DNA of 59,890 nt, the filler included, from Circinaria calcarea (Eukaryota): assembly GCA_051942165.1 (NCBI GenBank). It is 6 parts of 6 records of this genome, joined end to end, with 100 filler letters (N's around TTAATTAATTAA, not from the genome) between each part and the next. Parts side by side here need not be neighbours in the genome. Positions count along the whole stretch, not along the records: positions 30,030 to 39,919 come from JAVECS010000874.1; 5 more parts are not named here. One strand, given 5' to 3'. The translations under genes were made by a program, and so were the position numbers. Below, piece after piece: positions 1-59,890 of this stretch. The notes under the pieces are model-generated. The model saw nothing but the letters and a program-made list of their open reading frames with translations, was not told the DNA's origin and made no database searches. Every line of letters starts with the position of its first letter. The first letter of the stretch is position 1.

Positions 1-24
1 GCACTAATGCAATATGCCCTATAG

Positions 25-1048
25 GATTCAGCAGAACGCTCAACACTCCCCTATCTTCAAGCTACCTCCAGAAGTCCGCAACCGAATCTGGTGGTATGTG
101 TTTGGAGGGCAATTCGTCCATATATCGTACATCAAAGCGGCAGACACAAGCGACGCGGACGACAACGGATGGCGGAATGCGTGTTGCGTCGCACGGACTG
201 CCGAAAGGAAAGCATACAAAAAAGCTGCCAAAGCGTACAGAAAGTCGCAGCAAGACAACAAGGAGGATCAAGAGATCATCGCCAGCGGTACTAGTAGCCT
301 TATCGACGCCGAGATCCACAGAGAGACGACTTTCAGAATTCGACATAAGCGATGTGCCAGGCTAATCGACTTGGATCCGGATTACGAGAGTGATTTCAAG
401 ATCGGATGTCGGCCTGAACATCGCTTGCAGCTTGCGCTGCTACGGACTTCTCGTCAGGTGTACTGTGAAGCCAACCACATCCTCTGGTCGACCAATACCT
501 TCTCTTTCAACCATGCGAATACTGCCAAGATGTGGCTTAGCAATCGGAATGCTACGCAGAAACGCTCACTGAAAAGTTTGCACTTCACGCTTGGGTGGAG
601 CTCCGAAGGAGAGTTCCCATGGAAAGGTGTGTTCCCCATGAAGATTGTCAAAACCTTTGTCGCGCTACGCCTTCTCCGCCTCTGTATTGAGCAGTACGGG
701 CCGTTGGAGGAAATTGAGGACGTGATCTGCCGACCTGGAACAGGATGGAAATTATGGACCGAAGGCATCCTGCGTTTTCAAGTACTCCCTCTTGAGAAGG
801 TTGCTATCCTCTTTGGTGATTCTAGTTCTAACGAACATGATCTCCTCAACATCGCGAAGAGAGTAGAGTGCGCCGAGATCCTCGAGAAACGCTTGCTTCA
901 CCCGAACAGTTTAGAAGATTACCAGGAGAAACGGGCGGATGAGATTGAAGAGGCAGAAAAGAAGCGGTTGTTACTGAATGGGGAAGATCCGGCAGAGGAC
1001 GATCCTTTGGATGGGATAAAAGACAAACTCTCGGACGATGAGAAGTAA
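25..1048 (+). CDS. F-box-like / DUF7730-type fungal protein, probably 5'-partial
   Basis: SPIFKLPPEVRNRIWWYVFGG and LALLRTSRQVYCEANHILWSTNTFSF are typical of this fungal family. Bases 4-24 (ctaat...tag) look like an intron branch site and acceptor, so the ATG at 14 may not be the true start. Confidence 0.6.
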
Positions 1049-2255
1049 AGATATGGATATGATGATGAGTGGAGACATCGGTTTCATGCGTGACTGATGA
1101 AAAGTTAACGATGAACGGGATAAGGATCCTCGACATTGCGATGTCCAAACATAGAAATACATACCCATGCACGATGCCATAACGTCAATTGGTCACCCGG
1201 GTGGGAGTCGCCTTTCCACTTACACTTTGCTAGAAACAAGCTTCAATCACGATTCCTTGATCAACATAGAAAGTGAATATACTCCAGACGTGTAGTTGAT
1301 GAGCGCAAGGCGCGGCGCCTCTTTCGACGAATAATAATAGGTCAGCGGAAACGGCTACTCTTTGAACTTAGCAACACTATACTAGATTAAAATGACAAAT
1401 TCCGATCGCATGGAAGAGTGCATGTTTACACCTTGTACAACAATTCTCGTCGTTCCTAGTAAGATTCAAACGTAAAAGCTGGTGTAATGGGGAAGAGGGT
1501 GCACGAGCCTCATGATCTTGAATTTAGGACGCCAGGCCTTGGCGCTAGTTCTAGGCACGGGCCATCTAGAGATTTGGAATGTTTTTAAACTGCCCAACAT
1601 CACGACCATCTACCAAGATAATGAATGGTAGCTGCTAAATTTACAATCAGGATACACAAGTGAAGAGATATTCTCTGATTGCTTGAAATGCTCCTTTGCT
1701 GTGAGAAGTGGGCCTAGACAATCTGATCGTCGCCGCTCTTCGTATCCCCCTAGGGCTTAGATTGCGTTGCACCCCCCATCACTGTCGTCGCGGTGGCATA
1801 TTTCGCAGTGATATCTTCGTTCTAAATCCCCTTTGACTACGAATCACGCTACGATTACGGTTCGAAGTTGCGGAATCTCACTCCCCGATTGCCATTCCCG
1901 GCGTCCGACTCTTCTTCGGTCATTGCGGTTCTTTCTTATTGCTAGAAATAAAGCATGTTTCCAATGGAGTTATAATGTGATTGTCTTGTTGGCTTTGTTA
2001 TACGTGTTACTGTTCGCAGGTCTCGACGTTTGCGGGTATATAAACCCGGATGCGGCGAGATCTCCCATTATTGGTGATGCTTTGTCTATCTATACCTCAT
2101 GAAAGGTTTCCTCATCCTCACCGAATATTTATCTTTATTACCATTGGTAGCGCGCACGATCAGAACTTTATCTGTTCCTGCTATCATTTAACACTATAAA
2201 TCTGCTTCGGAAACAACCTCGTAATCAATCTCTCCTTCCGGTTCCTTTCATCGTC

Positions 2256-4010
2256 ATGTCCAGGCTACTGACCCCTAACGCAGTATGGCGTGGGCTGACA
2301 CACAAGCAGTTGGCTGGCCAGATACAGGTAGCCACCTTAAAAGAGATTGTTGAAAGGGGAGGAGATCCAGATGGTGAAAGACCTAATACTAACGCAGTCA
2401 AGCAAACTTGGATGTTGGCTGCCATGCGAGTCATTGACAGTCAGGTACCTCGGCCCGATGACGGACAAGCATTAACGATCTGGAGAGGAGACACAAGCTC
2501 TCTCAAAAAGCCGACGAAACAGACGTCGCGAGCCCAAGCACCCCGACCTCTAGGACCTCCCACCCAAGGATCAAGGCCTCGTCAACCTGTCCGTGCTCAG
2601 CCTCTCGGTCCTAATCCGCCGCCTCCTCCTCCTTTTGTGCAGCGGATTCCGGACGCTGCAGTTCGTAATGCTCTAATTCTGCGCAGCAACATAGTTGACA
2701 TGGAGAATCTTACACTGGGGTCGGCATACGATGACCGCACTGACCCCGACATCGCGAGTCTTCGAATTTCGTTTTATAGCAGTTTGAAGGGTCCAAAAAT
2801 GTTTGACCCGGTAAAGACTCCGTGTGGTCGAGTACTTACGCAGAGTTACAGCCTCAACCGCACTGGCAAGTCTTATCCACTTCGAGGGAGGGGCGCAGTA
2901 TGGGATAGCAATTCCTGTGCCTTTGACTGCGTCTTGGCTGCATCCCGACTGTTGGGAGTTGGCTCGGCCACTGTAGATTACGAAAATCAAAGTCGTCAAG
3001 AGTGGGTCAACACATTGCAACCCCAGCAGCAAAGTTTCATAGCCGCGGTCGACTATAATTGGGACTTGGCCACTTACACCACAAGCATCAGAAGACGGCA
3101 TGACTTTCTCAAGATACAGCTGGCGCCTTACAATACAGCAACAAAGGAAAATCATACGATTGGAAAGTTCCTGTCTGCGGTTATTTTATGGAAAACCTGT
3201 ACATCAATGACTACTCAGTTCACAGTCAGTACTAGGAACAAACGCGGTTGCACAGAGTGCAATCTTCAGATGCCAGACCCCCTGCCAGCCGTTAAGACAA
3301 CCAGCAATGGTATAGACATTAGAGCAACCATGGAGAATGCCGAGAATCAGGCATCTATGCGAGAGCTACTTCAAAGGCACTTTGCTGCCGTACCTGCCAG
3401 AAAGGTCGACCACAACTCAAGCTGCCAGGACAACGCAATAGTGAAATACCTAGAGGTGGACGGGGACCTCCCGTCTCACCTAGTAATCTACACGAACCCA
3501 AACTATAAAAATGTGAAGGGAGCGACGTCCGATGACATAACCTTTCAGTACTATTCTGACTGTACGGATGAGCAACCAGGCGTGACTCAAGTAAAAGAGG
3601 GGCTTCGAAGAGCAACGTATCGCTGGGTAGGCGGAATATACCTACAAGACGAGAAGAACCATTACCGCCTATACTGGACAGACGATAGCCCCAACCCCAG
3701 AGGGAACATCAAAATATATGACGGACAACGCGCTATGGGGGCAATCATCGGCGGTGTCCCTCCCGACCACCCCGTCGATAAGATTGTCGATTACTGGGCA
3801 GATGGTGCGGCCGTTCTTTTCTACGAGCGAGTGGAACCCCGGCGAACCAAACGAAAGGCGGACGGCGATGGTGGGCCGGTGCCACCCCAAACCCCTTTGA
3901 ACAAGGGTGATCATCCAGTCAAGAAGCCGAGATTTACTGGGGTGGGCCCGACACCACCCGAAACCCCTCAAAACAAGGGGAGTAAAATTGACATAGTCGA
4001 TCTAACCTAA
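2256..4010 (+). CDS. Intronless 584-aa USP-fold (papain-like) cysteine protease with C-terminal SUMO-interacting motif
   Basis: Cys box-like GAVWDSNSCAFDCVL; finger-like CTEC and HNSSC; LPSHL; His box-like YRWVGGIY...NHYRLYW...IKIYDG; LFYER; basic NLS-like patches; terminal KIDIVDLT. Confidence 0.6.
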   Translation: MSRLLTPNAVWRGLTHKQLAGQIQVATLKEIVERGGDPDGERPNTNAVKQTWMLAAMRVIDSQVPRPDDGQALTIWRGDTSSLKKPTKQTSRAQAPRPLGPPTQGSRPRQPVRAQPLGPNPPPPPPFVQRIPDAAVRNALILRSNIVDMENLTLGSAYDDRTDPDIASLRISFYSSLKGPKMFDPVKTPCGRVLTQSYSLNRTGKSYPLRGRGAVWDSNSCAFDCVLAASRLLGVGSATVDYENQSRQEWVNTLQPQQQSFIAAVDYNWDLATYTTSIRRRHDFLKIQLAPYNTATKENHTIGKFLSAVILWKTCTSMTTQFTVSTRNKRGCTECNLQMPDPLPAVKTTSNGIDIRATMENAENQASMRELLQRHFAAVPARKVDHNSSCQDNAIVKYLEVDGDLPSHLVIYTNPNYKNVKGATSDDITFQYYSDCTDEQPGVTQVKEGLRRATYRWVGGIYLQDEKNHYRLYWTDDSPNPRGNIKIYDGQRAMGAIIGGVPPDHPVDKIVDYWADGAAVLFYERVEPRRTKRKADGDGGPVPPQTPLNKGDHPVKKPRFTGVGPTPPETPQNKGSKIDIVDLT

Positions 4011-4375
4011 ATCTTTCCTTGTATACGCTACCTTTTCCGAGTTAGTCTGGTCATTTGAGATATAAATTTATTACATTTAACTAAATTTCATCTAAAACCA
4101 TGTAGATGTGACTGTTTAATAATTATGTCCCGCTTTTCACGTCTATTGTAGCTCGCTATTATATCCAAAACGGACTAGACTAGACGAAAAGCTCACTAGA
4201 TTGATTCTATACAACAACCGATTCTCTCCCCAAAAAACGGCCGAGCTAGTCCCAGTATCAAAAAAAGTGCTTTATTCGCAGAAAAGCCAAACGTGTTATG
4301 GCGTCAGGGCCATACTAGGGGAGGACTAGCTCCGGAACGGAGGAACCCCTGGACCGGTTGCTCTATGCTCATGGA

Positions 4376-4411
4376 GGTGAGCAAGGTGAGCAAGGTGAGC
4401 AAGGTGAGCAA
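4376..4411. repeat. (GGTGAGCAA)4 tandem repeat
   Basis: Four exact 9-bp units. Confidence 0.9.
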
Positions 4412-4588
4412 CGTACTATATAGGCAGGCTATTCCCGCTCTTTAGAATATATGCTTATAGACACACAGAGAATAACAATAGACCATTATTATGTTCTGGT
4501 AATCATACACCATGGAGTGACTCTATCCCTTATGCTAGTCTAGCCTATCTTAGCACCCTTACAAAACGAGTCTCAACGCAGAAATCTC

Positions 4589-4608
4589 CACACACACACA
4601 CACACACA
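4589..4608. repeat. (CA)10 microsatellite
   Basis: Directly visible. Confidence 0.9.
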
Positions 4609-5120
4609 CCCAGTACCAATCTAGATTCTTATCGCATAGAATGGGGCGCTTGGCTTATTCGATACTACTGTGCCAGAAACAAGACGTTTATCGTGTTGTT
4701 AACCTAATACGGGGTAGAAGTCCATAGGATAGAAAAAAGAGGTTATTTTAGAAAAAAGTCGAGTTACAACGTGTGAAATAATAAATGGTAAAACAGGGTG
4801 GAATAGGCTGTATTGGCTATGGTAACTACCACTCTATGTGTATGGACTTCACTGTGGAACTGCATAGCAGAAAACCTCTGCTATATGTGCGTTCGGTGGT
4901 TACTTCAACCGCCCCGAATACTTATTCCTCCACGTAGTGTAGAATCCCCTATTCTTGACACAACGTAAACAATATAGAATGTTGGGGGCAGTGGAAGACC
5001 TCTGGTCCGTTATATTGCTATAGAGGTGTACTGGCAGACTATATACAGCTACCATTACGCTAGTCCTATTCCGGCTCCGCCCCCTGCGGGTTCTACCCCT
5101 ATGATCTAGCCTCCTTTCAA

Positions 5121-5230
5121 CTATATTTAATATAACATTAAATATAATATAATATTTAATATAGTATTTAATATATTATTTAATATAATATTTAATATAA
5201 TACGTTATAGAGCACGTTATAAAGTATATT
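5121..5230. repeat. Extremely AT-rich, TpA-rich tract (RIP-like decayed repeat)
   Basis: Almost no C/G; repeated taatatt/tttaatata; abuts the Helitron-like element. Confidence 0.6.
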
Positions 5231-6272
5231 ATTAAAAACAATAAAATAATAAGTGCTAAGATCGAAAAAGGGTCCACGGGGAGAAAGAGCAGTCACGTGA
5301 AGAACTTCAAAACTCGATCCCCGAAGCATTTCGCACTTGCAGTTTCGATGCACTCACCAAAAATTAACAGTTTTCCGTTAATAGAAGCCCAAATTCAAGA
5401 GCGTGATTCAAAGATCAAAATAAGCCCTTATTATCAAGAATCCATAGGTAAGCGCAATAGTTATGTCGCATTGAATATATAGGTATGCGTGGGAGCAGGG
5501 CGGAAGGGTACGTTAAAATTTTAAATACCAAGAGAAAGTTACAGTCACGTGATATTCTCGCGGGCGCAATTCGGCTGTCCTTTATGCTCTATAACATGCA
5601 GTGCTAATATAATCACGAATTTTCAATATATTTCTAAAAGTGAAAGATCATATGAAAGCTCTAATTATGGCCTTGAAAATGAGCCCCTATTTGCCAGAAT
5701 TGGTAATATAGGTAGTAGCAAAAGTCGCATATAATATATGTATATACATGGGAACTGCGCGGAACTGCGCGGAACTGCGCGGAATAGAACTCCCGAACCT
5801 CCGAATTTCCGAACCTCCGAATCTGCGAGCGCATTGCCACCACGCACACTATAATTTTCGCAGTTAAATATGATTTTTTCTACACTACCGATTTTAGCAA
5901 ATAAAACGGCATTTGAAAAAGCTTATTCAGCACATAAATATGAACTTCTATGCACGTATTTTTATTAAAAATTGATGGAGCAATTGAAGGTGGGGATTTC
6001 ACGTAGAATTCGCATAATATTCGCATAGTGGAAAAGCGCATACTATGTTCTCCACTATCATTTTCCCAGCGAAATATGATTTTTTCTACACTACCGATTC
6101 GAGCAAGTAAGACGGCATTCGAATGCGCTGAATTAGAAGATTAATATAAGCTTCTATTGTCGAGATTTCATTGAAAATTGACGGAGTAATTGATGCTGGG
6201 GAATTTATATAATACCCCGCGGTAGCGAAGCCTACCTCCCGAATGAGCGCCAGCGAGAGAGGAAACACCTAG
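5231..6272 (+). mobile_element. Non-autonomous Helitron-like element, copy 1
   Basis: Homologous (inverted) to 16615-17869. Ends ...GGTAGCGAAGCCTACC...GGAAACACCTAG followed by T, with a subterminal GCGAAGC hairpin and ~206-bp internal subrepeats (near 5868 and 6074). The 5' boundary is blurred. Confidence 0.75.
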
Positions 6273-6906
6273 TCACTTTATTAAGGCAATTTATCCTTCG
6301 CTTCCCTGAGCCATGATATCTAAGTGCATCTGGATGTCTACATATTCAGGATATTTAGACGGCATGTAATAGAAACGATTTTCGACTGGGAGAGCAAGGA
6401 TTTAACGTAACGTCGGACATTGCAGGGATCTTTCAAGTCCGAGGATGGTAATAGAATGTATTGGTATGGTGGTGCGGTCAGGGAAAGGCGGATTCGGAAA
6501 AGTGAGGGACCAGGAGCAGCTGAAACAGGTCGAAAAGCTTAGGTTAGCTGTGATAAGCTGTTATGGGGTGGCACTATCATGTAAAGTCCGTAGGAAGATG
6601 CTATCAGAGCCAAAGCAGAAAGAGCTGAGCGTTACGGTGGTTGGTTATTGCGGTTGTCTAGGTGTCTCGAGCATATCTACATCCAGATTAGTCTATATAA
6701 GGTCTCGGAACTGAGATTTCTCTGGAATGTCTATTGTCATGGAATGGGTCGAGTACTGAGAACCGCGCGGTTAATTATCCTGCCGCTCGGCGCTTTGCCT
6801 GCAATGTAAACGAATGCCAACAGTCAGTAGTTCGTAGAATCTTCGATACTCACCCCACGATTCTTGTTGAAGGCTTGCTTCGATACGCTTTTGGAGAGGT
6901 TGTTCT

Positions 6907-9900
6907 TTGCGGGAACGAGAGCTACTGTCCATACCCTTGGAGAAACTCCGGTTGGACCACCATCCTACAGCTCCTAGCAATGAGGAGAGTGGGAGAATAT
7001 TCCATGATTTTGACACTTTGCGCTCAGTCGCGTCAAGAGCTCAAAATGCCGCTGTTCGGTTCAGGGACCATACCATGGATTTATACACGCGCTCAATAAA
7101 TTCTGTTCCGGCCTTGCCTGCACCGCAGCTGTCACAGAGTACCCCAGCTTCTGTGACCACCCGTTCTGTATTTCAGCACCAGGCTGCCGGCAGTGATGCA
7201 TCCCGGAAGTCATATGCAGTCGCCCACAACGTTGAAAACAGTACCTCCGCATCTGTTGCTGGTCCATTCGCGAAACTCCATAGCGGATCGAGTAAATACC
7301 GAGGCAGCACATCCGCGACCAACGTGACTCGCCCTATGAGCCAGTCGAAGACAGTAATCGACCTCACATCTTCACCATCAGGCTTATATACGCCTAATCT
7401 AGACGATGAAAATCTTCTTACCACCATTTCCACGTCTGGTCCTCCCAGGCTGGAGGCGTGGAGTAATACTCAGGTTTCGAATGTTGGTCCATCGCGAAAA
7501 ACCAATGTCGGCAGTAGTACGCAAAGCATCAACGAAGACAAGGCCGTTGTACATATGGGTCAGCAAGGAACAGGAACAGTAGCTGGGGCAAAGAAAAGAG
7601 GTCGGCCTCTAGGGTCCAAAAACAAGAAGGACCGCCTACAGCCTCAGAAGGATCCCTTGTGTGAGGTGATCTTTGGTTCACCACCAAAGAAAGGAAAGAG
7701 AACACGTCAATCCAAATTAGGCGCGGCTGATAATCCGGGTGACCATTATGTTCCTCGAAAAAGCAAGGTCCAAAGCGATGCTTTCAGTTCTAATGAGACC
7801 CTCCTGGTGGGTGGTCTGCATGCTCAAAATATCGATCCTTTTCAACCCAATTCCAACGGGCATGGAAGTCACAGCATACCCCAAATAACCCGGAATCGAG
7901 TCCCAAGAGAGTCATGGCATGAGTCCCCTAATGAAGGTAAAGAATCCTCCGCTACCGATCCTTGTGAGCTACTCTCTCCGCATACGCCCGGCTCATTGGG
8001 AAAGACTTCTGGTCGTCACAGTGTCTCTTCCAGTCAAGACTCTGCCGCCATTACTTTAGCTTTTCAAAACGAGATTTACCCAATCATTCGAAAAGCCTGT
8101 CTTCGGTTTCAATATACGTCTTCTGCCTCTGCTACGTCTACTATCGAAACAGAGGTGGGTATTCGTTTGGTAGTTTTTTCCGATACTCGGCTGATATGTG
8201 GCAGTGCGCTGAAAAAGTTATAAACCCTAAGCTCTTCAAGTATCTGAGAAACAACAAGTACCATTTAAGTAGTGTACATAAGAGAGAGATAAAAGCTATC
8301 ATAGATACGGTCCTTGAGCAACGGACTAATAGAGCGATCACTAAAGGATTGTTCAGAGGTGAGAAGTCAAATATTATAGCTCCAGCGGCGGACAGGGATA
8401 AAGACGCAGGAGCTCAACCTCGTCCAAATCTAACCGTGAAGTCTCCTCGATTCCATAAGGTTCATAACTCGAGAAGAAAAGGCTGTTCGGATAACCATTT
8501 AGAAGCGGTCGAAGAGCACAACCAAACCGTTTCATTTAATCCACCTTTACCACTTCTTGTGTTACCCGATGCAGCGCCATCTCGTCGAGGTCGATACTCT
8601 GCAGATTTGACCCACGTACCTACAAAACGTGCTGCTGTTCAGGATAGGCGAACCTTGCCAGTTCACCGAAATCTAGTCCATTACGTACCTAAGATCTCTA
8701 CCGTGGCTATGGGAATGCTGCTCCACAACCGTGAGCTTGGCTTCAAATCCCAGAAGTCTTCAGCGCCTGCAATGCGGCATCATGTAGGTGAACGACTTAC
8801 GTACAGGTGGACCTGGACTGGGGTCTCAAAGGATGTCCTCGTAGCTGCCTGGGCCCCGAATGGATCTACTTACGCTGTCGGGGGAAGCACAGATCTCGAC
8901 AACCTGAATCTCCAGTACAATCGTCGTAACAACTTACTACTCGGAAAAATTGATAAGAACATCCTCTACGAACTACCAGATCACTATATGGACCGCTCTG
9001 AGACCATGCAACGTCCAGATAATACAGCACAGGTAACGTACAACTCGGAGGATCCAGAATTATACGCTACTGTGACCTCGGTATGTTTCAGTGCTCGGGG
9101 AGACTTTATGTTTACAGCAAGCTATGACAAAACCGTTAAGATATGGGATGTTTCTACAGCGGAACAGCGCCCTCGATGCCTCCATACGCTCGAGCACGAC
9201 GCCGAAGTTGAGCACCTAGCCGTGTCCCAGAAGCACCCAAGCTTACTCGCAACGGGGCAGAAATGCATCGATAAATCCATACGTGTATATGATACTACAG
9301 AGATGGATTTTGACATGAAGGAAAAGGCCCCCCTTTGCCTGAAAGTATTTTCTTCAAGTAACGCGGATTGGCGGGATTGCTATATTGTCGGTCTTCAATG
9401 GGGTACAGCTCCTTCGACTAGCAATCTTCTGCTCGCGGGATTTTCTGAGAACAAGGCAGACCTATCAAGTGCAGATCGTGAGGGTGACCTTTGCTTATGG
9501 GACGTGAAGACAGGCACTGCCTTGAAACTGTATCCTGCCGCTCAGAGCGTTTTCGATGTCTGCTGGCATCATAGTCTCCCTCTTTTCGCTGCTGCCACTA
9601 AACCTGGTACGCGCAGCAATTTGACCGATCGCTTTAATACCCGCTCAGTGATTCGTACTTACTGCCCTTTGAAGACTCCAGGCCGAATCATGGAGTATGA
9701 ATGTCCGGCGTCTGATATCAACGATGTTAGGTTCCACCCTTTTGATGACCATTACATCTCCGCCGGATGCACCAACGGCAATACATATGTGTGGGACTTT
9801 CGCATGCCGGACAGAATTCTCCACAAATTATGCCATGGTCCGATGGTTGATGAACTCAACGAGCTCCTTAACCGTGACGAGCAAGACACTGGGGTTCGCC

Positions 9901-9918
9901 TGAGTCTCTGGGACCAAG
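6907..9918 (+). CDS. dim-9: WD40 DCAF-type protein, Raf1/Dos1/DIM-9-like, with AT-hook; 3'-truncated by contig end
   Basis: Two ORFs joined by an intron at ~8155-8203 (GTGGGT...GCTGAT...CAG). AT-hook KKRGRPLGSKNKK. WTGVSKDVLVAAWAPNG...LQYNRRNNLLLG, FTASYDKTVKIWD and DTGVRLSLW resemble Raf1-family motifs. Start uncertain (ATG at 7075 or an upstream exon). Confidence 0.65.
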
Positions 9919-10018
9919 NNNNNNNNNNNNNNNNNNNNNNNNNNNNNNNNNNNNNNNNNNNNTTAATTAATTAANNNNNNNNNNNNNNNNNNNNNNNNNN
10001 NNNNNNNNNNNNNNNNNN
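9919..10018. other. Artificial contig linker N44-TTAATTAATTAA-N44
   Basis: Six-frame stop linker flanked by Ns. Confidence 0.98.
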
Positions 10019-10821
10019 CCGTCATTAGACACACAGTGTCTTGCTGGCGAGCATGAGCAAGCATTGGATTGGGACTGCAGAAATGACCGGATTCGACGAT
10101 AACTTTGGAGAGACATGGTGCCGAGGCGGTCTGTGAAACAATTCGTATCAGCCAAGACTGCAAGGACCCGCAAACAAGATTCGTCTAATAGAAGCAATAG
10201 AAAGCGGCTGTGTGAGGCTGCCTGCTGAAAACTGCAGATACTCGCTTGCCTTGGATAATATCTCGGCATCGTACAGGAAGGGAGAATTCGGTGACAACAA
10301 CCTCGAGTGTAGATAAGATTGATCAAATTTCATTAGTTAACACCAAAGAAATTGACAACGCAAAACCCCGCAGAGCAACAAAAGAGAGGTGACTTTGGAT
10401 TGGTGGGTGTAGTAGGGAGATAACGGTTTCTGTCAGAGCGGGCATGCATGTGGCTCCTTAGCTGAAGCGGGGTGAAAAAGGTATATTGAGGTTGTGCCAC
10501 CCACCTTGAGAAACTCGACTATCCAGCCGAATTCGAAAAGGCAGGGAAAGTCCCACTCGGCCATGTTGCGCTCGATCTCTTGGGCTTGTTCAACGGTCAT
10601 GCCCTTGTACGACTCTTTGTCCGCCGTGAAGCCATATTTCTTCTTGAGTCGGTTGACGTTTCGGTATCGAAGGCAGCGAACCAAGCCTAGGTAGCAGAGC
10701 ACGAGCGGAATCGCAATTGCGAGATATGGATGGTTTGCGAAGACAGATTTGACCTCCTCCCGCATGACTAAGACTCGATCCCAGCCATGCTTGCGGATGT
10801 CGTGGATATTGAAGGTTAACA
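10019..10821 (-). CDS. ER-bound oxygenase MpaB/DUF2236-like protein, N-terminal part (3'-truncated)
   Basis: Exon 1: YLGLVRCLRYRNVNRLKKKYGF...MTVEQAQEI...EWDFP. Exon 2 from ~10128: TASAPCLSKVIVESGHF...RQQDTVCL, matching the TYGIPTISKLL..TG...KRY.DT block of the family. Confidence 0.65.
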
Positions 10822-12749
10822 TTTTCGTAATCAGAAAAGCACAGGAGTAGAATGTCAAAGCAAACCGCTCCTTGAGCAGTAGGTAAATCGGGAAGTCGAC
10901 CAAATAGTTGTGGCGATAGGACTGTCTAAGTAGTCGGGTAGAGATGAATATGAGGGGAAAGTAAAGATTATATCAACACCAGAAGCAGTTCGCTAAGGCG
11001 CAAGGACCGGCTGATTCATTCCATATACCCGCAGTTGGGTAATCATGGGTGGGGTACTCCCCGATCAGGGGAATGGAGTAAGAGGGTATGCCTCAGTAGT
11101 TCAAGCAAAGTAAGTGGCTATGCTGTACAACACCAACGAGAATTCCAGTTGAGCGACGCGGGCAATGAGAGTCCACGAGTCAAGGCACAAGCTGCGGCGG
11201 GCTTCAAGCTAGCTACCATTACAAATACTCCAAAGGCCGGTACGATGCAACATGTACTATACGAATAGGCAGCTTAACAGTAGGCAGTAAATGCAGCTTT
11301 CTAACAGACCTCCTCTGGTATCTAAATATGCATCTGAGGTCCCACAGCGACTACAAATACATGAGCGAGTAGCAGTGGCTCGGGCGTACCTCAATCAGAC
11401 GATATCACTCCAGGGTATGTCAAATAGGAAATCGTACAAAGAGAACATTTTAGATCAACCTACCAGACCCATTATTTCCTACCATACACCGGAGAAGTGG
11501 GAAGCTTTAAACACAACCTAGGCAACAATGTAGAGGTGTCGTGGCGTCCATTCGATGAAAGAATGGGTGATGTCGTGTTGCCTCCGATTGTAAGGCATTC
11601 ACCACCGACGGTGTAGATTCCTGACCAGCGTCAGGGCCGGCTATCAAGTAACGCCCGATCAGTGATTAAACTGTGGAGTCCTCGATGAGTTGCCCGGTCC
11701 CCTTCACATTTTATCTGAGAGGGCGCAGTCTAAGATAGCCGCAGTAAATAGCTCCGTTGAGTTTGTGTGAGAACTATACGTTACAGCAGTTGGAGGTCAG
11801 TTCCATAGTTACATGTCCCTAACTGCTTGCTCTGCTGGTCTAACATAAGAAGACAAGGAGGAGGAGCGTTATGCATCAGAGCCCCCCTAGCGCGATGGCT
11901 AGGTTCAAACTCTTCGGCAATCTGAAGTAGGGCTTACCCATCTCAATGGATTGTTTTGGGAAACCTTAATAAGCTTTACCAAAGAAGAAAAAGAGCATTT
12001 GGAAATGAGTCCATCGAGCAACCTTCTTCCAAAGGCTAAAAGAGGGGAGGAAAAGACATTAACGTAGAGAACCGGGCGAAATCCTGGGAAACGGTGCCAC
12101 CAGAGTGTGGGATCAAACGTCGAAAACCATGATACCTATTCAACCACACGAACCCCCCGAGGGCCAATGGAGAATAAGATTTACCAGCATCGATCACCGG
12201 TCTCCGAGGCTTTGACGGCATTTGGTATTCCCCACCACCTACAACGTGGAGGTTGGACCGGGAGCGGATCGACAGATCCAGCTATGGTAGTGTCAGTCCT
12301 TGGGACATTGATAACTCAGGAGGATGACCTCGACGCTGGGAGCCTTTCCACTTCCTTTAGACGAATGCACACTGCGATTCATCCTCCACGGATCCTATAC
12401 ATTGTTGAGAAGGGAAGAGCAAAGCAGAAGTCGAGAGTGCCGCTGCGTGGACTTAGAAGGCTCGAAAGCACCCTTAGGTATGTGACGTATTTCATACATC
12501 CTGAATACTGTAGAATAGGTGCTGCGTTCCGTTTACGATCGTCTCCCCTTTGAGATCTGCTTCCCGGGCATATCTTGCATGCTCGGACTGACTGGATCTT
12601 TGTATAGCGCCCTGAGGTATTGTAGCAATCGAAATGTCACAGGAACTCCTTCAGTTGGCAATAAATGACTGTGAGTCTTCCCGAAGAACTCCAGCGGAGT
12701 GGGAAGCGGGTGAAACTTGGTGCTACTGAGGCGGTCCAAAGATACATCT

Positions 12750-13780
12750 CGGGACATGTCTTGGGGCGCCAAGCCATCACTCAGCGTAGACTCGATTTCG
12801 AAGATTCGAGGTAATTGCTGGGTTCACAACCATCTCAATGTATGCTGATACCGTATCAGGCCGCGATGGCTGAGGCAATGTGCAGTTGAAGGAACCAAGC
12901 TTTCTTCAACGTGTAAGTCGGCCTTCACAATATCAGGCCTCGACGAAGTTGAATACACAAGGCTGATCTATAACCTGTTTCTTAGCTTCCCCGGTATTGC
13001 CTCCGTTACCGCCTTCACATTGAACGCCGCGAGTGCTATCGGGGTAACTGCCTTTGGGTCCCTTTTCCAGATCGGCTGCGCCTTTGCCATTGGGATTGCC
13101 TTTCGACGGCGGGTGGCCATGTCAATCCAGCCAGCACTGTATGTTTCGCCCTTTGGCATGGCTTCCCGCAGAGGAAAGTACCCCACTACAATCTCTCCCA
13201 GATATTGTGCGCTTTCATGGCTGGTTTACTTTCTGCTTTCAAAGCAGAGAGTTTGGCCAAGGCGGTTCCCCTAGTGGCAAATGATGGCATTGCGAGCATA
13301 CTTTGCATGATTCCAAATCCGGACCAAACTAATCTGGGATAGCTATTTCTTGTTAAATGGTTTGTCGAAAGCTTCATCTAAAGTCATGGCTTCATAATGG
13401 AGCAACTTCTTTTGACTGTCAACAAGGGCATTGTTTTCTGGGCTATCTCAATCCTGCGAAACCTTTCATCTCCCCCCGAAGCGCACCCTTTCTTATTGGA
13501 ATGGCATATGCCAACATGGTCCGGGGGTTTGCCAGTATCTCTTTGTCAACCAACCTGGTTCGTGACTTGGGCACTCGTATCGTCGCAACCATTTTGTAAG
13601 GCGGCGAAATCTTTTCGTACCACCATTATTCTTGGATAGTAGTCTTGGTTATTGTCCCAGTGACAATCTTTGCCACTGCCTACTACGAGTTATTGATGCG
13701 TGACCGCTCAGTAGGATTGAAAAGGACGTTCTGTACGTGAAGGCGGCGAGGAAGGACTGAGGAGGCAAATCACACACGTA
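12750..13780 (+). pseudogene. Aquaporin/aquaglyceroporin (MIP family) pseudogene
   Basis: Fragments in different frames: RRLDFEDSR|PRWLRQC, FPGIAS, GGHVNPASTVCFALWHGFPQRKVPHY, PNPDQTNLG*, STNLVRDLGTRIVATIL*GGE...FATAYYELLMRD. Several stops and frameshifts. Confidence 0.85.
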
Positions 13781-15311
13781 AGCATTAGCTTTGGTAACCG
13801 TATTTACAGACCAGACGGCATACTCTCTTCAGCCATGATGAGCATATCAAAGAACTCCCTAACTCTACTCCAGTTGACTTATACGGAACAGCTAACGCTC
13901 TCCAGACGGGGATTCTGGAAACCGGTGCCACCAATGCGCTCCCGGATAAGCCAACCTGTATACGCGATGTACAGCGGTTGAACTGTGCACCTATCATAGT
14001 CGCATTGGAAAGATGTGAGAGAGAATTTGGAAATAGCACCGGTCTACCCAGCATAGCCGAGAATAATAAAGATGGAGACCGCTATATCCATAAAACCTTG
14101 TTTGAGATTGTTTTGATGTTAGCTACATAGTTGAGCTATCACGGTCCAGCGATTGTTCTCCAATAGCTTTGACCTTTTCAAGCGAACAACAGGTCGACTC
14201 GGTTCGGTCGTGATACTTCCCACTGTTTGATGCGTGACCATCCCCAAGACTGCAGCCGAGTGGATCGGGTGTCAGTTAACTTGACTTTCTCCGCGAGTAG
14301 GCTCAAAGTCCAACCAAGCTGCATTTGCCCCCCGAATACTCTGTAGGGAACGGATCTCTGGCCTTGGCAATCCCGTCTAACCACCTCCGTGGCCAAGGCG
14401 TGGCCAAGGCGTTATTCCTCTTCGTGCTTGTTCTGCCGGTTTTAGCGCTTCCAGGGCGGGGAATGAAGAAGGCCGGGAAGAGCTGGGGAATCTGTAGAAT
14501 CGGGTAAGGGGAATTGAAGATTGCGGGGTATTCTAAGATCGGCCAGCTGGACTTGCAGCTATCCGGGACTTGAGCTTACTCTGGAGAGGGCAATAATGCG
14601 ATCTCTCGAGATACCTGTTCCACGATCTGAGGATTACGGGGACGGAGCACTGGCGGGTAAAAGCCCAAGGGACGGGACTAAAGTGTGGAGAATCCCTGTT
14701 ACAGCCGAGGTATCTTGGCTGTGTCCTACTCCCGTGTATCGAGAATTTCCCTCGAATAACATTCGAAGGACGACAAGTCGCCGTTATCTGTACGGTTGAA
14801 CCCTGCGGGAAACCCATGGGCTTACTCCGCCTTCTCCGTCCCTGGTTGGGACAGCGACAGGATCTGCATTGGCGAGCACAAGCATCTCTTCAAGCACCGA
14901 TCAACGTCGCATACCCAGCCAACCGCGCAGGAGACTATACTTAGACGCCAACCAAACTCAAAATCACCCCAGATCTCTTTGCCACGGGTATCCTCAAGAA
15001 AGCAATTACCCCTTCCCCAACTAGCCATCATCGCCTTGTTTGGATATCCTCTACCATGTTTCTCCTCCGTTATATCCTAGTTTTTAATGCCGTTCTCATT
15101 GATGTATGGTAGCCACAAATTTAACCTTGCTGACTCGCTTCTCTCACCCCTTGGCTTGCAAGCTTACCTCTCGCCGCTTGCCTTGTAGGTTACCTTTCTT
15201 CTATATAACTTCCCTTTTCCGCTATGGAAATGGACCAGCAAGCCTCATTCTTTGCTTTCTAGTACCATTCATTTTCTCAAAGTTTTGTCCATCGTTTGAA
15301 TTCTCTCAAGC

Positions 15312-16248
15312 ATGCTTTCCAGCATACTCTTTCAGGTTCTCCTTGCTGGGGCAGCCGCCGCCGTTCCCATCATCGAGCAACGTGAAGCTGCCTGCACTCC
15401 CATCCACATCATCGCCGCCAGAGGCAGCACAGAAGCTCCCGGGCCTGGTGCTATAGGTTCTCTCGCTACTTTGATTCAGGCCGCAAACCCAGGGACTGAC
15501 CTCGAGTCTATTACCTACCCTGCTTTGCTCGGTAAGATAGAATGGCGTCCACGGAAGATTGTCGGCTCGATGTTGACACGAACCAACGTAGTACCCTATG
15601 ATTTCTCTTCTTCCGCCGGAACCGCAGCAGTCTCATCTCAGCTGACTGCATATGTCAGGCGATGCCCAAGCTCAAAGGTGAGTTTCATCATGATGTGACA
15701 CCCGATGTTCAACGGCTAAAGGGGAACAGGTGGTGTTGCTAGGCTACTCCCAGGTATGGACCGCGTTCCCTCCATAAGAGTATCTCGACTGATCGACCGG
15801 TTTCAAGGGTGCCCACATCCTTCTTGACAGCCTGTGCGGAGGTGGTGGCTACCCCGGGCTTGGTCCAGCTACTCAACCACTCCCGACTGCCATTGGAGAT
15901 CACGTCACTGCCGTTGTGCAGTACGGTGACCCACGCTTCCTCTTCGGCCAGCCATACGACGCCGGAACAAACAAGAGAACCAATGGGGTATGTCCAGGGA
16001 GCACCACCTTTCACCAGGCTATCAACATGCAATCTCACATTACTAATACATCTTCTCTCTATCCACAGATCTTCCCCCGTCGACTTCCGGCCCAGTCATG
16101 CGCTCGTTACGCCAGCAAGATCCGCTCTTGGTGTGATGTCGGAGACCCATTCTGTGCAAGCGGCTTCGACCTTGCTGCTCACTTGGATTATGACCAGGAG
16201 TATGATCAAGCTGCGTTAGCGTTTGTTAACCAGAAGCTTGCTGCTTGA
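15312..16248 (+). CDS. Secreted cutinase-family (CE5) acetylxylan esterase
   Basis: Signal peptide; CTPIHIIAARGSTEAPG; GYSQ|GA nucleophile split by an intron; QYGDP; WCDVGDPFCASG...H. About 5 exons. Confidence 0.9.
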
Positions 16249-16684
16249 TGTAGGGTTTAGGATGATTGACGAGCATATTATATATGGAGTCAAAGGGGAA
16301 AATATCTGCTAAATATGCTTGTGTTATTTCGGCCTAAATGTTGCTTCAATACATTGTGGGTTATATCTACATGTTGATGCTAACTCTTCCCTTGTACATG
16401 TTGCTTGAAAAGTTCCTTTACATAATTAAGCTCGGAATTCTGACCCGAACATTGGTGCAGCTCTGAATCTTACTGTTTATGTATATAGTCGTGGATACAA
16501 TAGTCATAAGAAAAGAACTGAGATTAATATGAGTCTGCATATCCTGATATATGCTTGTGCCGAACTCCAGGCATGGTAAAGTCTGCGCACGCTGAAAAGA
16601 TTTGTTGTATAAAACTAGGCGTTTCCCTCTCTCGCTGGCGCTCGTTCGGGAGGTAGGCTTCGCTACCGCGTGGTATTACATAAA

Positions 16685-17250
16685 ATCCCCAGCTTTAATT
16701 GCTCCTTCAATTTTCAACGAAATCTTAATAATAGAAGCTCAGATTAAAGTGCTGAATAAGCGCTTTCGAATACCGTTTTATTTGCTGAATTCGGTAGAGG
16801 AAATGAAATCATATTTCACTGCGAACATGACGGTGGAAAACATAATATGCGTGCTTCCACTTTGCGAATATTACGCGAAAACTACATAGAATCCCCACCT
16901 TTAATTACTTTATCGATTTTCAATAGAATTTAGTATATAGAAGCTTATATTAATGTGCGGAATGAGCGCTTTCAAATGCGGCTTCATTTAATAAAATCGG
17001 TAGGGGAAACAAAATCATATTTCACTGCGAAAATGAAGGTGGAGAACATGATATGCGTGCTTCCACCATAGGAATACTACGCGAAAACTACGTGGAATCC
17101 CCAGCTTCAATTACTTTATCGATTTTCAATAGAATTTGGTATATAGAAGCTCATATTAATGCGCTGAATGAGTGCTTTCAAATGCCGTTTTGCTTACTAA
17201 AATCGGTAGGGTAGAAAAAATCATATTCAACTGCGAAAACTATAGTATGC
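16685..17250. repeat. ~206-bp tandem subrepeats (~2.7 units) inside the Helitron
   Basis: Units begin atcccca at ~16685, ~16891 and ~17097. Each contains atagaagct, gcttt..aat, aatcatatt and ctgcgaa. Confidence 0.85.
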
Positions 17251-17470
17251 GTGGTAGAATGCATACTCGCGAAATCCATTGCAGCGCTGCCAGGCATGCT
17301 ATTCCCAAGATTGAATTACTCTACGAATAACGCCTCAAAATACGAAGTTGAAACGGCTATTTTATTGCTGCATTCAGCTCTATTCAACGCTGCTTTAATA
17401 TCGAAAATCCGTCGGTGGCGCATGGAGTTATATCGTTACGAAATGGTGGGTGGTAGTAACTGAAGATCTT

Positions 17471-17588
17471 CACGTGATCTCCGTTTTCCACTGGACCCTT
17501 TAATTTTTTAACGTATCTTTCTGCCGTGGACACGTGATCTCCGTTTTCCACTGGACCCTTTATTTTTTTAACGTACTCTTCTGCCGTG
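17471..17588. repeat. 60-bp tandem duplication inside the Helitron
   Basis: cacgtgatctccgttttccactggaccctt...ctgccgtg occurs twice, with a diverged third copy at ~17784. Confidence 0.9.
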
Positions 17589-18469
17589 CTCCCATACATA
17601 CCCATATATTTAATGCGACATAACTATTGCGCCTACCAACAGATTTCTTACAATAGGAGCCTATTTTAATCGCTAAGCTACGCTCTTTCATTTGAACCTG
17701 TATTCGCGGAAAACTATTGATTTTTGGTGAGTGCATCGAAACTGCAAGTCGAAGTGCTTTAGAGATCGGATTTTGAAGTTCTTCACGTGATCTCCGTTCT
17801 GCTTGGCGGACCCTTTTTCGATCTTGGCGCTTATTATTTTGTTGTTTCTAATTTAGCAGCCTATCTAGATATAACGATGGCAGCGCAGAGCTTGGTGCAG
17901 AAAGTCTCGCCTAGGTCTCAAGACGCAGGTGGCTTTAGATGGATTGGGAGAGTAAGAGATGATTGGGATGTGAGTACGGACTTTGATAAACGGAACTGAT
18001 AACACCTGGGTGGGGATACGATATAGGGAGGGGTTACTGTACGTGGGGAATAAAAAATGGAGAGGATTTGCGGGAATGTGCAAAGTAGTAGCTCAATAAG
18101 TTTTGGCCCTTAGCTCCGGATCCGTGATCACCTAGTTGTAAATTATTAACACAAATGGCAATGGGAAGGTTCTGACTTGAAGGAAGAAGAGAGAGAGAGG
18201 CGAATTGATGGCCTGTCGAACTTTCGTTTGGATTTCCTAGTCGTCCCACTTAGCCTTATCGCTTGCGATGTACGGGTGCTCGCATTTCTCTCTCCAAAGA
18301 GTGCGTGGGATGAATGTAACGTTATATTACAAATCCATCACGCCATCCCCTTGTCATATAGATACTGCCCTGAGAGTATTAGCTCTCCCAACAATGTACG
18401 TCAACCTACTCAGTCCGCATCGACAACCTTTCTACCGACTCCATTCACACAGATCGCCCACACCAAGCC

Positions 18470-19531
18470 ATGCCTCCCTCGTCTCCCCTACTCGCTATTA
18501 TCGCTGGTGTCGGTTCAGGCACCGGTGCTTCGGTCGCCCGGAAATTTGCTCAAACTTATCCCGTTGTTCTCCTCGCCCGAAATCCTGCCAACTATGAACC
18601 ATTGGTGAAAGAAATCAACAGCGGTGGGGGAAAAGCACTAGGGATATCTGCGGACGTGTCGAACGAGAAGAGCATGAAGGAGGCATTTGAACAAATCAAG
18701 GGAGAAGGGAAGGACGGGGTTGCTGTGCGTATCGTTAGGAGGGAATCGGTTGGATGGATGGATTAATGGGAACAGGGGCTAACAAATACGTGCGACTCTA
18801 GGCAGCTGTGTTCAATGTTGGAGGACAATTCATCAGAAAGCCGTTCCTGGAAATGTCCCTGGAAGACTTTGAGGCAGGATACGAAGCCAATGGGTATGCT
18901 CTGTCCTCCTCATACGGTCCTATCCTTAAGCCTTGCTATTCTCCAACGCCTACCTTCAACCTGGAAGCTTACGTTAACCTTGGCTTGAATTATATAGCCG
19001 CGGCGCCTTCATCTTCTCTCAGCATACTATTCCACTCCTTCTCAACAGCACCAGCCCGAAACACCCTCCAACCCTCATCTTCACCGGTGCCACCGCCTCA
19101 ATTAAAGGCTCTGCGTTATTCTCCTCCTTTGCATCCGGGAAATTTGCTCTGCGAGCCTTGGCGCAGAGCTTGGGTAGGGAGTTTGGACCGAAAGGAATAC
19201 ATGTTGCACATGCGATTGTAAGCCCATATCAGAATCGGGATCGACCACGGTTGGCGGCGATGAGGTAGATCCAGGCTGAGTTTACACACACAGATTGATG
19301 GCGTCATTGATATTGAAGCCACGAAAGATTGGAAGGTTTCCGATGCACCAGATGCAAAGATAAGCCCTGAGGCCGTAAGTCTCCACATTTCTTGTCCTCT
19401 CAGATTAAAGGACCTTCAAGCTGATACTGTCATCTTAATAGATTGCGGATGCATACTGGTATCTCCATACTCAACCACGAACGACTTTTACACACGAGAT
19501 TGATATACGACCATATGTGGAAAAGTGGTAA
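18470..19531 (+). CDS. Short-chain dehydrogenase/reductase (multi-exon)
   Basis: AIIAGVGSGTGASVARKFA Rossmann motif; LIFTGATA; FASGKFALRALAQSLGREFGPKGIHVAH; ends EIDIRPYVEKW*. Confidence 0.88.
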
Positions 19532-19639
19532 TAACGCAAGAACTTTGTAGATAATCGAGCTCAAAGAAAGTAAATAAATTATAAAGAGGGCATTATGTTT
19601 TCAACAAGCTTTACGGTATAACCGGAACATTCGTGATAT

Positions 19640-19927
19640 AAGTAACGGCAATACTATATAATACTAAACGTATAGGGAGGGAAATAGTAAATAAAAGCCA
19701 CGATTTCTAATATTTTTTTTATTATTATAACGCGACGCCATACTTTCAAATAACCAAGAAACCGGGGCGGAATAATTAGAAGCCGAACGTTTTTTAAATT
19801 TTTTTTATTAAAAATAATAAAAAATTTAATTAAAAAATTTAAATTATATTATTAAAATCTACGGGCCCTTATTTTATATTATTATATAATTTATAATAAG
19901 AAGTGGTTGTGTAACACGCGATATTAT
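19640..19927. repeat. AT-rich RIP-like repeat remnant at contig end
   Basis: Abrupt fall in GC and TpA excess running up to the assembly break. Confidence 0.55.
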
Positions 19928-20027
19928 NNNNNNNNNNNNNNNNNNNNNNNNNNNNNNNNNNNNNNNNNNNNTTAATTAATTAANNNNNNNNNNNNNNNNN
20001 NNNNNNNNNNNNNNNNNNNNNNNNNNN
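19928..20027. other. Artificial contig linker
   Basis: N44-TTAATTAATTAA-N44. Confidence 0.98.
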
Positions 20028-20852
20028 GGCGAGACCAAGCACCTATACTTTCGCCGAGTCCGCCATTCGCAATTCACTCTACCTTTGGCTTGTAAGCAGG
20101 ATAGTCTTGATGGGCGAAGACTATGCTACTGCGTGGGGAATCTTCAATACCATACGTTGGGGTCTGGTGATGGTTCCCGTGCAAGCTCTAGAGGCATCTA
20201 CGCTTACCTTTGTCGGACATAATTGGGGTAAATGGAGAGCACGCGTGGGTGTTGAGATACGAAGGCCCAAAGCCTCGAAAGCGGATATACTTGGTAAGCA
20301 CCTCTAAAATTCCTTGGAAACAAACGAGACCTAACAGTCCGGAAAGGCATCATTCGACCTGCGCTTGTGTCCTCGATTATCGCTCTGGTGTTCGAAGTGA
20401 TCATGTGCATTTGTCTGTCGACGCGAGGGATGCAGCCGTTTGCGTATTATCTCTCTCAATCTCCACGAGTGGCGGAGATCACCGAGACAATGTTCAGAGT
20501 CAGTGCCGGATTCCTGTACCTTTTAGCATATGATCTAACCACCTTACAGAGTATAGATTGGTGCTACATCTTCTATGGACTAGATCAGCAACTGGCTGCG
20601 ATTTTACTTGCCACGTCCCCTCGCTGGTATCTTTACCAAGCCCTTGCATCGAATTTCCTCTGGATACTCCCTTGGGCGATCGTCGTGACTAAGATCCAGA
20701 TCCCAAAAACCACAGCGTGGACGTATTATGCAGTTATATTTGGCGGGGCTCTAGTATTTAATTTTCTTGACTTGGTACTAACGGTCTCGCTCTGGGCGTG
20801 GAGGTTAGCTAAAGGGAAGATGAAAGTACGACCGATTCAGCGAGCTATCTAG
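20028..20852 (+). CDS. Polytopic membrane protein, MATE-like, C-terminal part (5'-truncated)
   Basis: [36 protein letters not shown] and several hydrophobic helices. Introns near 20294 and 20498. Confidence 0.55.
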
Positions 20853-21836
20853 TGGCTGGAGAAGGAGGCATGGCTCTTGTTGTGGCGTCTTGATCGCAGA
20901 GGGACAAGTAGCCTCTAATTGAGATTTGTATATTGTATCGCTGGCGACCTACTGAGGATTACTATGACTTATCTGGGCTTCTCAATCTAAGTTTGCAACA
21001 TAGCCATCACGTATTGGGCAGACACCAGGAGGAGTCTTTTGCTGCGTGATACCGTAGTCAGGTGAGAGAACTGAAAATCTCCCAGTCGCGTGGTCTTCTG
21101 TGGTACTCGGGAATGATTTTATGCAAACGAAGCGGCGACCCCCTGCTAAACGAAAAAGTTATGGTAACCAATTTTTGGCAAAGCGGGGTAGGAAGAATGA
21201 ATAGCAGACGGAGGCCCCCCATATCCTTCTGTTTCCTGCATGTGCTCGCTGCTGGTCAATTACTCCACCCCTATGTATTCAGTCACGTAAATGTGTACGT
21301 AACGGCCGCTCAGTAAGAAATCCCTTCTGTATGCAGGCCGAATCAGAACACTCCGAGGACCTCCATTTTCTACGAAAATCAGCGCGTGGCAATTCCTTAC
21401 TAATGTGCCTATGCCTACTGTAATACTTGATCCCTCACCAGTCTACGAATGTAATATGCATACGCCCCGGTTGCAATTAGGCGATTACGAGTGGTATTAT
21501 GAAATAATTACTTGAGCAAAATAGCAAACGGCGATTCGGAATTCCCGTCTACCTAGATTTTTCTTTTCTGATAATATTAGTAATAATAATAGCATACACA
21601 ATACCGATTTGTATTATATACTGAATAGATCGAGCAAAGTAAGTACTTTTTAGGGACGGTTAACGGCTAATGCGGAGTTACGCTAGAAGCTGAGCCCTGT
21701 GAAACTGCGAGATTTCGGGAGCGGCTCGTGTGTCGTCCGAACTTAGTGTCCTCCTTTCGTCGTTATTTCAGGCCATTTTGAAGGCTATCTACCAAGTAGT
21801 ATGAGTAGAGGCTTGGCATTTCGAGATATCCACAAG

Positions 21837-23521
21837 ATGGAGAGAAGCTATGAGGTAACAGCAATACCGCGAAAAAATAGTCTAGCATCTTCTAATCCAA
21901 AATTAGAGTGCCATAAGCCATCTCGGTAGCAGACGCCGGAGCTTCAAACCTAGTTGGAGGGGAATGCCTAGTAAAAACTTAACGCGGATGAGAGAGTGGT
22001 TACAACTGCTCGGTTATTCAGTACTACCATAGTACATGTTTAGATGTGGTACTGAAGTGCTATTGACCACCCGTACAGGACATCGACCTCAACCGTTTGA
22101 ATCTTATACATGTCGCAGGGACAAAAGGAAAGGGTAGCACGTGTGCATTTGCTGCTTCTTTCCTTGGAGTGCATGGGGAAAGGACTGGCTTTCCGAAGAA
22201 GATAGGCCTATACACTTCGCCACATCTCAACACTGTGCGAGAGAGAATCCAGATCAACTCCAGACCGATATCCAAAGCGCTTTTCGCCAAGTACTTTTTC
22301 GAAGTCTTAGACAGGCTTTCCGGTCATGTTGCCTCAAATGAAATCGACTGGGAGAAGATACCTCGGTATCTTCAATTTCTAGCCCTTTTATCGTTTCACG
22401 TTTTCATCAGCGAAGGGGTGGAGGCGGCCATCTACGAAACCCACAGTGGTGGAGAATGTGACGCGACGAACATCATCTCACAGCCGATCGTCACCGGAAT
22501 CACCACCCTTGGGATGGATCATGTTGAGTTGTTCGGCCCATTGCTTGAAAACATAGCCTGGCATAAGGCAGGAATCTTCAAATCAGGAAGTCCTGCTTTT
22601 TCAACTTCCCAAGAGCCAGAAGCCACTGCTATGCTAGAGTCTCGAGCGGCCGAAAAAAAAGTCACCCTGAAATTTATCAACATCGATCCTACACTTCCGG
22701 CTAACGCACCGGCACTGAAGCCCGAGGTTCAGAGAGTAAATTGCTCTCTAGCTCTTGCTCTCGTGAATGCCTTTTTGGAGGAAAGGGCCCCCAAAGAACA
22801 TCCCCGTCTAACGCCACAGGATATCCTTCGAGGAGTAGAGCATTTTGCCTGGCCAGGACGGTTTCAAAGTATCATTGAAGGAAATCATCAGTGGTTCCTA
22901 GATGGAGCCCATAACGAGTTAAGCGTGCAGAAAGCTGCGCAGTGGTTCGGTGAAATTACCTCGGAATCGCAAAGGTAAGTCAATCAGCTTAAAAACCCGG
23001 TAAGAAAACTATCAGCTGAATATTGCCAGCAACGCTTCGTATCGTACACGTATTCTTATTTTTAGCCATATATCGCAACGGGATGGCGGCGCTCTTCTGA
23101 AATGCATAGCCCAAGCTCTACAAGAAGATGGTGTAGGTGTACAGCACGTTATCTTCAGCACTTATAAAAAAACGCAAGATGGTACCACCAAGACCGGTAT
23201 GATTTATTACTATATCTCTACGGTAATTATTTAATGCTTCCTCTAGAAACAAGCTTCGAAAGCCCCGAACTCCTCGCCTCGCAAAGCCTCCAAGAGAGTT
23301 ACGTAGAAGTCTGGAAAGGCATTGATCCTGGGGTTAGAGTGTCAATCGAACCGACAATAGAAGGAGCTTTGGAGTTGGCAAGGAGGATCGGCAATCGAGG
23401 TAAAGGAATGCAGGCTTTGGTGACGGGGAGCTTGCATCTGGTTGGCGGTGCTCTATGGCTTTTGGAACCGATTATTCCAAGTACACCAAACGGTGAAACC
23501 ACCGACACCACTGCCGACTGA
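21837..23521 (+). CDS. Folylpolyglutamate synthase (Mur-ligase family)
   Basis: IHVAGTKGKGSTCAF, GLYTSPHL, IAWHKAGIFK, WPGRFQ, WFLDGAHN, LVTGSLHLVGG. ATG at 21837 with a short first exon (MERSYE); about 5 exons. Confidence 0.92.
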
Positions 23522-23590
23522 TAAGTCGCATTTTTGTGCCATATTCTATGATGGTGGCTGGTACTTTACAGGTCTGGCTTAGAATTCGTC

Positions 23591-26500
23591 TCACAAGCCG
23601 GTAGTGGTTATGCGTTCAATGATGAAGTCGTGCCAGTAAGAATTGAAGCCGACAATCCAAAACTTGCGCCCTTCGCTCTCCAGATTCATCCTTGCCACTT
23701 TCAAGACCTCCGAGCTTTCTTGGACACTACCGATCATGAATAGGGCATAAGCAAGAGAGTAACGCACCAATCCGGCATTGAAACCCTTTTGCCATTCGGG
23801 GACGTCCAAGGCTTCAAGTGCCTGTTGCCAACCAGAAATCGCCTTGTTCCAATCCGATCTCGAATGTGAGATTCTCGCCAAGCTCGTCCATACTCGGAAT
23901 ATCCCCTTTTTCGGAAGCGTATCAGGATCGGCGATAGCCTCGTAAACCCTTTGAAGTTTCAACAGATTCTCCTCGGCCCTATCGTACATACCACGCTTCA
24001 TGAAACCTTCGATCAACGCAAGCTGTAAGCGTCTCCCGCTGCTTACATTGTGGCAGCCTCGACTGGCCATCCGCGTCAACTCGGGCATTAAAAGCGCCTC
24101 AGCGTCTCCTGGCCGGTCCAGTTCAATGAGTAAGTCGGCAACGTTAGAGAGGAGAGTTCGTCCCCATCCAGTGCCTTCGTATAGACCATCGAGCTCGCTT
24201 TCGTGGAGAAGATCTTCGAGATAGGACAGTGCATCTTGGAAGCGGCCTTCGTATCTGAGCATTTTGCCAAGGTTTATGTTCCTACTGCGCAAAACTAAAC
24301 GCTCCATTGTTGATGGATCGGTTGGGTCGATCGGTTTCCATCCCAGAAGCTCTTGCTTCGCGCGAATCAGGTCGTTTTGTTGAGCAAGATTCTCGGCATA
24401 GGAAATGACCAAGTCGCCCCGTTGCGCATTCCATGAGGAATTGGCCTCTAGCCCTTTGTCGTGGCCCGGGAAGACTGTCGAATGAACAAACATGATAAGT
24501 GCCTGATTCGAATTATCAATTTCCCCGAGCATACGTAACAAAGCACTCTCTCGATGGGCTGCCCATGCGTGGAGATAGCAATCAGTATCGGTTGCCAAAA
24601 TCCTCTTTGCACGTTCGATTGCCGTGCGCTTCCACGCCGTAGTAGAGAATCGAGAAGCGGCCAGCAGCGTTGAACATACTTCACGGCAAACAGTTGTTGG
24701 TAATGAGGCCTCAAGTACCACTTCATCATACTCTTTAAGTATACGATGGACATGTGGCAACTGCGATCTTCCATCATCACCGTAACTATTGAAAGGGAAG
24801 TTGTCAATATTACGCCTGACAAACCAAACTTGGATGCACTTACGAAGGACTGAGGTATTCTCTTCTCGGAAACGCATGGCAGACCAATGATATTGCCTGC
24901 AATCTCCACCTTCTTTGTAGCATTGGTCATACGCGTTGTGATGCAGAATATTGCACAAGAGGGTGTAGCGAGAAGATTCTGGACCCATTGAGATCGTTGT
25001 TTCGCTGAATCAAGGAGAATGAAAGAAGTTTGTCCACGGCAGCATCAAATTTGATCTCGTTTCTTATGAGTTCGATCAACCCACCGTCCACACCAGCATT
25101 TGTTGGAGAGACCTCCGTAATCTCCCCTTGATCATTCCAGCGTCTCCGGGGTGAGGTTCCCTGGTAAAGCATTGTCTCCGGTATACGCGATGCCTCGAGA
25201 AAGCAGAATAGGAGTAGAAGATCAGATGCTTCTTTTGAATCACGTTCGACCTGCTCAAAATTGACTTCCCAAGCTGTTAATACGGTTTTCTCATATTCCC
25301 CTAATCTTGGTTTGTATTTCAAGATCTCGTGTTGCTGTTCTTCATATAGGCGACGATAATCTTTTAGTGATTTTTGTCGGGATCTGATATAGGCTCCTCC
25401 TTGGTCCACGGCTAATGGAAGGCAGCCTAACATTTCCACTATTGCTTCTGCTTGTTGGTAATCCTCTGTGGAACAGTTTTCCAAGCCGGCCTTTGCAACC
25501 AAGACATCTACGGCTTCGTTCGCTTGCAACCGCTCTAGCAAGCACCCCTCTTTCCCGATGCTACCGATAACAGCTGGGTCACGGCTTGTTATGATAACAT
25601 GGCCCCAAGAGGTAGTAGGAATATAGTTGGAAATCCTTACAGAACCAAGATCGTCAACGTTGTCAAAATTTAAGAGCCAATCTGAGTGTTCCTCAACCGA
25701 TAACCATTTTTTAATGGCATGAACCTTGTTGCTGATGCCCTCAAGTTCCAGCACATCAAACAGGTGAGAGAAATCCGCTATCAGAGTATCGTGAGAGCTT
25801 GCATTCAAGAAAATCACCCCACTCCCGTATTTCGAGCGGTTACGAAAAGCGAACTGTATCACAGTTTGTGTCTTGCCTGACCCGCCTATCAAGGGTTACC
25901 TTGTATTCATATTAAGATAGAGAAATCGTACCAAGTCCACAAACAGCAAATTTCAGCTGGCCACGATTATCCAATGACGACTTATAAAAGTAGTTCTCCA
26001 TGTTTTTGATATATTCCTCCCTTCCACGGAAGCTGGCGCACGGGGAAACAGGCACCTCAAAGAGCATTGAGCCGCCTGCGGACAGTTAGTGTAAATCGGC
26101 CGATATATAATTAAATTTAAAACCATAATAAATACCTTCGAGCCTAGGTGACTGGGGCCCGAGGGAGCCGTGCATTAACAGAGCATCCCGCTTAGAAATA
26201 TCCCGTCGAAACTTCTCAAGTCGGAATAGTACAGGACGAAAGTTACGGTCATGCATAGACTTGAAACGAGCCATATTTCTATGATCGGAGTTCTGTCCTA
26301 TTGCCACTTCATTGGGAAGGTTTAGGATTGCAGAATGATGCTCGACGACCTTGACAAATATTAAAAGAACTAAGCATAATTATAGATGGAATAAATTGTT
26401 CACCATTTTTTTAAAAGGACCCAAACTTGTCATTTCCATTTCAAAAAAGGAGACAAGTTGAAGCATTGTCGTTTTCTGTACAAAATCTTCCGTGATTTCG

Positions 26501-27302
26501 AATAATACCTTAGAGTCCTTTTGGAGAATACCGAATAACGTACGAGCAGGATTAAGGGGCGAGCAAGCTGATACTATATTTGCGATGATTTTGCCACAAG
26601 TAGCTATACTGCTGCCATTATGGGGGGTCCCTAATTATTTTCAGTATTCGTCCGGGTGTAAGAATCTTCCCATAAAAGGCTAACCTAGAAAGATAATACC
26701 GTATATCGCATTTTGAATTTTCGCCTGCTCTTCCGGGCACCTAAGTAAAAGTGTCTAAACTAATCAGACGTTACAAGCTTGCTAAACCAGCATTAGTATT
26801 ATACCTTTTTTGCCACAATTCCACCTAGGCTGTGGCAAACCAGCACTATCGGTCGGCATATTTCCTTGAGCAATATTAGCGACTTTAGAACAATAACGGT
26901 ATGCACCCCATAAGAGATAAGGGCAACCTCTTCTGTGGTCCTTAGATCCGCGAGCTCGGCAGGCAGTTTTGTGGATATGTTTCTAAGGTCCTGGTGACCT
27001 GTGAAGTTTCGAAACCTTGCATTATAGCCGTAGGTCATAGCTCGAACATTTGGGAGAGCTTCGGGGAGTAAATCTCGAAGCCACATCACCTGGCTTTCTT
27101 TGTGCGTCCATGTCTCCAGGGCATGGCCGTTCAATCCATGGATTGCCACTAAACTGTGGGCCGACAGTCAGCGTCGGCTTCAATGATCGACTAGGAAGGC
27201 TATGACGCACTCGAAGCTAATCCGTGGGTGATGTTGTTGAGCTTCTCCATATACTGGAGGCTGATAAAGGACAGTGATCCCGTATAAGTGATCTTCGTCC
27301 AT
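23591..27302 (-). pseudogene. Fungal NLR-like gene: SesB-like alpha/beta hydrolase + NB-ARC + TPR, with one in-frame TGA
   Basis: Spliced reading MDEDHLYGITVLYQP...LVAIHGLNG...WLRDLLP...CHSLGGIVAKK...GTPHNGS; P-loop GL|GGSGKTQ; Walker B WLLNFDNVDD; GCLPLAVDQ; SLHPLVQ; TPR-like C-terminus. TGA at 24929-24927 lies in an otherwise open frame. Confidence 0.82.
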
Positions 27303-27663
27303 TGAGCGACGCAATGTCCTCTACCCAAGGATTTACAGAACATTGGATCAGAAAAAGGGGAAGAATACGTTAACTCTGAGAAACGCTCCCCGAGACTTTT
27401 CAGGACGGTACGCAGACCATAGTTGCGTACTGTCCCAAACTTCACTAATTAATCACTGTTAATCACTAGATCCAAAGATTCACAGGCGCCCACTAAGATC
27501 GGGCTTCCTTGATTAAGCTTTGAAAACCCGGCCTAGTGCCCGCTTCACCCATGCACCCAAGTAGCTAGAGGGGCTGTCTCACCTGAGAAGTCCCTACGCT
27601 CGCGGGGTCCTCACAAACTTAGGGGCCAGAATTAGGCGGTAGCAAATCTTTGGCAACCGCGAG

Positions 27664-27785
27664 TGTGGTCGCAAGGGAAATAATTCCTAGTATGCTTGGC
27701 ATAGCAGGGTATATTTAATATGCAGCGACCAATCAAAACTCAGTGTTTGTAGATCGTACTGTGAATTATTTCCCTTGCGACCACA
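27664..27785. mobile_element. 122-bp MITE-like element with perfect 23-bp terminal inverted repeats
   Basis: TGTGGTCGCAAGGGAAATAATTC (27664-27686) and GAATTATTTCCCTTGCGACCACA (27763-27785). The right end continues G-TA. Confidence 0.7.
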
Positions 27786-28112
27786 GTACAAGTACGACGA
27801 TATTTTGGTTAGTGCGTACTGTCCTGAAGTGTCTCGCTTCAGAAACAGGAGGGGGACCATCCAAAAGTAGCGCTATTGGGTTTTGAATCCAATTCTGGTC
27901 ATATACCTTGTTTGCGGCCCAGACTTACTGTGATAGGAGAAAGCCTAAATAGGCTTACCTAATCCTTTAAGGGGCGATCGATAAAGATCTCGCTTATCGG
28001 CAGAAGCTTAAATAGTCATGCGTCAAAGAAAGAATTGCCACCAAGAAGGTATCTTCGAGACAGTCAGAGACCTTTTTCCGCTCCTACGGAATCATATATT
28101 TCTTGTACGGAG

Positions 28113-29716
28113 ATGACGCAAAATAGTCATGAGCAATCGCCATTACTCTCCCCGCGTAACGAAGAAGACTCTCGATCCGTATGTGATTGAAGAAATCTCT
28201 CCTCGGCCTTGCTGACAGGAGCCATGCCTAGTTGATAGAATTCAGCGAAGATGATCCAGACAATCCCAAAAACTGGAGTAGAGTGCGAAAACTTTTGAAT
28301 GTGGGCGTTATTGCTCTCATGGCAGGTAGACGGGTTCTATTCTAAGTGGCCTCGCATTACGTATCTAACAGCTGGATCAGTTTTAAGTCCGCTGGCAAGC
28401 TCCATGTTCACTCCCGGCATCAATCAAATAGCAGAGGACCTAAAGACTCCACAGAACACGGTGGTTGGTGCTACGACCGGTTTCGTGGTCTTTCTTGGCA
28501 TAGGTCCTATGATCCTAGCTCCGCTCTCGGAAACGTTTGGCCGGCGAAGACTATATCTCATCTGCTTCTCAATGTTTACCCTTTTGCACATTCCTACTGC
28601 TCTCAGTCCGAACGTCGCTACTCTCATCACTCTACGGACTTTTTCTGGATTCTTCGGGAGTATGAACCCCTGGTTTTCGTATCTGGAAGACTACGCTCAC
28701 AACATATCCTAGGTGTTGGCATAGGTAACGGGGGCGGAAGCATCAGCGACATGTTTGATCCCCATGAGCGAGCAGGAATTTTCGGATGGTACCTCCTTGG
28801 CCCGTTGCTTGGCCCCACCCTCGGTCCCCTCTTTGGTGGCTTCATAGTGCAATACCTTGGCTGGCGGTGGGTTTTCTGGGTCCTGACTATCATTTCGGCT
28901 TTTAATACCATCATGGGCTTCTTTTTTCTCAAGGAAACATACGCTCCCGTAATTCTAGAAGCGCGCAGAGAGAAATACGAAAAAAGCAAAGGTGGAAGGT
29001 TCCGCTTTGCTGGAGAAGACGATCGACCTTTCCGTACAAAAATGGCCATCTCCTTGCTACGGCCAATCAAAATTTTATTCACGCAGCCCATTGTCTTCAT
29101 CATGGCTACTTATCAAGCCATCATCTTCGGGACCATCTACAGCCTCTACACCAACTTTGAAGATATCTGGGGAGGAGGCTATGGCTTTGATACCAACCAC
29201 GTGGGGTTAATGTACCTAGGTCCGGGTATCGGGTTCCTCATCGCTGTCTGGTTTCTCGTCCCGAGGATAGATACAGTATATAACAGACTCACTGAAAGCA
29301 ACAACGGGGAAGAGAAGCCGGAATTTCGCCTGCCGCTCGCCAACGTCGGCGCGGTACTCGTCCCTATATCCATTTTCTGGTTTGCATGGACCATCGAATA
29401 CCATGTTCACTGGTTTCCTACCATCCTCAGCACAGTATTCTTTGGCCTTGGGCAAGTTTTGATCTTCAACACGGTGCAAAATTACTATATTGATTCCTTT
29501 TCCAAGTACGCCGCTTCGGCCATTGCCGCCGGCGCGGTTTTCCGGTCTCTGATCGGAGGGATAATACCGCTTTTTGCACCGGGCCTGTTTAAACAGGTCG
29601 GTTATGGGTGGGGATTGTCCGTTTTCGGGTTTCTCAGTCTCGCACTGGCCCCGTCTCCCCTGCTGTTTTACTATTTCGGGGAAAGGTTAAGGACGCGGTT
29701 CGCTATCGATCTCTAA
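28113..29716 (+). CDS. MFS transporter, DHA1 (drug:H+ antiporter) type
   Basis: DDPDNPKNWS, APLSETFGRR, GPLLGPTLGPLFGG, KETYAPVIL, KPEFRLP, YAASAIAAG. Three introns. Confidence 0.92.
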
Positions 29717-29929
29717 GTTTTACTGTCCTATATCTGGAAGCTCTCCCGTCAACCATTCAAATTGCATTGTCGAAAGCGTGGCGCTGAGAAAAGGTTGTCG
29801 GTTGAGGCATACTCGGGCGGTAAATGGAGTCAGGCCAAGGGAAGGGAGAAGATAACATGCATTGTACTTTTATCGGGAAAGAGGTATACGTCTGCACATA
29901 TAGAAATAATAAATAACAAGGTTGTATCC

Positions 29930-30029
29930 NNNNNNNNNNNNNNNNNNNNNNNNNNNNNNNNNNNNNNNNNNNNTTAATTAATTAANNNNNNNNNNNNNNN
30001 NNNNNNNNNNNNNNNNNNNNNNNNNNNNN
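29930..30029. other. Artificial contig linker
   Basis: N44-TTAATTAATTAA-N44. Confidence 0.98.
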
Positions 30030-31414
30030 GGTCAACTGATTCTTGGGACCTCGGAAAATAACTGCAAACACCTTGGCCTCTATTGATTTATCGGACTTTC
30101 AACCCCAGTGTCATGTCATCCTGCCTCGGAATCAGAGTACAGCTCAATTCTTTACCGTTCACTCCCAGTGTATCACTACATGGCAGGCCCCTTCGGGCGA
30201 GCGAAAACCAAATTTCAACCGAGACAAGTTGCGTCCACCATCGCATAGCCAGATTTTCAGGCCAGGTTAGCTCGGGACTATGATCATGCTTTGCATCGAG
30301 GTTGCAGTTAGCAAGGCCACACCGAGGTAACGGCCACATGCAGTCTTAGCTTCGTTGGGTTGGTCGACTGACGACTCCGTTTCGTGATGCCTGCATATGA
30401 CGAATAGGACTTGATGAATCGAGTTTCCTAAGTCGCCAGTCTAAAAAAGGGGCTGATGGAGGACCGGCGGGGAAGACGGTCTGGAATTACCTTGATGTTC
30501 CACTGAGAGCATGCGGCGAGGTATCAGGGAATTTGAATTTACTCCTGTTCCCGCAGGGAGGCGCGGGAAAAGCTAGCTCGTACGCTGGAGGTGTGCATCA
30601 GAACGTACCTATCTGGTAAGAGATATTGTGAGACCTATTGCCTAGCTCCCGGACTAGGGGGCAGACGGGAACCAAGATAGTGCCCGCTACGCCGCTGCCG
30701 TCTCCCGAGACAGCTCCTACCCTTGACTCAAGCTCCTTCCGCCAACCTCCCCCTAAGACCCCAGAACAAGTCTCTCCAGTGCAATGATTTGCTAAGTGCG
30801 CAGGCGCCCAGCGACACTTTCTCATGCTCGAGTGCTGTGCCGTACAGATGCTGCAAGGGTGTGAAGCATCACTTCGAAGGATGCATATGTTCTAGGCATT
30901 TGTTGGTTTCCTGTTCAACCACACTTTCGCTAGCTCTGGCGTATCCCAGTTATGTAGATCGAGATGGTAGATTTTGGGGGTGGGTAGGTACGTGCCTCCA
31001 AGGCTGCCGCATGAGGTTGATGCTCCGAATTCGAAGCAAGGCTTGGATCCGACAGTAGGATTCGGTGACGACAACTCTCAGCCTTTCCATGTATGTAATC
31101 GTATTTCTTGCATGATCGACCGATCCTCAGGAATAATGCCGCAATCGATTTGCAAGGTTACTTTCCCGATGTTCATCCTTTGCCAGGTGACCTCGCGGGT
31201 GTTCTCGGCCCTGATTAGTGTTGTGACACGTTATTTAAGTCGGTGACAAAAACGCTGATTTCTCGTGATAACATGAGGCTATGCCAATATAATACTTCGT
31301 ATTATATTCGACGAGGATGTCGAAGCATTCGAACATATCATTAGTTTTCAAAAGATCTTCTGAATCGCAGTTCTAAAACCCACTAATTGTCACTCTATCT
31401 CAAAGCACTTCAAT

Positions 31415-32301
31415 ATGGCAACTCAAAGCCAGCCTACCATCGTCATCTGTTCCGGTTCTTTCCACAAACCTGAGCATTATCAGCCCCTCGCCAGCATCTT
31501 GGAAGGACGGGGCTTCGAAGTGAAATGCCCTATCCTTCCCACCAACGCCGTCTCTGGCGTCAGTGCTGATGACATCTCCAACCCCGAGTTCGATGCCCCT
31601 CCACCAACGCAGGGATGGCCAGATGGCTATAGTGATGCTGAGGTTGTTAGACGCGAGATTGAGAAGCTGGCTGATCAGGGCAAAAAGATCCTTCTGGTTG
31701 GTCACAGCTACGGTGGCTGGCTTGCTACTGAGAGTGCCATCCCTGAGTTGCAGCACCAAGCACGGACGAAGGAGGGTAAGGAGGGCGGCGTTGTCGGGAT
31801 CTTTTACGTCTCCGGCTATATCCTCCCGAAAGGCCAGTCGATCGACTCATTCTTTTCCCCGCAAGGAGATGCGACACCGCCACCACCATTTGTGATGCTT
31901 CACGTAAGTAGCATCTGTGGTCGAAAGGGATTGCAAATCTGAATTGACGGTGTACACAGGCGCCTGCCAAACAGGGTCTGGTAACGCCCATCCAAGCCGA
32001 GGAGTACTTTTTCCATGACTTGCCGAAGCAAGAAGCCCGACGCTGGGCTTCCGAGCTCAGAGCTCAACCAGTCATCAAGTCGGTCTTAACACATCCATCG
32101 TATGTTGATTTGCCCTGCGGCTACCTACTCTGCAAGAACGACAAGGTGTTCCCTCTTGCTGTTCAGGAGATGATGATCAAGACCGCAAGTGATCAAGGAA
32201 GCCATGTGAAGACATACGACTGCGAGAGTGGTCATGCTTCATTTCTGAGTTGGAAGGACGGCCTCGCAGGCTTGTTGGAAGATTTTAGCAGTAATATGTA
32301 G
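31415..32301 (+). CDS. Alpha/beta hydrolase (Abhydrolase_6-like)
   Basis: IVICSGSFH, LVGHSYGG nucleophile, YLLCKND acid residue, ESGHASF catalytic His. One intron at ~31904-31959. Confidence 0.88.
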
Positions 32302-32520
32302 GCATGATACTTGCACGAATATTCATGATGTTAGGGCATGAGTCCTCGTTCGTAAGCTTACTGTCATTACTAAATACGAACCAATGACTCAGAAACATTA
32401 TCCCCCAAGACATAAATACTATTTTCTTGCACCCATTTCACCAAATGCTTTGATGTAGGCTTATGACTGTGTTACATTTGTCCATCTTGAACACTATCCG
32501 GCCCAAAGCTTTTGATCAAC

Positions 32521-33492
32521 ATGGCCCATGAACTGCGTGATACCTATGAGCACACCCGCCTAGGCAAGGAAGCTCAGCGGTGAGTACACCACCTATGGTC
32601 GGATCCAGTAAGTATTGAAGAAGGCTACCCAAGCTGAAGCTTTGCCAGTCTAGAGGCGCAAGGTGCTGCATGGACAACGTATGTCTCCTTCAAACGCTAT
32701 TCTCTTCACACAAAGTACCATGTTTGACCCATCACTAGAAACATTGGATACCACCTTCACGAAAAAGTTCGCCAAAGTTTCCAAGCCGAGCTCCACGTTG
32801 CCGACGTGGGTTGTGGCACTGGCTCTTATCTGGTCGAGTTGAGCCAGGAACTGCCCTCTAGTAGCCACTTTGACGGCTTTGACATTTCCTCCACGCAGTT
32901 TAACAACTCGCTCCCAGACAACGTCACGCTTCATGTCGCAGACGCTAAGCAGCCTTTCTCGGCCGAATTCCATGGGAAATTTGATGTTGTCCACCTTCGA
33001 CTTTTGGTTTCAGCCTTCTCCAAGGACGATTGGGAACCGGTCGCCAAGAACCTTTCTCAACTTTTGAAACCTGGAGGTGCCATACAATGGGAAGAAGCTG
33101 ACTTGCCCGGCACGAAACGACTCCGAGGCAAGCCAGGCACGTCGGTCGACGCACTTGATTACGCACTGCAAACGATGGAGGATGCCCTGATTAGCAGATA
33201 CTCTTACGGTTTCAACACTTTGCCTCAAGCTTTCAAGAACGTCGGCTTCCTTGCTGTCTTTCAAGACGTTGTGAGCTCTGACCGTATTCCTGAGACTCGA
33301 GAAAATTTTGCGCGAGTTAATGTTCAAGCTTGTGCGGGCTGGGCCCGCTGGATGGCATTGGAGCGAGGCCAGCCGATATGGGCGGAGCAAGACCTACAGG
33401 AGCTGGAGCGGAAGATGGAAATGGAAATCCAAATGGGAGCTTATGTGCGCTACGATATCTATGTTACTATAGGCTTCAAACCACGTGCTTGA
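32521..33492 (+). CDS. SAM-dependent methyltransferase (class I)
   Basis: VADVGCGTG, FDGFDIS, GKFDVVHLRLL, LLKPGGAIQWEE. Two 5' introns after ATG 32521. Confidence 0.88.
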
Positions 33493-33661
33493 CTCTCTTT
33501 CGCGATGGCTTCAGAAACTCAGAATTGACGTATATATCACGCAGATAGCATACCGATGACACACGATTACTCGCATGTACGATACCACTTTGCGAAATGC
33601 AGAAATATGACAAAAGCATCAGACTGACCATAGGTGATCCTAATAGAGAACTGTTTAGGTA

Positions 33662-34699
33662 TTAGAACTCTATGAAGAAATCCTCATTCAGTGATGATGG
33701 CAAGTTCCAAGCATTCAGGAGCGGCATAAAATAGAGGGACACTAGCCACAGATTCCACAAGCGGAAGGTATTCTTGTCGGCTTTGACTGTCCTCTTCCAA
33801 AGACAACGCCCTGCCACTAGGAAACCTAGAGAGACCGAAGGAAGGCTGGGAAACGTGGATAGGCCCCATAACCATGGACTAAATAACGACCAAAATGCCA
33901 TAGTAGAGGCGGTGACCCAACGCGCTTCGCAATCGCCAATGGCCAATGGCATTGTTCTGCGACCTCGATGCGAGTCACCTGCCTGGTCATACATATCCTG
34001 TGTCTGAACCGTCGAGAATACGATGCTCCCGATAACAAAGAACCAGAACGCAAGGCGAATAATGACTATTCTTAAGTTCCCGATGATAACCTCGAGGGCT
34101 CCAGAGGCGAAGCATATAAAGCCGCAGGCATTGATGAAATTTCTGACAATATAGTGATAGTCCGCACCTCCGAACTCGTTGTACCAAGCCCCAAGGAATG
34201 TCAGGATTAAACTTTGGGCAAGTCCACCGAATAGGAGAGAGAACATCATTGCCATAGGGTAAAGCGCAAGCATAAGCTTCTTAGCTTGCTCCTGAGTCAT
34301 TCTTTTGGAGGGCATCGTACGCCAAGGTTTGTTGATACAATCTTCGTCTATGGCTGGCTGCTGGCGCTGGTTATCGATTGCAAAGGGAAGCAGGTTGATC
34401 CAAGTCCAGATCAAAGCCAGAGGAGTGCGGTATAGAAGGGACGAAGATGTGTCCTTGACCAACCCAAAACGTGAAACCGCCAGACCGTGGAGGACTGCGA
34501 AGGCGGTGCTCGGTACAACGATAGTTTTGAGGTCGCTGCGCGTGAACAGCCATACTGAGTATGCATGATAGTGTAGCTTCTCCATATGAACACGTAATGC
34601 CAACGCTATTTCCGAAACTTCGAGGGAGCTTAGTTGATACCTTCCAGTACCCTTTTGCTGGAGCCCGTAATATCGTGTTGAGAATTTGAAAGGAGCCAT
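33662..34699 (-). CDS. UbiA-superfamily membrane terpene cyclase/prenyltransferase (Fma-TC-like)
   Basis: WLFTRSDLKTIVVP, DNQRQQPAIDEDCINKPWR, WYNEFGG, QDMYDQAGD..RGRRTMPL, FRLWNLW. Start uncertain (34699 or ~34587). Confidence 0.82.
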   Translation of the reverse strand: MAPFKFSTRYYGLQQKGTGRYQLSSLEVSEIALALRVHMEKLHYHAYSVWLFTRSDLKTIVVPSTAFAVLHGLAVSRFGLVKDTSSSLLYRTPLALIWTWINLLPFAIDNQRQQPAIDEDCINKPWRTMPSKRMTQEQAKKLMLALYPMAMMFSLLFGGLAQSLILTFLGAWYNEFGGADYHYIVRNFINACGFICFASGALEVIIGNLRIVIIRLAFWFFVIGSIVFSTVQTQDMYDQAGDSHRGRRTMPLAIGDCEARWVTASTMAFWSLFSPWLWGLSTFPSLPSVSLGFLVAGRCLWKRTVKADKNTFRLWNLWLVSLYFMPLLNAWNLPSSLNEDFFIEF

Positions 34700-35064
34700 G
34701 GACAAGCTAATTCCTGGTCAGAAAAAGACGAGAAACCTGGACACGCTGCTATAGATGAGGAACACCCTAGGACTTCAATATATATATTTCTGAGCACTAG
34801 TCTTAGCTCGAGCCTTGTAAGGTTTAAGTTATCTACTAATGGGCAAAGCAGGACAGAACACGCAATGTGCTGATGATTTGTGGCTGAGTATGGAATGGAT
34901 AAAGGATAACCCCGAAGAAAGGAACATAGTACAGTGAAACCTCCAGATAACGATATTATACGTAATGATAACCCGCGTGTAACGATACACTTCTCGAAAT
35001 AGTGTGGTAAAAAACAACGATAGCATCTCAATGTTCCACCAATATCGTTAGCGTTCCTAAAAAC

Positions 35065-35200
35065 CTTGGTGCGGACCGTTACATCGAGGCTATAAATATG
35101 CAAAATAATCATACGAACATGGATAAATAGCTTGGTGCGGATCATTACACCGAGGCTGTAAACATGCATAATGATCATACGAACATGGAGAAATAGCTTG
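35065..35200. repeat. 66-bp imperfect tandem duplication
   Basis: cttggtgcgga...catacgaacatgga.aaatag at 35065 and 35131. Confidence 0.85.
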
Positions 35201-35989
35201 AGTATGTATGATGATAGCATGGGCATGCATAGTGGCGGCACAAGCTGTATAGTGGAGGCATGAACAATGTCAATTGTATATGCCAAAGTATAACGATGAC
35301 CTTGATGTTAGAATACGAAAGTGGCAACGAGCATCTCCTTCTTCATTAGGGTATTGCTTAAGCAGGTAGAAACGTGCACACCTGGGATATGGAGATTTTA
35401 TTATCGTGGGGAGCAGCAGTGTGGACTCCCTTTGGATAGGCGAAGTTGGTGGATAGCATTTTGATTGGCCGCATGTGAGAAAGGATGCCGCCGTCACCAA
35501 ATCAGCCCGCAGCGTTCGGTGACTCAAGATTCCGAAAGAACTGGCCACCCGGCAGGACAATCTCCGATCAGGATGGAAACCCCGTTGAAGTGCTATCTCG
35601 GGGTAAGCATCGGCGGATGGTCGCCTTGTACTCATGTTTATGGAGTAGATTTGGCCGTGCTGTGCTTACTCTAGGCAAAGCCACCTGCTCATGTTCCACC
35701 CGACTACCCTGCATCAGAAATCCCCTTCGAATGCTTCCGCAAACCCGCACTGACTTCAGGGCATTCCAAATCTACATGCGTTTTGTCAACCTCTGGGCGC
35801 TGTCATGTCTGCGTACATACAACGCTTCCCTGAACACTAGGCTAATTGAGCAATGGATTTCGGCATCAGTCTATCCCTAATTTGCGGCTGGAATCTCTCG
35901 CTGTCAACTGCTATTTACTCTTCGTCTCCTTTCCATTCTCTTACAGATAGAAGTTACTATCGTTTCCTCAACGGTGACCTCAACAAGCT

Positions 35990-37343
35990 ATGACATCCCT
36001 ACCAGGGCCAGCTATCAAGTTAATAGCTTGCCATGCTGTCTTGACAGCGTTAGCCGCGCTTGCAATTACCCTTCGCGTGGCTGCAACATTCGTGAAAAAG
36101 CGAGCTTTTCGGTCTCATGACTACCTTAGCTTTCTCTCTTTGGTACGCTCTTCGCTCCAAGGTGCTTGGCATTTGATAGTAACGGGCCTAGATATGTTTA
36201 ATCGGATATGTGGCCGATATAGACTATGGTTTGTTCGCAAGATTGACCGAGGTCTCATAGCTCACAGGTCCAAAGGTGCTGTGCACGGTGGCATTGGCTT
36301 GCACGTAACACAGCTTCGATCAATCGAGCAATCGACAATCGGATTGAAAGTAGGTTAATTGAGAGAATATTTTGTCTTTGCTATAGCTGACAGTTCGTGA
36401 AGGTCTTTTATGCGTCCCAGTATTTCTTTACGATGGTCACCGCCTGCAATCGACTATCTATTTTATCACTCTATATCGAAATATTCCGTAGGAAGTCGTT
36501 TCTCATCGCCGCTAACATTACCACTATATTGGTCGTTGGGTGGTGGCTTGGCTCGATGCTCACCTCCATTCTTATATGCCGACCCATCAGCTTAAATTGG
36601 GACAAGTCCATTAATGGAACCTGTGGAGATGTATTCAAGGTCGAGCTTGCTTCTGCCTCATGGAATCTTATTTTCGACCTCACCCTGGTCGTACTTCCAA
36701 TGCCAGTACTATGGACCCTTCAAATGGCACGAAGAATAAAACTGGGAATCTCCGCTACTTTTGGGTTGGGGATCGCGTATGTTACATTTCCCGAAACCAA
36801 AGATTCTCCTTCCGGTCCGCCCCTTCAATGAGTTCGTTGCTGATGTTGTGGCTTTTTAGGATTGCCGGGGTCAACATTGGCCGCATCGTCCAAACAGCCG
36901 TCTCCAATCAGCAAGATTTCACTTACGTTGCCGTAGACGCTTCTATATTGGCAGCAGCGGAGGCTTCTATAGGTCTGATTGTTGTTTGCGCACCCACGTT
37001 GGGTCCAATCATTGCTCCGAGTCGATACGGCGATAGTGCAGACTCCGATAGGCGGCGACTCAAGCGTAAGCCATATACAGGATTTTCAAAGCAGACAACC
37101 ATCGGCAGCAATGGAAGAATCGGCGTTTTTAGACATGATAAATCCAGACACCTCTCCGCTCAGAGGCCTGCAGGGAAAGATGATTTCGAAATGCTTGCGA
37201 ATGGCTCACAGGATGGAGACTTGGCAAATACGAAAGACGATCACATTCGATCTAATGGAAGTCCAGAGGCCTTTGGGAATAATAGGATGGAAGCGAAGAG
37301 GGACAATCACGTAGACCTACATTCAACGCCAAGAGAAGTGTGA
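35990..37343 (+). CDS. PTH11-like (rhodopsin-domain) integral membrane protein without CFEM
   Basis: Spliced 7-TM reading: HDYLSFLSL, GAVHGGIGLH, RLSILSLYIEIF, ICRPISLNWDKSINGTC, DLTLVVLPMPVLWTLQM, EASIGLIVVCAPTL. Confidence 0.85.
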
Positions 37344-37407
37344 GGAGTCTGAACAAATGGACGAAGGACTATTTCCTTTAGCATGAGTAAGTATAGTATA
37401 TAGTAAC

Positions 37408-37532
37408 TACGGCGAATATCTCCCACGCACCCCTAAGATGCCTTTTATTGCTCCCACGCACCCTATCATATCTACTACGCACCCCCCTAAAATGGTACGC
37501 CCACGCACCCCCTCCCTTTATCACCGACGCAC
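37408..37532. repeat. Array of CCCACGCACCC-type motifs, possibly a DNA-transposon terminus
   Basis: Five copies of (c)(c/t/g)acgcacc in ~110 bp, starting just after a TA. No partner end was found in the contig. Confidence 0.45.
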
Positions 37533-38103
37533 CTCTTCATTTATTCCGTAAATTTTTACATAGAAAAATTATTATAAGCGGTATATGTGATGCCGTAGGG
37601 CCCTTTACATCAAAAGAGCCTAAGGCGAGATATGTGGTAATGTGAGGCACGAGCAATACGAATCCCGTCGCCTTCGCAGCTGCAAGTATGTGGCAGATAT
37701 TTCAAAAACAAAACGATCTGCAGGTCTGCCTTGGGTAGTGAGCTTGCGGCATCTTAGTCAATCGGATTCTCTGAAAGCTGGCCATCAGCTCATACGAGCT
37801 GAGTGGAATACGCAGCCGAGTCATCGACGCTGCTGTACAGTGCCACAGCTGTGGTCATCAGGACTGCAGAATCCTTCAAAACTATGAGTGCTTCTAATAG
37901 TAACTGCTCTAAAAGGAAGATCTTACCTCATGAGGCTACTACGTGGCGACACTGGAAGGAGAATATGGCTCCGTTGGTGCCAAAGCTCTGTAATATAAAG
38001 TAAGCACATGTCTTGATGTTTCAAACCGCAACTCCCGCAAACCAAGCAATTCCCCCAAAAAGTCTCTCATAAATCTTGCCGCACTGTTCATCAATATCTC
38101 AAA

Positions 38104-38395
38104 ATGCTTCTCTCTACAATACTCATCTTGGCCTTTGGCCTTATGGCGTGTGGCGCTGCACCATCAGTCCTACTAGGTACGGCGATGCGGCTACAGCTAG
38201 ATGGGTTATACTAATTAGAGTCTAGGAGCCGTTCAAGCTCGTGCTGAGGCATCAGGTCTGTCAGCGTCAAGATACGAAGTCGATTTTTGATCTAATAATT
38301 CATTCAAAGTAGATAACGACGAATATATTGTCTATCCGGATGTTGACCGGGACGAGGACGTCGTCTACGCGTATCATGCCATTAATGACAAGTAG
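38104..38395 (+). CDS. Three-exon secreted micro-protein (~63 aa) with two acidic Tyr-containing repeats; candidate RiPP precursor
   Basis: Exons 38104-38176, 38226-38255 and 38310-38395. Both introns are GT...ctaat...AG, phase 1. Product: MLLSTILILAFGLMACGAAPSVLLGAVQARAEASVDNDEYIVYPDVDRDEDVVYAYHAINDK*. Confidence 0.72.
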
Positions 38396-39919
38396 GAAGT
38401 GGTAGATTGAAAGACGGCAATAAGTCAACGGCTTGGAGATAAAAAAGGCGTATTTGGCAGATCCACGTCATGTCGAGAATCCTGCGGTCCTAATATATTG
38501 TAGAACCGCAAGCTCGTTACTTAGATTAGATAGTCAATCAACAATCTTTGATACTAGATTCAATGCGGGTACTCAAATACCTGTGATCTTGCACCCAAAC
38601 ACCGTGTGATCACCGTAGTTAGACTTGATGGCTGAAAGCCACCGGGCCGAACTCCCTGTTTAAGGCCATATCAGGCTAAAAAATTCGTTAAAACATAACA
38701 AAACTACCTTATCCACCCAAATTGTATATCCGCTTTTCCCATTTGATAAACCGAGAATACGGGTGGGTTTCCATGTATATCCTTGTAGCTGATAGAGTCT
38801 TTTCACAGCTGCTAAGCTTCAGACGTGGCACGGCAAGAATGCGTGGACCAGCCAGCCAAAAAGCACCCGAGACCCTCATTCCTAGTTTGTAGCTAATAAC
38901 GGCACAGTGAAGCAACAAATTGAATTGATTAGACGGACGAAACCCGTGCGATCATCTAGCCACATAGCAGAGCACCGTCGAATCGATAAAGTCTCTTATA
39001 TATAAGTAACCCAAGCTTGCATGTATACCCGATGGTGTACTTCCGAACTTCGCCGTAAGGATCTACACTGAAAAGGTGGGTTGCTTAATGTAGTAGAGTA
39101 AGCTAATTGTTATCCCTGCCACGTACGTGATGAGTGCATTAACTTCCGTCTACCACTATAAAGCTAGTTAGTATGGCACGGATTGACCGACCAAGGAAGA
39201 TACGCACGCATAATGCTATGGATGCCGCATTGTTCTAATCACCTAAGCTGCCTTATGCAGACGGTTTGATGCTCCCGCAGTGTAACAAGCAATAATTTAA
39301 TTGGTACGGGATACTGCCAGCGCATGCGGCACAGAAATAGTGTGCCTTTCGATTGGTTGTTCTTGTATTCTATGAAGGTAGTATGCTTTTGATCCTCTGA
39401 GCTCTTGACATCATGCAAGACGCCCTCCACAATCGGATGACCCGTTTCAAACAAACTATAATCATTTGGGTGTCTGCGCCGGGAAATTCAAGTCGTTCCC
39501 TGCGGAGTTTCTTCCCCAAGAATATGTGGCAGTACCCTGCGCCTAGGAATGCACAAGACTTGCCTCAATAACCCAATTTCTGTATGTACGCTCTGCCGTG
39601 CTTTTAAATTAGTGTCGAGTTGTGCTTGGCAATGATCAGAGCTCTTGAATCGTGATTGCGTAGTAATTCACGTATTATCCTTTCGAAACACAAGGCTATC
39701 GTGCCTGCTCTACGTGGAATTCTTATTTTTATTTGCCCGCAATCTCTCTAGATCATCATAATAAGAGCCAAAAGCCATAAAAATACTATAATAGAAACAG
39801 ATAGACCATCGCAAAACTGTATCAAAAATATTACACGCCTTACTCCGCTTAATAATAAAATATAAAAATTCTTATAATAATATATTTATTGATATTATTA
39901 TTTATTAATAATATATCAC

Positions 39920-40019
39920 NNNNNNNNNNNNNNNNNNNNNNNNNNNNNNNNNNNNNNNNNNNNTTAATTAATTAANNNNNNNNNNNNNNNNNNNNNNNNN
40001 NNNNNNNNNNNNNNNNNNN
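39920..40019. other. Artificial contig linker
   Basis: N44-TTAATTAATTAA-N44. Confidence 0.98.
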
Positions 40020-40639
40020 GTGGTGGGACGGGCTTCGAGCAGGAGGCTGGATTGGCGGATCCATTCTTGGGGGTCGGTGAAGAGGCGCATGGTAGGAAGG
40101 TTGGGAATTTTTTGTACTTTGTCCGGGGCGTTTTTTTGCTTTGCTAGGAAGAGGGCGGGTGGGAGTGAAGAGAGAGAGAGCTGTTGCGGATACCTCAATT
40201 ATGGTTACCGGTACGAGTGATTGGTTATATAAAAACGGCTCTTCTGGTGGGGGAAATCCTATCATAGGGATAAAGTTTACATGGGTCCGCTAGGGATAAT
40301 AGCTCGTAGTGTGGTTTTCGATATACGCCTCTGGATTCAACCAAAATAATATAAAAAGTCGAGGGGGCAAAAAAGGGAATCTAATTCGACATATTTCAAC
40401 CGTACCTCTTGAAGTTCCTATTTGGTTTTCCTCCTGTTATAGCTATCGTAAGAAGAACAGGCCGCGAACAAGGTTTCAGGGTCAGTATTATTCATGATAC
40501 GGCCCCCCTGTGTATGCTACAGAAATTCTAAGAACGCATTCTTCAGAAAAGCCCACGCGCTAGAACAAAGCAATACCTCTTTCCCAAGCGGTAGGTTGAA
40601 AAGCTCAATAGGTATGTTACCTGGTCATCACTCCCTCTA

Positions 40640-42000
40640 CAGTCCTACTTGTCCAATTACCAACAACCCCCCAAACACCGATGCCGAGGCTTGTGATGCT
40701 CACGGCAAATCAAAACCAAAAAATCGCTCGGGAGCCCTGTAGCAGAACTTCCGGACTCTGCTTATCGTCAAACTGAGATCGCGCCGTGATACCTTTGGCA
40801 ATCAGGGCCGCAAGCGCCACCCCGACACTTTTGGCGATCTGAGCAATCGTGTTGAAGACACAGCCGGCTATGCTATGGGCACTGGCTGGACAACGGAGGT
40901 GATGAGGAGATTGGTGATTGTGAAAAGGCCGTCAACTCCAATGGGAATGATAACGATGGCAGGAAAGGCGCAGGCCCAGTATGACCACCTATAGTTAACG
41001 ATGGCCATCAAAAGCGTGCAATGCATGTGATGGCATTTGTCGTGAATACGATCCATTCGGCTTGAACGTGATGGACGATTAGTCTTATGGTGATGCTGGC
41101 AAACGTACCGGCGATAAGCTTGGGAGAAAGCGCAAAAGCTGATTGGAGGATGCCGAGTTCTTGGCCGGTTTGGAAGAAGAAGTTGGCAAATTGTTCAAAG
41201 CCGAAGGCGCCCCAATCCAGAAAATATTGATGCAGATGTCCGTAGGACCTTTTTTTCGGCAGAGCGTGTTTGGGATCGGCGCTGGACGTTGAAGCCGTTT
41301 CTAGCGGCTGATAAAAATGCAACAGCCGGCAAAATGCCCAAAGGCCAGTATTAGTATAGCGATGTTGGCGGGTGATCGGGTGTTCGAGATATTACTGGTA
41401 TGAACCTATTCTTACGTTAGTAAAGGACAGTCACCGGATGGTATAACATGGAGTACGCAAAACAGAAGACAGCATTGCAAGGGAAGAGCTGGCAATAATA
41501 GCTCCGATCCAGTCAATCTCCAATACATCCCCCTGCCACACCACTGGCGGAGCGTTCCCTTCAGATTTGGCAGCTGCCACACTGCTAAGAAAAGCATGAC
41601 GAGGTTGATAAGCGCTGTGACGTGAAAGCTCCATTACCACCGATGGTATCGGCAAAGACGCCACCTAGCAGTAAGCCTATGCTATTACCCACCGGCTGGT
41701 CCCCACCCATGAATCCAAAGGCCACGTTTCTGCGCTGGCCGGCAGGAAACGCATTGTATATAGCAAACGGCTGAAGGGAAATAGAAGGATGCAGGAACGC
41801 TAGGAAAGCCACGGAATACAATAAGTTGGGTGCCGGTTTTGGAGAGACCGCAGGCCAAAGGGAAAACGGAACTGCAAAAAGCATCCCACAGGGTACATCG
41901 AATGACTGCCCACGATATCAGCAACTAAGCCGGAGAGTAAAAGTGTGCATCCAGAAGTCAGAGCAGGAATCGATATAGGCCTATGAGACGTATTAATTAG
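40640..42000 (-). pseudogene. MFS (DHA2/aminotriazole-resistance-like) transporter pseudogene
   Basis: Fragments in shifting frames: LTSGCTLLLSGLVADIVGS, AFPAGQRRNVAFGFMGG.QPVG..IGLLLGGVFADTIG, IDWIGAIIASSSLAML, WSYWACAFPAI...IGVDGLFTITNLLITSV. Confidence 0.8.
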
Positions 42001-42366
42001 CACCCATTAAGTTATACAACGTGATATATTCTCCGGAAAGGAGCCAAACGATAGGTAAGTTGTTCAAGAGAGTCGGCGTTCCACGTCGTATTCACGCAAC
42101 CATAGTATTAGATTCACAATCAGGCTCAATTCAGAGCAATCGAAGGAATTGTCACTCCGACCAAAGTCCGGATATATGGGGTTGTAATAGTAGGGGCCAT
42201 GCTCAATAGCTGTTCCCATATCAATGTTTTAGCATATAATCACAATCTGGCATAGCGGTGGCTGGGGATCAGATTTTTCCCCAGAGCTGAAAGAGGTTTA
42301 GCATTAGGTAAGTAGTTGCAATGGGCTAAATACAAGGCAGCTTAATGTAATTTATTTAAAATTATC

Positions 42367-44641
42367 TCAAAATCCGTTAACGCTGATTTCTTTACCAAGG
42401 CATTTCATTGCCGGTTCGTGAAGCCGCCCGCTACGGAGGGAATCATAAATAATAGAAACCCAGGACCCGATTGTCTTCTTCGCTCTACCGTGGATGAGAA
42501 CTGTGGGATCGTCCTTTGGACTCGGCTGCTCCACCAATCCTGTGTGGAATGGGACGCCCAGCTCTTCGCGAACAAATTGGTAGAGTATTTTGGATGCCTG
42601 GCCAAGAGACTCTGCTGTATTTTGACGTTCGAAGAAACTGGAGCGAGTAGAAGTATACGTATCGTTGAGAACCACTAGCATTCGCGTTTTCCAAATATCA
42701 AGCCCGGCGATAGGCTGCATAAAGCTTGTAGCCGCGGCCTGAGATTTTATAAGGCTTTCCACCACTACGACAGTAGATCTTTCTACGACCTGCTGAAACC
42801 GCTTATGGGCGTCCAAGGTGGTGGTAGATGACCAAGCCTCCGGAATGCGCTTCCACAACTCTACCTGAAGTTCATCGATGCTTTGCTGAGGCAACATTTG
42901 ACCAAACACTTCAAAGGTGAGGGAATGGACAACAGGTCGAAGCGCCTGTAAGAAAGCGAGGTGCATGACTCGAAGGTCCAGGGCCTGACAGCCTACGTAG
43001 AGATATGAGGCGGCCATTAAGGAGGTGATCTCCACGGCATGCATCGTATAGCGCGCTGATATCAGGGCAAGCGAGTTGACGGATTGATTGTGCATTTCCG
43101 CCGATTGCACATGCGAGCTGACTGGATTAGCCAGGAAAGCAAGCTCCGACATATATGATGCCATGTTGACGTCTACCCCCTTCATTGTAAATGATAGACT
43201 GGGGTCGTCGGCTGCCAAATTTGCCGGAAGTCCATTGTTCAGAACTGGGTTGATCAGTTCTGTACACTGACTGAACATCATTTTCCCCAGCATCTGCAAG
43301 GATAGCCGAGCCTTTTCCATTGCAGAAGTGATAGAAGCCGCTTGAAAGTTGCCACCGCTATACACTTCCCCTCTTGCCACGTCCACAAGAGGGTTATCCG
43401 TAGTTGAGTTCAGCTCAGTCGTAATTTGACGATCTGCTAGGACCAGATCTTCGAGCTGAGGTCCAATCCACTGGGAAGCAGTCCGCAACGCATATCTGTC
43501 TTGCACCAGACCAGACTTTGTCCTCTCCTTTTCAGGTGTGATGCCTTTAGCCAGCTGTGAGCCCTCGAGGAATTGGCGAATATTGTGAGCTACCTCGATT
43601 TGCCCGCTGTGGGGGCGGATTTGGGCAATAAAAGGATGAAAGCTCTCCGAGTTCCCTAGAAGTGCTTCCACCGCGATAGAAGAAAGGATCTGTGAAAGTA
43701 CTGCAAGGTGATGTGTCTCGTAGAGTGCGAGACTCGCAAGAGCTGTCGAAGCAGAGGTCCCGTTTATCAAACCCAGGGCTTCTTTTGGTCCAAGCGTGAC
43801 AGGCTGCAAATTTACCAGTTTGAGTGCTTCCTTGGCTGAGACAATCTTTTGTGTCCCTTGCTTTCCCGTTCGAACCCATATATCTGGGTTGCCTTCAATG
43901 GCTCCTGCGACGTACGAGAGAGGCATGAGATCGCCTGAAGCTGAGATCGTTCCCCGGAGTGGGACAACCGGGATAAGGTTGTTACGTATCAATGTAATAA
44001 TGGCCTCGATAGCCCCGAGAGACACTGCAGAATGACCGCGTACTATCGAATTGCATCTCACCAGCATGGTACCCTTTACCCATGTCGTGGGCAATGAGTG
44101 AAAGCTCAAATCTTCATTGCCCGCAGTATGGTCGGTCTTATCCACGTTGACAAGGATTCCGCTTTGTGTGTGCTGGAGCAACGATCTCTGAAGGGCAAAC
44201 ACATGTTTCGTACGAGAATCGGCACTTCCTCCGACACCAGTATTAACTCCTAGAATCTTTTAGCTCAGTGTAAGGATTCGCCATGCACGCCCCAGGTACC
44301 ATAAACTGTGTAATCTTTTGCAAGATATTTATCGAGCGACGAAACACTTTCTTCAATGGAATCTAGAAGTTTTCGGCTTTTCTCGAGGCTAGGCAAACAT
44401 CCATATCTTGAAAAAGAAAGTTAGAACGTGCTGGTGACAAGGAAATATACCTGCCGGCGTTGAGTTACCTGGCAACAGCAACAAGACTTGCTATATCAAG
44501 ACTTTGTCCATCGATTTGAATGTCTTCCCCACCGATTAAGCGTTGAAGCCGTTCCCAGGTCCTATAAATGGTGGACGAATGTGCGCGAGCGACATCTGCA
44601 TCCGGCGTGGACGACGACACTGTGGGTATGCCAGATGCCAT
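42367..44641 (-). CDS. PAL: Phenylalanine ammonia-lyase (MIO-dependent aromatic amino acid lyase)
   Basis: MIO motif TISASGDLMPLSYVAG; VYG|VNTGVGGSADSRT; LGPKEALGLING; QDRYALRTASQWIGP; ELNSTTDNPL; SAEMHNQSVNSLAL. Two 5' introns. Confidence 0.93.
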
Positions 44642-46099
44642 TTGAGAACGTAGGACACACGAGAATAACGATGAGAATTGGCAAACACCTTTCACCCTTT
44701 GCAATAGATGGGACCGGCTTATAGTAAGCACCTCAGGTTTACCTACCCCTGAAGCTGTTGCTCAGGCGGAACGAACCGCGCGTCCATTGGATACCGAGTT
44801 ACTCCGTAGAATACGAACCATTTGGTACAGATGAAAATCAATTTCACAATCATCTTTCACCATTTTAGCACCGTTTCAATGCGGTGTTGCCTATTTCAGA
44901 AACCGAGTCAACCATCCTTTTTCCGAGTTGACAAACTAAATCTTGAGATTCGCGACTGCTACATCTAAGAACAATAGCACTTTTGATCTCGAGTGTAAAA
45001 TATGAAATTTATTAATTGTTCGCCGACTTTCTCCATGTCGAATCCAGTCCTACTGGCGCACAGCGACCTCATACAGTCAGCCACCCCAGAAGTGGGGCAT
45101 GGCTGGTTGTGGGATTTTCTTTCCACACCAATGAATGATGTAGGGAATGCAGGTGAGAATGCGATGGCGCTCTGAAGATTTATTGCGCGTATAGAAGAAC
45201 ACCATACTCTAGGAGAGAAAGGGTCAAAAAGGGAGGTGGAATAGATTCGAAATCCCTTTGAGGAAAGAGAATAGGTGATTATCTTGCTATCCCTCCAAAT
45301 TAAAATGGGCGGATAGGTATACCTTTCCTGTCAATGCCCCATCCGGGAGTCTATCTAGGCTGGGAGGGTAAGTTTTGCCGGGAAGATAGGAATCATGTGC
45401 CTCGACCTGACCCCTCATCCGCAACGGATAAGCGTAGTCTTCCTACTACACGAGGCAGATAAGGCAGGGGTGACGCAAAAGCAACCACTGGTGTTGCAAA
45501 GCCGAACATTCTCTTTCTTCTTAGTCGCGGTAAGGCGGACGATATCTGTTCGATGGTGTCTCCGGATCGTAGCTGCTGGTGCATCTTTCAGCCGCTCCAA
45601 CAAGAGTGGTCCAGTAGTCGTCTGCACGGGTCACCTGCGAGGTCGTGACATTGTACTTGGTACCGTGTACACCGTGGGCTTGGCATAGGATAAGCCCCGT
45701 TGGATTGATGGTCTGGTGGTGGTTTTCCGGCTCGTGTGACCAGCAGGTAACAACTGCTCGGGCTGGATTCCGACGGACGCGAACACGACTGCTCTATAAT
45801 AGGTATCCTCTTCCTTCCATTTGACGACTGCCGTACGCCCATTTCGATAGCGCAGTGGTCTTTGGACTCGGTCGCCATGCCAGCAGGCTACGCCTCGGTG
45901 CAGAAAGCCGCATGGAAAATACGCGCAACAGACCGAAGGCAGCGTCAGACTCGTTCATATCCCGAGTACCACTCGTGAATGGATTCCCTTCGACATCTTC
46001 TATAAGAGCTCAATGATTCCAAACTCGAGAATCCGGTTTTCCTAATCTACTGCTATATTTGCGGAAACCCCGAGCAGTCTCATGTCCACGCTTCCCATC

Positions 46100-47160
46100 A
46101 TGAAGTCGTTCATCCTCCTCCTTTCCCTTGCTACAGGATCCCTTGGCGGTGTGCTCGAAAGGGCTGTCTGCAATGCCGACAACTGTGCCAGAGCAGTCAC
46201 TGGCACGCGTTTTGGCCCCGATGGTCGGGCTTCCCGTACAGCAGATTGCTCCAGCTTCATGGTGCGAACCATAACTCCAGCGACGTCGTATGTTCCTCAG
46301 TTTCGGCGTAAAGTTTTGGCGGATTTTTAGCTGACTCGATTTCTAAGGTATACCACTGTGACGGTCACGAGATTGACTTCGTATTCGGTCATTGGGTCCA
46401 ATTCGAAGAGGACTGCTGTCCCTCGTGTAGAAAAGAATGTCATCGTTGCACGAGACGCTAGGAACCTAAATGACTTCCTCCTCTCGCCTCCGAAAACTAT
46501 CGTTGCGCGAGACCCTAGAAACCTAAATGACTTGCTCCTTGCGCCTTCCAAAACTATAGCTGCTCGACAAGTCACGCAAGATCCGAGCTCTGTACCGACA
46601 TACGCTTCGGCTTGCTCCGGGACAGCAAGGTATTCCAGCGCCTGCTCGTGCGGCGGCATAACCCAAACGACAACATATCTGCCATCACCGGTACGACTTC
46701 CCCATGAATGTCATGAAGGTTGTTGCTAACAGATGTCCTGCAGACTGGCACCACGACTGCTTACACCGCCTTATCCGTGATTCCAGGTAAGTCTTCAATT
46801 AGCTCAACATTCCTTTAACCTCCCGCCCCTTCGAGCCTTCGTTTAATCATCAACTTATATTGATCAGTCTGCGATCCAAATCAAAACTATGGGTTCCAAT
46901 ACCTCGACGGCAATATTGAGGATGGCGTCGAGTTTACCATTTCAGATCTAGGCCCCATGAGCGAACAGGCTTGCTGTGCAGCTTGCTTCCCGGAAGGCCA
47001 AGGATGCTTTGTTTACCGGTACTTTGATGGCGATTGTAGCCTGGTCATCGAGTCGAGTGGTGCAAATACCCCGACGGATTACTGTCCCTATGGAGTTTTT
47101 GGAATTTCCAACCAACTATCAGGAGATTACTATGGGTTCGGACCCTGCGCACGTATGTAA
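46100..47160 (+). CDS. Secreted Cys-rich protein (CNADNC...SSACSC family) with internal 19-aa repeats
   Basis: Signal peptide MKSFILLLSLATGSLG; CNADNCARAV; PTYASACSGTARYSSACSC; C-terminal CCAAC...C domain. About 4 exons. Confidence 0.75.
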
Positions 47161-47964
47161 TGGAGAATAGAGCCATGGGAGCCCTGCGTAAGGTAATTGG
47201 ACGAAAAGACCTTCGAGGTTGAATCTAAAACCTCTCCGCAACGCACCACCAAAAGTACATAGGTTTTACATCCAACCAGACAGTTGAAGAATACTTCAAG
47301 AGCTTTCTTGTTCATAGCTTGCTTTGCTACCTGAATAGATGCATAATCCTCAAGACCAGAAAGTCTCCTTGGAGGGTGTCCATCTCCACAACTTCCCTTG
47401 TACACATGAGATTGAAAATCTAGCTGGTCGTATCGCCCTTCTCCGCCTCTCCATACGTCCATATTTCCGCCGCCTTATTTTTTACTCCTTGCCTTTCGTT
47501 TCCCCTACTCTGGGGACTATGTTTGCAACATGCTAGAACCACGGAGACAACTTCCCTGGTAGATCCATCATATCCGCAAGGAATTTCAGCGTACTGGTGT
47601 GCAGAAATAGCTGTTATCGCCAAGCTGTGGGTGGAGAGAATCTAGATCAATAGTTTAATCCAATCGAATATCGTAACTTCGCCATCTTTGCCCACGGGAG
47701 AACTGCGACTATGTACCCGTATTAAGGGGAATCTTCCGGACTAGGGTTACGAGGGATTAAAACGACTTACTGTTTGGGCCTCCCAATGCGTAAACGCGCT
47801 TGGGGTGGTGGTATGAAGCATATGGTAGTAGTCGTACTTTGTAATTTGGATCATTTTAGCTTCAACTCCGAGGAGCATGTACCCGACTCCATTGACGTTT
47901 CTACTGTGACAATTCATTCTTCGCTTCAGGATATTATGTGCTTACACTGAGGATTTATCCTGCT

Positions 47965-49664
47965 ATGCATATTAGCGTAGAGGAAGGTACTGGAAAAGAG
48001 AAACCCTTCATCGTTACCGTCGACGACTTGTTGGCAAAATGTCATACCCTTCTCAATGAGCTCGAGGAGTTTCGGACCTTTCTGGCCGAATGTAAGAAGG
48101 GGCATACGGTGGAACTCCGGCAGTTCCGTGGTTCAGTGCTATCTGAGCTGAGGTCCTTGGAAAAAGTACCGGCATATAGACTTCTTTTATACCAAATCTT
48201 GTGTAGTTAACTTGAGTTCAGCTACGCCACGCAGACCCTACCGCGGAACGTACCATCCACACGCTTCGCTCCTCAAATCTACCGTTCTACAGCGCCGTAT
48301 GGACCGCCGCAAAGTCCTGCAAAGGCCTCTTGTTGTTTAACAAGCGGTTCTACTGGGATACACCGCCCGCTCGAAGCTCCAACCGAGCAGGGAAACCGCG
48401 GAAAAAAGGCGCGCTGGTGGACATTGTCGCCGAAGACGGCGAAGAATGGATCAAAGTGTCCACCATCACCGAGACGAGGCTACTCTTTGAAAAGGCAAAA
48501 GCGGGCTGGGAGGGTGCAGGTTCCTCCTCGGACACCGAAGGGGAAGAAGATGGAGTCGTTGTCAATGGGAGTGGTGCAACATGGACGATTCGGGACCATG
48601 GCGGTGGTAGCGCAGACGACGATGACAATGACCGGGTCGAGCTCCTTAGAATGGCTCAAGACCTCCAGAAAGCATCAAAAGCAACCCGTGTTCGCTACAG
48701 ACACCCCAAAGTCCGCTTCGTCCTGCCGAAAATCCACAAAGGACGGATCCCTGCAATCGACGCCATCCTCGACGATATCCGCGCAACGGGCGCAACAGTC
48801 CAATGCGCGGACGACATCCCCTCTGTGCTGCAAGACGATCAAGCAGTCCCACTTCATACAGAAACCCTACTCAACAGCAAGACCCGACCCAATCCCCCCC
48901 AACCGGCCCTTCACCTTACCTTCTCCCGCCTCCTCATCGACCCCTTCGCATCCTTCACCCCCACCATCAACATCGACTGCACCATCCTCCTCGCCCTCGT
49001 CTCCGACCTCAGCCATGAGCCCATCACCCCTGAGCTCTGGTTCCACCGCGCCGTCCAGCGCCAAATCGAGCTCGAAGCCACCCAGCACCTCCTGCCCACC
49101 AGTCTCTGGCCCGCCATGGCGAACAAGGAACTCGTCTGTACCGCCACCGCCGCCAACCGCATGCGCGAAATCGTCGCGCTGATCGGCACCCCCGCCGAGC
49201 GGCGGCGCACAGACCTCCTCCTTGGCGACGACGAGTACGGGGGGGCGGGCAAATCGGCAGAGGAGCTTAGGACCGCGTTCGCGGCGACGAGTACTCACCG
49301 CGTACCCGAGGATTGGAACCTGCCCGTCCGCGTGCTCGCCGCAGAAATCCGCATGGAGAACCTACCGCCGGTAGCGGAGAAAGTGGCACGCCGGCTGACG
49401 GACATCAACCGGAGCGTATTTCTATTCGGGTGGGAGAGGGGCTTCACGACGGTGAGCTCGAACCGGACAGTCGCGAAGATGATTGAGGGGGTGGTTAGGG
49501 GAGCGGCGGAGGGATGGAACGGCAAGAGAGAGGGAGGGACAGGGACAGAGGTAGAGGCAGAGGGAGTGGGAGAGGGAGAGGGAGAAGAGGTCGTGGGACC
49601 GGATATATGGCTCTGTCCTACGGCGCGGAGTCTGGTGGGCAAGGAAAAGGGACGGAAGGATTAG
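47965..49664 (+). CDS. DUF1308 (UPF0415/C7orf25-like) protein
   Basis: HTLRSSNLPFY, VDIVAEDGEEWIKVST, INIDCTILLALVSDLSH, TTVSSNRT, ARSLVGKEK. Intron at ~48166-48221. Confidence 0.8.
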
Positions 49665-49907
49665 TTTGGAATTTTAGAAATTTAGAAATTTAGAAGCTTA
49701 GAAGCTTAGAGCGGTAGTTGTTTGTGGAACTTGGAAAAAGAGGAGAAAAGAGGAGAAAAGAAGGGAAATGCTATTCTATTGTAAGTTGTAAGATTACTCG
49801 GCCCAAGACAGACATATCCCATTTACTCTTACTCTTTACTCTTTCTCTTTCTCTTACTCTCACTGATTTTAAAAAACTAAACCCCCCCCCCCGCCCTCCT
49901 TAACATC

Positions 49908-50007
49908 NNNNNNNNNNNNNNNNNNNNNNNNNNNNNNNNNNNNNNNNNNNNTTAATTAATTAANNNNNNNNNNNNNNNNNNNNNNNNNNNNNNNNNNNNN
50001 NNNNNNN
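49908..50007. other. Artificial contig linker
   Basis: N44-TTAATTAATTAA-N44. Confidence 0.98.
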
Positions 50008-50540
50008 TGGTAGAAGATGGCACTGCGGTACTGCGTGCCGGCATCGCCCCCTTGCCGATTCTTGGTCGTGGGATCGTGCATGCGGTAGAAGAACTCGATG
50101 AGGGTGCTGTAAGTGACTTTTTCGGGATCGAACATGACCTGCAGGGCCTCGGCGTCTGCGAAGAGGTAGGCGGTTAGCGGGACATTGATGTGGGCGAGTA
50201 GGCGTCGGCACGAGGGTAGTAGGGGGAAAGAAGGAAAAAGCGAGGGCGAGGACGAGGACGAGGACTTACGACCGGTGCGGCCCGAGCAGACGGCGCGGTA
50301 CGAAGGATTCTTGGTATCGCCGCCAATGTAGCCGACCTTGGCGTCGAGCAGCTGGTCCTTGAAGTGCTTCCGAAAGGCGTGCTCGACGCCCCAGAAGCAG
50401 CCGGCGGCGACGGTGCACTTTTGCGTCGTGGTGGGCATGTCGACCGTCTGTTGAGCCGCTGTCTCGGGGCTCAGGGACATTTTGCTGGAGGAAAAGGGGC
50501 GGAGGAAACGGGCGAGGAAGTTGGGCATGTGGCTGGTCAT
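50008..50540 (-). CDS. msrA: Peptide methionine sulfoxide reductase A (3'-truncated)
   Basis: AAGCFWGVE, VGYIGG, VCSGRTG|HAEA, HDPTT.NRQG.D.GTQYRSAIFY. One in-frame intron. Confidence 0.95.
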
Positions 50541-51148
50541 TGCGATGGTGAGGACGGTGAGGGTGAGGAAGAAGAGGCTTTGGGGTGAGAGCTTCAGGTT
50601 GATGGGAAGGTGGGAGGTTTAGTTGGGATGGTGTGAAGGAGAAATCGGAATTAGGAGCAGAATCTTATATGAGTGGGTGAAGTGTGAAGGTGAATGTTTC
50701 TGAAATCGTCAAGACAAAGATCGGGGTCTTCTCATATGACGTTGACAAATACGACGTTAGGGTCCCCCCTTAGCCCCGCTGAGCCTACTGTGGCGCATGC
50801 AATTCCACATCCCATCTAAATGCTGATTGGCCGAATGGATTACTCATGCTACAATTCTAATTCGGTCGATGATGGAGTGGAGCTAAAGTTTCACAAGAGG
50901 GGGATTCAGGTGTAGAGAGTAGTATTTGAAATCGACAGAGTCGTTACCGTGCGACACCTATTTACCAACATCACCAGCCCACCTAACCTCAATCAATGCC
51001 AGACAATAGCCAGCCGGGAGACTCAACGCCGCTGTTAGAGCCCTTCGAGATCGTTCAAATGCCACCACTCCTTTAGACGCCCCTGTACCAATGCAGATAT
51101 GCCGATAACATGGAAACGAAAACGTGCATGCGCTCGCTTAACAATATC

Positions 51149-54100
51149 CTACCTCCATGCGCCTTTGGATCCGGGCATAAGGCTTCCCCTCAAACTACCA
51201 CCACTTCCAGTAATCGCCGTACTCAATCGCACCGGCTCCTTAATGACCATGCCGCTTTCCTTGGGTCGGCTCTCGCTCATGGTGATTCTTCGCTGACTTG
51301 AGCCCTTCACCACCGGTGCAGATCGAGGGCTCAACACGTTGCCTCTCCAATCACTCTCTCTCTCGCTCTTGACCATCCTTCGGGCATGGGACGCGGTGAA
51401 CATGGAATTGTCGTTCGGCGGGCTTCCGGAGCTGATCCCTGTCGGACTCCGCCGTCGTTGAATGCGAATGGCGCCATCTCTGGACGACGGTGCGATTGAG
51501 GCTCGCCTGATTGCTGTTTTGATCTTCATGGCATCGTTTTTGTTAGCCCTCCAATGATCTTCCGTATCCGAGCCTGACGAGTGGCTGCCATTATGGGGAT
51601 CGTGCGAGCTACTTTCTACATAATGCAGCGAAGAGCGGTTGCTGGCTTTGCTCGGCTCAATGTCTCGCAACGGTGAATGATCGGAATCGGAGGAGAAGTT
51701 TGTGAGGGTAGGAGGTAGAGGGGAGCCATCAGACTTCTTCGCGAGGAATCCAGATTTGAAACGGTTGTTTCTTGGCTTCACTTCTAGGGATGTCTCCGGT
51801 GGCGCGGGGATTAGGGAAGAATGATCAGGGTCAGCCGCCTTTGGTGGTGGAGGCATGGAATGCAAAGGATCGCTAGGAGCTAGGGCAGATGCTTCAGTTG
51901 ACGGATTGTCCGGTGTCGCATCGAGTCGCTTTGGGGTCTTCTCAAACTCTGCGAGAGTGCCATCTTCTGTATCATCTCGCCACCGAACACCCCTCTTGAG
52001 ACCTTTGATAGGCGACTTCTTCTTCGGTGTGAACGAAACCCCTTTCTTGGCCCCTCCTAGCTTCCTTCGCTTTGGAGAGGCTCGTACGGGGAGAGGGGAA
52101 GAACAAAGGTGAGGAGCGATAGCGAGTGCTGGGAGCTTGACAGCCTTCACTGGACTTCCTCCCATCAGTATTGCTTGCTTCTTGCGCTTTGGTGTCCCGG
52201 ATCGAGTTGGTGGGAATAGTTCAACTGGCGCAATGCTGCCATCCGGTTTGATGATATGCGAGGTCGCAGTAGCACAAGAGTTCAAGATCTTCCCAAGTAT
52301 GCTCTGAGCAGCCTCTACGGCTTCATTCTCCCCCATACTCAGAAGGTTATGCACTGTTGCCATTGTGTCAAAGTGGGCCTTCAGCAACACTTGCACCACA
52401 GAGGCATCACCTCCCTTCTCCTGCTCCGCTACTGATTGTAGGGCTTCTCGGTCAGCATTCGCCTTGAGTAGTTCGGCTTCTCTCGCCAGGTTCGCGGCAT
52501 CGGATCCGTCAATTCCTCCCTCTACGTCCTTTAGCTGCCGCAGTCCACTCTGCAGAGCTGAATCGATAGCCCGCTCCCAATTGCTCTTGACTAGCCTCTG
52601 ATGATAGTGATGGCGGCTGCTCTCGAGTTCAAGGAGAATTCCTTGCGCTGTCTTACGCATTGCAGTAAGATTCCGAAGAGCGGTTTCATTCTCTTCCGCA
52701 TCGCAAACGTGGTCAAATGCTGCAACCCACGAGGAGATCATGGCAATTCTTCGCTCAATCTGTCTAAGCTTCCTCATGTTCCCTGCCTTCTCTAGGCGCT
52801 CAGCAGAGGAGTGATCGTATGCGTTTCGTATTCTTGCCACGCCCTCTCTTGTAACCGCCTCTCGTTTCTCGCTTTGTTTTCTGAATTTGGCAAATGCTAC
52901 TCCTTCGTAGTCTTTCTGTTGCTCCTTCAGTTCGTTGATCATAGCCATCTGCTCATCAATTTTGACCAGAAAGTCCTTGACATGGCGATTGACATTATAG
53001 ACGTTCCTCGTCACCTTGGTCTGGATGTTCTTGGCACGGTTGGCGTAACGTAGGGTATTCTGGGTTTCATCAAAGTGCTGGCTAGAAGGGCTGACACAGA
53101 CAATCATGACTGTCTTGCAGTTTCCACCAAGGGAAAACTTCAAGAGACGTGTCAGCTTCGAGTTGCGGTACGGAACGTGGTTCTTCTTTCTCGGATCGCA
53201 GAGAGCATTGATACAGCTTCCAAGAGCAAGCAAGGATTTGTTGATGTTGGCACCCTCCAAAAGCCTGTCTCCTCTGTTCTTCGTTGCACTTGCTCTTTCA
53301 CTACCGGCGAGATCGATGATACTTAGCGTAGCCATAGTATGGGGTTCATTGACATCTGCATTCCGATCCTTTTGGGAGACATTGATTTGAAGCACGGCAT
53401 GCGATCGAGAGGAGGTTGCATTGGCTTCTGTCGGAGACATTGTTCGGAATTCGTTGCCCCTAACTATCATGTCCATGACCTCCTGCACGTTTTGCGGATG
53501 GTGGCTCGACAGTCCAGCTACGGAGACTGCTTGATTCGCATCTTCCCTTAACATCAAGCCGCTCTTGCTACCTCCTGGGACCAACAAGTCCCGGATAGTC
53601 TCGTTGTAGATTTCTAGGTATGAAAGTGAAACCTCCGTCACCTTGTCTTCTGTGCGCTCCGATATCCTTTCAAACAGCTCTTGCATTGTCAGGAATATAA
53701 TGCCCGGTTGCTGAACGGTTCCCGTGATAGTGTGCGTCTTCCCACATCCTGTAGCTCCGTATGCAAATACCGTCGCATTGTAGCCGTCGAGTACACTGTC
53801 CAGCAGATTCCTTGTTGTAGCTTCATACACGTCTCCCTGCGTAATATTCTCGTCGAAGACTTTGTCGAAACCGAATGTCTGGTCTTTGACGCGCTTGCCA
53901 GTGGGCATAAACGACCTGGAAAACTTGTGGACCGGATTATCCTCTGGTGGATCGAAAACACTGCGGATTTTAGAAATGCGTCTACCAACACCGGGGTACT
54001 CTTACAGGCACTTATCATCCACCACCTTGATCACCGATCTTATACCCTTTTGTGAGAGCTTCTGGGTCGGTACTCCAGCCAGAGAGCCATCCCCTAGAAA

Positions 54101-54256
54101 TAGTGGGCCATCTGGCACATGGGATAGTTGCGCAGCTTCTCGCACCTGTCTTGCGGTCAGTGATGGGCTCCCCTTGGTACTGTGCCGAGGCCTTACAGTA
54201 AACGGGCGTACGCGAATGCAGACACTGATTGAGCTGGCATTGTCGTTTGCCGCCAT
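51149..54256 (-). CDS. kipB: Kinesin-8 family motor (Kip3/KipB)
   Basis: ISVCIRVRPFT, FAYGATGCGKTHT, NATSSRSHAV, IDLAGSERA, HVPYRNSKLTRLLKFSLGGNCKT. Two 5' introns. Confidence 0.92.
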
Positions 54257-55327
54257 CTGGAGGTTTTGTATTGCGCTCGTAGCCTTGGTGGGGTGTAAAT
54301 GCTGGGTAAACAGTGTAGAGGGTCTCTAGGATCCTCATGAATCCAAGGTTGCAGCCGCAGTAGTCGCTTCAGATAAGAGCTTTCAAAAGGAGATGATCAA
54401 TTAACGACCAAAGGTCACGATATGGTAGCAAGGTCACAGTCAGTCAGCAATGTGATCATAGAAGTAAGTCGCACAAGCGGCACTAATTTGTTGATGGTCA
54501 TGAATTAAGGCTTACTAGCATATTCGCTTGCATTGCCATGACAACACCCGAGGGCCATTTTCCGTGCTGGTCCTCAGTACATTGACCTTAACTCATTCAA
54601 CCTCTTCAATGATCTGGAGTTTTTGAGCCACAGCATTTGCAATGAACCTTCATTGATCAGTTATCATAGGTCAGATAGCTGCTCACTACAATTACGATGA
54701 TTCATGCAGACCTCCAGTATTGGGATTCTACATTCAATCCTCCCTGGCAAAACTAACTTCTAGATTGGCGTTTCAGAATTTAATAAAACCTAGAATAGGC
54801 ATATACAGACTTTAGTCAGATAATCATAGGAATACCAGTCAGAGTAAATATTAAAAGTTAGGGACGAACATTTTCCTCACTGTCCAATCAATTCAAGTTA
54901 TATATGATCAGGTGCTCGGCACCTAGATATACTAAATCCATAAAACAACTTAAATTATTATGATGATATATAGATAATTCTCTTTGTTGCATATCATTAA
55001 CTTGAAAAGGTCACAAGATTGGACACCTTTCAAATTCCATGCAAACCCTGTGGCCCTCAGCTTCTAGGGCCGGCGGATATTGCCTTCGTTCGGTTAGCGA
55101 AGACCGTCCATGTGCAGCTATAAGTGAATTCAAAACACGCGTTCACAAAAGCCCTATCACAGTGGCCTACAATACCAATCTGTCCTAGTGCAAGCGACTT
55201 GCACACATCCTCTCGTCTGTTGATACATTCTAGCAACTTCGCCTATCCTTGCCTCGTTCCTGTCTCGCTTCGTCGGAACAACTTCGGATACACAGTAGTC
55301 CTGCAAATCAACTTACCGGAGCGAATC

Positions 55328-56168
55328 ATGTCTAGTTCTCCTCACAAGAAACGAGGTAACTCTTACCGTTCTGATACAGCTGTGCGCTGCTGAATGCTTC
55401 TTTAGCTAGGGAAGGCTCTCCGCCCGACACGCGTGAGGTTAGACAGAAACCTAATGTGCCGAACTCGGAGGAATCATCTAGCGGTTTACCAACCAAAGCA
55501 AAGTAGCTGATGTTACAGCTAGTCGTGTGATTTAGCTAATCTTCCTTAGGTCTGTCTGGGAAGAAACTGTCAAAGTCACTTTCAGAGACAAGTCCAAGTC
55601 GCTATGTCGAGTGTTTACCGTTCACAAACTCCCACTCTGCCGCTCATCGACGTTGTTTAGAACCGCCTTCACAGGGCTATTCAAAGAAGCCACAGGTCAA
55701 GAGATCTCTATGTTAGACGACGACTCCAAGCTTTTTGACATGTTCCTAGAGTGGGTGGATTCTGGGCGTATCAACGAAATCAAAGGAAGATGGCGTGATT
55801 GTCGCTGGAGCCTTTGTGTCCGCCTAATGGCGTTCAGTGAGAAGATTGGCGGCCACAGCTTTCGAAGATATCTCATGGATAGCATCATCAAAGCAGTTAT
55901 CAAGAATAACAAAGAACCGGGGTCTCGCTTCTTGCCCAAACGTCAGCACATTATGGAAGTCTTCGAGTTATTGCCAGTTGCATCAGAGCGTATCATGGAG
56001 TATATGCTTATAGTGTTCTCCTTTCATCCTGATATCAGCCTGGACCAGGATTTGCCGAAGGAGTTCCTCGTCAAGGTTGGAGAGTATCTGAAGCGTACTA
56101 ATCTGGGACTCACAAGGCAGGAAAGGCAGTGTAGGCTGACTAGAACCTCGAGACGCGAGTGTGTTTAG
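55328..56168 (+). CDS. BTB/POZ-domain protein
   Basis: FTVHKLPLCRSSTLFRTAFTGLFKEA...LDDDSKLFDMFLEWV. Upstream exons start at ATG 55328; 3' end approximate. Confidence 0.72.
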
Positions 56169-56462
56169 TGCTGCTGCTGCATGTCTGGCAAGCATCTGAA
56201 GTAGCGTGCAGCGGCGGAAGGACGGATAGTAGGGAACGATGGCACGGGATGATGTCAACTGCAATCAGGATAAAGTCTCCTAGAAATGGAAACCTTGCCA
56301 CTGATGATACGATCCTGCGCTCACTGTGAAGCAGCCTGTATGAGGTTGACAAAACCCGTCATCATTTGGCATCGAAAAGTATTTCGTCCGACGATGGCCG
56401 CAATGAACACTTAGGCAACAAAGTCTGAGATGCGTCTAATCGTAGAGCATCAATGACATAAC

Positions 56463-56998
56463 CTATGCCTGACTCTGACTCCCCACTTCATCTTCGTAAC
56501 TTGGCATGATCACATCCCAGTCGTTATCATTCATATCAAGTCCATCTTCATCCATCATTGCATCCTCCTTTTTAAACTTGAAAGCTAGCATGCCTCCATC
56601 CTTCAGCCCAGATCCTGCAGGAGTAGCATTTAGTACGCTCTTCTTCCCCCCAATCTTCTTCTTACTTCCCGTATCATCCTCGACCTCATGCGCCGGTATC
56701 TCGATCCCGACCCACCCCTTGCCAATATCGTTCTTGTCTACTGGAATGCCAAAGATAATGTCTTCGGGGTTTGTGGGTATCTTTTGACCGTTTAGTTCCT
56801 TGAGTCCACGTCCCTTGAAGGCGTCCAGAAGATCTGCTTTTATGGAGGAGAATGATTGGGTTTGGTCTACATAAAGCAGGATTGTGGTCTTGTGCTGCTT
56901 GAAGCGTAATGTCCAGAGCTTTGGACTGGGATCTTTGGACGGCTAGCACACTGGTTAGCATGGTTGGTATTGGAGGTGAAGAGTCTAAAAATCACCAT
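56463..56998 (-). CDS. Conserved-looking fungal hypothetical protein with ATG-only first exon
   Basis: ATG at 56998, then intron 56995-56943 (GTGATT...GCTAAC...TAG), then an open exon PSKDPSPKLWTLRFKQHKTTILLYVD...GLKDGGMLAFKF...WDVIMPSYEDE...*. Absent from the ORF track. Confidence 0.72.
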
Positions 56999-57183
56999 GT
57001 TGAAACTGTAGAGACGTCCGTCTGCCGGTAAGAGAACGCGTAGAAACGTGAAGTCGTGATATGCGCAGTTTGCGCTCTGGAACACCGTAGTCTACACTAA
57101 CCCTTGCAGCCTTATGGTATCTCAGTTCCCATCTTGACGATCAAAGGAATTGTGCATCCAATCCACAGAATCTTTCTGGTACG

Positions 57184-57838
57184 ATGGATCCCTCTCGAAT
57201 GGAGCCCATAGCAGAAGACCCCGACGTACCTCGACCACTTTCAGCCCCTACTAACCATCCTCGCCTTTCCCTGCCCTTCCGATATCGTCTTCCAGCCGTC
57301 ACTGTCGCCGGCGCTCTTGCCGGCGGATTCCTGGGCCTCTCCCATGGAAGTCAAACGGCCGGCCTACGATTCCGCGCAGAGAATGCACACCGACTACCCA
57401 GCAGCTCCACCGGATGGTATCTCTACCATAAAAGCAAGAATTACCACATGATGCTCGGCGGCGTGAAGGAGGGTATCAAAATGGGTTTGATAGTTGGCTT
57501 CTGCGTTGGAGCTTTTTTCACGGTTGAGGAGGCTATCGATCGAGCAAGAGGAGGCAGGAGAGATTTCTTTTCCACGGTGGTGGCTGGGCTCAGCCTTGCG
57601 GGAGGGTTCAGCGCTTGGCGTAGGTGTCGACTCCTACAGACCGAGATACCAGCTACTAACTTAGTTTTCAGATAAGTTTCCCCTCATTACTGCAGCTCGG
57701 ACCGCTAGGACAGGTCTCCTCTTTGGATTAGGCCTCGGACTTGCTCAGGATGTCTTGAGTCTTGCTAAGGGACGTCGACTTGCTTACATCGACTTTTTGT
57801 TGGGCACCAATAGACGCCAAAAACTTATACTGGAGTGA
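57184..57838 (+). CDS. Gly-rich membrane protein, Tim17/22/23-like
   Basis: GGFLGLSHG, FRAENAHRLPSSSTGWYLYHKSKNY, VEEAIDRARG, AGLSLAGGFSAW. Intron at ~57620-57671, then HKFP...GLAQD. Confidence 0.65.
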
Positions 57839-58315
57839 TTAAATAAGAAGAGAGTTAAACTGATCACATTAAATTGAAAGAGTAATTAGGACTGAATGCA
57901 TATCATTTCGCAGACAGTACCAATCTGGAAGCTCAAGTCACCAATCACGCTCGTATGGCACTCCAAAACCATGTCTGGGTACGCAGCGCAGTCATCAGTC
58001 GGGAGCTAGGGGGAAGGACGATTCACAGATATATAGTGTTACATCTATTCAGATCCTACCTAAGGGGTTTAATGAAGGAATGAGTGGTTGCTACTATTCG
58101 ACATTCATTCTAGGAGTCTGACGCCCGACAGTGATGTCCATACAGTTGACTCATCAACTACAGAGCAGTCTACTTAAGGCCAGTCTTGGACGCTTTGGAG
58201 CATCTAACTTCTGCTAAGGTCTACCTCTTTGTCCCGCAACCTTCGGTATAAGCCACTTCAGTCAACTCAGATAATCTTACGTGTCAGCGAGTGGGCTTTC
58301 TCTTAGACATTTATA

Positions 58316-59434
58316 ATGTCTATGTTAAAGGCCATGCTCGGAAAGAAGCCTGACTCTCCATCCTCGCCTCTTATACCACCACCGAGTTATGCATCACGAC
58401 CACCACCAAACTACACCTCTCGACCACTAGTGCAGACAATCATGGAGGAACCGGATGAAGACGAGCCTCAGCCGTCTCGGCCTAAACGAGGGGACATGCC
58501 ACGCCATCTAGAGCCAAAGGACTCACATGATGAACAGCGGCCATCTCGCCGTCCGACCCAGCATAGCCGTCGAGATGATTATGACCATCAAAGTAGGCCA
58601 AGGCCACCGGCTGAGAGGAGCCACAGAGGGAGATACGCAGACGAACATGATGGCACTGCAAGCGACCGTGGCAGAGCTCGTGATAGTCAGGCACTGACAC
58701 GTATCACCCCGCCCTCAAGACGACCTGGTCTGGGTAGATATGATCGTGGCCGTGGAGGCTACTACGATGAAGACAACAACGATTACGACGATCACCCCAG
58801 ACCTTACCGGGGAAGTCTTTACTCACCAAACGATCACTACGGATCTCGAAGCGTCGATCCCACCAAAGCCTTGGTCCGAGCTGTCCATACCATCCCCAAC
58901 GGCGCCGTAACCATGATTCGCGGCGCCACCGACCACCAAGACATCATCGCCATGGCCCGATTCAGCCCGGTCGAATACGCCGCCCTTAGCAAATCCCAAC
59001 TCGAAGCCCTTATGCATGTCTTCGGCGTCTCGAAGGACAAGGTTAAAGCCTGGTGCGCCACCGGTCGCATTGAACGAAACAACGGGACCCAAGTGCTCGA
59101 ACTCCGGCGCGTGTTTGACCTCTATGATAAACATTACGCCGCGCGCTGGGCGGAGAGGCTCGAGGAAGATCGGATCGGGTTCACGAAGATGGAGAAGGAG
59201 AAGAGGAAGGCGGCGGAGGAGAAGAGAAAGGAGGGGCTGGAGAAGGAGGAGAGGCGGCGGAAGAAGGAGGAGCAGAGGCAGAGGGAGAAGAAGGAGGCCA
59301 GGAAGGAAGCCAAGGCTACCGCGTCCGCGGCTGCTGCGACTGTAGTGCATCAGGCCGCTCCTGTAGTGATTCATGGCCCGCCGGTCTATCGGCGGGGCTA
59401 TTGGTCAAGGTACTATGATCCGCTTTGGTATTAA
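58316..59434 (+). CDS. Hypothetical protein (Pro/Arg/Asp-rich N-terminus, E/K/R coiled coil)
   Basis: 372-aa uninterrupted ORF with coding-like composition; no recognisable domain. Confidence 0.65.
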   Translation: MSMLKAMLGKKPDSPSSPLIPPPSYASRPPPNYTSRPLVQTIMEEPDEDEPQPSRPKRGDMPRHLEPKDSHDEQRPSRRPTQHSRRDDYDHQSRPRPPAERSHRGRYADEHDGTASDRGRARDSQALTRITPPSRRPGLGRYDRGRGGYYDEDNNDYDDHPRPYRGSLYSPNDHYGSRSVDPTKALVRAVHTIPNGAVTMIRGATDHQDIIAMARFSPVEYAALSKSQLEALMHVFGVSKDKVKAWCATGRIERNNGTQVLELRRVFDLYDKHYAARWAERLEEDRIGFTKMEKEKRKAAEEKRKEGLEKEERRRKKEEQRQREKKEARKEAKATASAAAATVVHQAAPVVIHGPPVYRRGYWSRYYDPLWY

Positions 59435-59890
59435 TTAGTCAGGAAGTGGGCGATTGTGATTATGGTTGTGGTTGTTGGGTGGCTGGGACAATGGCGTGTC
59501 ATGTTTTTGGGCGTGCGAGTGGGGATAAGTATGCTTGTATGCTTGTATGCGGTTTGGGAATTTCTTCCTGGTGGGGTGGATGGATATTAACGATAACGAT
59601 TCTTGTGTCTACAATGAATTGCCAGGTATGCATGCAGGCTCGCATGTATGCTTGCAGAACTGTTTACCTATTTAGATACCTTAGTATGAGGTTTAGATGT
59701 TTGTTTAACGACATAACCGAAATCTTAACGACATGACCGAAACCTCGTAACTTTTGCTTCGCGATGTTATGTAGCGACCCAGTTCTGTACCCAAAACCCT
59801 CATCCTACCAAATTGCAAAATGCAAAATGCTAGACCATGCACCGGCCTCAATTCTCCCTATCCCTCACCCTCTCTCACCCCTTCTCACCC

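Follow-up and report, generated by a model that had tools for sequence, protein, structure and literature searches.

The window, a 59,890-nt stretch of Circinaria calcarea DNA, carries a small three-exon gene that we consider, with moderate confidence, to be a detached second copy of a conserved Pezizomycotina small-peptide gene encoding a single-unit, tyrosine-cross-linked RiPP precursor. Sequence comparison indicates that the gene is real and that its last exon is under strong purifying selection. The window consists of six stretches joined by N-spacers, and the gene lies on the fourth (30030-39919), corresponding to contig C874 in a fragmented assembly (31.5 Mb in 5,512 contigs). C874 is 9.9 kb long and ends 1.5 kb downstream of the gene in AT-rich DNA.

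As read from the sequence, the gene occupies plus-strand positions 38104..38395, with its ATG at 38104 and a TAG stop codon at 38393-38395 (Table 1). The first-pass annotation had proposed clean three-exon splicing to a 63-residue product. The three-exon model stands, but the length is 61 or 62 residues, since the figure of 63 counted the stop codon. Both acceptors of intron 2 preserve the reading frame: AAG, the one used in the earlier model, gives 62 residues plus stop, and TAG gives 61 residues and an 83-nt last exon. The 61-residue product is slightly favored, because the best model, alone or in a tie, has an 83-nt last exon at each of the four other loci modelled and because TAG is a stronger type of splice acceptor than AAG. 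If TAG is in use, the first Tyr motif of the peptide may be without its Val. A phase-1 intron at the site of intron 1 is also the top or tied-top model in four of four other loci, a two-intron phase 1/1 model is possible at all five loci, and exon 1 of the window gene resembles exon 1 of its paralog on contig C283. By a simple splice score the window model ranks joint first among 123 two-intron models that fit, so that the splice signals by themselves are no proof of the gene model, and the splicing given here is a prediction. The signal peptide proposed earlier agrees with a hydrophobic N terminus (judged by hydropathy only; Kyte-Doolittle 9-mer values of 2.1 to 2.9 over the first 16 residues) and with the N termini of homologs, which end in A-x-P in seven of seven full-length models. 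In the metagenome locus L063, the first intron of the precursor homolog (9939-9988, plus strand) is best modelled with a GC donor.

Table 1. Features of the window copy of the precursor gene, in window coordinates
Feature	Position	Strand	Basis or remark
TATA-like box TATAAA	37994..37999	+	Seen in sequence, putative element; ~105 nt 5' of ATG
Exon 1: predicted signal peptide (~18 aa, ends before A-P), pro-region start	38104..38176	+	Sequence, homologs
Intron 1, 49 nt, phase 1, GTACGG..TAG, branch-like ACTAAT	38177..38225	+	Inferred from sequence
Exon 2, 30 nt: pro-region with VQAR, short spacer after	38226..38255	+	Splice model
VQAR, predicted Kex2-type aliphatic-x-x-R site, in exon 2	38231-38242	+	Motif, published precedent
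Intron 2, phase 1, donor GTCTGT, tandem acceptor	38256..38312	+	57 nt (TAG 38312, favored) or 54 nt (AAG 38309)
Exon 3: acidic Tyr-rich conserved unit, then stop	38313..38395	+	9 D/E and 4 Y in 27 aa
Exon 3, first half with VYP	to 38338	+	Homolog alignment
Exon 3, second half with VVYAY, invariant tail after	38360-38374	+	Homolog alignment

Comparison of exon 3 with the genome gave two matches, itself and the paralog on C283, with which it shares 93% identity over 27 aa. In the final 25 sense codons, these copies show 15 synonymous codon differences and 1 non-synonymous one, with 16 of 17 mismatches at third codon positions; their flanks align at 52-54%, which we take as the noise level. The pattern expected of purifying selection on exon 3 was seen in 10 of 10 pairwise comparisons of five loci. 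A profile of the two exon-3 frames (window and C283) matched 24 proteins in the 50% library, and a full-length homolog used as query matched 25/25 candidates among proteins of near length. A search of longer proteins gave 3 matches among 8,000 scored candidates, none of a many-repeat form, which is weak evidence. The precursor was found in 11 named fungi, its last ∼27 residues nearly invariant: Bathelium mastoideum, Trypethelium eluteriae, Mytilinidion resinicola, Ophiobolus disseminans, Pseudopithomyces chartarum, Paraphaeosphaeria sporulosa, Periconia macrospinosa, P. digitata, Hymenoscyphus fraxineus, Clarireedia jacksonii, and Thelotrema lepadinum. By the four lineages checked, the hosts belong to the Dothideomycetes, Leotiomycetes, and Lecanoromycetes. 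The seven full-length homolog models measure 59 to 62 aa, with VYP and the last 14 residues invariant, and exon 3 of the window copy retains every invariant residue of the family. All homologs are named hypothetical or uncharacterised; neither the peptide nor any homolog was assigned to a family by Pfam, NCBIfam, or PDB sequence searches, and the ESM Atlas gave no usable match with the 34-aa exon-3 frame. A metagenome scan yielded 19 loci. Three of them are true homologs (L063, L064, and L065); the remaining 16 were dropped as GC-rich (0.63-0.72), the match in each being a 14-15-aa segment of a longer, unrelated ORF.

At the level of the family, the gene has the genomic setting that the first-pass annotation had supposed in calling it a UstYa/DUF3328-type secreted precursor. 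On C283, L063, and L064, the precursor lies head-to-head with one UstYa gene (UstYa-1), which lies tail-to-tail with another (UstYa-2). Exons are 55-78% identical between these loci, and the inferred ATG-to-ATG spacing between precursor and UstYa-1 is 734 nt, 432 nt, and 467 nt, respectively. At L065 the arrangement is partial: the contig stops 0.98 kb upstream, with the 5' end of UstYa-1 at its edge (a weak match; tblastn E of 6e-5). The relatives thus keep the Tyr motifs and have DUF3328 genes as neighbors, where the earlier proposal was to be abandoned had they done neither. A UstYa-1 search at E 1e-40 retained 22 of 342 candidates and found orthologs in 5 of the 11 named precursor species, the other six being absent from the list at this strict cut-off. 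Precursor and UstYa-1 accessions are consecutive in four of these five genomes, and the fifth pair, in Pseudopithomyces, is 11 accessions apart with the same scaffold tag. No precursor match was obtained in several fungi with UstYa-1 relatives; the relatives concerned (P0038, P0044-P0047, P0050-P0052, P0054, P0057, and P0058) come from Paraphoma, Lachnellula, Hypoxylon, Botrytis, Neoarthrinium, Pseudocyphellaria, and Viridothelium, where precursors may be unannotated or diverged. Such gaps between species may reflect limits of annotation or search.

The genome holds 71 UstYa matches on 36 contigs, none of them C874, and UstYa genes occur on 1.2% of contigs of the size rank of C283. On one side of the C283 precursor, UstYa-1 and UstYa-2 are followed by an O-methyltransferase and a Dyp peroxidase; on the other side lie an MFS transporter, a rhodopsin-domain gene, and two P450s. 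A rhodopsin-domain gene is present at L063 as well, along with two O-methyltransferases and a P450; C283 and L063 have in common an O-methyltransferase and a P450. Both C283 UstYa proteins carry two HxxHC motifs, as do 4 of the 5 named UstYa-1 orthologs, the short Pseudopithomyces model having one; in the relevant part of a lichen survey, two such motifs are the proposed mark of RiPP-type DUF3328 proteins (PMC12048977). The ORFs selected for scanning on C283 and L063 included no tyrosinase.

The window copy, in contrast to these loci, looks like a detached second copy. A profile search found no UstYa gene or remnant on C874 (best E, 1.4), in line with the first-pass annotation, which had seen no DUF3328 gene on a contig noted to end shortly downstream. 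In the family, UstYa is upstream and head-to-head rather than downstream, which lowers the prospect, hoped for earlier, that a longer contig would show one. The rhodopsin-domain gene (window 35990-37343; PF20684) lies directly upstream of the precursor and ends 761 nt before the ATG. Pfam agrees with the gene content described earlier for the contig: the hydrolase is of the alpha/beta type, the methyltransferase is SAM-dependent, a UbiA protein is present, and the receptor is this fungal rhodopsin-domain (PTH11-like) protein. Nothing in the syntenic precursor loci matched the hydrolase, methyltransferase, or UbiA gene; these three are probably unrelated to the precursor, and the suggestion that contig neighbors tailor the peptide is not well supported. 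The UbiA-family gene (window 33662-34717, minus strand) is apparently intronless and adjoins the SAM methyltransferase and the hydrolase, and the three may form a small terpenoid or prenylation locus of their own. We also considered whether the window rhodopsin-domain gene is a cluster remnant and rejected this, as its closest paralogs lie off UstYa contigs (the first on such a contig is ∼25th in the list); its protein and that of L063 are ∼30% identical, over 71 aa only.

The processing that we propose is modelled on published accounts of dikaritin and epichloecyclin biosynthesis (PMC9233826, PMC10512285, PMC10540207), from which the cross-linking is extrapolated. The signal peptide would take the precursor into the endoplasmic reticulum, and kexin would likely cut after VQAR, freeing one acidic unit of ∼30 residues. 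The two UstYa oxidases would then cross-link the conserved Tyr residues of VYP and YAY, as in ustiloxin or asperipin-2a, while the O-methyltransferase and P450 of the cluster may decorate the peptide, which may also be trimmed by peptidases. In the case of the window copy, whose exon 3 keeps all invariant residues and which we therefore infer to be still under selection, the enzymes would be supplied in trans by the UstYa pair on C283. Because the window copy has no KR, its processing had been expected to be non-canonical. The absence of KR, and of RR, is real, but processing need not be non-canonical, since 15 of 16 precursors carry a predicted Kex2-type site in the pro-region: 13 have aliphatic-x-x-R and 2 are dibasic only, while 1 has neither (there is no Arg in the Mytilinidion pro-region). 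These 16 include five splice models, on which the exon-2 motifs of the DNA loci depend and two of which were picked from ties. The window site has Val at P4, and aliphatic-x-x-R is close to an LxxR Kex2 motif described for fungal effectors (bioRxiv 10.1101/2020.05.27.120113).

Whether the unit is released whole bears on the two cores seen in the first-pass annotation. In that version, other peptidases would split the halves of exon 3, and each half would give a short cyclic product, perhaps through a UstYa paralog of its own. The halves are indeed modestly alike, with an 11-residue internal periodicity and 5/8 identities, a level reached by 1.4% of 20,000 shuffles; the first resembles xTYPD-type units and the second DExxAYAW-type units found beside other UstYa genes in the genome, and further peptidases are described as trimming known dikaritin units (PMC9233826). 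On the strength of these likenesses the two-core version retains some weight, although we regard it as unlikely. The Bathelium homolog (KAI9667915.1), the only repeated one retrieved, instead has the whole exon-3 unit twice, across a KR, and its spacer after the KR begins like the window spacer after its Arg; this predicted protein, which is without a signal peptide, is the sole basis for the whole-unit repeat. Moreover, there is no conserved basic site between the halves, the Arg there being Gly or Ala in 4/16 precursors, and spacer and tail show almost no variation. In 5/16, W, F, or T takes the place of the first Tyr. One kexin unit with two Tyr motifs thus appears to fit the alignments better than two released cores do.

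A quite improbable alternative accepts the family as RiPP precursors and gives the window copy a UstYa of its own, past the contig end or in unassembled DNA, or has it secreted unmodified. The fragmentation of the assembly and the AT-rich end of C874 leave room for this, and the window and C283 copies are near synonymous saturation, so that they are old and could have separate roles. Yet the only ortholog-level UstYa pair found in the assembly is that on C283, the next best (the C1887 pair) being at most ∼52% identical, and the position that UstYa-1 holds upstream in four other DNA loci is occupied in the window by the 3' end of the rhodopsin-domain gene. The assembly has three full-length Rpb2 domains and one partial match; by this one marker, the three full domains fit one fungus, and an assembly of two organisms was rejected. 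We think it very improbable that the peptide is no RiPP at all and is instead a linear secreted signalling or metal-binding peptide linked to a small-molecule cluster of UstYa, P450, and O-methyltransferase genes. The acidity of the unit (∼30 residues, Cys-free) would suit such a role, its conservation throughout differs from RiPP cores, which often vary, and DUF3328 proteins are also described in non-RiPP pathways, where they tailor polyketides and non-ribosomal peptides (PMC12048977, in the part concerned). Against this stand the head-to-head adjacency kept across classes, the double HxxHC motifs, the existence of a KR-repeat form in Bathelium, and the lack of any PKS or NRPS in the set of ORFs listed and scanned for the 17-kb C283 and for L063. 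The reading as a detached copy of a single-unit precursor is preferred.

Other UstYa contigs of this genome carry precursor-like genes. C1887 (L059, about 4700-5155, plus strand) has a classical KEP with about seven KR-separated units with YPD, flanked by a UstYa pair; this pair is the nearest paralogous pair to that of C283, and the unit of its precursor likewise has an acidic stretch, followed by YPD. On C883, UstYa genes lie ∼1.4 kb from a KR-separated three-repeat precursor with AYAW units (L043, about 930-1120, minus strand). C830 (L044, near 9339, plus strand) and C832 (L048, near 2672, minus strand), both UstYa contigs, carry acidic peptides that appear to consist of one unit, end in AYAW, and are candidate non-repeat precursors.

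Besides UstYa matches, rhodopsin-domain matches are expanded in this genome (at least 165), and the two coincide more often than expected. In a count for this one genome that used the best 150 of 165 matches (150 scored of 313 candidates), rhodopsin-domain (PF20684, PTH11-like) genes were present on 11 of the 36 UstYa contigs versus 1.41 expected from size-matched contigs, a ∼8-fold excess reached in none of 200,000 simulations. The 11 contigs are C52, C195, C253, C283, C320, C715, C832, C883, C946, C1120, and C1815. Control contigs showed no enrichment, whether they carried PKS genes (4/35 versus 2.47 expected) or O-methyltransferases without UstYa (2/31 versus 1.06). Literature listings gave no relevant report of a link of UstYa/DUF3328 with rhodopsin-domain, PTH11, or GPCR genes. 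Each of the three long loci examined has a rhodopsin-domain gene near its precursor, but these genes are not close orthologs, which weakens a ligand-receptor reading. A wider conjecture, which we hold to be rather improbable, is that tiny intron-split single-unit precursors supply what is missing from many orphan DUF3328 clusters and that the window peptide is a polycyclic, Tyr-cross-linked signal read by PTH11-like rhodopsin-domain proteins; near-invariance across three classes would then reflect a signal rather than a toxin.

Fungal RiPP mining seeks repeated, KR-separated precursors, so that a gene of the window type is missed. A Venturia study also screened for repeats, and the passages concerned in the 2025 lichen survey report no repeated precursors in conserved DUF3328 clusters and suggest single-core ones (PMC12048977). 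The present family is a concrete, widespread single-unit example, a ∼60-aa gene with two oxidase genes in cultivable fungi; we do not claim that it corresponds to either clan of that survey (PMC12048977). A literature search for single-core fungal RiPP precursors returned nothing relevant. Four core motifs had no mention in open-access papers; subscription papers lay outside the search, and a prior description is possible. Given the invariant tail and the UstYa neighbors of the relatives, the precursor likely yields an undescribed cyclic peptide. Its near-invariance across three classes is unusual, since most KEP types were found in one genus in the corresponding part of the KEP survey (PMC7329392). 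The detached yet constrained window copy suggests that precursors can work away from their own cluster.

Acalitide was considered as a relative and rejected as protease-cyclised and unrelated. A likeness to the Tyr-x-Tyr diaryl ether OF4949 was also considered, but none of the papers listed mentions that compound. The KEPs of Umemura 2020 (PMC7329392) are likewise secreted, with Tyr- and Asp-rich units, and the Bathelium homolog has their KR-separated form; in the sections concerned, DUF3328 neighbors are given for 22% of them. Since KEPs are repeated and the window family is not, it falls outside that survey's definition, and Periconia macrospinosa PVI08124 is absent from the 22 KEPs listed there for that genome (PMC7329392). 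K2PP effectors with LxxR pro-domains likewise have a short pro-region ending in aliphatic-x-x-R, but, as far as the preprint text goes, they release folded domains, whereas the window family would release ∼30 Cys-free acidic residues and has Val rather than Leu at P4 (bioRxiv 10.1101/2020.05.27.120113). GigA, the epichloecyclin precursor of Epichloe festucae, is similar in its kexin unit of ∼27 residues, in an aliphatic P4 (LXKR), and in Tyr-based cyclisation by a DUF3328 protein, as proposed here; it is a precedent for 27-residue kexin units with a short core plus a follower. In the sections consulted, it differs in having four repeats, one DUF3328 gene, a Lys N-methyltransferase, and cores unrelated in sequence (PMC10540207).

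The closest comparison is with the dikaritin precursors UstA (ustiloxin), PhomA (phomopsin), and AprA (asperipin-2a), which likewise have an ER signal peptide (a predicted one in the window family), acidic residues next to Tyr motifs, and UstYa neighbors (a pair in the case of ustiloxin); a methyltransferase and a transporter are also nearby on C283. Dikaritin precursors have many Kex2-separated repeats (16 in UstA and ∼5 on average, by the figures given in PMC10512285), whereas the window gene and all retrieved homologs except that of Bathelium have one unit. The predicted cleavage site of the window family is also mostly monobasic, unlike that of dikaritins, and its core motifs match none of YAIG, YVIG, and YVIP, the cores given in the portions of the dikaritin literature covered. 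The ustiloxin/phomopsin subtype has a tyrosinase in its cluster, which the scanned C283 and L063 ORFs lack. The window gene would work like a dikaritin precursor but, because its unit is not repeated and the window copy is away from its enzymes, where dikaritin precursors lie beside theirs, it is a variant and not a plain member of that class.
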